From: Macrostomum lignano
Lineage: Eukaryota
Assembly (NCBI GenBank): GCA_002269645.1
Contig: NIVC01001610.1
Location: 124,001-188,000 of the forward strand
Direction of reading: 5' to 3'
Length of the DNA stretch: 64,000 nt
Shown here: one piece after another, positions 1 through 64,000 of the stretch
Numbering within the stretch: position 1 is the first letter of the stretch
Layout: every line of letters starts with the position of its first letter
The notes under the pieces: generated by a model
Database searches by the model: none
What the model was told of the DNA's origin: nothing
What the model saw: only the letters and a program-made list of their open reading frames with translations
Position numbers and translations under genes: made by a program

Positions 1-320
1 CCCTAGAGATATATTTGACGCCCTAGAGACACATATCAGCGCCCTAGGGATATATTTGACGCCCTAGAGACACATATCGGCGCCCTAGGGATATATTTGA
101 CGCCCTAGAGGCACATATCGGCAGCCTAGAAACACATTAGAGACATATTGGACGCCCTAGATACACATATCGACATCGACGCCCTAGAGACATATATCGG
201 CGCCCAAGACATATCGGCGCCCTAGAGACACATTAAAGACACATTGGACGCCCTAGAGACGCATATCGGCGCCCTAGAGTCCCATTTCAGCGCCTTAGAG
301 ACGCATTGGACGCTCTAGAG
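1..320. repeat. Degenerate ~22-24 bp tandem repeat (gacgccctagagacacatatcggc)
   Basis: Repeated gccctagaga/cacatat motif from the window start. Confidence 0.85.
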
Positions 321-1904
321 ACACAATGGAAATCTCATTTTGCAGATAAAAACTAATCAACTATCAGGTATTTATAAAGCTCTGAATCACCAATCCTATA
401 CTCATTATGACGCATCTCCCTTCACTTGATATCCCTCAATTCTTCTTTCCATGTTAAACTTCCCACGCAAAACCTGGCACGTATAAAGCATTAGCATTGT
501 TGATTCATGCCTAAGACAGACAAGGCTACAGAGACGAGATATGGGGGGACAGACTGCTTGTTAGGCCGCCGCCTTCTGTCCATCCCGGTGGGTGCGTAGG
601 CGGGACAGCAACCGACCCTTGTTGTTTCTGTGATGTACGGTTGGGGAAAAAGGGTTTTAGACTAAGCCTTAGTTCTCATAGCATATAGACTCTAAATTTC
701 TGTGTGAGTCACCGCTATTTACAGCTGATTTAGTTGAATATTATATGTTAATGTACTCACTCACAAAGTTTTTGTCAGGACCATATGGGCTCCGGATCTA
801 GTCTGTAGACTTCTATATATGGTATTATACTTATTTTATTTCCACAAAAAGCATATATTATTATGCAGATTAGCAATTTCCGTACACTTCCTTATGTAAG
901 CAATATACATTTAGTTATAGTTACAATAAATAGCAGTGTCAAAGTGGGCTTTAGCGTTAAACAAAGCTTGTTTTTCTCTGTTTTATCAACAAAATCTGTC
1001 CCATGCGTGTGTGTGTGTGTGTGAAAACATTCACCTTTTCGTTGTTGACAGTTTTGTTTTACTGTTTCGCACTTCTCTCGCACGGCCATTTATGACAAGA
1101 GAAAAACTCCAAAACATAGCTAATAGTGTGTTTGCCACCCCATTGCTGCCGATTCAGAGAGTAGAGTCACATGGCGGTAAGCCAAACGGCGGAGCAAAAT
1201 AGGTAGCAAAAAAGGCTAGAGAGAGGGACAGAGGCGGAGAGAGAGAGAGGCGTGGGTGTGTGTACATCTAAGAAGCATTTTTTTCAACAAAAAAACACGC
1301 GAACGTCTACTGTCTCGGCCTGAACAGCTTTTGCCCATTCAGGCAAAAGGACTGTACAGCATACGGACCTCTCCGGGGCCGCCATTGGCTGAGAGACACT
1401 GAGGGGGGAGTGACCATCGGGAAAGTTCATCCAGTCTAAACTGATTTCCGTCCAGATCGCCCTCTCCCCCTCCGCCCCTCCCCTCTGTGCCGCATTCACC
1501 TAATTTTAAAGAGAGGGAGAACGTGACAGACTAAGGAGCAAAGTCAAACGGAGACAGGGCAGACGAAGGGGGCGTGCGTGCTAGTCCACTACTACTAAAA
1601 TTTTGGATTCTCCCTGAAACAGCCTAGATCGTTTCATTCTGAAATGTGCCGGCCTTCGCGATTTATTCCCATCAAAATGGGGATAATAAATTTGTTTTGA
1701 CAAAGGTTATAGAGCGATTAAGATCCTATCGCAGGAGATAACTGCTGCGTTAGGTGAGTAACTTCTCAATACTGTAATTAAGAATTAAATAGCATTGACG
1801 TGTAGTTGACACACTCAATATTTATGGTGAATTAAAGAATTACCAGAGTGCGATAAAATTCTGTGTTAGTCCTAATTGGTTTGAAGGCCGCAAGCACACA
1901 GTTC

Positions 1905-2140
1905 CGACTCAAAAACTTCAGACTCTAACAGTTCCGACTCAATCAGTTCCGACTCAAACAGTTCCGACTCAAGGAACTCCGACTCAAGGAACTCTGACTC
2001 AAACAGCTCCGACTCAAGGAACTCTGACTTAAACATTTCCGACTCAAGCAGTTCCAACTCCAGCAGTTCCGACTCAAGCAGTTCTGACTCAAGGAACTCT
2101 GACTCAAACAGCTCCGACTCAAGGACCTCTGACTCAAACA
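1905..2140. repeat. 15-bp minisatellite (cagttccgactcaaa)
   Basis: About 15 imperfect copies; source of ORFs 1872..2150 and 1943..2137. Confidence 0.9.
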
Positions 2141-2257
2141 TTTCTAACAAAATCTAACAAAAATGATAAGCAGAGGCGGGGATAGTCAAGTACACGCGAC
2201 AAACTTCTAGGATACCTGAACCCGGAACTGATCGTGCCGTATCTCATCTTCCCTCAG

Positions 2258-3224
2258 GCGGCAGCCGGGCAGCGGCATGGGCAATCGGGATTCACAGCCG
2301 ACCAGCCCGGATGCTGAAGCAGCCGCATCATCTGGCACAGCAGCCGGCCGCTGTCCGGGGACGTCTGCTGCCTTGCCGTCTTCACCTACTCCTTGTCTAC
2401 TAGTCAGAGGCAGCAGCGACGCTAGCGGCGGCGGCGGCGGTGGCAGCGATGGAGGTGCACGTTGTCTGTCATTGCCGGCGTCGCCCCGCAGCGCCGGCAG
2501 CAGCCGCCTCTCCCTCGGCTCCTCCCTGTCCAGCCTCGGCACGTCCTTGGCCGCGTTTGGCGCCCCGCTAGCCGAGTTCGACTCGCCGCTGCTGCGCTCG
2601 GCAGCCTCTTCGCCGACAACCTCGCCGGTGGCGCCATCTCCGCCGCCGCTGCCGCCGCCGCCGATAATGCGAAGAGCAGCAGCAATGAGTCCAGCTACGT
2701 CAGCACCAATATCCGCAGCAGAGGCCGCGTCCCTCAGTCGGCCGCGCATCCACCCGATCCTGCGCGGCGGCCGCCAGATCTCCGAGGACCTCTTCTGGGT
2801 GCTACCGCCCCGGTCGAAGCGCCGACGCCAGCTGCTGCTATTCCCGTCGGTCTCGTCGCCGGCGGAGTCCACCGTGGACGGGGCGGAATCCACGCCGCCG
2901 CTGAAGCCGGAGCAAAGGACCTACGGCCCCGGCCGGACCCCCATGGACTTGGTCCGCAGCGTCACCGAGCAGGTGTTCGGCGTCACGGAGGAGGAGAGCC
3001 ACGCGGCGCTCAGCCTGCACCGCTGGGACTCGGAGGCGGCCATCCGCTACCTGAAGGTCGAGCAGCTGTTTCGGCTAGGCCTGGCCGACCGGGACGCCTG
3101 CCGGGAGCTGCTCAGCGAGCACGACTGGCGCCTCGAGGCCGCCTGCGCCACCGCCGCCGCCACCGTTGCCGCCGCTGGAGACGCCGCCGCAGCCTCAGCA
3201 TTCGAAACCGGCTGTCTTTCCTGA
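2258..3224 (+). CDS. TNK2: ACK1/TNK2-like C-terminal exon (Pro-rich region, Mig6-homology region, UBA)
   Basis: RIHPILRGGRQISEDLFWVLPPR aligns with ACK1 [58 protein letters not shown]...CRELLSEHDWRLEAAC aligns with the ACK1 C-terminal UBA region. Acceptor ccctcag ends at 2257; in-frame ATG at 2277; no kinase exons seen upstream in the window. Confidence 0.85.
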
Positions 3225-4249
3225 GATTTGCCGACTTTCCTTGTTTTCTATTGCAATTTTATTTGTTTAAATTTGTGCAAATTTATTTGAAAACCCACTT
3301 TGGTTACATTGCATCAAATAGGGTTCAGGCATAGACCATATTTAGAAGAGAATTATTCTTGGAGAAACCATAAGAAAACCCACTAGAAAATATCAAATTA
3401 AATAGATTAAGGGTTTGAAATCTGCTTTGATTTGTAAGCTAAAGTCTCCATAATTTAGATGACAGCGATTTTCTAAGAAATCATCTGGCGGCCTGTAGGG
3501 AACGCATATTTGTCTCTTTCGTTTTATTTGCTCTTTAGAGAACGCACAGTGTAGCGCTGAATAGGTTTTTTCCATAGACGTCCATGGCCATAACTGCAAT
3601 CTCTGTCCTCACTTATTCGACTTTAAGTCGGTCTCCTTCTTGTTTGACATATTCTAAACTTCTTCAAATTTGTTTTCCTCTTTGTTTCTCCCTCGGATTA
3701 TTCTTGGGGATTTGCTTACCTTGTGAAATATTCTAAAAATAGAATCGTTCTTCTCCCCAGGAAGCTCCCATACAGGTCAGCCTTATAAGCCAGAGGATAT
3801 AAAATACGTGCTTGTTGAACGAACTTTGCTATGCGCGGGTGCATTTGGTGCAATTCCTGTGTGTGGGCGCCACATGTGAAAGCTGAGTGCAAAACTGAAT
3901 CCGCTATGGACCGATCAATTTTAATGCCATGCAAAGTTTTTGTCCGCTTTCATTTCTGTATTTTCATACGTTTTTACTACGTTTTGTATCTGTTAGTCCG
4001 TCTGGCGTAACCCGAACTTGGCTTTCGATTGCGCTCAGTTAGTCTATTTGTACTGCTCTACCTCCTGTGACAGCTGCCAGCGTGCCCGGTAACGCCAATA
4101 ATTGCTTTCTTGTGCAGCCCTCCGTTGAGGATTAACTTTTGCTGGTACTTGCCTCACAAACTGCACCCACCAATGTTTTAGGTTGGTATTAATCCATTGT
4201 GAGTCTGTAGGCTGCGGGTCATGTCTTTGATTCTTGCAGTTACTCATGA

Positions 4250-4645
4250 TTAGGTCATGACTCAAATTGTATCAGTGACTCATGATCAGGTTATGACTCA
4301 AATTGTATCAGTGACTCATGATCAGGTCATGACTCAAATTGTATCAGTGACTCATGATCAGGTCATGACTCAAATTGTATCAGTGACTCATGATCAGGTC
4401 ATGACTCAAATTGTATCAGTGACTCATGATCAGGTCATGACTCAAATTGTATCAGTGACTCATGATCAGGTCATGACTCAAATTGTATCAGTGACTCATG
4501 ATCAGATCATGACTCAAATTGTTTCAGTGACTCATGATCAGGTCTTGACTCAAATTGTTTCAGTGACTCATGATCAGATCATGACTCAAATTGTACCAGT
4601 GACTCATGATCAGGTCATGACTCAAATTGTACCAGTGACTCATGA
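4250..4645. repeat. 36-bp minisatellite containing two TGACTCA motifs per unit
   Basis: Unit atgactcaaattgtatcagtgactcatgatcaggtc, about 11 copies. Confidence 0.95.
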
Positions 4646-5244
4646 TGGCGACTCTAATTTTAAAATTACCTGTATGATCAGACAGTTTTGCAATTTGCAT
4701 CAGTAATTGTTACAATTTTCTATCGCAACATGAAAAGGTTTTGACTTTAAGTTACCTCAGTAAAATAAGTGATGCGGAAACATGCAGTCTCTTAATTTTT
4801 ACGCTTTCGTGTTATTCGACTTTCATCGACGTGTGAAGTTCAAAAATTAGCTTTTAAAGCACTTGGACGCGGAATCTAAAGCGTATGCTTTGATCTAAGC
4901 TGTTCTTTATTTTTTGAACTAATTTTTTACGAAGCACAAGCAAATGTTGCTACTTGTGACAGTAGCGCAGTGGGCATGCCCGTATGTTTAACTTTTTGAA
5001 GTTTTTCTATTACCCTACTTCAATGGTCTACCTCTCCAAGTTGTTTGGTTCTATAAATAAATGCGGAACTAAAAGCACGGCTGGGAGTGCAGCGATACTG
5101 TAGCACAAATGTCTATGGGCGTGACTGTACAAGCAATACCGTCATCAATATAATGATGCACAAACCATAGAGAAACAATGTCCCAATTTTTTTCAGCAGA
5201 GATTCATGGAACTCAATACGACGCTCGTATTATAGTAGAAAAAT

Positions 5245-5830
5245 CTGTGACCCTCCACCAAGAGACAGGGATGCCGATTGTGGGTTGTCTTGGAGAGGGC
5301 GCCCACCAAGAGACAGGGATGCCGATTGTGGGTTGTCTTAGAGAGGGCGCCCACCAAGAGACAGGGATGCCGATTGTGTGTTGTCTTGGAGAGGGCGCCC
5401 ACCAAGAGACAGGGATGCCGATTGTGGGTTGTCTTGGAGAGGGCGCCCACCAAGAGACAGGGATGCCGATTGTGGGTTGTCTTGGAGAGGGCGCCCACCA
5501 AGAGACAGGGATGCCGATTGTGGGTTGTATTGGAGAGGGCGCCCACCAAGAGACAGGGATGCCGATTGTGGGTTGTCTTGGAGAGGGCGCCCACCAAGAG
5601 ACAGGGATGCCGATTGTGGGTTGTCTTGGAGAGGGCGCCCACCAAGAGACAGGGATGCCGATTGTGGGTTGTCTTGGAGAGGGCGCCCACCAAGAGACAG
5701 GGATGCCGATTGTGGGTTGTCTTGGAGAGGGCGCCCACCAAGAGACAGGGCTGCCGATTGTGGGTTGTCTTAGAGAGGGCGCCCACCAAGAGACAGGGAT
5801 GCCGATTGTGGGTTGTCTTGGAGAGGGCGC
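5245..5830. repeat. 48-bp minisatellite
   Basis: Unit gagagggcgcccaccaagagacagggatgccgattgtgggttgtcttg, about 12 copies; open in most frames. Confidence 0.95.
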
Positions 5831-6438
5831 CGCAAGAGTCAATGATCGATGGTTCAGGCGAGTTATGGTGGTCAGGAAAGCCGAAAAAACGGCTCAAGTC
5901 GCATTAAGAAGACACATGCTTGTAAGTACATGTAAGTCTTTGCTGCACTAGAAATAGAACAGTGAATGCTCACGCCCTTCGAACTGCTGCATTTACGTAA
6001 CTAAATAAGCAGATGGTCTCTTCTGGGATTTCCAGCCGTCCATTTTTGTCATTCCGGTTTACTGAGGCGATTTTGAGCATTCAGACAAAGATTGGCTTGT
6101 GTGCTGACCTGCCTGAGTGACGAAGCCTCAGTCGAGCACCGCTCTGCCCAGTTCCCGCCGCCTTACAGTAGGTGAAATTACCTGCAAGGCAAGCCTTTGA
6201 TCGAAAATTATTGGAAGACTATTAACACGAATCCAGTTGCTCCCTGGGTTGCAGAGTGGCCGCTTTTGTGCTACCGCCGCACCTGCCACCCCTCCCAGCA
6301 AAGGAACTCCGGTTTTAGCTGTACGAAGTGCTTTCAGTTTTCCAGTTTCCGAATCGGTTCGATGTCGTGAGGCATGACGTCAGCGCGAAGAGAGCTGACC
6401 GTACGGCCCCAAAGCGCAGCCTCAATTATCTAATCATC

Positions 6439-6603
6439 TGTAAGAACAAGCGAAAACGAGAAATTGGCTTAAGGCGTAGACCGACTCTTGGCTGCCCAGG
6501 GCGCCAAGGCATTCACTTATATATTATCATTGTACAGCGAGCAAATGTACATAAGAGCTAGTGAACGTGCGCACACGCAATCAACTAAGCAAACCATCTT
6601 ACA
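6439..6603 (-). repeat. 3' LTR of the Gypsy element
   Basis: Identical to 8925-9089; TG...CA termini. Confidence 0.95.
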
Positions 6604-6799
6604 ATGCTCTCCTTCTTTCAAAAAGTGTTCCACTCACTTTCTGCATTTTTCGTTGTGTTAAAAAAAAGTTACGAGTATGAGTTCGACGAATTCTGATCGA
6701 ATATTTGAACGAATAAATATTTGAGGGAAATAAAAGTGGAAATTAAAATGAACTTAAGCAATGCCAATGTTTAAAAAAACTATCTAAGAAAATCTGCAT

Positions 6800-8345
6800 T
6801 CAATGAGTATACACTTCACCAAAAAATTCTGGCGGGGCACGGGCCCTCTCACTTCGGCGCAATACAGGCTGTTCTGGATGCTCTGGAACATCAGCAGGGG
6901 CGCCGACCGGGGCGCCGATTGGGGTGCCGGCTGGGGCGCCGACCGGGGCGCCGACTGGGGCGCCGGATGGGGCGCCGGCTGGGACGCCGTCAAATCTCAG
7001 GTCGTCCTCGTCAGGATTGTGCAGTTGCGCCGCTGGTTGCAATTGAGGTGCTGCAGCTGGACTGGCCGTGTTGCATGGCTTCAGGCGATTGAAATGCACC
7101 ACCCTTCGCCGTCGTGCATTGGCCTCGTGCTGAATGCGGTAGGTGACGTCTGAGATCTGCTTTTTAACGCGCCATGGCCCAGTCCACCATCGATGAAATT
7201 TTCGGCTCTCGCCTCGCTTCAGCGCCGGATTGTGCAGCCAGACCAGATCGTTCTCGCTGAATGCCTCGCCGTGGCACCTCCTGTCGTACGCTGCCTTCTG
7301 GTGCAGTTGCGCTGCCGCCAAGTTTTGTCGCGCCCTCTCGTGCGATGTCTGCAGCCGGCTCCGCAGCTCGGCCACCCATTCACAAGGACGTTGCCTATCC
7401 GGCGCCAGACCTCCGTATGCCAAGTCCAGTGGTAGTCGCAGTTCCCGGCCGAAATGCATCGCCGAAGGTGTCTGACCAGTCGACTTGTGGACTGAAGTGC
7501 GGTAGCCCATCAGTGCAATCTGCAGATGAAGATCCCAGTCTCGCTGATTCTCGTTCACCCATGCTCGCAGCAGCTGCACCAGTGTCCGGTTCATCCGTTC
7601 GCAACCGCCGTCTCCTTCAGGGTGGTAGCCTGTCGTCCGAGTCTTGTCGATTTTCAGCAGCCGCATCGTCTCTTGAAACAGCTGTGACTCCCAGTTCCGA
7701 CCCTGGTCGGTGTGCACCGACTGCGGGACTCCAAAGCGAGCCACCCACTCGTTGACAAACGTCCGGGCTGTGGTCTCAGCGTCTTGAGACGGCAGTGGAA
7801 AGGCCTCAGTCCACTTGCTGAAGGTGTCGATGACTACCAGGATGACTGAATTTCCACGATCGGTCCTCGCAGGCCCACCATGAAGTCCATTTCCAGTCGC
7901 TGGCCAACGCTGCCGACCGCCATGCTCTGTAGAGGTGCCCGCCTGTGCTGGCCAGAATCTTTCAGTGTCGCGCATTCGAGGCACGCAGCACACCAGTCAG
8001 TCACATCTGCTGTCATTCCAGGCCAGTAGAGTCGCGCCCTGATCTTTTCTATGGTCTTCTGCGGTCCGCAGTGGCTGCCGCTCGTTCCAGCATGAGCTTC
8101 GACAAAAACATCGCGCTGTAGACTCTCTGGCACCAGCAGCTGCTGACAAAAGGCGCTGCCATCTTCGGATTCCCATCGGCGGCACAGCAGTCCGTTCACC
8201 AGTGTCAGCCGCTTAAACTCGGACAGCAGTTGCCGCTGCCGATTGCTCCAGCCGTCCGTCTCTGCCTTATCCGGTGGTTGCCCATCTCGCAAGCAGTTCG
8301 CCAGCTTCTGCATGCACCGATCCTCTGCCTGTGCTCGTCGAATCG
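6800..8345 (-). pseudogene. Gypsy integrase (HHCC zinc finger, DDE core, GPW motif), frameshifted
   Basis: HAGTSGSHCG...WCAACLEC; MDF, TDQG and CERMN catalytic motifs; WTGPWRV. A 1-nt loss near 7868 (GLxRTDRGN) splits it into ORFs 7834..8313 and 6800..7993, and it is out of frame with gag. Confidence 0.9.
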
Positions 8346-8906
8346 CGCTGTTTCAACTGTATCAGCGAATGTCGCCTTTGCCTGCATCTGCGTCTGCATT
8401 CGCACAGCTGGGTCCCTCAATCCGGATAGAAACCGACCTTTGAGAAGCTCGTCCTTCGCTGTCACCGACGTCTCCTGCTCGGCACCTGCTTTCGTGTCCA
8501 TCAGACTCGGGAACGCACGCTTTGCCGCAACGATCAGGGCATCGGAATAGTCTGCAACCGACTGACCGTCCTTTTGAGTCAGATTGAAGAACTGCGCCTG
8601 CAGCTCAGCAGAGGATGTTGATGGCCGAAATCGATTTTTCAGAGCCTTCTCAAAGTCGTCGTAGGACAGGGCAGCATCCAAATTGCTGGCCGCTTGATAT
8701 GATTTGTCGTCGAGGAATGACAGCAGAGCATTCTTGCGCTGATCCACAGGAAGAGATGATGCGAAATTGTTGAATCGTGCCAGCCAAAGTTCAAAGTCTT
8801 GTCCATGCTGGTATTGAGGCGGCCGCAAAAACATGTTGACAAAACTAGCTTGGGGCTGAGTCACCGCCACTGTAGGGCTCTCTGCACTGCCTTCATTTTC
8901 AGTCAT
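8345..8906 (-). pseudogene. Truncated Gypsy gag
   Basis: FELWLARFNNF...AQFFNLTQKDGQSVADYSDAL...LLKGRFLSGLRD is retrotransposon gag-like; it ends at a deletion junction near 8345. Confidence 0.8.
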
Positions 8907-8911
8907 AGCCG

Positions 8912-8923
8912 CCGCTGCCACCA
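8912..8923 (-). promoter_or_regulatory. Primer binding site complementary to the tRNA-Leu 3' end
   Basis: Plus strand CCGCTGCCACCA equals the 3' end of metazoan tRNA-Leu(AAG) plus CCA. Confidence 0.75.
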
Positions 8924-8924
8924 A

Positions 8925-9089
8925 TGTAAGAACAAGCGAAAACGAGAAATTGGCTTAAGGCGTAGACCGACTCTTGGCTGCCCAGGGCGCCAAGGCATTC
9001 ACTTATATATTATCATTGTACAGCGAGCAAATGTACATAAGAGCTAGTGAACGTGCGCACACGCAATCAACTAAGCAAACCATCTTACA
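8925..9089 (-). repeat. 5' LTR of the Gypsy element
   Basis: Identical to 6439-6603; followed on the - strand by the PBS. Confidence 0.95.
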
Positions 9090-9093
9090 CATC

Positions 9094-9535
9094 TAAATGC
9101 ATGGTCCGCACTTACCCTAAGGTTAGGGTTGAGGGCTATGAACCTCAATTATCTGCAGTCTATGGTCCACACTGACCCTAGGGTTAGGGTTGAGGGCCAT
9201 GAGCCTCAATTATCTGTAATCTACATGCATGGTTCACACTTACCCTAGGGTTAGGGTTGAGGGCCATGAGCCTCAATTATCTGCAGTCTATGGTCCACAC
9301 TGACCCTAGGGTTAGGGTTGAGGGCCATGAGCCTCAATTATCTGCAGTCTATGGTCCACACTGACCCTAGGGTTAAGGTTGAGGGCCATGAGCCTCAATT
9401 ATCTGTAATCTAAATGCATGGTTTGCACTTACCCTAGGGTTAGGGTTGAGGACCATGAGCCTCAATTATCTGTAATCTAAATGCATGGTTTGCACTTACC
9501 CTAGGGTTAGGGTTGAGGGCCATGAGCCTCAGTAA
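9094..9535. repeat. ~55-62 bp tandem repeat containing palindromic ACCCTAGGGT and TTAGGG motifs
   Basis: About 7 copies of accctagggttagggttgagggccatgagcctcaattatctg. Confidence 0.9.
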
Positions 9536-9899
9536 TCTGTCTGCAGTCTATGGCAAATATGAGTAGCCAACTGCTAAAACCAGATTTTCTGAGTGCTCAG
9601 TAAGAGCTTACAATGTGCGTAGGCTTCTGTTAATACTCGTACATGTAATACAGCCTACGATAAGATTCTGAGAGGATAAAATAGCTAATGGGGATTTGGG
9701 GGGGGGGGGTTTCCATGGCTTTGATCTGAGGACAATTTTCCTGTGCGCTTTGGTAATTACTCCCAGTATCCCAGGTAGCCATTGGCCAGGCGTTGTCGGG
9801 TCTCGCGACTTTGTTCCCGTTTCCATATAAATACGAGCGGGTGATGGGAAGAATCGCAGGCCGCCGTCCCAGCAACTCCCAGACACCCAACCAAACGCA

Positions 9900-11674
<1,775 letters not shown>

Positions 11675-11986
11675 ACTCGCCGACTATAAGGTCACCACCC
11701 TGCCGTCTCCTCAAAAGAAATTCTTGTATAACTGTTTAATGTATTTTTAACTCTCCAATTGTAGAGGTGGTGTTGCTGTGCTGCACTGTTGTGGAGCTTA
11801 CTGTCACAATCGAGTCCGCCTGTTTTGTGTGTCCATTGAGCAAACAGGCCAATATTTTTCGGTGGTAGAGTCGATATCTGTCAAAGGTTATATATATTGT
11901 GTTGAACATATTGGTTAAAAAATAGATACAAAAATAACTACAAAACCATTGCTAATACTAATTAAGCGCTAATAATCATCAGACAG

Positions 11987-12010
11987 TTTTATTAATGCTT
12001 ATTAATAAAA
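11987..12010. terminator. Palindromic bidirectional poly(A) signal shared by Not and the decarboxylase
   Basis: TTTTATTAAT-gctt-ATTAATAAAA gives AATAAA on + (12004-12009) and on - (11993-11988); each is the first AATAAA after its gene's stop codon. Confidence 0.6.
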
Positions 12011-12394
12011 TGTATTGAAACTATTCCATGAATATACAATTAGTTTAAACATTTTCTAACACCTACAAACGTGTTTTTATCTATAATATTATTATCTAAT
12101 TTGATGCTACTAGACAGTAGTAACATAACGTCATCGTGTGGCTAAATTAACCATAAAACAATCAAAAGGAATTTCCGAAACCATTTTTCTTCACAAGGAG
12201 AATCCCGGGGGTTAAATAAGGATAAACAAGTGCATGTTGCTTTGTTTCATTCTACTAAATTTGATTGGTCCGCTAAAGGATGACGTCATCGCCAAATGAA
12301 GCCTGATTGGTCCGCTACAGGATGACGTCATCGCTAAATGGATCCTGATTGGTCAATCAGCGTATTAACGTCCTAAGTACGCTAAAAAATAGCG

Positions 12395-15300
12395 TCACTT
12401 TTTGGACAACACTTCATTGGCTAGCTCAGAGATGACGTCATACGCGTAGCGAATATCGGCAGCCTCGCAGAATTCGGAGCACACGGCAAACCGAATGAAG
12501 AAGGTGTCGCTGGCCTCGAATTCGGAGGCGATGAGGTGAATCCGGCCGTCCACCCTAATACGGCGGTACAGCTCGCGACTCGGTGCGTTGGCGCCCTGAA
12601 ATTTATAGGAAATATCAATAACTGAATTTTAGGACGGTTTAGGCTAAGTATAATTTTAGCGGATGAAATGCACTGCTTCTAGGAAGCAAGTTGACCTTTG
12701 CTAATGCTCTCGGAATGATCAGGAAAACCGGAAATTCTTCGTGTCGTTGCAAAAACCTCAAAATACCAAAACCGGGAATCAATTTCCAAAGACGGAAAAC
12801 ATCCCAGAAAGTGGAAAACTTCGCAAAACTGGAAACTTACCAAAACTGGAAACTTCCCAAAACTGGAAACTTGTCCCAAAACTGAAAACTTTTCCCAAAA
12901 CTGGAAACTTTTCCCAAAACTGGAAACCTTTCTTAAAACTGGAAACTTTTCCCAAAACTAGAAACTTTTCCCAAAACTGGAAACTTTTCCCAAAACTGGA
13001 AACTTTTCCCAAAACTGGAAACTTTTCCCAAAACTGGAAACTTTTCCCAAAACTGGAAACTTTTCCCAAAACTGGAAACTTTTCCCAAAACTGGAAACTT
13101 TTCCCAAAACTGGAAACTTTTCTCAAAACTGGAAACTTTTCCCAAAACTGGAAACTTCCCAAAACTGGAAACTTTTCCCAAAACTGGAAACTTTTCCCAA
13201 AACTGGAAACTTTTCCCAAAACTGGAAACTTTTCTTAAAACTGGAAACTTCAAAAAAATTACTTCGTTAAAACCGAAAAATCTGCTACCTGACGAGAATT
13301 AGAATTTGGTGTCCATATAAATTACATTTTTTTAGTATTACTTTTGCAAAAGCACACGGGTACTTTTTGCACTTGATTCGATTCTTTCTTTCTAGACTCA
13401 GGTGAGCAAAGATTTTTGTCAAAGAAAGCCGAAAACTTCAAAGGAAAAATAACTTTTTATATCAGCTCCCTTGCTATTTGCCAATAGAAGCCTGTCTTTG
13501 CCGCTGCGAACAATAATTAGGGCAGGCACAAATCATTAAAATTACTCATGCAATTTAGACAAAAAAATCGAGACCGGAGCTCAGGTGCCACCATGTGCGG
13601 ACCCGCAGCTTTCGCTTGTAGAAATTCGATCACCTCTTGCAGGCATTTTGCCTTAGAATTCGCCACTGCCCCCCCCCCCATCCCAATTATCTGTATTTTT
13701 ACAGCGTCAGGCGCCTCGGTTGAGCATTCTTACAAGAGCAAGGATTGCGCACTTTGATGCAAAATGCGTACAGGATGTACATTTGTACAGAGTGTACAGG
13801 GTGTACAGGTGTACAGGTGTACAGTGGCCTTGACTTCCTGACATCTGCGGCACGTACACACTCTGCACCATTGGGGTTGTCCCTCACGGACGAAAATTTA
13901 ATTGATTTTACAGCGCGAGCCTCAAATTAATGCGGATGCACATGGAACCGAACCCGGGGTACCCTGGCTTCAGAGTCAGCTGCGTCAACGCGCTGAGCTT
14001 CTCTGCATCCTGAGGCTTTGGGAATGCTGCGGCCCCAACTGAATTCGAGCACTAAAGAGCGTCCCAAAATGTTAATCGTCCCATTCAGAACCTCTCTGCC
14101 CCATTCACCCTAGAGCCAAGCCTTGCCTTGAGCCGGAAGCAGACCAGGCCGAACAAGACCTCCTCGACAATTTCAAAACGGTCATCCGCAGTCACCAGCT
14201 CTTCAAACTGCTTGGCCAGACGGATATGCTGAAAAGGAGACAATATGAGTATTCATGCCTCAGACTCCTGATTAATTGTTAGGATTTTACGCTGGACAAC
14301 GTCGGGAGACGCACCTTCCGAATGTAGCTCTGCAGTCCCTCGATGCCGTAGGAGCGAAGAACGAACCAGATCTTCAGCGAGCGAAAACGCCGACCCAACG
14401 GAATCTGCCAGTGCTGCAGTTGTACAATGCAATCTTTGTCTTACGAGTGAGTGCAACCAATGTACATCCTACGTGCAACCAATGTACATCCTACGTGCAA
14501 CCAATGTACATCCTACGTGCAACCAATGTACATCCTACGTGCAACCAATGTACATCCTACGTGCAACCAATGTACATCCTACGTGCAACCGAATGTACAT
14601 CCTACGTGCAACCAATGTACATCATACGTGCAACCAATGTACATCCTACGTGCAACCGAATGTACATCCTACGTGCAACCAATGTAAATCCTACGTGGAA
14701 CCAATATACAATATAAATCCTACGAATAAACCAAAATACATCGTAAATGTACGTACAACCAACAGAAGTACACCCAATGTACTTTTAATAAAGCTCACCC
14801 GATAGTCGGGCACCAGGCCGCTGAACTCGTGCTGCAAGTACAGCGGATCAACGTTGAACGTGTTGACTACTTTAGACGAGTCCTTCAGCCACAGAGCCGA
14901 GCAGTCGAAGGTGATTTGCAGCCACTTGCCCGGGTTGAAGTTGAACGAGTCCGCCAGCTGTTTGGGATGAAAACTGTGCGTGGACTTTTAAGCTAATTGA
15001 GCTGAATGTGAAATCAAGGCTAGATGCATTTTCGAGCTCTGGAAATGCCTATTGAGCTTCGAGCTCTGGAATAGTCAAGCACTCAGGAGTCTGCGGTCTT
15101 TGGTTTTTCGTTCGTCATAATCGAGACCTTCGACATTTCAGCACGCTGAAAAGTTTGTCGCAGACACACGCTCACATAGGGTGTACAGCGGCCCTGACTT
15201 CCTATTCGTCAGGCATGTACAGTCTGTGCCTTGGGGAAATCGAACCAAGGATGGTGCCACAGTCGGACGCGTTTACCTCTGAGCTGCTCTGCCACAGGTC

Positions 15301-18300
15301 GGTAACGTACTCAAGACTCAACAGCAAATTTTTCCCTTCAATTTGATACGTCTTAACTACTGTTAGTAGCGTCCATCCATACCTCGATTCCGTTGGCGAT
15401 GTGTCGGTACTCGGGGCAGATCAGAGATGCGCCGGCGTAGGCTGCGTCCACGTGACACCAGAGACCTTCGCTCTGGCCTGCGGCGAAAAATTTTATGCAT
15501 CAAGTAAGACATTGTTTCGTTTGTGTAATTTAACTCCATCAGAGTTTGCTGAAACTACTCGGTGGCTTACAGACTTCTCCCAGTTCAGCCAAGTTGTCGA
15601 AGGCGCACGAGTTCGTTGTGCCTAGCGTAGTAATCAGCTGGATTGTTGTGTGTTATTGCATTGACTTAGGATTCTCACTCTTTGATTACGAATTGCGGTT
15701 AAGCCAACAAAATAGTTTTACTGCCCCTCTGAACCCCTCACCACTGCAGCCACCTCACTCCCTGCCCCTCCGAACCCCTCACCACTGCAGCCACCTCACT
15801 CCCTGACCCTCTGAACCCCTCACCACTACAGCCACCTCACTCCCTGCCCCTCCGAACCCCCCACCACTGCAGCCACCTCACTCCCTGCCCCTCCGAACCC
15901 CTCACCACTGCAGCCACCTCACTCCCTGCCCCTCTGAACCCCTCACCACTACAGCCACCTCACTCCCTGCCCCTCCGAACCCCTCACCACTGCAGCCACC
16001 TCACTCCCTGCCCCTCTGAACCCCTCACCACTACAGCCACCTCACTCCCTGCCCCTCCGAACCCCTCACCACTGCAGCCACCTCACTCCCTGCCCCTCTG
16101 AACCCCTCACCACTACAGCCACCTCACTCCCTGCCCCTCCGAACGCCTCACCACTACAGCCACCTCACTCCCTGCCCCTCCGAACCCCTCACCACCGCAG
16201 CCACCTCACTCCCTGCCTCTCCGAACCCCTCACCACTACAGCCACCTCACTCCCTGCCCCTCCGAACCCCTCACCACTGCAACCACCTCATTCACTCCCT
16301 GCACCTCTCCAAAATCCAAAATCCATGGCTGCACCAACCAAAATAGGCTCGAGTCCTCTGGCCCGGTCTTCAGCCACAGCTCGGGCCAAGGTGTCGCCCC
16401 TCAGCGAGCGCTTGCCATCTGTAGGCAGCTTGCGCAACTGCACAAAAGCCAGCATTGCGGCCCGCTCCACCGAAGAGTGGCTCTGAGAAAGCAGATTTTG
16501 AAAAAATAATGTTTTTTTGAAAGCAGATGTTGAAAAAAGGACGCAAATCACAATTAAGAATTCGAGCGGAAGGTCAAAAAATTTTTAAGAAAATTTGAAG
16601 GCACTTCGACAGGCAATTTCGAGTGATTTTTTCCACTAATCTTTTGAAGAACCACCTGCATTGATAGGGCGAACATGTTTGTCAGAATTTTTCAGAATTT
16701 GTCAGAATTTGATCGGAAGCGAATCCCTGATGACCGGAAGCGAATCCTTCATGACCGGAAGTGAATCCCTGATGACCGAAAGCGAATCCTTCATGACCGG
16801 AAGCGAATCCCTCATGACCGGAAGCGAATCCCTCATGACTGGAAGCGAATCCCTCATGACCGGAAGTGAATCCCTCATGACCGGAAGCGAATCCCACCTG
16901 ATCGGACACGAATCCCTCATGACCAGAAGCGAATCCCTAATGACCGGAAGCGAATCCCTCATGACCGGAAGCGAATCCCTTATGACCAGAAGCGATTCCC
17001 TAATGACCGGAAGTGAATCCCTCATGACCGGACGCAAAATCACCAGCCACTCACCTGATCGGAGGCGTAGGCCACCAACCGCGAGAGCGCCAGACTCGGC
17101 TGCTGCTGCGCCTCCGGTCGCTGCGCCTGCAAGCGCTGGATGGCCAGGTTCCTGGCTGACAGGAAGATCACCAAGGTGGCCTCGCTTGCCGAGCCCTGGA
17201 TCACGCCGCCGCCCCCGCTTCCGCCGCTGCCGCCGCCAGCTGGGAACAGGAAGTGATCGGGCAGGCCCAGAGCCTTGGCCAGCCAGTCCATCATGACAGT
17301 CTCAAGTTCCGTGCAAGCTGGACTGGCGATCTGAGTGCAGGTTGTACATTCGGTTCACTTCATTCTAATTTAACACATTTTTTAATTTCCTAAATAGGAC
17401 TTTCTGGATCATTAAGGCTTTGTCTCTTCTTTGAACCAGCTTAGCTTAGCCTTATACATGATACATGATAACACCATGATCCAGATTACATGTACATGAT
17501 TACACCTGCCCTAATAGGTAGATGTGCAACCGACAGCTCACTGGACTGGGGGTCGCCATACACCCTCAATTAACCCAGCTAATGCTGGCACCCATTTTAC
17601 AGCTGGGTGAACTGAAGCAATGCAGAGTTAAGTGTCTTGCTCAAGGACACAGATTTTTCCAGAGGGATCCGGAATCGAACCCCCGACCTTCAGGTCGTGA
17701 GTCCAAGGCTACATACAAACCCCCTTGGGACCAAACTGCGCTGGCTACCTCAGTGATGATGCATTTTTCTTAAAATTCGTTCTGTTTTCGTCTATCTTCA
17801 CTAACAAGCCTACTTATAGTAGAAAAATACAGTCAAGCAAGGCTATTTTCCATGAAAACAGCTGCACAAACGCACCCAGGAGAAGCCAATGCAGCCAATG
17901 GCGTCACTCAGCATGTCGGCCAGAATTGACGGAAAAGTGTTGGCCGTCGGGTAGTAGGCGTGGAACTGCGGATGGTGCCAGTTTGTCACCTGGGCGTGGG
18001 GTGAGCACGGGTTGATTGACGCTCAGTTGACAAGAGCTAGCTGAGAACAGATACCCCAGTCTCACCCCGGACACACCAGCTAGCTGGGAACAGATACCCA
18101 GTCTCACCCCGGACACACCAGCTAGCTGAGAGCAGACACTCCAGTCTCACCCCGGACACACCAGCTAGGTGAGAGCAGACACTCCAGTCTCACCCCGGAC
18201 ACATCAGCTAGCTGAGAACAGATACCCCAGTCTCACCCCGGACACACCAGCTAGCTGGGAACAGATACCCAGTCTCACCCCGGACACACCAGCTAGCTGA

Positions 18301-18651
18301 GAGCAGACACTCCAGTCTCACCCCGGACACACCAGCTAGGTGAGAGCAGACACTCCAGTCTCACCCCGGACACATCAGCTAGCTGAGAGCAGACACCCCA
18401 GTCTCACCCCCGACACACCAGCTAGGTGAGAGCAGACACTCCAGTCTCACCCCGGACAGCACCACCCGCTCCAAGTCGGCCATGACGTTCTCAAACAGTT
18501 CCCCAGCCTGTGGCGGCTCTGCTGGGATCAGCGGTCGCAGATAGCCCGGCCGGACGTCCGGGACCACCTGGCGCTGGCGGAAGCTGGCAAAATAGTCGGC
18601 GATGAAGTCCACCATCGCCTTGCCCTGACGGCGAAACTCTTCGCGATCCAT
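12395..18651 (-). CDS. DDC: Group II PLP-dependent aromatic L-amino acid decarboxylase (DDC-like), ~485 aa, 10 exons
   Basis: Exons (-): 18651-18451, 17989-17876, 17330-17055, 16482-16339, 15637-15571, 15477-15383, 14957-14799, 14413-14315, 14228-14127, 12595-12395. Motifs [69 protein letters not shown]. Intron 9 uses a GC donor. Confidence 0.93.
12790..13250. repeat. 19-bp minisatellite (ttttcccaaaactggaaac) in decarboxylase intron 9
   Basis: Direct observation. Confidence 0.95.
14445..14700. repeat. 22-bp minisatellite (gtgcaaccaatgtacatcctac) in decarboxylase intron 7
   Basis: Direct observation. Confidence 0.95.
15160..15293 (-). mobile_element. tRNA-headed SINE fragment (family 2 core)
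   Basis: A-box AGCTCAGAGG and B-box GGTTCGATT, followed by the core tgtacatgcctgacga..gaagtcagggccgctgtacac shared with 36994-37353. Confidence 0.7.
15725..16290. repeat. 41-bp minisatellite in decarboxylase intron 4
   Basis: Unit cctgcccctccgaacccctcaccactgcagccacctcactc. Confidence 0.95.
16705..17030. repeat. 21-bp minisatellite in decarboxylase intron 3
   Basis: Unit atgaccggaagcgaatccctc. Confidence 0.95.
17499..17724 (-). mobile_element. tRNA-derived CORE-like SINE in decarboxylase intron 2
   Basis: On - strand: GGTTCGATTCC B-box, then tgtgtccttgagcaagacacttaac...cagctgtaaaatgggt, which resembles the MIR/CORE domain; same family as 55623-55928. Confidence 0.8.
18040..18460. repeat. 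42-43 bp minisatellite that includes the decarboxylase exon-1 splice donor
   Basis: About 10 copies of gtctcaccccggac (GTCCGGG|GTGAGAC on -). Confidence 0.9.
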
Positions 18652-19154
18652 TGCAAGCGAAAGCAGATCAGAAGACAGAATCGGAGGTCTGAGCCTCGGC
18701 TTCTAGCAAGCAGTATTAAATAGCAGCAGAAAATTACAGGGTGAGTCAACAGTCGCCCAGGGTCCCTTGTCAAATGCTGTCAGCGTCTATAAAATATTTT
18801 GCCTCACGCCTGGGCTGATATCTGTCCGAGACTGCTGTTTATGTATCCCAGCCCTCCAACCCAGCTCTGGGTAATTGGAGATTTCCATTTTTTTCGTTCT
18901 TCAGCCCGATAATCCGATCCAATTATCCTCGAGGCGGCAGCTCTGACGGAGCATGGAAGTTGAGAGGCCTAACTGGGTTTTGCATGGAACGGAAAGCTTG
19001 GGCATTTTCCTTTGCTGCCGTTCTCAAATCTGCATGTAATCTAAGAGTTAAGCGTGCGATTGCGAGCGGTTTATATTAATAACTATTTGCTTCTGAGCTA
19101 CTGTAAGTAGCGTTTGACGGAAAATTCAAATTCTCGAAAGCACAAATTTTGCTA

Positions 19155-19765
19155 GCCGAGAAAGTTGCCAGCCGGAAAATACCGAGAAAGTTGCCAGCTG
19201 AGAAAGTTGCCAGCTGAAAAAGTTGCCAGCTGAGAAAGTTGCCAGCTGAGAAAGTTGCCAGCTGAGAAAGTTGCCAGCTGAGAAAGTTGCCAGCTGAGAA
19301 AGTTGCCAGCTGAGAAAGTTGCCAGCTGAGAAAGTTGCCAGCTGAGAAAGTTGCCAGCTGAGAAAGTTGCCAGCTGAGAAAGTTGCCAGCTGAGAAAGTT
19401 GCCAGCTGAGAAAGTTGCCAGCTGAGAAAGTTGCCAGCTGAGAAAGTTGCCAGCTGAGAAAGTTGCCAGCTGAGAAAGTTGCCAGCTGAGAAAGTTGCCA
19501 GCTGAGAAAGTTGCCAGCTGAGAAAGTTGCCAGCTGAGAAAGTTGCCAGCTGAGAAAGTTGCCAGCTGAGAAAGTTGCCAGCTGAGAAAGTTGCCAGCTG
19601 AGAAAGTTGCCAGCTGAGAAAGTTGCCAGCTGAGAAAGTTGCCAGCTGAGAAAGTTGCCAGCTGAGAAAGTTGCCAGCTGAGAAAGTTGCCAGCTGAGAA
19701 AGTTGCCAGCTGAGAAAGTTGCCAGCTGAGAAAGTTGCCAGCCGGAAAGTTGTCAGCGGAGAAAG
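19155..19765. repeat. 16-bp minisatellite (gagaaagttgccagct)
   Basis: Nearly perfect array. Confidence 0.98.
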
Positions 19766-20654
19766 TTTGCATCAAGGAGGGTAGAAGCTCAGAATTTCAA
19801 GAGCTGTCTAATTTTACAATTATAAATCTGTTTTAAGAGCTAAAGTAATATCTAATACATTTTTTACAAAAACATGTAGTTTCTTTAAATGTAGTAACTG
19901 AAAGCATGCATATTTTGTGGCAAAGTGATATGCATTCTGTTTTTTCAAAATACAGTACTTTTCTAAAGCCAAGGCGGCGTGGCGTCATCAGCAGCACCTC
20001 CTGCACCGAATGTAGGCAAGCTGCAACTGTTTTTTTCCCTTTTCCAGATGAAGAGGCTCTGGGAGATAAGAGAGAGAGAGAGGAGGGGGAAGCTGAGCTG
20101 CCATCTGCCGGCTTCATCAATAAGCACTGAAGGATTTGGCAGCCATGAGTTCGGGACTAGGAGTAACCTCCAACCTCTGCACCGAGATCTTGCAGAGATC
20201 TGGCATAGCCATACGAGCGTAAGGCTTCTGCGGTTATTTTCCCCTGTGTGTTTCAATGTGCAATGCTGACAAGCCTCACAAATGCGGAGATATTGCCTTA
20301 TTGGCCCGATTCTATCCAGCTGATAAGCATGCAGCAAAGAATAAGAATGAAGTAAAGCAAACGCGCGAAATGTAACAGACCTGATTCCACAGCTTTCTAC
20401 TCGCATCTGAGGGCCTCGCTACACCAAACTGACAAGTGGCACAGGTGTTTTTGGCAGTGAATGATGTACGGTATGACACTGGGTAAACACAGACTCCAGC
20501 AACTGGGGCGTTGATGCGACTGACTGATCTGCACTTGTCCCGCTTCTATGCCTCAGCTAACTGGCTGTGGGGGGAGGGGAGGGAGAGGATGGGAGCAACT
20601 GAGATGGGGAAATAAATAATGAGAAAATATCCTGCTACACAGCTACACAACCCA

Positions 20655-21795
20655 GCTGAGAAAGGCAGACAGCCCAGCTGAGAGGCAGACAGCCCAGCTG
20701 AGAGGCAGACAGCCCAGCTGAGAGAGGCAGACAGCCCAGCTGAGAGAGGCAGACAGCCTAGCTGAGAGAGGCAGACAGCCCAGCTGAGAGAGGCAGACAG
20801 CCCAGCTGAGAGAGGCAGACAGCCCAGCTGAGAGAGGCAGACAGCCCAGCTGAGAGAGGCAGACAGCCCAGCTGAGAGAGGCAGACAGCCCAGCTGAGAG
20901 AGGCAGACAGCCCAGCTGAGAGAGGCAGACAGCCCAGCTGAGAGAGGCAGACAGCCCAGCTGAGAGAGGCAGACAGCCCAGCTGAGAGAGGCAGACAGCC
21001 CAGCTGAGAGAGGCAGACAGCCCAGCTGAGAGAGGCAGACAGCCCAGCTGAGAGAGGCAGACAGCCCAGCTGAGAGAGGCAGACAGCCCAGCTGAGAGAG
21101 GCAGACAGCCCAGCTGAGAGAGGCAGACAGCCCAGCTGAGAGAGGCAGACAGCCTAGCTGAGAGAGGCAGACAGCCCAGCTGAGAGAGGCAGACAGCCTA
21201 GCTGAGAGAGGCAGACAGCCCAGCTGAGAGAGGCAGACAGCCCAGCTGAGAGAGGCAGACAGCCCAGCTGAGAGAGGCAGACAGCCCAGCAGAGAGGCAG
21301 ACAGCCCAGCAGAGAGGCAGACAGCCCAGCTGAGAGAGGCAGACAGCCCAGCTGAGAGAGGCAGACAGCCCAGCTGAGAGAGGCAGACAGCCCAGCTGAG
21401 AGAGGCAGACAGCCCAGCTGAGAGAGGCAGACAGCCCAGCTGAGAGAGGCAGACAGCCTAGCTGAGAGAGGCAGACAGCCCAGCTGAGAGAGGCAGACAG
21501 CCTAGCTGAGAGAGGCAGACAGCCCAGCTGAGAGAGGCAGACAGCCCAGCTGAGAGAGGCAGACAGCCCAGCTGAGAGAGGCAGACAGCCCAGCAGAGAG
21601 GCAGACAGCCCAGCAGAGAGGCAGACAGCCCAGCTGAGAGAGGCAGACAGCCCAGCTGAGAGAGGCAGACAGCCCAGCTGAGAGAGGCAGACAGCCCAGC
21701 TGAGAGAGGCAGACAGCCCAGCTGAGATAGGCAGACAGCCCAGCTGAGAGAGGCAGACAGCCCAGCTGAGAGAGGCAGACAGCCCAGAGGCAGAC
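20655..21795. repeat. 22-bp minisatellite (agagaggcagacagcccagctg) abutting the Tob ATG
   Basis: Direct observation. Confidence 0.98.
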
Positions 21796-21802
21796 AGCGA
21801 GG

Positions 21803-22550
21803 ATGCACAGAGAGGTGTCAGCAGCGGTGGATTTCATTGCATCCCTGCTGTACCACCGCCTGCCACGCCGCCGAGTGGTGCATCTGTGCGAGCAGCTTCG
21901 CCAGGACATGCTGACTCATCAGTTTTCGCTGTCGGAAATGAGCGGCCTGCAAATCGAGGGCCCCCGAGACCCCCTGCTGATGCGGGCAGCTCAGCAGGCG
22001 GGGCTGCAGCCGATGGAGGTGGCGCGCCAGCTGCCGCAGGATCTGGCGCTGTGGATTCAGCCAGGCCGGGTGGCCGTCAGGATTGACAAAAACGGTGAGG
22101 GAAATTCTGCTTGGCTGGTCTCAACATCTCATGAAATATGCGTGACATCCTATTGGGCAGAATTGGCGTCAGCGCTGGTTGTGGGACCATGTCGCCGAAG
22201 GCGTTCCGCCAAGATGCCCGCAACTACAGCTTGATATATGGCAGATTTTAAATGTGCACTACTTTTAAGTAGCACAACAGGAACCTGTTGATCTTTTTTC
22301 AAGAGGATAGTTAAGAGACACGAACAACTTCTACGCGACAGATCACGCGACGCTGCTGAACTCTGACTCCGACACCGCCGACAATCTGCCGCAGGCGCGG
22401 TGGCGTGCAGCAACAGGATCTACTTCGTCCTACTTCACGGCCGAGGAGTTCGCGCGAACCAAGTTCGGCAGTACTAAGCTGCGCCAAGAGCGACGCCAAG
22501 GTCGGGGCGGCGGCGGCTGTGGCGGCAATGGCAGCGAGGGCCAATTTTAA
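21803..22550 (+). CDS. TOB: Divergent Tob/BTG-family protein (~166 aa, 2 exons)
   Basis: Exons 21803-22094 and 22342-22550. MHREVSAAVDFIASLLYHRLPRRRV matches the Tob N-terminus; LPQDLALW matches Box B; FTAEEFARTKFGSTK matches the Tob-specific FAATKFGSTK motif. The exon-2 acceptor is inferred from phase. Confidence 0.8.
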
Positions 22551-22814
22551 AACTCAATGCATTGGATACACCCTCCTGTTTGAGCGAAGCACTGTTTGAA
22601 AGTATAAGTAAAACACTTTTAGAGGATATTCCTCCGTTTGGTGTAAAATGTTTCATACATCCTTCATTGTTTTTTACACACCAATTTAAACTCTAAAAGA
22701 CGATGCTAGCCATACTACTGGCTAATGCAAAATCAGTAGCGTATTTGGTGGTTAAAATTTGATAAAAAATTATTCGGTGAAAACATACACTGTAGCTGTA
22801 AATGCGGCAGACAA

Positions 22815-24525
22815 GGTGGGATAGACACAGTGGGAGAGGGGATAGACACACTGGGAGAGGGGATAGACACAGTGGGAGAGGGGATAGACACAGTGGGAGA
22901 GGGGATAGACACAGTGGGAGAGGGGATAGACACAGTGGGAGAGGGGATAGACACAGTGGGAGAGGGGATAGACACAGTGGGAGAGGGGATAGACACAGTG
23001 AGAGAGGGGATAGACACAGTGGGAGAGAGGATAGACACAGTGGGAGAGGGGATAGACACAGTGGGAGAGAGGATAGACACAGTGGGAGAGGGGATAGACA
23101 CAGTAGGAGAGGGGATAGACACAGTGGGAGAGGGGATAGACACAGTGGGAGAGGGGATAGACACAGTGGGAGAGGGGATAGACACAGTGGGAGAGGGGAT
23201 AGACACAGTGGGAGAGGGGATAGACACAGTGGGAGAGGGGATAGACACAGTGGGAGAGGGGATAGACACAGTGGGAGAGGGGATAGACACAGTGGGAGAG
23301 GGGATAGACACAGTGGGAGAGGGGATAGACACAGTGGGAGAGGGGATAGACACAGTGGGAGAGGGGATAGACACAGTGGGAGAGGGGATAGACACAGTGA
23401 GAGAGGGGATAGACACAGTGGGAGAGAGGATAGACACAGTGGGAGAGGGGATAGACACAGTGGGAGAGGGGATAGGCACAGTGGGAGAGGGGATAGACAC
23501 AGTGGGAGAGGGATAGACACAGTGGGAGAGGGGATAGACACAGTGGGAGAGGGGATAGACACAGTGGGAGAGGGGATAGACACAGTGGGAGAGGGGATAG
23601 ACACAGTGGGAGAGGGATAGACACAGTGGGAGAGGGGATAGACACAGTGGGAGAGGGGATAGACACAGTGGGAGAGGGGATAGACACAGTGGGAGAGGGA
23701 TAGACACAGTGGGAGAGGGGATAGACACAGTGGGAGAGGGGATAGACACAGTGGGAGAGGGGATAGACACAGTGGGAGAGGGGATAGACACAGTGGGAGA
23801 GGGGATAGACACAGTAGGAGAGGGGATAGACACAGTGGGAGAGGGGATAGACACAGTGGGAGAGGGGATAGACACAGTGGGAGAGGGGATAGACACAGTG
23901 GAAGAGGGGATAGGCACAGTGGGAGAGGGGATAGACACAGTGGGAGAGGGGATAGACACAGTGGGAGAGGGGATAGACACAGTGGGAGAGGGGATAGACA
24001 CAGTGGGAGAGGGGATAGACACAGTGGGAGAGGGGATAGACACAGTGGGAGAGGGGATAGACACAGTGGGAGAGGGGATAGACACAGTGGGAGAGGGGAT
24101 AGACACAGTGGGAGAGGGGATAGACACAGTGGGAGAGGGGATAGGCACAGTGGGAGAGGGGATAGGCACAGTGGGAGAGGGGATAGACACAGTGGGAGAG
24201 GGGATAGACACAGTGGGAGAGGGGATAGACACAGTGGGAGAGGGGATAGACACAGTGGGAGAGGGGATAGACACAGTGGGAGAGGGGATAGACACAGTGG
24301 GAGAGGGGATAGACACAGTGGGAGAGGGGATAGACACAGTGGGAGGGGGATAGACACAGTGGGAGAGGGGATAGACACACTGGGAGAGGGGATAGACACA
24401 GTGGGAGAGGGGATAGACACAGTGGGAGAGGGGATAGACACAGTGGGAGAGGGGATAGACACAGTGGGAGAGGGGATAGACACAGTGGGAGAGGGGATAG
24501 ACACAGTGGGAGAGGGGATAGGCAA
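22815..24525. repeat. 21-bp minisatellite (ggggatagacacagtgggaga), ~80 copies
   Basis: Source of the 500-600 aa artefact ORFs. Confidence 0.98.
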
Positions 24526-25189
24526 ATCAGCATCTTAGGCAAGCAGAAGCAACTGTAGGCACAAAGAAAGCACACTGAATTTTCTCACAGTGAACTGTTG
24601 CAGAAATCAAGATTAGAAAATGCTAAGGGTAAGCGTTGCAATAGTTACAAAGTAAGCCTGGCATTGCTAAACTTGTCTTATATTATGTCATGCAAGCCTG
24701 CGTCATGTCAACAGAGGTTATCAAACTTACTTGGTTACTCATACACAATTTATGTATGCATAGAGCTGTTAATGCTAAGTTTGACTGTTTATTCAATTAT
24801 AGACAAGTAATTGGATCTGGTTTGTATAGAATAGCTGGTGTGGAAATGGTACGGCAGTTCCAGAATGCAAGCACATGTGTACAGAATAAGGCTATGGCTG
24901 CGTTGACGCAACTGGCCTTGAAATGCAATCTTAATGCTCCACCAATAAACAGGTTGTCGCACTGATAGGGTGTGACAAATTTCCATTTGGAAACTGGTGA
25001 ATGATATCCAAGTATGTAGAGTGAGATGTTCTGGATCAATGGGTTTCTTCCTTGATAAGCAGTGCCAATATATACGAAGGCTTTGTGAAATTATATGAGG
25101 AAATAAAAAAGATGTATAAGCTATGAAAAATGTGAGATGGATTCTTAATTAAGTATAGGAGTAGAAAATGTATTAGAAATAGAGTTCTG

Positions 25190-26110
25190 AGGGGATTAGA
25201 GATGGGGTGAAAGGGGATTAGAGATTGGGTGAGAGAGTATTAGAGATGGGGTGGGAGGGGATTAGAGATGGGGTGAGAGAGTATTGGAGATGGGGTGAGA
25301 GGGAAATTAGAGATAGGGGTGAGAGAGTATTGGAGATGGGGTGAGAGGGAAATTAGAGATAGGGGTGAGAGAGTATTAGAGATGGGGTGAGAGGGAAATT
25401 AGAGATAGGGGTGAGAGAGTATTAGAGATGGGGTGAGAGGGAAATTAGAGATAGGGGTGAGAGAGTATTAGAGATGGGGTGAGAGGGAAATTAGAGATAG
25501 GGGTGAGAGGGTATTAGAGATGGGGTGAGAGGGGAGTTAGAGATGGGGGTGAGAGGGGATTAGAGATGGGGGTGAGAGGGGAATTAGAGATAGGGGTGAG
25601 AGAGTATTAGAGATGGGGTGAGAGGGAAATTAGAGATAGGGGTGAGAGAGTATTAGAGATGGGGTGAGAGGGAAATTAGAGATAGGGGTGAGAGAGTATT
25701 AGAGATGGGGTGAGAGGGTATTAGAGATGGGGTGAGAGGGGAGTTAGAGATGGGGGTGAGAGGGGATTAGAGATGGGGGTGAGAGGGGAATTAGAGATGG
25801 GGTGAGAGGGGAATTAGAGATGGGGAGAGAGGGGAATTAACGATAGAGGTGAGAGGGGATTAGAGATGGGGTGAGAGGGGAATTAGAGATGGGGGTGAGA
25901 GGGGATTAGAGATGGGGGTGAGAGGGGAATTAGAGATGGGGTGAGAGGGGAATTAGAGATGGGGAGAGAGGGGAATTAACGATAGAGGTGAGAGGGGATT
26001 AGAGATGGGGTGAGAGGGGAATTAGAGATGGGGGTGAAATGGGGATTATAGATGGGGTGAAATGGGGATTACAGATGGGGTGAGAGGGGAATTAGAGATG
26101 AGGGTGAGAA
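25190..26110. repeat. ~20-bp purine-rich minisatellite (gagatggggtgagagggaatta)
   Basis: Direct observation. Confidence 0.95.
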
Positions 26111-27080
26111 GGATATTAATGATAAGGTGAAAAGGGTATCTAACATAAAGGTCAGATGCATACAAGGAATGTCTATACCAGCACAGACTATATGGAACAG
26201 TCCGTGGATTTAACCAAAGATACGAGTATACGCTCGTACATGTAGTAACTAATCCTAACTAGTCCCTCTAGGAAATTTAGAGATATTTCAGCACCATATT
26301 ATAATACATCAGAGAAGCCCCAGGTGCATAACGGGACTCGGGAGAGATTATCTTAGATTAGAGCCATGTAAACAGCCCGACTCAAAAGAGATCAAAGTAG
26401 CTACAGAAACGAGGCAAAAGTCGCGCGTCCTCCAGAGTCCTGGACGAATATTTTATCCATGTTGTTAACTCAATCGAGCATGCAATGGTGGGTTCAGCAC
26501 GCCTGTGTAGCATGAGACAGACCAGGCCTACGAGCTAAGGTCTGCGATCCTACACACGTGCACCCCCTCTATTCTGGTGCAGGAATGGCAGGAGAACTCT
26601 CTCCAAGCTGACTCGCAAGCCGACCCAGGGGTTCACGCCCTGCATGTGTTCAAGGCAGCTCTAGGGCTGCTGGACTGACTAGGCTCCGGCGGCGGCAACC
26701 CATCCGTGGCCTTTTGGCCAAGTTGGGTACGGGCTCCGCCCGGAAGTGAACCTGTGCGTATCAGGTACCTCTGGCCACGGCTCTGAGGAACAGGTACCAC
26801 CCTCTGACCTTAACAGGGTATGCGGCCAGTCCGCAGGCTCCGGAGGCAGTCCTCCTGCTTCCCTCAAGGGCCCAGTGTAGTACCATGCTGATGGTCCTTT
26901 GGTTCGGCTTCTGGTTTCTCCAAGCCAGGCTCTTAGCCGGGGAGTTTCTCGGTTGCTAGCGGTCGGGCCGGTACGGGCTTAAGCCACCCCCCGGTCGCTA
27001 CCTCTTGGCCTGGCTGTTGGGTTTGGGGTTACGACCCAGCAGCTTCTCACCTCTGGTCCCCATTCGCCTTTCAGCGACTC

Positions 27081-28141
27081 ATGGAGTATTCATTTACCTC
27101 CGACACGTCCGAGGCTGCTGGAGCACCAACCGAGGTTGGTACCGCGGCCCAGCCGGACATTCGCAACACCGGAACCCCCGGTGCCTCTCAGTCAGCCCCT
27201 GCCGCCGCTCAGGACAATGCCGGAGTGGCTGGACAACAGGACAGCAGACCTCAGACCTCTAAAAAGAAGGCCCGTAGCATTGCTCGCTACAAAGCTTTTC
27301 TTCAGCGCAAAGCGGAGGAACGGAGGAACGCGAAAGCCGCCCCTCCGGACACCTCCGAGGAGGATGCCGGTAACTCTGCGAATCCCGCGGAGGAGCCGAC
27401 ATCCGACAAGGGGGCGGACCCCGCGCGCCGGTCAGAAGCGTCAGGTGCCGCCGAAGCTCCTGGTGCGGCTGGCCCCTCCCGTGACGGGCCCTCTTCCCGT
27501 GTGGAAGCTCCCACGGCCGCGGAGGGATCCAAAGCGGGGGGTGCTGGCCAAACCACCAAGCCAAAGCGCACCTACGCGGCTATGGCCAAGAGGCAGCCGG
27601 CCCTGGTTATCCAAGGCCAGAAGAGGCCTCTTACGGCCGAACAGCTCGACCTTATCTGGCGCAGGTTGGACTCCCACCTGGTCAAGATGGCCTTGAGCTG
27701 TACCGCTATTCAAGTCCAAAAGACGAAAGTCGAGGACCAAGCCCTCCATATCCAGCCCGCCGACAGCCAGTCTGGACAGCAGCTCCTCGAGATGCTGAAA
27801 ACCTTCGACTGGGGTACGGAGCGTTTATATACAGGGAGAACGAGCGACCCCGGACACACCGGCACCGTGCCTGGATTCCGGCTCGCAGTTCCATCACCAA
27901 GGCTGACGAGCTGCGTCGCCTGCAAGTGGCTACCAACCCGGAGCTGCCGGCTAATGGCGTCGTAGTTCACGAGACCATCTCCAAGCCGGGCGGAGATGGT
28001 TTCACGGCTATTCTTGGACTGTCGGATAGCTGGATGCTCCGCTATCAGGACATGTCCCTCATCTCTGTCGGGCTGATGCAGATTCAGCTCTTTAGCTTTG
28101 AGTCTGACGCTACCCGCCCACCGCCCCCCGGAGAAACGTAA
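27081..28141 (+). pseudogene. LINE ORF1 (R1/LOA-type), frameshifted
   Basis: Low-complexity N-terminus, then LVIQGQKRPLTAEQLDLIW... and RAWIPA...VVVHETISK in a second frame. Confidence 0.6.
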
Positions 28142-28477
28142 GCGGGCGACGTGGACCCTGTCAGAGGGAACCCGCGAAAGCTGCAGCAACAGACGGACGT
28201 GGAAAGGGCCGGAAACCCGCCCGGAACACTATCCGCTCTGGTCTGACTGGTCTGGCAGCAACTACTAGTTGTCACTACTGCTGCCCCCCCCCCCGGAAAA
28301 CCGGGTCGAGAGCGAGAATGCCGCCCAGGTGGCGGCCCCGCCCTTGACCATGGAGACCACCCGGGAGGAACCCATGGAACTGGAGCCTGGAGCTATCGGT
28401 GAGGCAGAAGAGGCCGCTCTCCTGTACAACTCGCCTTGAGCCGGCAGGAAGCTGCGCGGACCACTCGTGGAATCCCG

Positions 28478-28769
28478 GGAGTGGAAATCCTGCAGCTAAA
28501 CCTACACCACTGCATCGCGGCCTCGGCCAACCTGATGCGGGTGGCAAACTTTGCGAAACCGGGCATTATCCTACTCCAGGAGCCCTGGACAAAGAAAGGC
28601 CCGAGGATCTCTGCCAGCTCGTCCGCTACCTAAGGGCTACCGGGCGAGCGACAATCCACCTCCTGGACTCTCCGGAGGGGGACCGCGCTGCGGACACCGG
28701 CGCCACCGGAACTTCCTGCGCGACACCGCAGCACTAGCTGCCCGTGGTCGCCAGGAGTTAGTGAAATAG
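28478..28769 (+). pseudogene. ORF2 remnant: APE N-terminus joined to a short C-terminal stub
   Basis: QLNLHHC and LLQEPW motifs; the reading frame breaks and the element ends about 200 bp later. Confidence 0.7.
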
Positions 28770-29591
28770 GGGGCAACGCCTCCTCGCTGTTTCCGGACGC
28801 ACGGAACCCCCTGCAGCTAAGTCAAGTCAAGTAACTCAATCGAGTTTAATACCTGGAGCAGCAGCAGCTGCTAAGGCTGAACAGATGAGCACGTTTTGAA
28901 CAATCGTTCCGAGTCCGCCGACTGACAGCCTGTGCAGATCGTGCCATGCAAGTGCATGCTGTACTTAGTAGCCCCAGGTTGATAGATTGATAGAGGGATG
29001 AAGGGCTGTCAGTTCCCGATACGAGGGGCAAATATAGGAGCCTAGGAGGGCGATAGGAAGGCCCATTGGTGTGTGGGGGGGGGGACAAGGGCAAAGTGCG
29101 GGGGCTTGGATCCCCAGGCTTTGTTAAAGGAGCATGGAATCGGGAACACGCACAGTTTGGTGGGGAAGGGTGTTGCAGAGCTACCCCAGCAAGCCCTATT
29201 GGCTTGGACCAATGGAGAGTTGGACTGGCGCCCTCAACCCTCGCCGCGCTCTCTCTATCTCCCTTCCTCTGACATGCCGAATATAAAGGCTAAGGCACCA
29301 TAGCATAGCCAACTAGCAATTCACAGGACCAGCCCAGACACAGCCCGAGTTGTGCGCAGACAAGATATTACAGCTTCTTGTTGGTTACGCAACGAGAGGT
29401 AGGTTAGGGGCAGGCACAGCAAAAGCGAGAGAGGGGCTCTAGCACATTCCACTACGATTGTCCGAGCGTTCAGTTTTTCACTTCAACTTTTTCTCGCCTT
29501 CTTTTTAAGTTGCGCAACTTCATTCGGCCATCGCTAGTCTAGCACGAAGCAGTCTGGTCTGTCTGGTTTGTGTTGATTCCAATTGGCAGCT

Positions 29592-32500
29592 ATGAGCTCT
29601 GGTGAGTTTGACTGCTTTTTCTTACACATTGTTCTTTTAGTGCGATTGTAGACAGGAGGGGCACCCTGTGTTGGTTGGAAGAGTGCCTATTAGAATACGA
29701 GGTTATTCGAATAAGAAAGACGTCATTAGTATGAGATGCGCCATTCTAGTATGAGAGGCGCCATTCCTAGCATAAAATGCCCATTCCAGTATTAGAGGCG
29801 CCATTCTAGTATGAGATGCACCATTTTAGTATGAGATGCACCATTCTAGTATGAGATGCGCCATTCTAGTGTGAGATGCGCTATTCTAGTATGTGATGCG
29901 CCATTCTAGTATGAGATGCGCCATTCTAGTATTAGACGCGCCATTATAGTATGAGAGGCGCCATTCTAGTATGAGATGCGCCATTCTAGTATGAGATGCG
30001 CCATTCTAGTATGAGATGCGCCATTCTAGTATGAGATGCGCCATTCTAGTATTAGAGGCGCCATTCTAGTATGAGAGGCGCCATTCTAGTATTAGAGGTG
30101 CCATTATAGTATGAGAGGCGCCATTCTAGTATGAGATGCACCATTCTAGTATGAGATGCGCCATTCTAGTATGAGATGCACCATTCTAGTATGAGATGCG
30201 CCATTCTAGTATGAGATGCACCATTCTAGTATGAGATGCGCCATTCTAGTATGAGATGCACCCTTCTAGTATGAGATGCGCCATTCTAGTATGAGATGCG
30301 CCATTCTAGTATTAGAGGCGCCATTATAGTATGAGAGGCGCCATTCTAGTATGAGAGGCGCCATTCCTAGCATAAAATGCGCCATCCCAGTATTAGAGGC
30401 GCCAATTTAGTATGAGATACACCAGTCTTGTATCAGAGGCGCCATCCTAGTATGAGATGCGCTATTCTAGTAGGAGAGGCGCTATTCCTAGCGTAAGATG
30501 CGTCATTTTAGTATTAGAGACGCCAATCTAGTATGAGATACACCACCCTAGTATCAGAGGCACCATTTTAGAATGAGATGGGCCATTATGTAGTTTAGGA
30601 TGCGCCATTCTAGTATGAGATGCACCTTTCTAGTATGAGAGGCGCTATTCTAGTATGCGAGGCGTCATTCTACTGTAATAGAATTGTAATAGAGGCTAGT
30701 ATGAGATGCACCTTTCTAGTATGAGAGGCGCTATTCTAGTATGCGAGGCGTCATTCTACTGTAATAGAATTGTAATAGAGGCTAGTATGAGATTCACTGG
30801 AATAGGGACAAGTTTGCTGGAGTTGGAGTCATGGTAGTGGAATTGGAGTCAGGGTGCTGGAGTTGAAGTCAGGGTGCTGAAGTTGGAGTCAGGGTGCTGG
30901 AGTTGGAGTCAGGGTGCTGGAATTGGAGTCAGGGTGATGGAATTGGAGTCAGGGTGATGGAGTTGGAGTCAGGGTGATGGAGTTGGAGTCAGGGTGATGG
31001 AGTTGGAGTCAGGGTGCTGGAGTTGGAGTCAGGGTAGTGGAATTGGAGTCAGGGTGATGGAGTTGGAGTCAGGGTGCTGGAGTTGGAGTCAGAGTGATAG
31101 AGTTGGAGTCAGGGTGATGGAATTGGAGGCAGGGTGCTGGAACTGGAGTCAGGGTGATAGAGTTGGAGTCAGGGTGATGGAGTTGGAGTCAGGGTGATAG
31201 AGTTGGAGTCAGGGTGATGGAATTGGAGGCAGGGTGCTGGAACTGGAGTCAGGGTGATAGAGTTGGAGTCAGGGTGATGGAGTTGGAGTCAGGGTGATAG
31301 AGTTGGAGTCAGGGTGATGGAATTGGAGGCAGGGTGCTGGAACTGGAGTCAGGGTGATAGAGTTGGAGTCAGGGTGATGGAATTGGAGGCAGGGTGCTGG
31401 AACTGGAGTCAGGGTGATAGAGTTGGAGTCAGGGTGATGGAACTGGAGTCAGGGTGCTGGAGTTGGAGTCAGGGTGATGGAATTGGAGGCAGGGTGCTGG
31501 AACTGGAGTCAGGGTGCTGGAGTTGGAGTCAGAGTGATAGAGTTGGAGTCAGGGTGCTGGAGTTGGAGTCAGAGTGATAGAGTTGGAGTCAGGGTGCTGG
31601 AGTTGGAGTCAGAGTGATAGAGTTGGAGTCAGGGTGATGGAATTGGAGGCAGGGTGCTGGAACTGGAGTCAGGGTGATAGAGTTGGAGTCAGGGTGATGG
31701 AGTTGGAGTCAGGGTGATAGAGTTGGAGTCAGGGTGATGGAATTGGAGTCAGGGTGATGGAGTTGGAGGCAGGGTGCTGGAACTGGAGGCAGGGTGGGAC
31801 TTTAATTAGGGCTAAAATTTGTCAGTGGAACATAACCTCACAATCATATGCCATCATCAAACACGAATCTCTCTTACACCCAGAAAACCAGTCGCATTAA
31901 AGTGCATTGGGAACTCTAGTAGGGCTTTGCGAAAGTGCAACCCCACTGGGCAGAGCCGCCCTCCAGCCGTACATGCACTTGCCTGCTCGCCTGCATGCAC
32001 CGTTGGAGGAGAGGCCAGCATCAAGGGGCGCGTGAAGGGGGGGGTAGCGCAGACGGGGGCAGGCGGACTAGAAGTTCGGCTTGATTGATTTCGAGTGTAA
32101 AAGTGCAAACTGCGGCTTTTCGTTGGGAAAAAAATCCCCGGGGCTGGCAGGGAAGGACGCTGAGGAGGAGGAGGAGGGGTTGAAGCCGAAAACCTGGAGT
32201 GCTGGGATAGAGAAGGAGATGGGAAAAAGTTCCCTATAACTCTCTCTCTCTCTCTCTCTCCAGGTTCGTACCCCCATGCCGCTCACTTTCTCAATGCGCC
32301 CGCCGGGTCTTGCTTCTTGTCTTCTTCTTTCAATCTGGAGAGGCCCGAGATGCAAACTAGAGACAGGGAGAGGGAAGGGACGCTGTGTGGTTTAGGCTCA
32401 CTGGCGAGTGCGTCATCTCTTGGAGCAGACAAAGTGCACTAAGGAGAATATAAGGGGACATTATTTGGCTTTCTGTCACGCTCCCAGGTCTGACGGATAG

Positions 32501-35500
32501 GCCCTGAGGGGGGGTTGCTGAACTTCTGTGTCTTGTTGACGCAGTTCAACTGACGCAAGCAGTTTCCTGCGCAGCCGTAGCAAATTACAGGTTTCTGGGA
32601 GACATGCTGTCAATATAATTGAACACTGTTCTCACTGATGCGTTTGTTAATTGAAACTGCAGCTGTTTCAGCAGACCTGATGTCATTTGAAATAAAAATA
32701 TTACGTTTTAAGTCTCTAGAAATGACTTAAAAAGTGTAAACGGAGGTATTAAAATTGCGCCATTCTAGCATGAGATGCGCCATTCTAGTATGAGAGGCGT
32801 CATTCTAGTATGAGATGCGCCATTCTAGTGTGAGAGGCTTCATTCTAGTGTGAGATGCGCCATTCTAGTGTGAGAGGCTTCATTGTAGTATGAGATGCGC
32901 CATTCTAGTGTGAGAGGCTTCATTGTAGTATGAGATGCGCCATTCTAGTGTGAGAGGCTTCATTGTAGTATGAGATGCGCCATTCTAGTGTGAGAGGCTT
33001 CATTCTAGTGTGAGATGCGCCATTCTAGTGTGAGAGGCTTCATTCTAGTGTGAGATGCGCCATTCTAGTGTGAGAGGCTTCATTCTAGTGTGAGATGCGC
33101 CATTCTAGTGTGAGAGGCTTCATTCTAGTGTGAGATGCGCCATTCTAGTATGAGAGGCGTCATTCTAGTATGAGAGGCGTCATTCTAGTATGAGAGGCGT
33201 CATTCTAGTGTGAGAGGCGTCATTCTAGTATGAGAGGCGTCATTCTAATATGAGATACGTCATTGTAGTGTGAGATGCGCCATTCTAGTGTGAGAGGCGT
33301 CATTCTAGTATGAGATGCGCCATTCTAGTATGAGATGCGCCATTCTAGTGTGAGAGGCGTCATTCTAGTATGAGATGCGCCATTCTAGTATGAGAGGCTT
33401 CATTCTAGTGTGAGATGCGCCATTCTAGTATGAGAGGCGTCATTCTAGTATAAGAGGCGCCCTTCTGGTATGAGATGCGCCATTTTAGTGTGAGAGGCGT
33501 CATTCTAGTATGAGATGCGTCATTGTAGTGTGAGATGCGCCATTCTAGTGTGAGAGGCTTCATTGTAGTATGAGATGCGCCATTCTAGTGTGAGAGGCTT
33601 CATTCTAGTGTGAGATGCGCCATTCTAGTGTGAGAGGCTTCATTCTAGTGTGAGATGCGCCATTCTAGTATGAGAGGCGTCATTCTAGTATGAGAGGCGT
33701 CATTCTAGTATGAGAGGCGTCATTCTAGTACGAAAGGCGTCATTCTAGTATGAGATGCGTCATTCTAGTACGAAAGGCGTCATTCTAGTATGAGAGGCGT
33801 CATTCTAGTATGAGATGCGCCATTCTAGTATTAGATGCGCCATTCTAGTATTAGATGCGCCATTCTAGTATGAGAGGCGTCATTCTAATATGAGATACGT
33901 CATTGTAGTGTGAGATGCGCCATTCTAGTGTGAGAGGCGTCATTCTAGTATGAGATGCGCCATTCTAGTATGAGATGCGCCATTCTAGTGTGAGAGGCGT
34001 CATTCTAAGATGAGATACGTCATTGTAGTGTGAGATGCGCCATTCTAGTGTGAGAGGCGTCATTCTAGTATGAGATGCGCCATTCTAGTATGAGATGCGC
34101 CATTCTAGTGTGAGAGGCGTCATTGTAGTATGAGATGCGTCATTGTAGTGTGAGATGCGCCATTCTAGTGTGAGAGGCTTCATTGTAGTATGAGATGCGC
34201 CATTCTAGTGTGAGAGGCTTCATTGTAATGTGAGATGCGCCATTCTAGTATGAGATGCGCCATTCTAGTATGAGATGCGCCATTCTAGTATGAGATGCGC
34301 CATTCTAGCATGAGATGCGTCATTCTAGCATGAGATGCGCCATTCTAGTATGAGATGCACCATTCCAGTATGAGATGCGCCATTCTAGTATGAGAGGCGC
34401 CATTCTGTCACTAGAGACTGCCACGCACTGCAGCTTTTACTATAGACAACTAGGGAATCTTCCGTGGTCAATTGGTGCAAGCAAAGTTGCACCCCCAAAT
34501 TTAAGGCAGATGAGCATACTTCTATTGGAAACCATTCATTATTGATCTGCTGTCTATGGCCTGAACCAAAATGACGAGCTTCAAAAGTACGAGTAACGAG
34601 AATGTTGTCAGAATTTTTTAATGGATAAACTTATCAATTTGAAATATTTACTCAGAAATTTTGAAAAATACGATCAGCTTTAGTTTCAACTTTATAAGCC
34701 TAATATGAATCAGTGATACGTCAGCCCAGACCTGAGCATTCCTTGAGCATTCACGTATCTCAATGCTCTCTACCGTTCATGGCTTGATCCTTGCCAGATT
34801 TGCAAAGTACATGGCATTCAATCAATGGTATGTAGACCATAGTCAAAGGTTCACCATATCCGGGCAGTGTCGCTTTCTTGGCTCTGAGTCTTTGACAAAA
34901 CTCAGTGGCCATATAATTGCAGCAGGTTTGAGGCTTGCTGGTCTCTCAGTGGGATTGCTGTCTATGGCGTGCTGTCTATGGCGTGCTGTCTATGGCGTGC
35001 TGTCTATGGCGTGCTGTCTATGGCGTGCTGTCTATGGCGTGCTGTCTATGGCGTAACCTGTCTATATTCTTATAGGAATAGGAAATTCAGATGACAGAAG
35101 CAAGTAATCGGTCCTTTGTTTAGTTTCTAGAGGTTAAAAATGAGTACTGAAGATAATTTTATCTTCTGACGAGAAGAACCCTTTTCAGTAAAGAGTCAAA
35201 CATATAGATGAGGGGTTGGAAAACTTTGGCCCGCGAAGCCTCTCTATTCGGCCCTCGGGTCTGTGAAGCCCGGTCAAGGTCTCTTCTCAGCTCTCTTATC
35301 GTATCTTCTCTCGATCCTCTCAATGCTCATTTCTCTCCTCTCTCCTCTAATCTTCTCCCTCATCTCTTCTCTCATACCTTATCTTATCGCATCTCTCCTC
35401 TCATCTCTCTCAATCTCTTGAAATCCCTTGCACCGCTTATTAGTACAATTTGGTTTCGATCGGCCTCAAAGGCGAGGTGAGAATAACAGACAATGGGATA

Positions 35501-38500
35501 TAAAAATCTGAGAAAAGGGCGTTAGGGAGAGAAAATGCGATAAAAGCTGTCTAAATAGTCCACCACCCCCCATCCAGGCCAGCTCGCCTCAGCTCTCCCG
35601 CCCCCCTTCTCTAATCCAGGCACCTGCCCTGGATGCGCTTTAGAATCCGCCCCAAGCCGGGTCAATTCAGGTCAAGGCGAACAGCAGCGCGGCAGAGAGG
35701 AGAGACGGAGGGGTTGGCTGGGCCGACTGAACTGGAGAGAGAGCAGCCCTCCCACTCTACCCCACTTCTAGCTGTCCCAATCTATCCTCACGGTGCAAGA
35801 GGGGAAGGAGGCGGCTAGGTCCAGGGTTGCACTATTTTTCAGCGGACATTCCCAACCGCCGGCGCGGCTGCTCTGGACCAGAAATCTCTGGTTCACCCTG
35901 CGTCAACTTGCTGGTTATTTTAAGTCCTTAGTTCAAAAACATTAGCCGAAACCAATCGAAAGTTCATTCAGGGGTCGCATCCTCTTTTTTTAGACAACAA
36001 CCAAGGTTAGGTCCATCAGAAATCACTAACAAAGTTTCTAGATCCTTTAAAAATAATTTTAAAATCTTCCAAGTGTACCGACGAAATCATCAAAAACCTT
36101 TCCAAGTCCTTCGAAAATCATCAACAACTCTTCCAAGTCCTTCGAAAATCATCAACAACTCTTCCAAGTCCTTCAAAATCATCAACAACTCTTCCAAGTC
36201 CTTCGAAAATCATCAACAACTCTTCCAAGTCCTTCGAAAATCATCAACAACTCTTCCAAGTCCTTCAAAATCATCAACAACTCTTCCAAGTCCTTCGAAA
36301 ATCATCAACAACTCTTCCAAGTCCTTCGAAAATCATCAACAACTCTTCCAAGTCCTTCAAAATCATCAACAACTCTTCCAAGTCCTTCGAAAATCATCAA
36401 CAACTCTTCCAAGTCCTTCAAAATCATCAACAACTCTTCCAAGTCCTTCAAAATCATCAACAACTCTTCCAAGTCTTTCAGAATCATCAACAACTCTTCC
36501 AAGTCTTTCAGAATCATCAACAACTCTTCCAAGTCTTTCAGAATCATCAACAACTCTTCCAAGTCTTTCAGAATCATCAACAACTCTTCCAAGTCCTTCA
36601 AAATCATCAACAACTCTTCCAAGTCTTTCAGAATCATCAAAAACTCTTCCAAGTCTTTCAGAATCATCAACAACTCTTCTAAGTCTTTCAGAATCATCAA
36701 CAACTCTTCCAAGTCCTTCAAAATCATCAACAACTCTTCCAAGTCTTTCAGAATCATCAACAACTCTTCTAAGTCTTTCAGAATCATCAACAACTCTTCC
36801 AAGTCCTTCAAAATCATCAACAACTCTTCCAAGTCTTTCAGAATCATCAACAACTCTTCTAAGTCTTTCAGAATCATCAACAACTCTTCCAAGTCCTTCA
36901 AAATCATCAACAACTCTTCCAAGTCTTTCAGAATCATCAACAACTCTTCCAAGTCTTTCAGAATCATCAACAAATCTTCTAAGTCTTTCAGAAGGGGGGC
37001 CGTAGCCCAGCGGTCTAGCGCAGGCTCTGGTATGCCAGCGACCCAGGCTCGATTCCAAGTGCAGTCACATTAATTTGGGGCTCAATTGGAATCTCGGCTT
37101 GGCTCTGCTCGTGCAATTAACGGCCTTGAGAGCCAACCCCCCAAGGCGCAGTGAAGTGTACATGCCTGACGATAAAATAAAGTTAGGGCCGCTGTACACT
37201 CCTGTGTGAGTGTGTGCCTGCGTACGTATCCGCGCGCTTGTGTGCCTGCTCAGAGGAGTCGGCGGAATGGGCAGTAATGCCTCTCGCCGGTTGTGTGTTG
37301 ATGTCGCTTAAAGTGCGCCAGGGTGCACACAACCTCCCTGCCTCTAATAAGAAAAGTCTTTCAGAATCATCAACAACTCTTCCAAGTCCTTCGAAATCAT
37401 CCACAACTCTTCCAAGTCCTTTGAAATCATCCACAACTCTTCCAAGTCCTTTGAAATCATCCACAACTCTTCCAAGTCCTTTGAAATCATCAACAACTCT
37501 TCCAAGTCCTTTGAAATCAGCAACAACTCTTCCAAATCTTTCTAGGGAGTCATGAGCCAGTTCTGCTGCGGTTGCGGTTGAGCAGACGGCTACGCTGACT
37601 GGTACAAATTTATTAAATGTTAACACAATTTAAGGAAAAAAGTTACACCTATAAGGGGTGGAGCCGTAGCCTGGATGCGGCGAGAGTTGAACACCCTGTG
37701 ATCTCCTGGACTGATTCTTCTTCTGACTTCTTCTGAGGAATTCTAGGCTGGCGCGCTGCAACATAGGTTTTGTTAATAAGTTCCTTCGCCTGACCTTCTA
37801 ACTCCCTTTTTGTCTTAAACCTCTGTCCCACTCTGCATTCCACTCGCTTTCTCACCTTCTTTCCCATTCTCTTATCTCGAGAACATGAACCTATGATAAA
37901 TATTCTCAACTCTATCAACTCTATATTTTGGCCTCTGCAACTCTTTACTGGACAACATGAGCAAACCGTATCTATTTAATTCGTGCTCTGCATCAATTTT
38001 GACAGATTCAGCGGCCCGCCAGGCAGCAGCCGCTGCTCAAGCAGCTCCGGCTGAAGAAGGCGCCGTCGGAGGTGGCGGTGGGGCCGGCGCGGGCCAGCGC
38101 AGGACCGGCCGGGTGAAATGGTTCAACGTGGCCAAGGGCTTCGGCTTCCTGACTCCTGACGACGGCGGTGCAGATGTCTTCGTTCACCAGGTGTGAAAAG
38201 CTGCTGAGATGAACAGGCGGTCTCTAATTATAGGATTGGAGGGTGTTGGCGGTCTCTAATTATAGGATTGGAGGGTGTTGGCGGTCTCTAATTATAGGAT
38301 TGGAGGGTGTTGGCGGTCTCTAATTATAGGATTGGAGGGTGTTGGCGGTCTCTAATTATAGGATTGGAGGGTGTTGGCGGTCTCTAATTATAGGATTGGA
38401 GGGTGTTGGCGGTCTCTAATTATAGGATTGGAGGGTGTTGGCGGTCTCTAATTATAGGATTGGAGGGTGTTGGCGGTCTCTAATTATAGGATTGGAGGGT

Positions 38501-40186
38501 GTTGGCGGTCTCTAATTATAGGATTGGAGGGTGTTGGCGGTCTCTAATTATAGGATTGGAGGGTGTTGGCGGTCTCTAATTATAGGATTGGAGGGTGTTG
38601 GCGGTCTCTAATTATAGGATTGGAGGGTGTTGGCGGTCTCTAATTATAGGATTGGAGGGTGTTGGCGGTCTCTAATTATAGGATTGGAGGGTGTTGGCGG
38701 TCTCTAATTATAGGATTGGAGGGTGTTGGCGGTCTCTAATTATAGGATTGGAGGGTGTTGGCGGTCTCTAATTATAGGATTGGAGGGTGTTGGCGGTCTC
38801 TAATTATAGGATTGGAGGGTGTTGGCGGTCTCTAATTATAGGATTGGAGGGTGTTGGCGGTCTCTAATTATAGGATTGGAGGGTGTTGGCGGTCTCTAAT
38901 TATAGGATTGGAGGGTGTTGGCGGTCTCTAATTATAGGATTGGAGGGTGTTGGCGGTCTCTGCAGGATTGGAGGTGTTGGCGGTCTCTGCAGGATCGGAG
39001 GGTGTGGCGGTCTCTGCAGGATCGGAGGGTGCAGCAGTGAAAATTTATCGATTGCTACATCGATTATATTACAAAGAGGGTGTAGAGTGCCTCTTTCCCC
39101 ACCCCCGCCGCAGTCCGCCATCCAGATGCAGGGCTTCCGCAGCCTGGGCGACAACGAGTGCGTCGAATTCGAAGCGCAACCGGCGGCCCGCGGCGAGGAG
39201 GCGACGCTGGTGTGCGGGCCGGGCGGCGCAGACTGCATCGGCAGCCACCGCAGACCGGTCGGGAAGAAGAAGCGAAGAGTCAGGCGAGTGAAGGGACTAG
39301 TAGGGGCGAGATGAGATAATCTCCATGGTGAGGAGAGAGAGATTAGCGAGAGTGGAGAGAGAGATTAGCGACAGTGGAGGGAGAGATTAGCGAGAGTGGA
39401 GGGAGAGATTAGCGACAGTGGGGAGAGAGATTAGCGACAGTGGAGAGAGAGATTAGCGACAGTGGAGGGAGAGATTAACGACAGTGGAGGGAGAGATTAG
39501 CGACAGTGGAGGGAGAGATTAGCGAGTGTGGAGAGAGAGATTAGCGACAGTGGAGGGAGAGATTAGCGACAGTGGAGGGAGAGATTAACGACAGTGGAGA
39601 GAGAGATTAGCGACAGTGGAGGGAGAGATTAGCGACAGTGAGGAGAAAGATTAGCGACAGTGGAGAGAGAGATTAGCGACAGTGGAGAGAGAGATTAGCG
39701 ACAGTGGAGGGAGAGATTAGCGACAGTGGAGGGAGAGATTAGCGACAGTGGAGGGAGAGATTAGCGACAGTGGGGAGAGAGATTAGCGACAGTGGAGAGA
39801 GAGATTAGCGACAGTGGAGGGAGAGATTAGCGACAGTGGAGGGAGAGATTAGCGACAGTGGAGGAAGAGATTAGCGACAGTTGAGGGAGAGATTAGCGAC
39901 AGTGGAGAGAGAGATTAGCGACAGTGGAGGGAGAGATTAGCGAGAGTGGAGAGAGGCTGATTAAAACAAAGCCAGAACTGAGGACACTGAGATGACAAAG
40001 CAGGCAACAGAGATTCCCCACTTCTGCTCGCTCCAGGTGCTACAACTGCGGCCAGTTCGCAGATCACGTGGCCGCCGAGTGTCCCGCCGGGCCCATGCCG
40101 AAGTCTTGCTATCACTGTCGCGGCGGCGATCACCTCGTGGCCGACTGTCCGAGACGGCAGGGCGTTGGCGGCGGCGGCGGCGGTGG

Positions 40187-40217
<31 letters not shown>

Positions 40218-40256
40218 GGCGGCGGCGGCGGTGGTGCATTCAGTGAGTCGCGGTGA
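29592..40256 (+). CDS. LIN28: Lin28 (cold-shock domain + two CCHC zinc knuckles), 4 exons
   Basis: Exons 29592-29601 (ATGAGCTCTG|gtgagt, phase-matched but inferred), 38006-38190, 39114-39283 (GC donor), 40037-40256. [22 protein letters not shown]...[17 protein letters not shown]; knuckles [15 protein letters not shown] and [14 protein letters not shown]; C-terminal 23-Gly run. Confidence 0.93.
29720..30800. repeat. 20-bp minisatellite (atgagatgcgccattctagt), array 1
   Basis: Lin28 intron 1; same family as 32755-34405. Confidence 0.95.
30820..31790. repeat. 20-bp minisatellite (ggagttggagtcagggtgat)
   Basis: Lin28 intron 1. Confidence 0.95.
32755..34405. repeat. 20-bp minisatellite (atgagatgcgccattctagt), array 2
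   Basis: Lin28 intron 1. Confidence 0.95.
36060..37545. repeat. 30-bp minisatellite (aaatcatcaacaactcttccaagtccttcg) interrupted by a SINE
   Basis: Direct observation; source of the Ser/Thr-rich artefact ORFs. Confidence 0.95.
36994..37353 (+). mobile_element. Full-length tRNA-derived SINE (family 2), 360 bp
   Basis: A-box TAGCCCAGCGG, B-box GGCTCGATTCC, A-rich end; 13-bp TSD AAGTCTTTCAGAA at 36981-36993 and 37354-37366. Confidence 0.88.
38215..39010. repeat. 32-bp minisatellite in Lin28 intron 2
   Basis: Unit gcggtctctaattataggattggagggtgttg. Confidence 0.97.
39330..39955. repeat. 22-bp minisatellite in Lin28 intron 3
   Basis: Unit gagagattagcgacagtggagg. Confidence 0.95.
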
Positions 40257-41049
40257 CTTGGCAGATGACGGAACAGTCTGCCCAAATATGTTCGGGTCAA
40301 TGATTGCCAGAAAAAATCTTAAAGGCGATGTTTGCAGGCAGGCAGTCCGGCTTAGCAACAAAATACGAGCGTAGTTGCCGAAGAGGCAGCCTGCCTAGGA
40401 GATTCGGTAAGCAGCTTGTCTGGGCGGTGTTTAATAGCTGTTTTCAACTTGACCCAAAATATAAATAAGACCAAAATTGCTAAGTAATTTTGCCTGCCTC
40501 AATTATAGCAGCCGAGCGCGGGCAGCCCAGCTGCGCATTTTTGTTATTTTTTGTAGCTTTTTTGTCAATTTTCAACCGTACTTAGATTGGCCGCTTCGGT
40601 CTCTTCCGCGTACTGCAGTTTTCAAGTCAAGTCGAAGCAGCCAGAATATTTTTTTCTCTCTCTTGGCTCGCTTTGGTCCAAAAATACTCGTATTATCGCA
40701 GCTATCACCGCCCCCATCCCGTGCTGCTCCCGCTCGCCTCTATGGAAGCGCTGCATCATTTTTTCGCGGTGCGTCATTTTGCGCCTGTCCGTTTTCAAGG
40801 CTTCGACTGTTTTGCCTGCCTGTTTTTTGTCTCTTTCTTTGAAAAGCTTGGCTATGCGTGCCAATGATTGAATGATTGAATTTCGGCCCTCCCAAGATTT
40901 TAAGAGCAAAAGTACTTATAGGAGCTATATCTCTGTATTTTGAATGTTGAACATGTCTTTGGAAAGAAAAGATTTAAGCTTAAACTATAGTAAAATAAAT
41001 TGAACTAGAGATACTTATCAATACCATTTAGGGCAGTCTAACAAATCCA

Positions 41050-41490
41050 ATCTCGATTGTCTCAGTAATCTCGAATCTCCATTGTCTCATTAATCTCCAA
41101 TCTCCATTGTCTCAGTAATCTCCTATCTCCATTGTCTCAGTAATCTCCAATCTTCATTGTCTCAGTAATCTCCAATCTCCATTGTCTCTGTAATCTCCAA
41201 TCTCCAATATCTTAGTAATCTCCAATCTCCATTGTCTCAGTAATCTCCAATCTTCAATATCTCAGTAATCTCCAATTTCCATTGTCTCTGTAATCTCCAA
41301 TCTCCAATATCTTAGTAATCTCGAATCTCGAATCTCCATTGTCTCAGTAATCTCCAATCTCCATTGTCTCAGTAATCTCCATTGTCTCAGTAATCTATAA
41401 TCTCCAATATCTCAGTAATCTCCAATTTTCTAATATCTTAGTAATCTCCAATCTCCATTGTCTCAGTAATCTCCAATCTCCAATCTCGGA
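41050..41490. repeat. Degenerate ~20-26 bp repeat (tctccattgtctcagtaatctccaa)
   Basis: Direct observation. Confidence 0.9.
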
Positions 41491-42086
41491 TGCCTTGAGA
41501 CAGGATAGAAAATATCTACGAGCTGTCTGCAATTCCCTCTCAGGAATTTATTGGGCAAATAATAAAAATGGAGACGTTATTTATGCAAAAACAAAAATCT
41601 GAATGACTTTAAACACTCAATAAGATTAGCACAGCATATAATCCTATAATCTCGAGCCATGACAGTTTTATATTTTCCAAAGACCTTTGACGAACCAATT
41701 GCTAAAAAGACATTGAAGCAGCCTTAAATTCTATCAGGTCAACAGGAGCTGTTTCACTGTGTTTTTGTACAGGTAAATATTTTTGTTATTGTTGTGAAAA
41801 TTGGATTCAACTGCGGCTCATGATGCCACTGCGGTTTGTGTCTTTTTCGTTGACTTGATGCACAGTGTACCAATCATAGTAGCTATTAGATTCCGTGTTT
41901 GCTGTACTATCCCCAACCAAATATTATGATACTAGTTCAAGCTTGGCGAATAAACTACAAAAAGGCTTAGTCCTTGTTTTTATTTTTTCGGTTGCTGTCT
42001 CCTTGAATGCGCAAGTGGTATTAATTGTTTTTTATTGATAATCCGACTCCTTAAGCTCTTTATATCTACTCGTAAAAATAAGCTCG

Positions 42087-42255
42087 CTACTACCTCTATC
42101 CATAACGTGAGATCGTGTATTCTTTCAATTTATTAGTTTTTGTTTGACTGCGTGAAACCAACCTCATTGGCAATACTACCTCTATCATCAGGGTTTTTTG
42201 TGGCTTAATAATTTTTGTTTAACTGCACTTAATTACCTCAAAAAACGGCTACCTC
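42087..42255 (+). promoter_or_regulatory. Cluster of four let-7 seed-match sites in the putative Lin28 3' UTR
   Basis: CTACTACCTC 42087-42096, TACTACCTC 42174-42182, TACCTCA 42234-42240, CTACCTC 42249-42255. Confidence 0.7.
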
Positions 42256-42799
42256 GTCAAGTTTGCTTTTTGGCAAAACTGACGTGACGCTTCTTTCAGG
42301 CCAACGGGTTTCAACTAAAGTATATTTTTTTATCAGATGTTGCTGTATTCCTAATTTATAGATATCAAAAACTCAATTTTGTTGCTTTTACTTTTATTTT
42401 AACGTAGTTCGCTTAATTAGCAACTGTGAGCTTCTCTGTGCAAAATGTGGCAATATTTCTCGATAAAGAGTCGTGTTTCTTTGCAGTGTTAAAAAACCAA
42501 AAACTAGACGGCTGCTCCACCTTTCCAGAGTATTTATTTACTCAAGATTTACTCAATCTATAATTTATTGAATGTAACTGTAATACCCACGCATTCATTC
42601 ATACTTAATCCTCATATTCTAACTCGCGTGTTGAGTCTTTGTCCACCATTTTAAATACATATTAATTCAAAAGGTACCTGCAAGCCTATTTGGCTCTGCC
42701 ACGGGTTACTTTACTCTAAGACAAATCAATTTCTGTGTGAGGCATCGATTTCTTATTGCTTTTAGGCTGGCATCTGCCTACGGCACTTACAAGACACTA

Positions 42800-44170
42800 G
42801 CGTCACAGCAGCATGTACAGGCAATATACTGACATCACAGCAGCATGTACAGACACTATACTAACATCACAGCATGTACAGGCAATATACTGACATCACA
42901 GCAGCATGTACAGGCACTATACTGACATCACAGCAGCATGTGCAGGCACTATACTGACATCACAGCAGCATGTGCAGGCAATATACTGACATCACAGCAT
43001 GTACAGACACTATACTGACATCACAGCATGTACAGACACTATACTGACATCACAGCATGTACAGACATTATACTGACATCACAGCATGTATAGACACTAT
43101 ACTGACATCACAGCATGTACAGACACTATACTAACATCACAGCATGTACAGACACTATACTGACATCACAGCATGTACAGACATTATACTGACATCACAG
43201 CATGTACAGGCACTATACTAACATCACAGCATGTACAGACACTATACTAACATCACAGCATGTACAGACACTATACTAACATCACAGCATGTACAGACAC
43301 TATACTAACATCACAGCATGTACAGACACTATACTGACATCACAGCATGTACAGACACTATACTGACATCACAGCATGTACAGACATTATACTGACATCA
43401 CAGCATGTACAGGCACTATACTAACATCACAGCATGTACAGACACTATACTGACATCACAGCATGTACAGACACTATACTAACATCACAGCATGTACAGA
43501 CACTATACTAACATCACAGCATGTACAGACACTATACTGACATCACAGCATGTACAGACATTATACTGACATCACAGCATGTACAGACACTATACTAACA
43601 TCACAGCATGTACAGACACTATACTAACATCACAGCATGTACAGACACTATACTGACATCACAGCATGTACAGACACTATACTAACATCACAGCATGTAC
43701 AGACACTATACTAACATCACAGCATGTACAGACACTATACTGACATCACAGCATGTACAGACATTATACTGACATCACAGCATGTACAGACACTATACTG
43801 ACATCACAGCATGTACAGACACTATACTAACATCACAGCATGTACAGAAACTATACTAACATCACAGCATGTACAGACACTATACTGACATCACAGCATG
43901 TACAGACATTATACTGACATCACAGCATGTATAGACACTATACTGACATCACAGCATGTACAGACACTATACTAACATCACAGCATGTACAGACACTATA
44001 CTGACATCACAGCATGTACAGACACTATACTGACATCACAGCATGTACAGACACTATACTGACATCACAGCATGTACAGACACTATACTGACATCACAGC
44101 ATGTACAGACACTATACTGACATCACAGCATGTACAGACACTATACTGACATCACAGCATGTACAGACAC
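42800..44170. repeat. 29-bp minisatellite (cagcatgtacagacactatactgacatca)
   Basis: Direct observation. Confidence 0.97.
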
Positions 44171-44567
44171 TAGCTGACACAAAGAAAAATAAAAAACAGC
44201 TAAAATTGTGCGAGTCTGAAGCAGCCCAGACTCAAAAGCAACTCAGCTAACACAGTGCAAATTAAGATGGGTATATTTTTATGATAAAAAATTTCCAACA
44301 AAGCCGTCCAAGGACAGCAACAGTAACTTGGTGAAGATGGACACAGACAGTGATTTTGCAGAATCTGTTTGTCAGCTGTCTCTCCAGCAGCTAGCTGTGC
44401 ACGGATTCCAACCTCAAAAAAACATTAGCATATGCTTAGCGCAACCTTCAACTGAACCCAACAGTCGAACAGAAACAGTGGAAAACAGATTGCTCAAGAG
44501 CCGCTAGTAACACTGAAATGAGGAGTATTTATTTGAATGCCGAATTTCGCTTCAACTTGCATTGGTC

Positions 44568-44730
44568 CCACAGCCAACGGTGAGGCAATTCTGTCCATTC
44601 CGCCGACTTCCGAGCGCACACAGGAGCGTGTACAGCGGCCCTGACTTTCTAATCGTCAGGCATGTACACTCTCTGTGCCTTGGGGGCTGGCCCTCATGGC
44701 TGTGAATCGCACGACTAACTGGCTAGCCTT
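44568..44730 (-). mobile_element. 5'-truncated family-2 SINE copy
   Basis: Reverse complement matches the core and 3' part of 36994-37353. Confidence 0.75.
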
Positions 44731-44855
44731 CAGTAGTATGTTGCGGATCAGAACACACGCTTATTAGCTTGAAATAATCTCATAAATGCATATCGAAGCA
44801 AAAAATCAGCCTTCAAATAAGTGCAATTCAGATTCTTAAGCATTAAGCATTCAGC

Positions 44856-45290
44856 CTAAGCGGTCAGCAGTGCGCGCAAAGCAGCGTCCAGATCAGCGCC
44901 GTTTTCCCGCAGGCAGCGCTCGGCAGCCGACTGGCTGATCTCGAACTCCCTGGCTAGCAGGTCCGCGTGCTCCTTGGCGACCTTCACTTTGCTCAGCTCG
45001 CGCTCCCGCCGCTGCTTCTCCGCCTGGTCCAGCGCCTGCCTGGCCGACACCGCACGCATCGCTTCGCCGATTTCGCCGCCAGCCGAGCGACCGCCAGCCA
45101 ACTCGGCCTCTTCAACGTAGTCAGTCACTTTGCCGAGCTCGCGAGCGCCGCGGGCCTCCAGTTTCGACTGCTTGGCTGCTGCCACCGCTTCTCCGTCGGC
45201 CTCCAGCTGGGCCTCCGGCTCTGAGCATTCTTCGTCTGATTCGGCAGCCGCCGCAGCAGCAGCAGCGTCCTTGCCGCAGTTGTCCTTGGC
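44856..45290 (-). CDS. HYPK: Huntingtin-interacting protein K (main coding exon; start unresolved)
   Basis: ELGKVTDYVEEAE...RERELSKVKVAKEHADLLAREFEISQSAAERCLRENG matches HYPK DLERVTDYAEEKE...REKELAKV...MEISRAAAERSLREH. Acceptor taattcag at 45291; phase 0; no ATG before the conserved core. Confidence 0.85.
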   Translation of the reverse strand, partial: AKDNCGKDAAAAAAAAESDEECSEPEAQLEADGEAVAAAKQSKLEARGARELGKVTDYVEEAELAGGRSAGGEIGEAMRAVSARQALDQAEKQRRERELSKVKVAKEHADLLAREFEISQSAAERCLRENGADLDAALRALLTA

Positions 45291-46229
45291 CTGAATTAGC
45301 GCAAAGGATTGGGCACTTATTTTTAATAGCTTAGAAGAAATCTTATCATGCTCAACTCAGCAACAAAATATCTACCGTAGGTTAATATTGATTTATTTGG
45401 TCATTGACAGGGCAATAACATGTCTCCGATAACTTCAGCACATGTGCTCAGTCATGCTTTTGGAGACGCCACAAGGTCATGGCTACATGAGTAGAAGCTA
45501 CTAAGCTACTTACAAGCCAGCAGTAGTATATTAAGACCTCCATTTCAACAGAATTTTTGTTGCGCTTTAAATATTTTTCTTATAATAAGCTACTAAGTCT
45601 ACATACTACTGCTCCTAATTTTTATTCTTGGAAACTATTGAAATTATTAAACTAAAATGAAAACAAAAATTTTTTTTATACAGAACAGAATAACCTTAAA
45701 TAATTGTTGGTTTAATCAACTATATGACAACAAAACTTTCACACGCTATGCTCAACACGATATGAATAATTATGGAACCAATGCAAAGACTATAAATACA
45801 GCGTATAATTAAATTTACTCAAGAATTCTATCAGTTTTTGGTTCGATAAAAGAACAATGGCTAGCACAAGAGAAGCAGCTAAATCGAAAATTGCTGTAAA
45901 TATCTCACAGTAATTAGCATAACGCCAGCGGCGGGCGCAGTCAGCACAAAATATCAACTTTTTACTAACAATAGAAAATTTTTATTTAACAAGCAAGGCA
46001 AAGTACGTACGAAGGTGATTATTGATAAAAAATAATTGTTTTAGATGCGCAAGTCTAACAAAAAACACCGGTTCTACTCAGATAGAACTTTCTAGATTTT
46101 ACCTCCTTACGTAAAAAATGTACAATGAAGTACACAAATTGCAGAATACTAATACATTGCATCGAACACTTGCGTGGGTAAGACGTGCACCCTAACAATT
46201 AGAAACTGTACCACCAAAACACGGCCAGT

Positions 46230-46440
46230 AAACAAACCAATCAGAATCGTCGTGAAACCAACCAATCAGAATTTTCGTGAAACCAACCAATCAGAATCGT
46301 CGTGAAACCAACCAATCAGAATCGTCGTGAAACCAACCAATCAGAATTTTCGTCAAACCAACCAATCAGAATCGTCGTGAAACCAACCAATCAGAATCGT
46401 CGTGAAACCAACCAATCAGAGTTCTCGTGTAACCAACCAA
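46230..46440. repeat. 25-bp repeat with a perfect CCAAT box (aaaccaaccaatcagaatcgtcgtg)
   Basis: About 8 copies between the INSIG stop and HYPK. Confidence 0.9.
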
Positions 46441-46661
46441 TTAATCGAGACATTTGTTGTATTTTATGACAAAAATCAATTGGCCCTCTTAGCTCCCCCC
46501 CGCCGAATGCACGGATGTTCCAGCCTGAAGCTGGCATGTGCAATACAGCTAGTGTAGAAAAACTGTTTTACCCAGCAAATCACATCTTAGAGAAACCACA
46601 TTCAAGAAATGCAAACTCGGGCAAGAGGCACAGGACAATTCTAAGAAGCTGTCCCCACTTC

Positions 46662-47861
46662 TTAGTCCCCGTGCGACTTGGCAGCCGAAGATGATGTTGC
46701 CGAGTTAGCTTGAGCGGCCAGCAGCCGTCCAGCCAGTCCGACGGTGACCGAGCCGCTAAAGAAGATGCAGGGCAGCCAGGCCCGGACTCGGACAAAATCT
46801 ACACTAGGCCGGTAGGCATCCAGACAAATCATCATCTGATTGACAGCCGCGGCTAGCAGAGCGATGACAAGGGCCAGGCCTAGGCCGGATCTGGAGCCGT
46901 CAAAGTAGAACCAGAGGCCCAGACTCATAGCGGCCAGACACAGGCTGAGCTGAGCGTGCGACATGAAGTCGATCTTGGCGGCCGCCTGGTTCAGACCAAC
47001 AAACAGGGCCGCGCAGCGGATGACGGAGCTCCAGTCGGTGCGCTGAGCCACTGTCGGATCGCCGAGCAGCCGGTCCACGGTGGGGTACAGCAGGCCGATT
47101 GCCACTGGGGCGGGTATTGAGGGAATGCGGCTGAGTTTACCTATAATGGAATACTGAGCTCGAGGATAAGGCAGGTTTCAGGGCATAACTTGGGGATCTG
47201 GGTGATGACAGCATAACTTGGGGATCTGGGAGTGATGACAGCATAACCTGGGGATCTGGGAGTGATGACAACATAACCTGGGGATCTGGGAGTGATGACA
47301 ACATAACCTGGGGATCTGGGAGTGATGACAGCATAACCTGGAGATCTGGGAGTGATGACAGCCTAACCTGGGGATCTGGGAGTGTTGACAGCCTAACCTG
47401 GGGATCTGGGAGTGTTGAAAGCATAACCTGGCGATCTGGGAGTGATGACAGCATAACCTGGGGATCTGGGAGTGTTGACAGCCTAACCTAGGGATCTGGG
47501 AGTGTTGAAAGCATAACCTGGCGATCTGGGAGGTTTGATAAAGCCAAATCTTTCTAAAGTTGGTGGCACAGCCTAAGAATGTTGGTAGACGGCTAGTTTA
47601 GAATCTTTAAGAATCTTAAAGGAGGGGCGGTATCTGTTGCTCCAATTGTGATAGGTCACTATAAACAATGACGAGTGGATTCCTACCTGCAGAAAGGCCG
47701 CAGGCAGGTGGCACCCACATGCCAGACTTGACCATACCAAGCCACATTTCCGATGTGATTAACACCTGATTTTTTTGCGCCTGCATCAGGTTGATAAGCA
47801 GGCTGACGCCAACGCCAAATAGGAATAGCATGGCAACCCGAAGTGCTACATGCACTGCCAT
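46662..47861 (-). CDS. INSIG: Insulin-induced gene protein (INSIG), 2 coding exons
   Basis: Exons 47861-47687 and 47104-46662. WVPPACG, GLLYP, WSSVIRC..FVGLNQAAAK, GLWFYFDGSRSGLG and WLPCIFFSGSVTVG match human INSIG1/2, including the D205-equivalent Asp. Confidence 0.93.
47170..47530. repeat. 30-bp minisatellite in the INSIG intron
   Basis: Unit gcataacctggggatctgggagtgatgaca. Confidence 0.95.
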
Positions 47862-50416
47862 ATCAATAATTTTTATGAAGCTAGCAAAAAAAATCCAGCA
47901 AGAAATTAGTGCGCAACAGAAATGAAATTTTAAATTCTTTGGGTGAATTTGAAATCATGTTATATTATGCTTAAAACAATTTTTTCTGAACCACATTTGC
48001 ATAGTTTCCCTCCAGTAAATTGAAAGATCTGCACTAGGACTTGTGCTTATATATTATGTACAAGCTGCTGAAACCCGCGGATTTTAAACACACTGAATTC
48101 CAATCGCAGGAACTATGTTTGCCTGCATTCTGGAATCTGAAGCCGTATTTAAACAAAAACTTGTTAATAGTTGGGACAGAGGCAGACAAAAGTTAAAGTT
48201 AATTTGTGTTATGTGTGAGGCAAGCATTGATCTCGTTGGCTGGGGGGCCACACAGAATGACAGACGAATTCTGTCTAAAGCATGCGTTGGTAAACTCTGG
48301 GCTGTCTCTCTCTATCCCTTGGATCCTTTGAAACTTCTCTCTTTTCTCTTCCCACTTCTCACTCTAGTAACTCTTCTCTTTTTCCCACTTATCTGCTTTC
48401 CCCTCTCCTCTCTACTTTCTTCTGCTCTCTCATCTCTCTTCTATCTACTCTCTCTTGTTTCTCCCCTCTTCTCTTTCCTCTCCTCTTCCCTTTTCTATCC
48501 CTTCCTCTCTTCTCTCATCTCGCTCCTCTCCTCTCTCTTCACTCCCCTCTTTTCTCTTCTATCCTTTCTCTCATCACATCTTTCATCTTTACTCTTCTTT
48601 TATCTTTCATCTTCTATTTCCTCTCCTTTCCACTCTCATCTGGCTCAAAGCCATGAGCTGGATTCTTTATCTGGTCTTTGAGGCAGAAAATACCTACTTT
48701 ATTGCTTAAGATAGGAGAGAAGATTGGATTGATGAGGGAGAGGAGCAAAGGGGAGAGGAGGGGAGAGAAGAGAGGAGAGAGCTAAAGAGACACCAACCCT
48801 GCTAATATGAAGGTTCAAAGGACTCCAGGGCTAGATAAAGAGGCTTTGCTGGCTGCATGTGGCTAGCAAGGCAGAGTTAATGATCCCTGTTTTAGAGAGA
48901 TATCAATACTGGAAGGCAAACTTCACATTTTATAGTTTCTGTTTTGATTAAGGTATAGAGTCAATGTTAACTTATTTACTAATTAATTATATTAACATTT
49001 GACTAATAAAAGTTAGTAATTTTTAAAATCCATTTTTACCAAGGCTAGATTAGGAAGGAAAGAGATGCAGATGGAGGTTGGGTTATTGTCTTGCTAAAAA
49101 AGCAGATTAACTTTAACAGTACATTGTGCCATTTAGGATTAACTAAATTGTGATAAGATTATATCAAAATATTTGAAGATTATTTGGGTCAAACTTGAAC
49201 AGGATTGACAAAAGTTAAGCAATATTTATATAGAGGATTCAGTGAATTTTTTTTGTTTTTTTTTGTATTTTTAGAATTTTAGATTAAAAAATTTAAGATA
49301 GTCTATAATAATCTCTTTAAATATGCAGGCCAATGAATATTCAGATGTATCATTTGCATAACAAATATACTTCATTTAAGAATCAAGATGACAAGAACAA
49401 ACCTAACAAATTTACAAAAAGTTAGACTAATGCCATTTGTGTATTTTCAACTTTTTTTGGTCTTGTTAAACAATAAAAAAATAACTAGAAAATGAAATTT
49501 CATGGCACAACTTTATAAAATATAAGTTATCTATAACAAATCAATATGTTGTATATGCTAAACTTAAAGAATAATAATTTAATAAATAATTAATAGTAGG
49601 CCTAATTAATTATGCGTGCAGCTACCCTAATGGGTAGATATAAGATATGCAACTAACAGCTCAGTATTAATGAAAAGTAATCTTTGTTCTTTATTGCCTT
49701 AGAGCTAAGCTAGATCAAATAATCTTTGATTATAAACTACAAAAATACTTTTCTTATTTTTTATTAATTTTTTTCCAAGAAATTTGTTTCCAAAATTATA
49801 TGATCTTTGAGTTTTATATTCTATTATTAATAGTGGTACTTGATTTTAAGTTCTTATATATTCACAATGCTATTATTTTTATTATATAAAATATAATAAA
49901 ATATTTTTTACTTTTTATATTTTAATCAGAATTATATCAAGTGATATATATGCATATCAATGCTTATTAGTCCTAATACATATTATATCTAAAATTAGAC
50001 CTTGATTTGGCTTTGTTTAGATTTATAAAATGTTTTTTCTAGTTTTAATGTATGGTATATACTATTACTCTATAATTATAGATTTATTATTAATAAAAGA
50101 GATTAATATTAGTTCTTACATATACATAGGCCTACACTAGGCCTATCAGTATCACTACACAGATCATACACAGATCACACTTATCCACTTATGTTATGAG
50201 TTTTACATCCTGTTAGCTGTTATTTATACATTGATCTAGGACACAGGTCATCACTAAAGCTTGCAAATAACACACCCAGATAAAAAAGTTTTCAAAAAAT
50301 GTTCTATAAAATTAAAAAGTCAAATGTGCATGTGACTGAGCCACTAATACCACAGTGTCTACTATCATACAGTACAGTGATACAATCAATCAGTCCCTCA
50401 CTGCAAAAATTATGGG

Positions 50417-51047
50417 CGGGCCCGAGTTAGGCCTACGCAAATATTAAACTTACGCGAAAATAGATTTCATAGAAAATATTTTAAAACAAGTGCTTCAATT
50501 CTTTTTATATCTACGGTGCAGACTAATTGATATATGCCTACAGTTTTTGACAACTAAAAACTTACGAAAAAGTCAAAAGTTTAATATTTTACGCAATAAT
50601 CGGCATCAAATATAAGTTATTCAATAAGCCTAATTAGCAAAGTGAAAATGAACCAATGATTCAATAAATTAATTTTTTTATTTGTCACTTTTGAAACATT
50701 TGGGCCACCTTATTTATTTAACTTTTAACATGGTGTTTGTACAACTAGAAAATTAAAGTATTTTCAAGGTGCTTCTTGCGCACGTTGTAAGACTGAAATC
50801 AGCGCTTTGGAATTTTCCGTTGCAGGTGCAGCTCGCGTAGTTCGACGGCACGGGTTATCTAAATTTTATAATGAGTATGACCCTTAATCTAACCTTTACA
50901 ATTTACGTTAGGCCTAGTCATATACGTGCGATCTGCGTATGAAATTTTCCACTCGGAAATGTTCCGTCCGTTTGAGAAATTGTGTGCTCTTAAGCCCTTT
51001 TAGACTTAGGCCTATTGCCATTGGCCAAATTTAATTCACATATGGCG
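50417..51047. promoter_or_regulatory. CpG-retaining island, candidate bidirectional promoter for INSIG and PYCR-a
   Basis: About 25 CpGs between two almost CpG-free flanks, midway between divergent genes; function is inferred. Confidence 0.4.
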
Positions 51048-52999
51048 CCTATCCTATGATATGACCTATATATACTAGGCCTATATGCCTATTATATTCA
51101 ATATTTAGCATTAAGCAAGCATAAGACCTACACAACTCTGTATGTGAGTCATGTGAGTTACTTATGTGCTTTTGACCTAGGGCTAGAACTAATAATTGTA
51201 AGTTGTAACTTGCTTTTTGACCTTGGCTTAATTAATTAATATTTTAGCCAATTTATCTGGACAAAAAACTATTTATATTTATAGTAGTAAATTACAATTG
51301 TGTAAAGCAAGCCTGGCACTTGCCCTTATACATGTATATCAGCCAATAAATTAAGTAATTATACTAATACCATGGCTAAGACCCCCAAGGGCTCTAGCCA
51401 AAGTCATATTCAAGATTGTCATATGCAAGTTTACAAGTAAAACAACTAAATTGTCTAAATCCTCATTGCCTCAGCATTAGACAATGCTACATTTAATAAA
51501 TCATCATTATTACAAATGGTTTGATAACTCTATAATTAGAAATATATATATTTTTAAACTTTAGTAAAGATATTATTCTTTGGCTTAGGCCTAGCTATTG
51601 CATTTTGAAGAAATTTTTTTAAATTTGTTATATTCAAATGTTAGTCTTATGGATTAGCCAAGTTTTCATCATCAAATGGCAATTTCAACTATATCCTAGT
51701 CAAGCCATAGCCTTGCCTACCTAACCATAGCTTATTTGTTTTAAGAAAATGACTTATAAACATTATGGCTATGCCTATAATAGTATTAATATATTTATTT
51801 GAGATTTTAAACCAAATTTGGATATTTAAAAATATATAGGCCTATATTTGTTTTTTTAGGTCTAGTTAAGCCCCTTATAGTATAACTAGCCTAAGTGTTA
51901 ATATAGTTTTTGTTAAGTAGTAACAAATTAGCCAAAGTGGGATTTTTAGGCTAAGAGTATAATTTCTCTTTTTTTCTTATTTAAAGTAGTACAAATAAAG
52001 CTTGAAAAGAAAAATAAGTTATGAGACTAGACTTAAACCATATCTACTTTTTTAATTTCAAGGTATAATTTCAAAATTTAGGATGCATATGTACACTCTG
52101 CATACAAAAACCTCTACTTTAACTATAATTTTCTTATATCTATATTCATTTCTATAGACTAGACTAGCTAAGTCATTTTATATAGATATACTAGGATATA
52201 CTAGGCCTCTTTTTTAGGCAAAAGTCTAAGAAACTAAAATGTTGATTTTGAGTTTTCTCTATTTAATTGTTGTCAAGCTAGCAACCCTACTGGAACTTTT
52301 AATGATATTAAATCTAATAACAATAGTTTTTCCATTTTTTATTGAGCTTATAATCTAGGTTTTGTGGATATCAAGATCCAACATTGCATCCAAGGTCCAA
52401 TTTTAGGATATAATTTAAATAGTCAAAATATTATATAATATCTATCTATATTGCATGAAAAACTTAGCCTAGGTTTTTTGCAGCTAGTGCTAAGATACAA
52501 AGTTGCATCTAAGGTCTAATTTGAAGATGCAATTTTGCTAGTCAAGATAGTATAGCATCTTTATTGCACAAAAAAATAAACCCAGCTTATAATATATTGA
52601 TAGAGTTAATAGTAGGGCTTAATAGTCAGGCCTTAGTTTAACCAATTACTTATTAATAGTATCTAAAATAATTATTATAAAGATTGTATATTATCTTAAA
52701 TTAGCCTACTATGAGTATCTCAATTATAAAATATATATATGCTAGTAAAAAAATCTTTAGAGTTCTCTTATAATGAAAAATTTTCCTATAAGCTTAGCTA
52801 GTAAATTTTCTATAACTTCTTTTGTATTTTTTCCTTTATTTTCTTGCAAGAAATAAGGAATAGCAGCAATAGCTTTCTTGCAAATGCTATTAACTAGTAA
52901 TACTTGGCAAGATTGTTATAGATAGGGCATAGAGTCTCTTATTGCTAGCATAGCTCCTAGAATATAGCTACAAAAAGTGTATATGTGTGGCACCAAATG

Positions 53000-53640
53000 C
53001 CTTTTGACTATTTTTTCCTTTCTTTCTCTTTCTTTTTAGCTCACTTTCTTTTATCTCCCTTCTTTTCTCCCCTCCTTTTTCCTTTCTCTTTCTCTTTTCC
53101 TCTTTTTCTCCATTCTCTTCTTTTTTCCCTTTCTCCTTTCCCCTTTCTCCTTTCCCATTTCTCCTTTCCCCTTTCTCCTTTCCCATTTCTCCTTTCCCAT
53201 TTCTCCTTTCCCCTTTCTCCTTTCCCCTTTCTCCTTTCCCCTTTCTCCTTTTCCCCTTTCTCCTTTCCCCTTTCTCCTTTTCCCCTTTCTCCTTTTCCCC
53301 TTTCTCCTTTCCCCTTTCTCCTTTCCCCTTTCTCCTTTCCCATTTCTCCTTTCCCCTTTCTCCTTTCCCCTTTCTCCTTTTCCCCTTTCTCCTTTTCCCC
53401 TTTCTCCTCTTTTCCCTCTTTCCTTTTCCCTCTTTCTTCTTTCCCTTCTTTCCTCTTTCCCCTTCTCTTTTGACTATCTACCTTTCTTTTCCCTTTTTCC
53501 TCTCTTCTTTCCTCTCTTTTTTTCTCTCTTTCTCTTTCTTTTGCATCTCTTCTTTTGTCTCTCTCCTTTTTTTCTTTCTTTTCTTCTTTTCCTCTTTCTT
53601 CTCCTCTTTCTCATTTTCTTCTCTCCTTCTCCTCTCTTAT
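53000..53640. repeat. Polypyrimidine (CT-rich) low-complexity tract
   Basis: Direct observation; a similar tract lies at 48300-48700. Confidence 0.9.
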
Positions 53641-54533
53641 AATTATAATGTTAAGTAACTCAAGTAATGGAATTTCCAATTCTTACTGAGATCTTATTAA
53701 GAGTTGTATCCTACTTATCAGTTGGTTCCGAAAAAGATTAGGCAATAGAAGCCTCTTGACTTGTTTTCTATCTAGAATTTTTTGATGGTGGCAAATGCCA
53801 GATGGCTTCTTCATTGGCTTTGTTTCATAATTTAAGCCTTATTATCCCAATTACAATATGCATATTGTATTGCAGCAAAAATCTTTTTTTTGTTTGCTTC
53901 TACCCTAGGAGCTTAAGAGTCTCCCCCACATTGAAAGTGAAAACATTTATCTTATCATTAGCCCCTACCATCCCTATTACACAATGGGCATTTAGCATAA
54001 AAAATCTTTGAAAGTGGCAATATTCATTAATTTCTAATACTTTCTACTGTTCTATTTCCATATATCAATTCAATTGTTCCAATGGTCTTTCAAGTCTCAC
54101 ATCTAAGTTATTGAGTGGCCTAAAAATGGGAACTAAATATGGGATATCCCTATCTGTACATTATGTCTATAAGCATAAGCCACCATATCTATAACTTTCC
54201 ATTGCCATATCCATAGCAACAGCAAAACTCTAGGATTTTACTTTTCTCAATTTGATTAAATTTGTGCTTTTATTTTATCTTCAAGGCACATACATACACT
54301 TTTATTTGTTCTACCTTCTTTCTTGTACATTATAGCAGGCAACTACAGTAGTTATTATTATAACAATTTTCCAACATGATTGAAATACCTTGAAATAATT
54401 TGCCATTAAAGACAATCATTGTCAATCATTCAATTGAATCAATCATCGAACTGTTAATGTTTCTCATTTTTCAGAGCTTTTCAGCTTTATAACTATTTTA
54501 TGATCAAAAGTATCTGTCACTGAATTGAACAAA

Positions 54534-57500
54534 ATGCGCATCGGTTTTGTTGGTGCTGGACGTATGGCTCAAGCCATCGCCAAGGGCTTCACTAGTCGAG
54601 GTAAATTAAGGAGTTCATATTTATTGATATTCCTAACTTGCAATACATTTTTCAATAGCTTTGAGCTAATCCCAACCAATTTAATTGCCAATTTCTGCCA
54701 GGCATCATTAAGTCAAGAAATATCTGGGCCAGCGACCGTGCAGAGAAAACTCTGGAGAGGATTTCTACAGTAAGTTTAAGGTTTTGCTCTATTTTCAATG
54801 GTAAATTAAAGTGTTGAGTGTGTAGTGCGGGCTAATAGATTTCCACAGCTTTTCAAGACTACCAATAAATTCAATGATTCAATTGAAAAAAACACTGAAT
54901 TTCAATACAAATTTCACATACATACGAGTATATGTATTACTCCTCAATTATTATTCACATAATCGTCAGCACCAAGTTTTTGTTCAATGTTAAGTTCCGC
55001 AGTTTTATGATTTGTTAAACTGACTCGTCGCCTGTAGGAGCTCCGCATCAACGTGACGCACGACAACCGCGAGGTCGTGGAGCACAGCGACATTCTTGTG
55101 CTGTCGGTAAAGCCGCAGGTGATGGACACAGTGCTAGCTGAGCTGTCAGACCTGACCGACCCCTCCAAGCTGGTGGTGTCCGTGGCCGCAGGCGTCACCC
55201 TGGACCACCTGCAGAGCCGTCTGCTGCCAGACAGCCGGGTGATCCGGCTGATGCCGAACACGCCGATTCTGGCTAACGCTGGCGCTTCCGTTTATTGCGT
55301 TGGTAAGGCAACGAAGCCGGAGGACGGGCCGCTGATTGAGGCGCTGTTCAAATCTGTTGGCACCTGCGACTACCTGCCTGAGAACCTGATGGACGCTGCT
55401 ACAGGTCTGAGCGGGTCCGGTCCAGCGTTCATCTTTGAGGCCATCGACGCCATGACCAGTGCAGGTGTACAAATGGGCCTGCCTCTGTGAGTAGATTGCT
55501 TTGTCCGTTTCTTCTTTTATTGTCCTGGTTATAGTTAATGCTTAGCATGGTCATCAGTTCTATTGCTAGCTTACTATACTAGGGGTAGCATTCTAGTGTA
55601 CAAGTGGTTGTATCCACCAGTAGGGGTTGTAGCCTAGTGGTCAGAGCGTCGGACTCCGACTGAAAGGTCGTGGGTTCGATTCTTGACCCACGTCGAAACA
55701 ATCTGTGTCCTTGAGCAAGACACTTAACTCTGCATTGCTTCAGTTTACCCAGCTGTAAAATGGGTGCCAGCATTAGCTGGGGTAATTGAGGGTGTGTGTG
55801 GCGCCCCCCCCCCCGCCCTTGAACTGAACAGCCGTACGCAGCCTTCAGATGCGCCGCGCATTAGCTGCGGCTGAGCTGTCGGTTGTACATCTGTCCATTT
55901 AGGCAGGTGCCTTCAAAAATAAGAATAACAAATATTGATAATATTATTACTATTACTTACTCCACTAGCCAATTGTGAACACTGTTATTTTTAGTTTTAA
56001 TCAGCTATCTGTAAACACGATTGAAGCGACTGAGTCAGTTACAGCTGGTCGGAGTCATGCCAAAGCAATAAACTAAGCGCTTTATGCATAAAAGATAAGA
56101 AGTAGGAAAGCTTTGCCTAACATCAAGGTGTAGGTAGGTCAGCCTTTCAAGTCATATTAGGGCATTATAGATAGCACTCAGTATTTTGTGATATACCGGT
56201 AGATTACTGTAATCTGCTTTCTATGGTTCTGTAACTAGGTTTAGTAAGCCAGTTCGCAAGACGCATGCATGCGGTTTTGTTCATACTTACGGTAGCTGTT
56301 CACAGCGGCACAGTTGGTTGTAATTGACGCTACCTATGCAAGATAGTCACCGATCGAGGGTTAATCTTGATGAATCCTGGGTAGTGAATTTTTTGTTGCC
56401 GCAAGAGTGTCATAGCGGCTACGTTTTATAGCATATTTATTGTATTGAGTTTATTGTATTTAGTGTTTGTACTGACAATTGCTTACTTCAAATAGCTCAC
56501 AGGGGGCATTAAGCACATTTGTAAATCAAAGGAGGGTTTCATATCCAAAAATCAGCTTCTTTCACAACCCCGACACTTCACATCTCCGATACTTCACCTC
56601 TGGGACACTTCGTATCTCCTACACTTCACATCTCCGACACTTTACATCTCTGACACTACATCTCTGACACTTTACATCTCAGACACTTTACATAATTGAC
56701 ACTTTACATCTCCGACACTTTACATCTCTGACACTACATCTCAGACACTTTACATCTCAGACACTTTACATCTCCGACACTTTACATCTCTGACACTACA
56801 TCTCTGACACTTTACATCTCTGACACTTTACATCTCTGACACTTTACATCTCCGACACTTTACATCTCTGACACTACATCTCTGACACTTTACATCTCTG
56901 CGCTTTACATCTCAGACACTTTACATCTCCGACACTTTACATCTCTGACACTACATCTCTGACACTTTACATCTCTGCGCTTTACATCTCAGACACTTTA
57001 CATCTCCGACACTTTACATCTCAGACACTTTACATCTCAGACACTTTACATCTCCGACACTTTACATCTCCGACACTTTACATCTCAGACACTTTACATC
57101 TCCGACACTTTACATCTCCGACACTTTACATCTCAGACACTTTACATCTCAGACACTTTACATCTCAGACACTTTACATCTCCGACACTTTACATCTCAG
57201 ACACTTTACATCTCTGACACTTTACATCTCTGCGCTTTACATCTCAGACACTTTACATCTCTGACACTTTACATCTCTGACACTACATCTCTGACACTTT
57301 ACATCTCTGCGCTTTACATCTCAGACACTTTACATCTCCGACACTTTACATCTCAGACACTTTACATCTCAGACACTTTACATCTCCGACACTTTACATC
57401 TCAGACACTTTACATCTCAGACACTTTACATCTCTGACACTTTACATCTCTGACACTACATCTCTGACACTTTACATCTCTGACACTTTACATCTCAGAC

Positions 57501-58503
57501 GCTTTACATCTCCGACACTTTACATCTCTGACACTACATCTCTGACACTTTACATCTCCGACACTTTACATCTCTGACACTTTACATCTCAGACGCTTCA
57601 TATCTCCGACACTTCACATCTCTGACACTTTACATCTCTGACACTTTACATCTCAGACGCTTCATATCTCCGACACTTCACATCTCTGACACTTGACATC
57701 TTCGTTAGGGTTAGGCTTTGGATTAGGGTTAAGCTATTCGGAGATATGAAGTCCATTGCTAAGCTTCTCGTAAATATGAATTGTCGGAGATATGAAAGCA
57801 CCCTATCAAAGTCAGTGAGTAGGAAACTACACACCGCAACATATTTAAATTTTCCACCCCGAAAAGGCGAAAACAGGTGGTCAACAAGTGGCAGCCTTAA
57901 TCCAACTCTACTTGAGTCATATTTCTCCACTTTCTCCTAACCAGCCTAAGCTGGGGCCCTGTGACGCAAACTGCATCCACAGGTGTACACACGCAGTGTC
58001 TTTATCTTGGGCCTGCCTTGTGCACGGAATAGAATCTGAGTACTCCGGCTCAATTTTCATTAACCATTAAGACCGTCCCTCTCACTATGGAACTAAGAAA
58101 GACAATATACTTTAACTGCATACAACTTGGGGGATAACCTGACTTATGGTAGATGTCAGTATTCCATTGCCCATGGATCAGCTTCCCATTCGTCATCATT
58201 GCAATCGACAAAAAAATCAACCGCAGCTCCCTGGCGCAGCGCCTGGTCTGCCAGACTGTCCACGGCGCCGGCCTGCTGGCTCTGCAGTCCGGCCAGAGTC
58301 CGGCCGAGCTCCGTGACGCCATCACCAGTCCGGGCGGCACCACCATTGCCGGCCTATCGGAGCTGGAGGCTCGCGGCTTCAGGGCCGCCCTGTGGCAGGC
58401 GGTGATGACGTCAGCTAAGCGATCGGCCGAACTGGGCTCGGGCATCAATGATCCGGTGAAGCCGGTAGACGATAAGGAGAGCCCGGTTTGCACTATTAAC
58501 TGA
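54534..58503 (+). CDS. PYCR: Pyrroline-5-carboxylate reductase, copy a (4 exons)
   Basis: Exons 54534-54600, 54702-54769, 55038-55486, 58227-58503. IGFVGAGRMA Rossmann motif, [29 protein letters not shown]. Confidence 0.95.
55623..55928 (+). mobile_element. tRNA-derived CORE-like SINE in PYCR-a intron 3
   Basis: A-box TAGCCTAGTGG, B-box GGTTCGATTC, CORE-like tgtgtccttgagcaagacacttaac...ctgtaaaatggg. Confidence 0.85.
56570..57700. repeat. 15-17 bp minisatellite (acactttacatctccg) in PYCR-a intron 3
   Basis: Direct observation. Confidence 0.95.
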
Positions 58504-59494
58504 GATGTAACTATATTCATTATTTATTGTGTCTTCCATTCGCGTGCGTCTAAATCAAAGATATTATGCATAATCTAGTGGATGGACCATTATTAAGCTA
58601 CTTTTTATTCAGTAGTATGTATATTCTCACATAAAATAGTCGCTACATTCTTTACTTGCTACTAACTGAATAGAGAGTAGCTGTGATGTGTTTCATCTAG
58701 CCGCCATCTCTTATAGTCTGGCGGGCTGTTTCCATTAGATAAGTTGACTAGTATTGTCGCATTTTTTTGCAATAAAACAACGTTCCCTTTATATGTTTCT
58801 AAAACAGTATGTTTTCTATTTTTAACGTGACATTCGGTTTCAACACTTGTTTTAGTTGATTTTATATTCGAGATTGGGATTTTTCGTCTTTTTGATTTCT
58901 AATTTGTTAAGCCCAATATTTGCTGCCTTCCATAGCTGTTAATTGATGTGCCACTTTGTACTTTAATTCTGATCAAACTTGATTTTAATTTACAAAATCC
59001 GAGCAATGACCAACAATATTTTTTATGAGGCTTTTCACTACAATAGTTTTTTTCCATGACATTTTGTGCAATTTTACTTGATTATTTTTACTTTGAATTT
59101 GAAATCTTTCAACTGTGCAATATAAAGTTATATTGATTGTTTTAGCCCGTAATATGCCGCTGTTATTGTCAATAACTTTCAATAATAGAAAACAAGATTA
59201 GTCTTTCACTAATAACACTTCTTTATAGCCGTCGCTTTAGTATATAAATGCTAACTAAAGATCAACATTTGTGGAACTCCGCAACTTTCACTGAGCTGAA
59301 TTGTTATTCTTTTGTCTCTTTTTTTCATCACTTTACTAAAGCTTAGTCAAGTGTTCTCTAGTATAAAATTGAACTGTCAATTTAGAGGTAATGTTCACAC
59401 TCCTTGACGTCAATGCTTTGACGGCTTTAGCTCGAATTGCATGATGTTTTGAATCGCATGATTGTAGCAGAGGGTTGCATAGCTCAATGCCTTC

Positions 59495-59935
59495 AAAGGG
59501 TGCCGCTACCCATCAGTGCTTCAAAGAGTGCCGCTACCCCTCAGTGATTCAAAGAGTGCCGCTACCCCTCAATACTTCAAAGTGTGCCGCTACCCCTCAG
59601 TGCTTCAAAGAGTGCCGCTACCCCTCAATACTTCAAAGTGTGCCGCTACCCCTCAGTGCTTCAAAGAGTGCCGCTACCCCTCAATACTTCAAAGTGTGCC
59701 GCTACCCCTCAATACTTCAAAGTGTGCCGCTACCCCTCAATACTTCAAAGTGTGCCGCTACCCCTCAATACTTCAAAGTGTGCCGCTACCCCTCAATACT
59801 TCAAAGTGTGCCGCTACGCCTCAATACTTCAAAGTGTGCCGCTACCCCTCAATACTTCAAAGTGTGTCGCTACCCCTCAATACTTCAAAGAGTGTCGCTA
59901 CCCCTCAGTGCTTCAAAGGGTGCCGCTACTTCCCA
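59495..59935. repeat. 28-bp minisatellite (gccgctacccctcaatacttcaaagtgt)
   Basis: Lies between the two PYCR copies. Confidence 0.95.
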
Positions 59936-60351
59936 ACGCTTCAGTTGGTGACAGTGTGCCTCTTCATAGCCTGTACTGCTGTAAACGCAGTTATTACCAA
60001 AAATATGTTTATTGAGTAGTATCTATAATATATGAAGCTCTAATTTAATTTAGACTATTTATTGGCTCACGATCACCACTATAGCCAGTTGGCTATTATT
60101 ATTTTTCACTTGTATCTCTTAAGTTGTCTAATAGAATAAACAGATATGGAGCACAGTTCAAAGTGTTTTTATTGCACCGCGATTTCGTATTGCACAGATC
60201 AAAGTTCTCTTTGGTAATAATAAATATTCCAGCGCCGCGCATGTGGTTGGCGCGTGACCGATGATAGAAATTAAATAATTAGTTTGCTTAAGTAGCAAGC
60301 CTGACATTTCCTATTGAGCAACTGTTTGCTGACTCAGCTGCCAGCCACGCT

Positions 60352-60675
60352 ATGCGAGTTGGGTTCATTGGCGCGGGCCGCATGGCCCAGGCTATTGCTA
60401 AGGGCTTTACTAGTAAAGGTAAGAGCTTCATTTATTAGTGTAATCTATAATCTCATCATCATCTCAACTCAGCATTAATAATGATAATTAACTCTCACTT
60501 CTATTTCGAGGCGTCGTCAAGGCAACGGATATTTGGGCTAGCGCGATTACGGAGAAAACTCTAACGAAAGTCTCAACGGTGAGGAATTGATTCTTTTTCT
60601 TGTTCAGATGGATAGATACAGAGATAGATATATGTAGATAGAGAGATATATAGATCGATAGATAGATAGATAGAT

Positions 60676-60710
<35 letters not shown>

Positions 60711-60711
60711 G

Positions 60712-60771
<60 letters not shown>

Positions 60772-60863
60772 AAGATAGATAGATAGATAGGTAGATAGAT
60801 AGGTAGATAGATAGATAGATAGGTAGATAGATAGATAGATAGATAGATAGGTAGATAGATAGG

Positions 60864-60907
<44 letters not shown>

Positions 60908-61433
60908 AAGATGGCTAGGTAAAGGTCTGCTTGGATGCGTACATAAAAATCATTTCAAAATGCTGCACATTGCGTCGCCTGTAGGAGCTCGGCATCAACG
61001 TGTCACAAAGCAACCGCGAGGTCGTGGAGCACAGCGACATCCTGGTGCTGTCGGTGAAGCCGCAGGTGATGGACTCGGTGCTGGCTGAGATGTCAGACCT
61101 GGTCGACCCCTTCAAGCTGGTGGTGTCCGTGGCCGCAGGCGTCACCCTGGACCACCTGCAGAGCCGTCTGCTGCCAGACAGCCGGGTGATCCGGCTGATG
61201 CCGAACACGCCGATTCTGGTTAACGCTGGCGCTTCCGTTTATTGCGTTGGTAAGGCAGCGAAGCCGGAGGACGGGCCGCTGATTGAGGCGCTGTTCAAAT
61301 CTGTTGGCACCTGCGACTACCTGCCTGAGAACCTGATGGACGCTGCTACAGGTCTGAGCGGGTCCGGTCCAGCGTTCATCCTTGAAGCAATCGACGCCAT
61401 GAGCAACGCTGGCGTTAATCTGGGCCTGCCTCA
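60352..61433 (+). CDS. PYCR: Pyrroline-5-carboxylate reductase, copy b (exons 1-3; last exon beyond the window)
   Basis: Exons 60352-60418, 60511-60578 (GAG acceptor), 60985-61433; same exon lengths and phases as copy a. Confidence 0.92.
60610..60910. repeat. (GATA)n microsatellite in PYCR-b intron 2
   Basis: Direct observation. Confidence 0.98.
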
Positions 61434-61894
61434 GTAAGTACCCAGATTCCAATGACATACTCGTAGTTGTTGGGGAAAGGGATTCAACTGAAATCGCTAA
61501 CTGGAACTCTAGTGACTGGAAATCACGCGAGCTGGGCCATAGACATCAAAGCAGTGAGAGAAGAGCTAGTACGCTCCTATAGCATTTTACCCAATTGAGC
61601 CTAGCAGCAAGCAATTTAATCCTTAGTGGGAAAATCAAGCTATTGAGGACTTGCTTTTCATTGTCTATGACCCGAAAGGGGGGTCTATGGAGCAACCAAT
61701 TTGAGAATTTTTGAATATGTGACGTGAAAGAAAATTGACTTTTCTAAGATGGTCTCTCTAGAGACGCTCTGATGCTCCGGAGGGTGTAACGAGTGCTCCG
61801 CTAACAGCTGCTGCTTGCCATATGACTTTACCTGTGCAGGATGATGGTAAATTGACCATCTGGAAGGCCTCGTGCCTCGGAATTTGAAATTTGG

Positions 61895-63980
61895 CTATCT
61901 GGAAAGCATGAGCTCCAGAAGCTGTTAGCCATATAGGGCTATCTGGAAAGCATGATCCCCAGAAGCTGTTAGCCATAAAGGGCTATCTGGAAAGCATGAT
62001 CCCCAGAAGCTGCTAGCCATAAAGGGCTATCTGGAAAGCATGATCCCCAGAAGCTGTTAGCCATAAAGGGCTATCTGGAAAGCATGATCCCCAGAAGCTG
62101 TTAGCCATAAAGGGCTATCTGGAAAGCATGAGCTCCAGAAGCTGTTAGCCATAAAGGGCTATCTGGAAAGCATGATCCCCAGAAGCTGTTAGCCATAAAG
62201 GGCTATCTGGAAAGCATGATCCCCAGAAGCTGCTAGCCATAAAGGGCTATCTGGAAAGCATGATCCCCAGAAGCTGTTAGCCATAAAGGGCTATCTGGAA
62301 AGCATGATCCCCAGAAGCTGTTAGCCATAAAGGGCTATCTGGAAAGCATGAGCTCCAGAAGCTGTTAGCCATAAAGGGCTATCTGGAGAGCATGAGCTCC
62401 AGAAGCTGTTAGCCATAAAGGGCTATCTGGAAAGCATGAACTCCAGAAGCTGTTAGCCATAAAGGGCTATCTGGAAAGCATGAACTCCAGAAGCTGTTAG
62501 CCATAAAGGGCTATCTGGAAAGCATGATCCCCAGAAGCTGTTAGCCATAAAGGGCTATCTGGAAAGCATGAACTCCAGAAGCTGTTAGCCATAAAGGGCT
62601 ATCTGGAAAGCATGATCCCCAGAAGCTGCTAGCCATAAAGGGCTATCTGGAAAGCATGATCCCCAGAAGCTGCTAGCCATAAAGGGCTATCTGGAAAGCA
62701 TGATCCCCAGAAGCTGCTAGCCATAAAGGGCTATCTGGAAAGCATGAACTCCAGAAGCTGTTAGCCATAAAGGGCTATCTGGAAAGCATGATCCCCAGAA
62801 GCTGTTAGCCATAAAGGGCTATCTGGAAAGCATGAACTCCAGAAGCTGTTAGCCATAAAGGGCTATCTGGAAAGCATGATCCCCAGAAGCTGTTAGCCAT
62901 AAAGGGCTATCTGGAAAGCATGAGCTCCAGAAGCTGTTAGCCATAAAGGGCTATCTGGAAAGCATGAGCTCCAGAAGCTGTTAGCCATAAAGGGCTATCT
63001 GGAAAGCATGATCCCCAGAAGCTGCTAGCCATAAAGGGCTATCTGGAAAGCATGATCCCCAGAAGCTGCTAGCCATAAAGGGCTATCTGGAAAGCATGAG
63101 CTCCAGAAGCTGTTAGCCATAAAGGGCTATCTGGAAAGCATGATCCCCAGAAGCTGCTAGCCATAAAGGGCTATCTGGAAAGCATGATCCCCAGAAGCTG
63201 TTAGCCATAAAGGGCTATCTGGAAAGCATGATCCCCAGAAGCTGCTAGCCATAAAGGGCTATCTGGAAAGCATGATCCCCAGAAGCTGCTAGCCATAAAG
63301 GGCTATCTGGAAAGCATGAGCTCCAGAAGCTGTTAGCCATAAAGGGCTATCTGGAAAGCATGATCCCCAGAAGCTGTTAGCCATAAAGGGCTATCTGGAA
63401 AGCATGATCCCCAGAAGCTGCTAGCCATAAAGGGCTATCTGGAAAGCATGATCCCCAGAAGCTGCTAGCCATAAAGGGCTATCTGGAAAGCATGAGCTCC
63501 AGAAGCTGTTAGCCATAAAGGGCTATCTGGAAAGCATGAGCTCCAGAAGCTGTTAGCCATAAAGGGCTATCTGGAGAACATGAGCTCCAGAAGCTGTTAG
63601 TCATAAAGGGCTATCTGGAAAGCATGAGCTCCAGAAGCTGTTAGCCATAAAGGGCTATCTGGAGAACATGAGCCCCAGAAGCTGTTAGCCATATAGTGCT
63701 ATCTGGAGAGCATGAGCCCCAGAAGCTGTTAGCCATAAAGGGCTATCTGGAGAGCATGATCCCCAGAAGCTGTTAGCCATAAAGGGCTATCTGGAAAGTA
63801 TGAGCTCCAGAAGCTGTTAGCCATAAAGGGCTATCTGGAGAACATGAGCTCCAGAAGCTGTTAGCCATAAAGGGCTATCTGGAGAACATGAGCCCCAGAA
63901 GCTGTTAGCCATAAAGGGCTATCTGGAGAGCATGATCCCCAGAAGCTGTTAGCCATAAAGGGCTATCTGGAAAGTATGAG
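61895..63980. repeat. 44-bp minisatellite in PYCR-b intron 3
   Basis: Unit agaagctgttagccataaagggctatctggaaagcatgatcccc. Confidence 0.98.
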
Positions 63981-64000
63981 CCAAACCCCACTTGGGGTGA

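Follow-up and report, generated by a model that had tools for sequence, protein, structure and literature searches.

In DOPA decarboxylase (DDC), the histidine directly preceding the PLP lysine, His302, forms a hydrogen bond to the PLP phosphate and sits at 3.8 Å from the carbidopa 3-OH (PMC2809104, PMC8003434). Asn occupies this position in fly tyrosine decarboxylases (TDC) (PMC2809104, PMC8003434, PMC12078590), and in 2010 the choice of His or Asn was proposed to determine whether DOPA or tyrosine is recognized, distinguishing DDC from TDC (PMC2809104). In insect Tdc1/2 and animal histidine decarboxylase (HDC), members of the same family, the residue preceding the lysine follows the class of substrate, being Asn in TDC and Ser in HDC (PMC2809104). 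In pig DDC, mutation H302Q disturbs the surroundings of the cofactor, reduces decarboxylation and introduces half-transamination, yet the residue is not essential (PMC8003434); beyond this mutant, a literature search for H302A, H302N, H302G or H302S and for Macrostomum decarboxylases gave nothing relevant. Elsewhere in the pocket, G354 is the residue reported to decide between DOPA and His as substrate (Komori 2012, cited in PMC7306523), and switching between DDC and DHPAAS is tuned by residues 79, 80 and 192 (PMC12078590). Aromatic aldehyde synthases are recognized by Asn192 in insects and by Phe in place of the catalytic-loop Tyr in plants (PMC12078590). In planarians and schistosomes, an AADC-family enzyme has a non-neuronal role as tryptophan decarboxylase, acting with an NRPS in the production of beta-alanyl-tryptamine (PMC11214079, PMC10252128).

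We analysed a window of 64,000 nucleotides of Macrostomum lignano DNA, in which an initial annotation had pointed to a decarboxylase with a ‘mosaic’ DDC/HDC active site and an unusual NPGK motif. The gene lies on the minus strand, at positions 18651-12395 of the window. With the exons assembled by hand, it comprises 10 exons and a coding sequence of 1458 nt for a protein of 485 amino acids, as follows:

18451..18651, minus strand: exon 1, residues 1-67; ATG at 18651-18649, N-terminus aligned to Met1 of human DDC
17876..17989, minus strand: exon 2, residues 68-105, loop 1; N70 (AAC) at 17981-17983 and Y79-Y80 (TACTAC) at 17951-17956
17055..17330, minus strand: exon 3, residues 106-197; Gly/Ser-rich insert and SASEAT phosphate-binding segment
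16339..16482, minus strand: exon 4, residues 198-245; His199 (CAC), equivalent to H192, at 16477-16479
15571..15637, minus strand: exon 5; TLGTT with the T246 equivalent
15383..15477, minus strand: exon 6; HVDAAYAG with the D271 equivalent
14799..14957, minus strand: exon 7, residues 300-352; NFNPGKW, with NPGK (AAC CCG GGC AAG) at 14925-14936, Gly309 (GGC, human 302) at 14928-14930 and Lys310 at 14925-14927; catalytic-loop Tyr339 (TAC, human Y332) at 14838-14840
14315..14413, minus strand: exon 8; IPLGRRF with Gly359 (GGT, human G354) at 14393-14395
14127..14228, minus strand: exon 9, ending in FRLK; GC donor
12395..12595, minus strand: exon 10; stop TGA at 12397-12395

Eight introns are of the GT-AG type and one, whose GC donor follows exon 9, is GC-AG. 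Use of this GC donor gives a spliced length equal to that of the human FRLKGSN segment in the alignment to human DDC. An alternative GT donor, located 18 nt downstream and chosen by the database gene model P0002, would add six residues (ARLGSR) distant from the active site. The sequence of the exon 1 donor (GTCCGGG/GTGAG, the slash marking the exon boundary) is found in about 10 copies in a minisatellite of intron 1. Searching the whole window with the protein by tblastn revealed no second exon 7, which rules out an alternative NPHK exon or a tandem duplicate inside the window.

Residues were numbered by alignment, without shifts, to human DDC (3rbf, 624 bits), and K310, D278, H199, T253 and N307 correspond to human K303, D271, H192, T246 and N300. 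All residues named in the initial annotation (N70, Y79-Y80, H192, NPGK, the loop Tyr and G354) could be read from the DNA at the positions given there. Besides position 302, the active site is canonical at W71, Y79, T82, I101, F103, H192, T246, D271, N300, K303, Y332, L353-G354-R355 and R447. The protein thus has the domain and the PLP-binding and catalytic residues of human and pig DDC (3rbf, 8ora, 1js3), including H192, D271, N300, K303, Y332 and G354, and differs from them by H302 to G, F80 to Y, H70 to N and the Gly/Ser-rich insert near residue 137.

The family assignment was examined by several approaches. The Pfam domain PF00282 (Pyridoxal_deC) was detected with E=1.6e-142, residues 35-419 spanning profile positions 1-375 of 375. 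Bit scores decreased from human DDC (624) to HDC (539) and Drosophila DHPAAS (511); identity to human DDC is 57% over the full length and ranges from 57 to 61% for DDCs of other phyla. An AF2 model (pTM 0.83) gave human AADC 8ora as top Foldseek match (E=9e-53, TM 0.75). As a cofactor-free monomer this model informs on the fold only: pLDDT falls below 50 at residues 78-103 and 335-359, corresponding to loops 1-3, which are mobile and become ordered only in the holo dimer (PMC8003434). Taken together, these matches identify the product of the locus as a group II, fold-type I PLP decarboxylase of the DOPA/aromatic amino-acid type, encoded by an intact gene. It is a further member of a well-known family and is already auto-annotated as AADC.

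A phylogeny with the related decarboxylases, the check proposed along with the ‘mosaic’ assignment, was run as a distance-based neighbour-joining tree built from 107 sequences, which comprised the window protein, the M. lignano paralogue P0004, 15 named DDCs along with every near-full-length HMMER representative. The underlying HMMER scan was exhaustive over 1.84 billion cluster representatives, about 15,000 of which belong to the family at E<=0.001. The window protein was placed within the clade of bilaterian DDCs, separate from HDC (PSK/S354) and TDC (PNK/S354), in 96 of 100 bootstraps. Whereas animal HDCs carry Ser354 and NPSK and animal TDCs carry NPNK with Ser354, each in its own clade, the window protein has G354, as in the DOPA/indole-type pocket of DDC/AADC, together with NPGK. 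What it lacks is the NPHK consensus, which is near-universal in DDC/AADC without being defining by itself. His199 and Tyr339 are both kept, setting it apart from the insect and plant aldehyde synthases. A role as stand-in for HDC is unnecessary, M. lignano having a separate enzyme with NPSK and S354 (P0230, Mlig019317) and the window protein carrying G354.

We then asked how rare each of the unusual residues is. The census comprised 496 family members aligned to the window protein, with the PLP lysine aligned in 439, and covers the best-scoring few hundred of the approximately 15,000 representatives. Within these 439 sequences the residue before the lysine was H in 340, S in 36, N in 31, G in 17, Y in 7, Q in 5, and I, D or T in one each. 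Among the sampled sequences it co-varied with clade: His was combined with G354 in 322 cases, Ser with S354 in 30 and Asn with S354 in 30, and the combination of Gly302 with G354 was seen only in M. lignano. The remaining flatworm DDCs in the sample, from Schistocephalus (P0003) and Calicophoron (P0222), carry NPHK, unlike the window protein. Of the 17 Gly carriers, two are M. lignano proteins and the other 15 belong to a lamprey ‘histidine decarboxylase-like’ cluster (P0220; XP_061414377, S4RM64 and others). In this cluster Petromyzon reads SFVVNPGKWMMV, with an exact NPGKW, while Lampetra and Lethenteron have NMGK. The lamprey proteins resemble the window protein in having Gly directly before the PLP lysine, but they belong to the HDC clade, carry T at 354 with A at 82, and acquired their Gly independently. 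NPGK, described at first as unusual, is thus rare but not unique, since lampreys have it too, and it arose at least twice.

The ‘mosaic’ description, on the other hand, does not hold. Y79-Y80 had been taken as a hallmark of HDC; it occurred in 22 of the 184 DDC-type sequences (12%), from molluscs and beetles (Haliotis, Solemya, Mya, Mactra, Leptinotarsa and others), versus only 1 of 22 sampled HDC-type sequences, and is also present in Drosophila DHPAAS (PMC12078590). N70 is scarcer (6 of 269 sequences) and occurs in Strongyloides DDCs too. Both N70 and Y80 are common to the window protein and its NPHK-carrying sister P0004, and are thus older than Gly302. Because Y79-Y80 occurs in ordinary DDCs and N70 and Y80 are shared with this sister, the departure from the DDC background comes down to one substitution, H302G.

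The best database matches of the window protein are other M. lignano proteins. A0A1I8IMY2 (P0002) is identical to it in all parts where the P0002 gene model is right, and probably represents the same locus. A0A1I8IWA1 (P0001) has NPGK too and differs at about 7 other residues. A0A1I8HY23 (P0004), 69% identical, carries NPHK and was recovered as sister of the window protein in 100 of 100 bootstraps; the two have in common N70, H73, Y79-Y80 and a further 30 departures from the DDC consensus that are specific to the lineage. M. lignano also has P0246, a more divergent relative with NPHK, and the NPSK/S354 enzyme mentioned above. Searches with the full-length protein and two sub-fragments found no orthologue in other Macrostomum species and, outside M. 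lignano, nothing closer than 69-70% identity.

We next examined the reality of the glycine and the constraint acting on the gene. Changing His (CAY) to Gly (GGC) requires two base substitutions, so a single miscall cannot explain it, and the non-identical copy P0001 has NPGK as well; a sequencing error in this codon, which had been named as a possible flaw, can hence be set aside. Over the 265 columns conserved at 80% or more in 114 DDCs of other phyla, we counted 16 private deviations in the window protein versus 15 in P0004, with 33 shared. By this measure constraint is equal and neither paralogue shows signs of relaxation. The other private changes of the window protein are conservative (S/T, Y/F, V/I) or adjoin the lysine (L306Q, V307I, K334Q), leaving H302G as its sole radical active-site change. 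We conclude from the comparisons that the Gly302 substitution is real, rare and previously undescribed.

We propose, with a probability of about one half, that the gene is an intact, selectively maintained DDC/AADC paralogue, predicted to be amine-forming, in which H302G modestly shifts substrate preference and/or PLP affinity, with function divided between it and the NPHK sister. By homology, Lys310 (K303) would hold PLP as internal aldimine, Asp278 (D271) would pair with the pyridine nitrogen and His199 (H192) would stack on the ring, the working form being presumably an amine-forming dimer. After loss of CO2, Tyr339 (Y332) of the mobile loop is expected to protonate C-alpha, so that the product would be an amine and not an aldehyde. 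Judged from its residues, the enzyme has most likely remained a decarboxylase of aromatic amino acids that forms amines. The change of His302 to Gly would have arisen after duplication in the macrostomid lineage, the other product keeping NPHK. It removes the imidazole that normally contacts both the PLP phosphate and the catechol meta-hydroxyl, and would enlarge the pocket at that corner. The binding of PLP and/or the recognition of rings with a meta-hydroxyl would plausibly be weakened, and this copy would be sub-functionalised relative to its sister. The expected change in substrate preference and/or PLP affinity is thus modest, with no new chemistry. Of the outcomes suggested in the initial annotation, an altered substrate range is plausible as a hypothesis.

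Few positions in the pocket separate DDC (His), TDC (Asn) and HDC (Ser), and residue 302 is among them. To our knowledge, its role in specificity, proposed in 2010, has hardly been tested since. A natural Gly variant in an otherwise canonical DDC, together with a sister that keeps His, constitutes a clean pair for such a test, as comparison with P0004 isolates the effect of residue 302. Were specificity shifted, an extra branch of amine synthesis would exist in a flatworm used as a model of regeneration and reproduction; were it unshifted, His302 would be dispensable. The scope is modest in both outcomes.

The main rival to a shifted preference is that the substitution is near-neutral. The enzyme would then be an ordinary DDC producing dopamine and serotonin, in which water or a neighbouring side chain fills in for the imidazole, and the NPHK sister would be redundant. 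Water could indeed take the place of the imidazole with little effect. The remaining catalytic residues are all canonical, G354 is of the DDC type, and the identity of 57-61% to DDCs of other phyla is slightly above that of the sister: the mean is 0.582 for the window protein versus 0.573 for P0004, with the former higher in 95 of 114 comparisons. The protein is marginally more DDC-like than its NPHK sister. However, His is retained in 322 of the G354-type sequences sampled and Gly with G354 was seen nowhere else, which argues against free replacement of residue 302; the perturbation of pig DDC by H302Q (PMC8003434) also speaks against neutrality. We regard an ordinary, unshifted DDC as a possible but tentative alternative.

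Another reading would make the protein a specialised decarboxylase with a wide G302/G354 pocket, placed off catecholamine and serotonin synthesis and acting on a substrate without meta-hydroxyl. The most attractive candidate would be Trp, converted to tryptamine for an NRPS making beta-alanyl-tryptamine, while the NPHK sister would be neuronal and serve neurotransmitter synthesis. Gly302 together with G354 should give a roomier pocket lacking the meta-OH contact, by extension from PMC2809104. In addition, planarian AADC, together with an NRPS, is needed for BATT (PMC11214079), and in schistosomes genes of the AADC family function in male-female signalling (PMC10252128). Nevertheless, one planarian aadc serves both neurons and gonad (PMC11214079), and since a single gene covers both roles, a dedicated paralogue is not needed. 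Nor did we find a TH, TPH or NRPS gene near the decarboxylase in the window, where the long ORFs correspond only to repeats and retroelement remnants. We consider this specialised role unlikely, and the tie of the gene to the flatworm AADC/NRPS pathway an attractive though unsupported possibility. If the wide-pocket enzyme were real, the independent Gly of the lamprey proteins would point to a path to new specificity that the family has taken repeatedly.

An aldehyde product, the other outcome put forward at the start, is improbable. A changed reaction specificity (aldehyde synthase activity, oxidative deamination or half-transamination) would agree with the half-transamination gained by H302Q pig DDC (PMC8003434) and with Y80, a DHPAAS-type residue at one of the three positions, 79, 80 and 192, that tune switching (PMC12078590). 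But Y79-Y80 is common to many ordinary DDCs, and the two known decisive switches, H192N and loop Tyr to Phe, both stand in the decarboxylase state, which makes aldehyde production unlikely and any such change of reaction a very doubtful reading of the locus.

Finally, H302Q lowers the activity of pig DDC (PMC8003434), so Gly could simply weaken the enzyme, and M. lignano has many duplicated genes, including at least 4 AADC-family groups; yet a decaying duplicate heading to a pseudoenzyme, or a glycine arising as an artefact of assembly or sequencing, is hardly credible in view of the intact open reading frame and splice sites, a constraint no weaker than that of the sister, and a Gly that calls for two base changes and recurs in a non-identical copy.

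At least four groups of the AADC family were found in M. lignano: that of the NPGK enzyme itself, an NPHK group, a divergent NPHK group and an NPSK/S354 group, with the sister paralogue P0004, the divergent relative P0246 and the NPSK/S354 sequences P0230/P0376–P0378 among their members. The NPSK/S354 enzyme adjoins the TDC clade in the NJ tree. Several public gene models of these family members are visibly mis-spliced, with exon 8 missing, 5′ ends read through or the GC donor avoided.

A glycine before the PLP lysine was also observed in a ‘histidine decarboxylase-like’ cluster specific to lampreys and present in multiple species (P0220, P0349–P0362), where the motif reads NMGK or NPGK and is accompanied by T354 and A82. 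In this HDC-clade cluster the glycine arose independently. Tyrosine is a further state of the position: NPYK was found in several mollusc and unnamed DDC-like sequences, namely P0135 (Lymnaea), P0481, P0237, P0238 and P0271 (Aplysia cluster).

Every long intron of the decarboxylase gene in the window holds a minisatellite array of its own, with 10–23 copies per array:

18035–18464, listed period 43 bp
16710–17032, listed period 21 bp
15721–16290, listed period 41 bp
14451–14710, listed period 22 bp
12820–13250, listed period 19 bp

The intron-1 array starts at the exon-1 donor, GTCCGGG|GTGAGACTGG, and repeats it about 10 times, thus providing many potential cryptic donors. More than 30 large arrays were counted in the whole window.

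Further repeats were located in the window:

12262–12354, 42-bp unit in 2.2 copies, about 40 bp downstream of the decarboxylase stop codon
17560–17710 and 55645–55795, short dispersed repeat with a tRNA-like box-B sequence (GGTTCGATTCC)
6800–8924, minus strand, Ty3/gypsy-type LTR retroelement remnants

Each full 42-bp unit contains the palindrome GATGACGTCATC (2 exact copies observed versus 0 expected by shuffling), whose core resembles CRE/ATF in sequence. The GGTTCGATTCC repeat lies in intron 2, its second copy, 38 kb away, being 89% identical; since ARAGORN called no tRNA for it, it is probably a SINE-like element. Introns 6 and 9 hold tRNA-like stretches of similar appearance. In the retroelement remnants, ORFs encode integrase core, integrase C-terminal and SH3 domains as well as a gag domain.

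Follow-up and report, generated by a model that had tools for sequence, protein, structure and literature searches.

Sites for let-7 in the 3'UTRs of lin-28 and LIN28 genes, and the double-negative loop formed by Lin28 and let-7, are textbook knowledge in C. elegans and vertebrates. Mammalian let-7 targets such as IGF2BP1/IMP-1 escape let-7 by 3'UTR shortening via alternative polyadenylation, and A+U-rich flanks and a spacing of 8 nt are associated with effective, cooperative miRNA sites. LIN28A and LIN28B are described both as direct let-7 targets and as let-7 inhibitors (PMC4512107). The let-7 seed is perfectly conserved in schistosomes and planarians (PMC3384580). The literature searched yielded no study of Lin28 and let-7 in Platyhelminthes, no paper linking lin-28 with Macrostomum and no flatworm paper mentioning lin-28.

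Here we describe a cluster of four let-7 seed matches behind a Lin28 gene of the flatworm Macrostomum lignano, within a window of 64,000 nt, the whole stretch of genomic DNA that was analysed. The gene family and the microRNA seed are the same as in C. elegans lin-28 and vertebrate LIN28A and LIN28B, and, as in these genes, several sense-strand sites follow the stop codon in a long UTR, which in M. lignano is putative. In contrast to the known genes, the M. lignano sites are gathered in a single 169-nt block that lies 1.8 kb past the stop, behind a minisatellite and three AATAAA hexamers; also, the block belongs to the flatworm lineage, derives partly from local duplication and carries a miR-125/lin-4 site that is just a 6-mer. 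With the escape of IGF2BP1/IMP-1, the locus has in common that all its let-7 sites lie beyond a promising proximal poly(A) signal, such that a short isoform would be immune, whereas it differs from these targets in having no canonical distal signal near the sites; an escape of this kind is not known for Lin28 in a flatworm. The M. lignano element is thus a probable flatworm member of a long-known regulatory loop.

The Lin28 gene and its surroundings

The sequence-only reading had named the gene upstream of the sites Lin28, and Pfam and protein matches identify it as a genuine one, in which two CCHC zinc knuckles follow a cold-shock domain. Pfam reports CSD (E = 8.7e-25), zf-CCHC and a Lin-28A-like second knuckle on the protein, and the spliced product retains both CX2CX4HX4C motifs intact. 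The best protein match is M. lignano BOX15_Mlig018021g1 (P0001; E = 1.3e-105), followed by more than 100 matches named 'protein lin-28 homolog' from arthropods, molluscs, annelids and brachiopods; P0001 belongs to a protein cluster of three, of which two are NCBI gene models. M. lignano also has a diverged Lin28 paralogue, P0006, with 67% identity. Around Lin28, the window shares 96-98% identity with two GCA_002269645.1 contigs, L001 and L002. With the protein match, this assigns it to M. lignano, a free-living flatworm that regenerates, and it probably represents one more copy or allele of this recently duplicated genome. The coding sequence is divided over four exons:

29592 to 29601, + strand: coding portion of Lin28 exon 1, ATGAGCTCTG, with a GTGAGT donor behind it; agrees with the beginning of the NCBI model on L001; translation MSSDSAARQ...
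38006 to 38190, + strand: Lin28 exon 2, encoding the N-terminal half of the cold-shock domain (Pfam CSD); identical to P0001 here
39114 to 39283, + strand: Lin28 exon 3, remainder of the cold-shock domain and a basic linker, with a GC donor (GCGAGT) next
40037 to 40256, + strand: Lin28 exon 4, coding part, two CCHC knuckles, a poly-Gly tract and the TGA stop at 40254-40256

The donor of intron 3 (39284-39289) is apparently GC (AG/GCGAGT, the slash marking the end of the exon), since this is the sole splice that gives the annotated protein, ...RRVR/CYNCG. The spliced translation is 194 aa long and differs from P0001 by a longer C-terminal poly-Gly run and one extra V just before it. The underlying (GGC)n tract at 40167-40235 holds 23 codons in the window and 6 in both L001 and L002, so that copies or alleles differ greatly in the length of this coding repeat.

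Downstream, a gene for a HYPK-like protein and an INSIG gene occupy the opposite strand, and both neighbours are likewise found on L001 and L002. The HYPK-like gene bounds the intergenic space, so the room for a Lin28 3'UTR extends from 40257 to about 44500. Four long minisatellites lie in the Lin28 introns and behind the gene, and together with the neighbouring exon they are placed as follows:

38216 to 38988: minisatellite of 24 copies of a 32-mer, in the stretch of Lin28 introns and downstream region
39332 to 39955: minisatellite of 28 copies of a 22-mer, in the same stretch
41046 to 41482, + strand: minisatellite of about 17 copies of a 25-mer, between the stop and the let-7 sites; its length varies among genomic copies
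42809 to 44179, + strand: minisatellite of about 47 copies of a 29-mer
44856 to 45185, - strand: last coding exon of the convergent neighbour, an open reading frame for a HYPK-like UBA protein; PF19026 gene on L001 and L002

Outside the repeats the window, L001 and L002 diverge by 0-3%, and minisatellites account for nearly all divergence among them. ACTATAC, complementary to let-7 nt 15-21, is part of the 29-nt unit of the last minisatellite (CAGCATGTACAGACACTATACTGACATCA) and recurs about 47 times on the sense strand; as it comes without a seed match, this is probably chance. Elsewhere in the window, an open reading frame on the - strand (6800-7993) encodes retroviral-type integrase core and Integrase_p58_C domains and represents an LTR retrotransposon fragment.

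The let-7 sites and their clustering

The four let-7 matches announced by the sequence-only reading are all present on the + strand, which is the Lin28 sense strand, and comprise three 7mer-m8 sites and one 7mer-A1 site. They do lie behind the Lin28 stop, as had been said, at a distance that needs a small correction: the first site is 1831 nt downstream, that is about 1.8 kb and not about 1.9 kb, and the four together span 1831-1999 nt past the stop. From the stop to 42087 there is no 6-mer, 7-mer or 8-mer let-7 match. The sites and two weaker motifs among them are:

42087 to 42096, + strand: let-7 site 1, CTACTACCTC, pairing with let-7 nt 2-11 (7mer-m8 plus three more pairs)
42160 to 42166, + strand: degenerate let-7 site AACCTCA, matching nt 2-6 plus A1
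42174 to 42182, + strand: let-7 site 2, TACTACCTC, pairing with let-7 nt 2-10
42188 to 42193, + strand: TCAGGG, 6-mer match to miR-125/lin-4 nt 2-7, possibly chance
42234 to 42240, + strand: let-7 site 3, TACCTCA, 7mer-A1
42249 to 42255, + strand: let-7 site 4, CTACCTC, 7mer-m8, 8 nt after site 3

The lin-4/miR-125 hexamer had been offered as additional support; it is where it was said to be, yet having neither m8 nor A1 it is too weak to serve as evidence, and it adds little, since the chance of one TCAGGG in 170 nt is estimated at about 4%. With let-7, sites 1 and 2 form duplexes of -18.7 and -18.4 kcal/mol, which rank in the top 0.1-0.5% among all 30-nt windows in the region, site 1 in the top 0.1%. 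The flanks of the sites are 62-70% A+U, and fold z-scores against shuffles are 0.01 and 0.04 on the two strands, corresponding to no significant structure; an A+U-rich and unstructured region suits accessible UTR sites. Only tiny open reading frames are present in the let-7 region, and an Rfam search of it at E <= 1 returned nothing. Between the two downstream minisatellites, the 1.3-kb block is single-copy in the roughly 120 kb examined, and an origin from a dispersed repeat or transposon was rejected, there being no second copy in the window, L001 or L002.

Over the whole 64 kb, CTACCTC is not over-represented (8 observed, 7.5 expected), and the departure from chance lies in the clustering of the sites and not in their overall count. 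Clustering was assessed in the 2791 nt of non-repeat sequence from the Lin28 stop to the HYPK stop, counting m8 and A1 sites. There, let-7 is the sole heptamer seed (1 of 16,384) with four sites in any 170-nt window; just three other heptamers reach three sites per 170 nt, and two of those are T-rich. In 5000 first-order Markov simulations, 4180 sequences were without a let-7 site and 72 had two or more; a single one had three sites in total, and the biggest simulated cluster was two sites. The let-7 clustering is therefore far beyond chance, with the reservation that duplication inflates the count, so the four sites are not four independent events. Across the window, nine let-7 sites fall on the + strand and one on the - strand. 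A lone perfect let-7 8mer, CTACCTCA, is located at 17745-17752 on the + strand, just past an open reading frame at 16661-17296.

Part of the cluster arose by an old local tandem duplication (about 86 nt) of a two-site module. Sites 1 and 2 are held by an identical 13-mer, TACTACCTCTATC, in two copies 86 nt apart, TTGGCAA(T/A)ACT is repeated at a distance of 103 nt, and a direct repeat of 22 nt forms part of the duplicated module:

42130 to 42151, + strand: 22-nt direct repeat, copy 1, TTATTAGTTTTTGTTTGACTGC
42205 to 42226, + strand: 22-nt direct repeat, copy 2, TTAATAATTTTTGTTTAACTGC, 75 nt from copy 1

The second site of the module is the decayed AACCTCA at 42160-42166 in the first copy and the intact TACCTCA of site 3 in the second, while site 4 has no counterpart in the duplicated module. 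The spacers separating the conserved pieces are unequal in length (29 vs 18 nt) and dissimilar in sequence, whereas the seed-bearing 13-mer is 100% identical. Seeds kept while spacers diverged are the pattern expected of selection on seeds; with two copies only, the comparison is suggestive. The 22-nt element, which is U-rich (TTAWTARTTTTTGTTTRACTGC), is 86% identical between the module copies and could serve another factor as a binding site.

L001 and L002 carry the same four sites unchanged, but their flanks, like the 1.3-kb block as a whole, are 98% identical too. Over 41557-42757 each 100 positions hold just 1-6 differences between the copies, and the non-repeat parts of introns and intergenic DNA resemble each other to the same degree; with similarity everywhere, the identity of the sites among copies says nothing on selection. 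The Lin28 locus of the annelid Paralvinella palmiformis (L008) has four TACCTCA, within 20356-20816, at +1165, +1219, +1286 and +1625 from the stop; three of these fall within 121 nt, and an AATAAA lies inside the cluster at +1258. An intronless Lin28 transcript contig from an unknown species (Logan DRR659550, L003) likewise has four TACCTCA, at +32, +789, +934 and +1464. At both L008 and L003, let-7 is among the top 0.5% of heptamers, and those ahead of it are mostly of low complexity. As in M. lignano, four seed matches are thus present in 0.5-1.5 kb of 3' sequence, whereas the L008 and L003 sites are all of the 7mer-A1 type (TACCTCA) and those of M. lignano are mostly 7mer-m8 with extended pairing; the UTRs have no sequence homology to that of M. 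lignano, and the likeness is one of architecture only. A further Lin28 transcript, L004, is devoid of let-7 sites, and at the Capitella Lin28 locus there are two, of which one falls within the annotated gene model; both points count against a let-7 response element in M. lignano. Clusters of several let-7 sites 1-2 kb behind Lin28 are hence common, not universal, among the four sequences sampled, and the clusters in other Lin28 sequences make a long Lin28 3'UTR in M. lignano unsurprising.

Possible ends of the Lin28 mRNA

Any effect of the sites on Lin28 would depend on their inclusion in its mRNA. The AATAAA hexamers that the sequence-only reading had noted at 41561 and 41949 were found, and a further one, previously unmentioned, is present at 40994. 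The candidate poly(A) signals behind the stop are:

40994 to 40999, + strand: first AATAAA after the stop, weak downstream context (G+T 40% at +10 to +50)
41561 to 41566, + strand: second AATAAA, weak downstream context
41949 to 41954, + strand: third AATAAA, with the U/GU-rich element cttgtttttattttttcggttgctg (T 57%, G+T 75% at +10 to +50)
42462 to 42467, + strand: GATAAA, candidate non-canonical distal poly(A) signal, followed by the GU-rich gtcgtgtttctttgcagtgtt
44188 to 44193, + strand: next canonical AATAAA, past the 1.37-kb minisatellite; its use would give a 3'UTR of about 3.9 kb

In downstream context the signal at 41949, located 133 nt upstream of site 1, far surpasses the others compared. 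Past the sites there is no AATAAA or ATTAAA for 1.9 kb, until 44188. Five one-mismatch variants of AATAAA occur between the sites and the next minisatellite, GATAAA, ACTAAA, AAAAAA, AATACA (42654) and AATCAA, and GATAAA is a candidate by its context. Three routes remain from this arrangement: transcripts could read through a good signal to a weak one, they could run to 44188, or the sites could be outside the mRNA. The three AATAAA before the sites, with the GU-rich element at 41949, count against the sites being in the mRNA, as does the stretch of 1.9 kb past them that has neither AATAAA nor ATTAAA. The NCBI Lin28 gene model is CDS-only, P0001 is recorded solely on an NCBI genome contig, and exact look-ups of four open reading frames of the downstream region and of the diverged paralogue returned no RNA-derived contig. 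Inclusion is nevertheless favoured, since the sites are improbable by chance and match what Lin28 should carry. Inclusion is also favoured by a report of the M. lignano annotators, who had to join partial transcripts over repetitive DNA as long as 10 kb, in keeping with 3' regions broken up by repeats like that of Lin28. We infer that the Lin28 mRNA probably reaches the let-7 sites.

We consider it reasonably likely that a let-7 response element occupies the 169 nt at 42087-42255, distally in a long Lin28 3'UTR that also bears a minisatellite. Local duplication of a two-site module accounts for part of the growth of the cluster. As let-7 accumulates in differentiating cells, let-7-loaded Argonaute would bind the four seed matches, with pairing extended to nt 10-11 at two of the sites and the two others 8 nt apart. 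Binding would subsequently repress the Lin28 mRNA, as in the corresponding arm of the double-negative loop of nematodes and vertebrates. Both this predicted repression and the reciprocal block of let-7 maturation in M. lignano, in which Lin28 would bind pre-let-7 at a GGAG in the terminal loop, would follow from the analogy with those animals.

A second explanation, also proposed by the sequence-only reading, combines the sites with regulated alternative polyadenylation. Here a short mRNA ending near 41970 would lack the sites and a long mRNA would carry them, and cells that need Lin28, such as neoblasts and the germline, would use the proximal site. The 41949 signal, with the best U/GU-rich context and 133 nt upstream of site 1, fits such a switch, and so does the fact that all four let-7 sites, and no others, are distal to it; against it, the evidence consists of hexamer positions, and a canonical distal signal near the sites is missing. 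We regard it as a possibility that falls well short of being probable. On the further point that poly(A)-site choice, and not the level of let-7 alone, decides whether Lin28 is retained in neoblasts and germ cells, by way of a let-7-blind short form, we are more doubtful still. The sites could, on the other hand, be outside the Lin28 mRNA and non-functional, one or two chance matches having been multiplied by tandem duplication. The 13-mers 86 nt apart and the 22-mer repeat 75 nt apart do speak for duplication, the locus is rich in tandem repeats, and a strong poly(A) signal stands upstream. However, chance seldom yields even two independent sites in 2.8 kb (72/5000 simulations), and neither site 4 nor the TACCTCA of site 3 is a simple copy, the first-module counterpart being degenerate (AACCTCA). 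Moreover, the 13-mer stayed 100% identical while the spacers came to differ (29 vs 18 nt, and in sequence), the outlier among 16,384 heptamers is the very one predicted beforehand for Lin28, and similar clusters are found in other Lin28 sequences. Taken with these points, a non-functional origin appears unlikely.

Two further explanations place the cluster in a transcript other than the Lin28 mRNA. A separate non-coding transcript of the + strand, such as a let-7 'sponge' or a downstream-of-gene transcript, would agree with the lack of coding potential in the region, with the good poly(A) signal that precedes it and with the minisatellites on both sides; it would require an extra, unsupported transcription unit, though, and same-strand linkage to Lin28 is more simply explained by a long UTR, which makes it very improbable. 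The - strand might instead encode a let-7-family microRNA, since GAGGTAGTAG is read twice there and the reverse complements of sites 1 and 2 carry let-7 nt 2-11 and nt 2-10. Such a gene has next to no probability and was rejected: the sequence forms no precursor hairpin (z-score 0.04 vs shuffles) and has no Rfam match at E <= 1, the base 5' of the seed is A and not U, and the similarity to let-7 stops after nt 10-11. The search of the 64-kb window likewise found no let-7 gene or other RNA family.

let-7 in M. lignano and the meaning of the sites

A let-7 response element presupposes that the animal has let-7, and reads in its small RNAs have been reported (PMC4604429), so an absence of let-7 from M. 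lignano, which would have undone the proposal, is unlikely. Supplementary Table 2 of Zhou et al. 2015 (PMC4604429) contains M. lignano reads 100% identical to let-7/let-7a of miRBase. In the 'Regeneration day 3' library, let-7/let-7a are present at 55-70 rpm and no vertebrate-only miRNAs are found (PMC4604429). We take the reads of this library, known from this literature table, as endogenous. The 'irradiated worm' library, in which let-7 is highest, also holds let-7c/f/g/i and miR-103/107, and the 'dividing cell' library holds miR-122 (PMC4604429). Between them these two libraries contain a set of vertebrate-only miRNAs, namely let-7c/f/g/i, miR-103/107, miR-101 and miR-122 (PMC4604429), which suggests that both are contaminated. 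Owing to this suspected contamination, the differential-expression claims of the table for conserved miRNAs need care. A 53-fold rise of let-7 in irradiated worms was rejected as a sign of expression in differentiated cells, the library being one with vertebrate-only miRNAs. Lin28 was not found in the published supplementary lists of M. lignano neoblast and germline genes; the text of these lists is possibly incomplete, and its silence is not evidence of absence.

For the general picture, the M. lignano sites change nothing, and a specialist would expect let-7 sites behind Lin28. If the sites work, the let-7-to-Lin28 arm of the heterochronic loop would extend to Platyhelminthes. M. lignano has abundant adult neoblasts and strong regeneration, transgenesis is established in it, and small-RNA data and 3'-end data are public, the latter being CEL-seq/T-fill reads (SRP082513, Grudniewska et al. 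2016) that served Wudarski et al. 2017 for poly(A) calling. Functional sites would give a testable handle on the release of flatworm stem cells into differentiation and, if the switch between two mRNA forms were also true, they would be part of a flatworm stem-cell timer that is directly testable by transgenesis.
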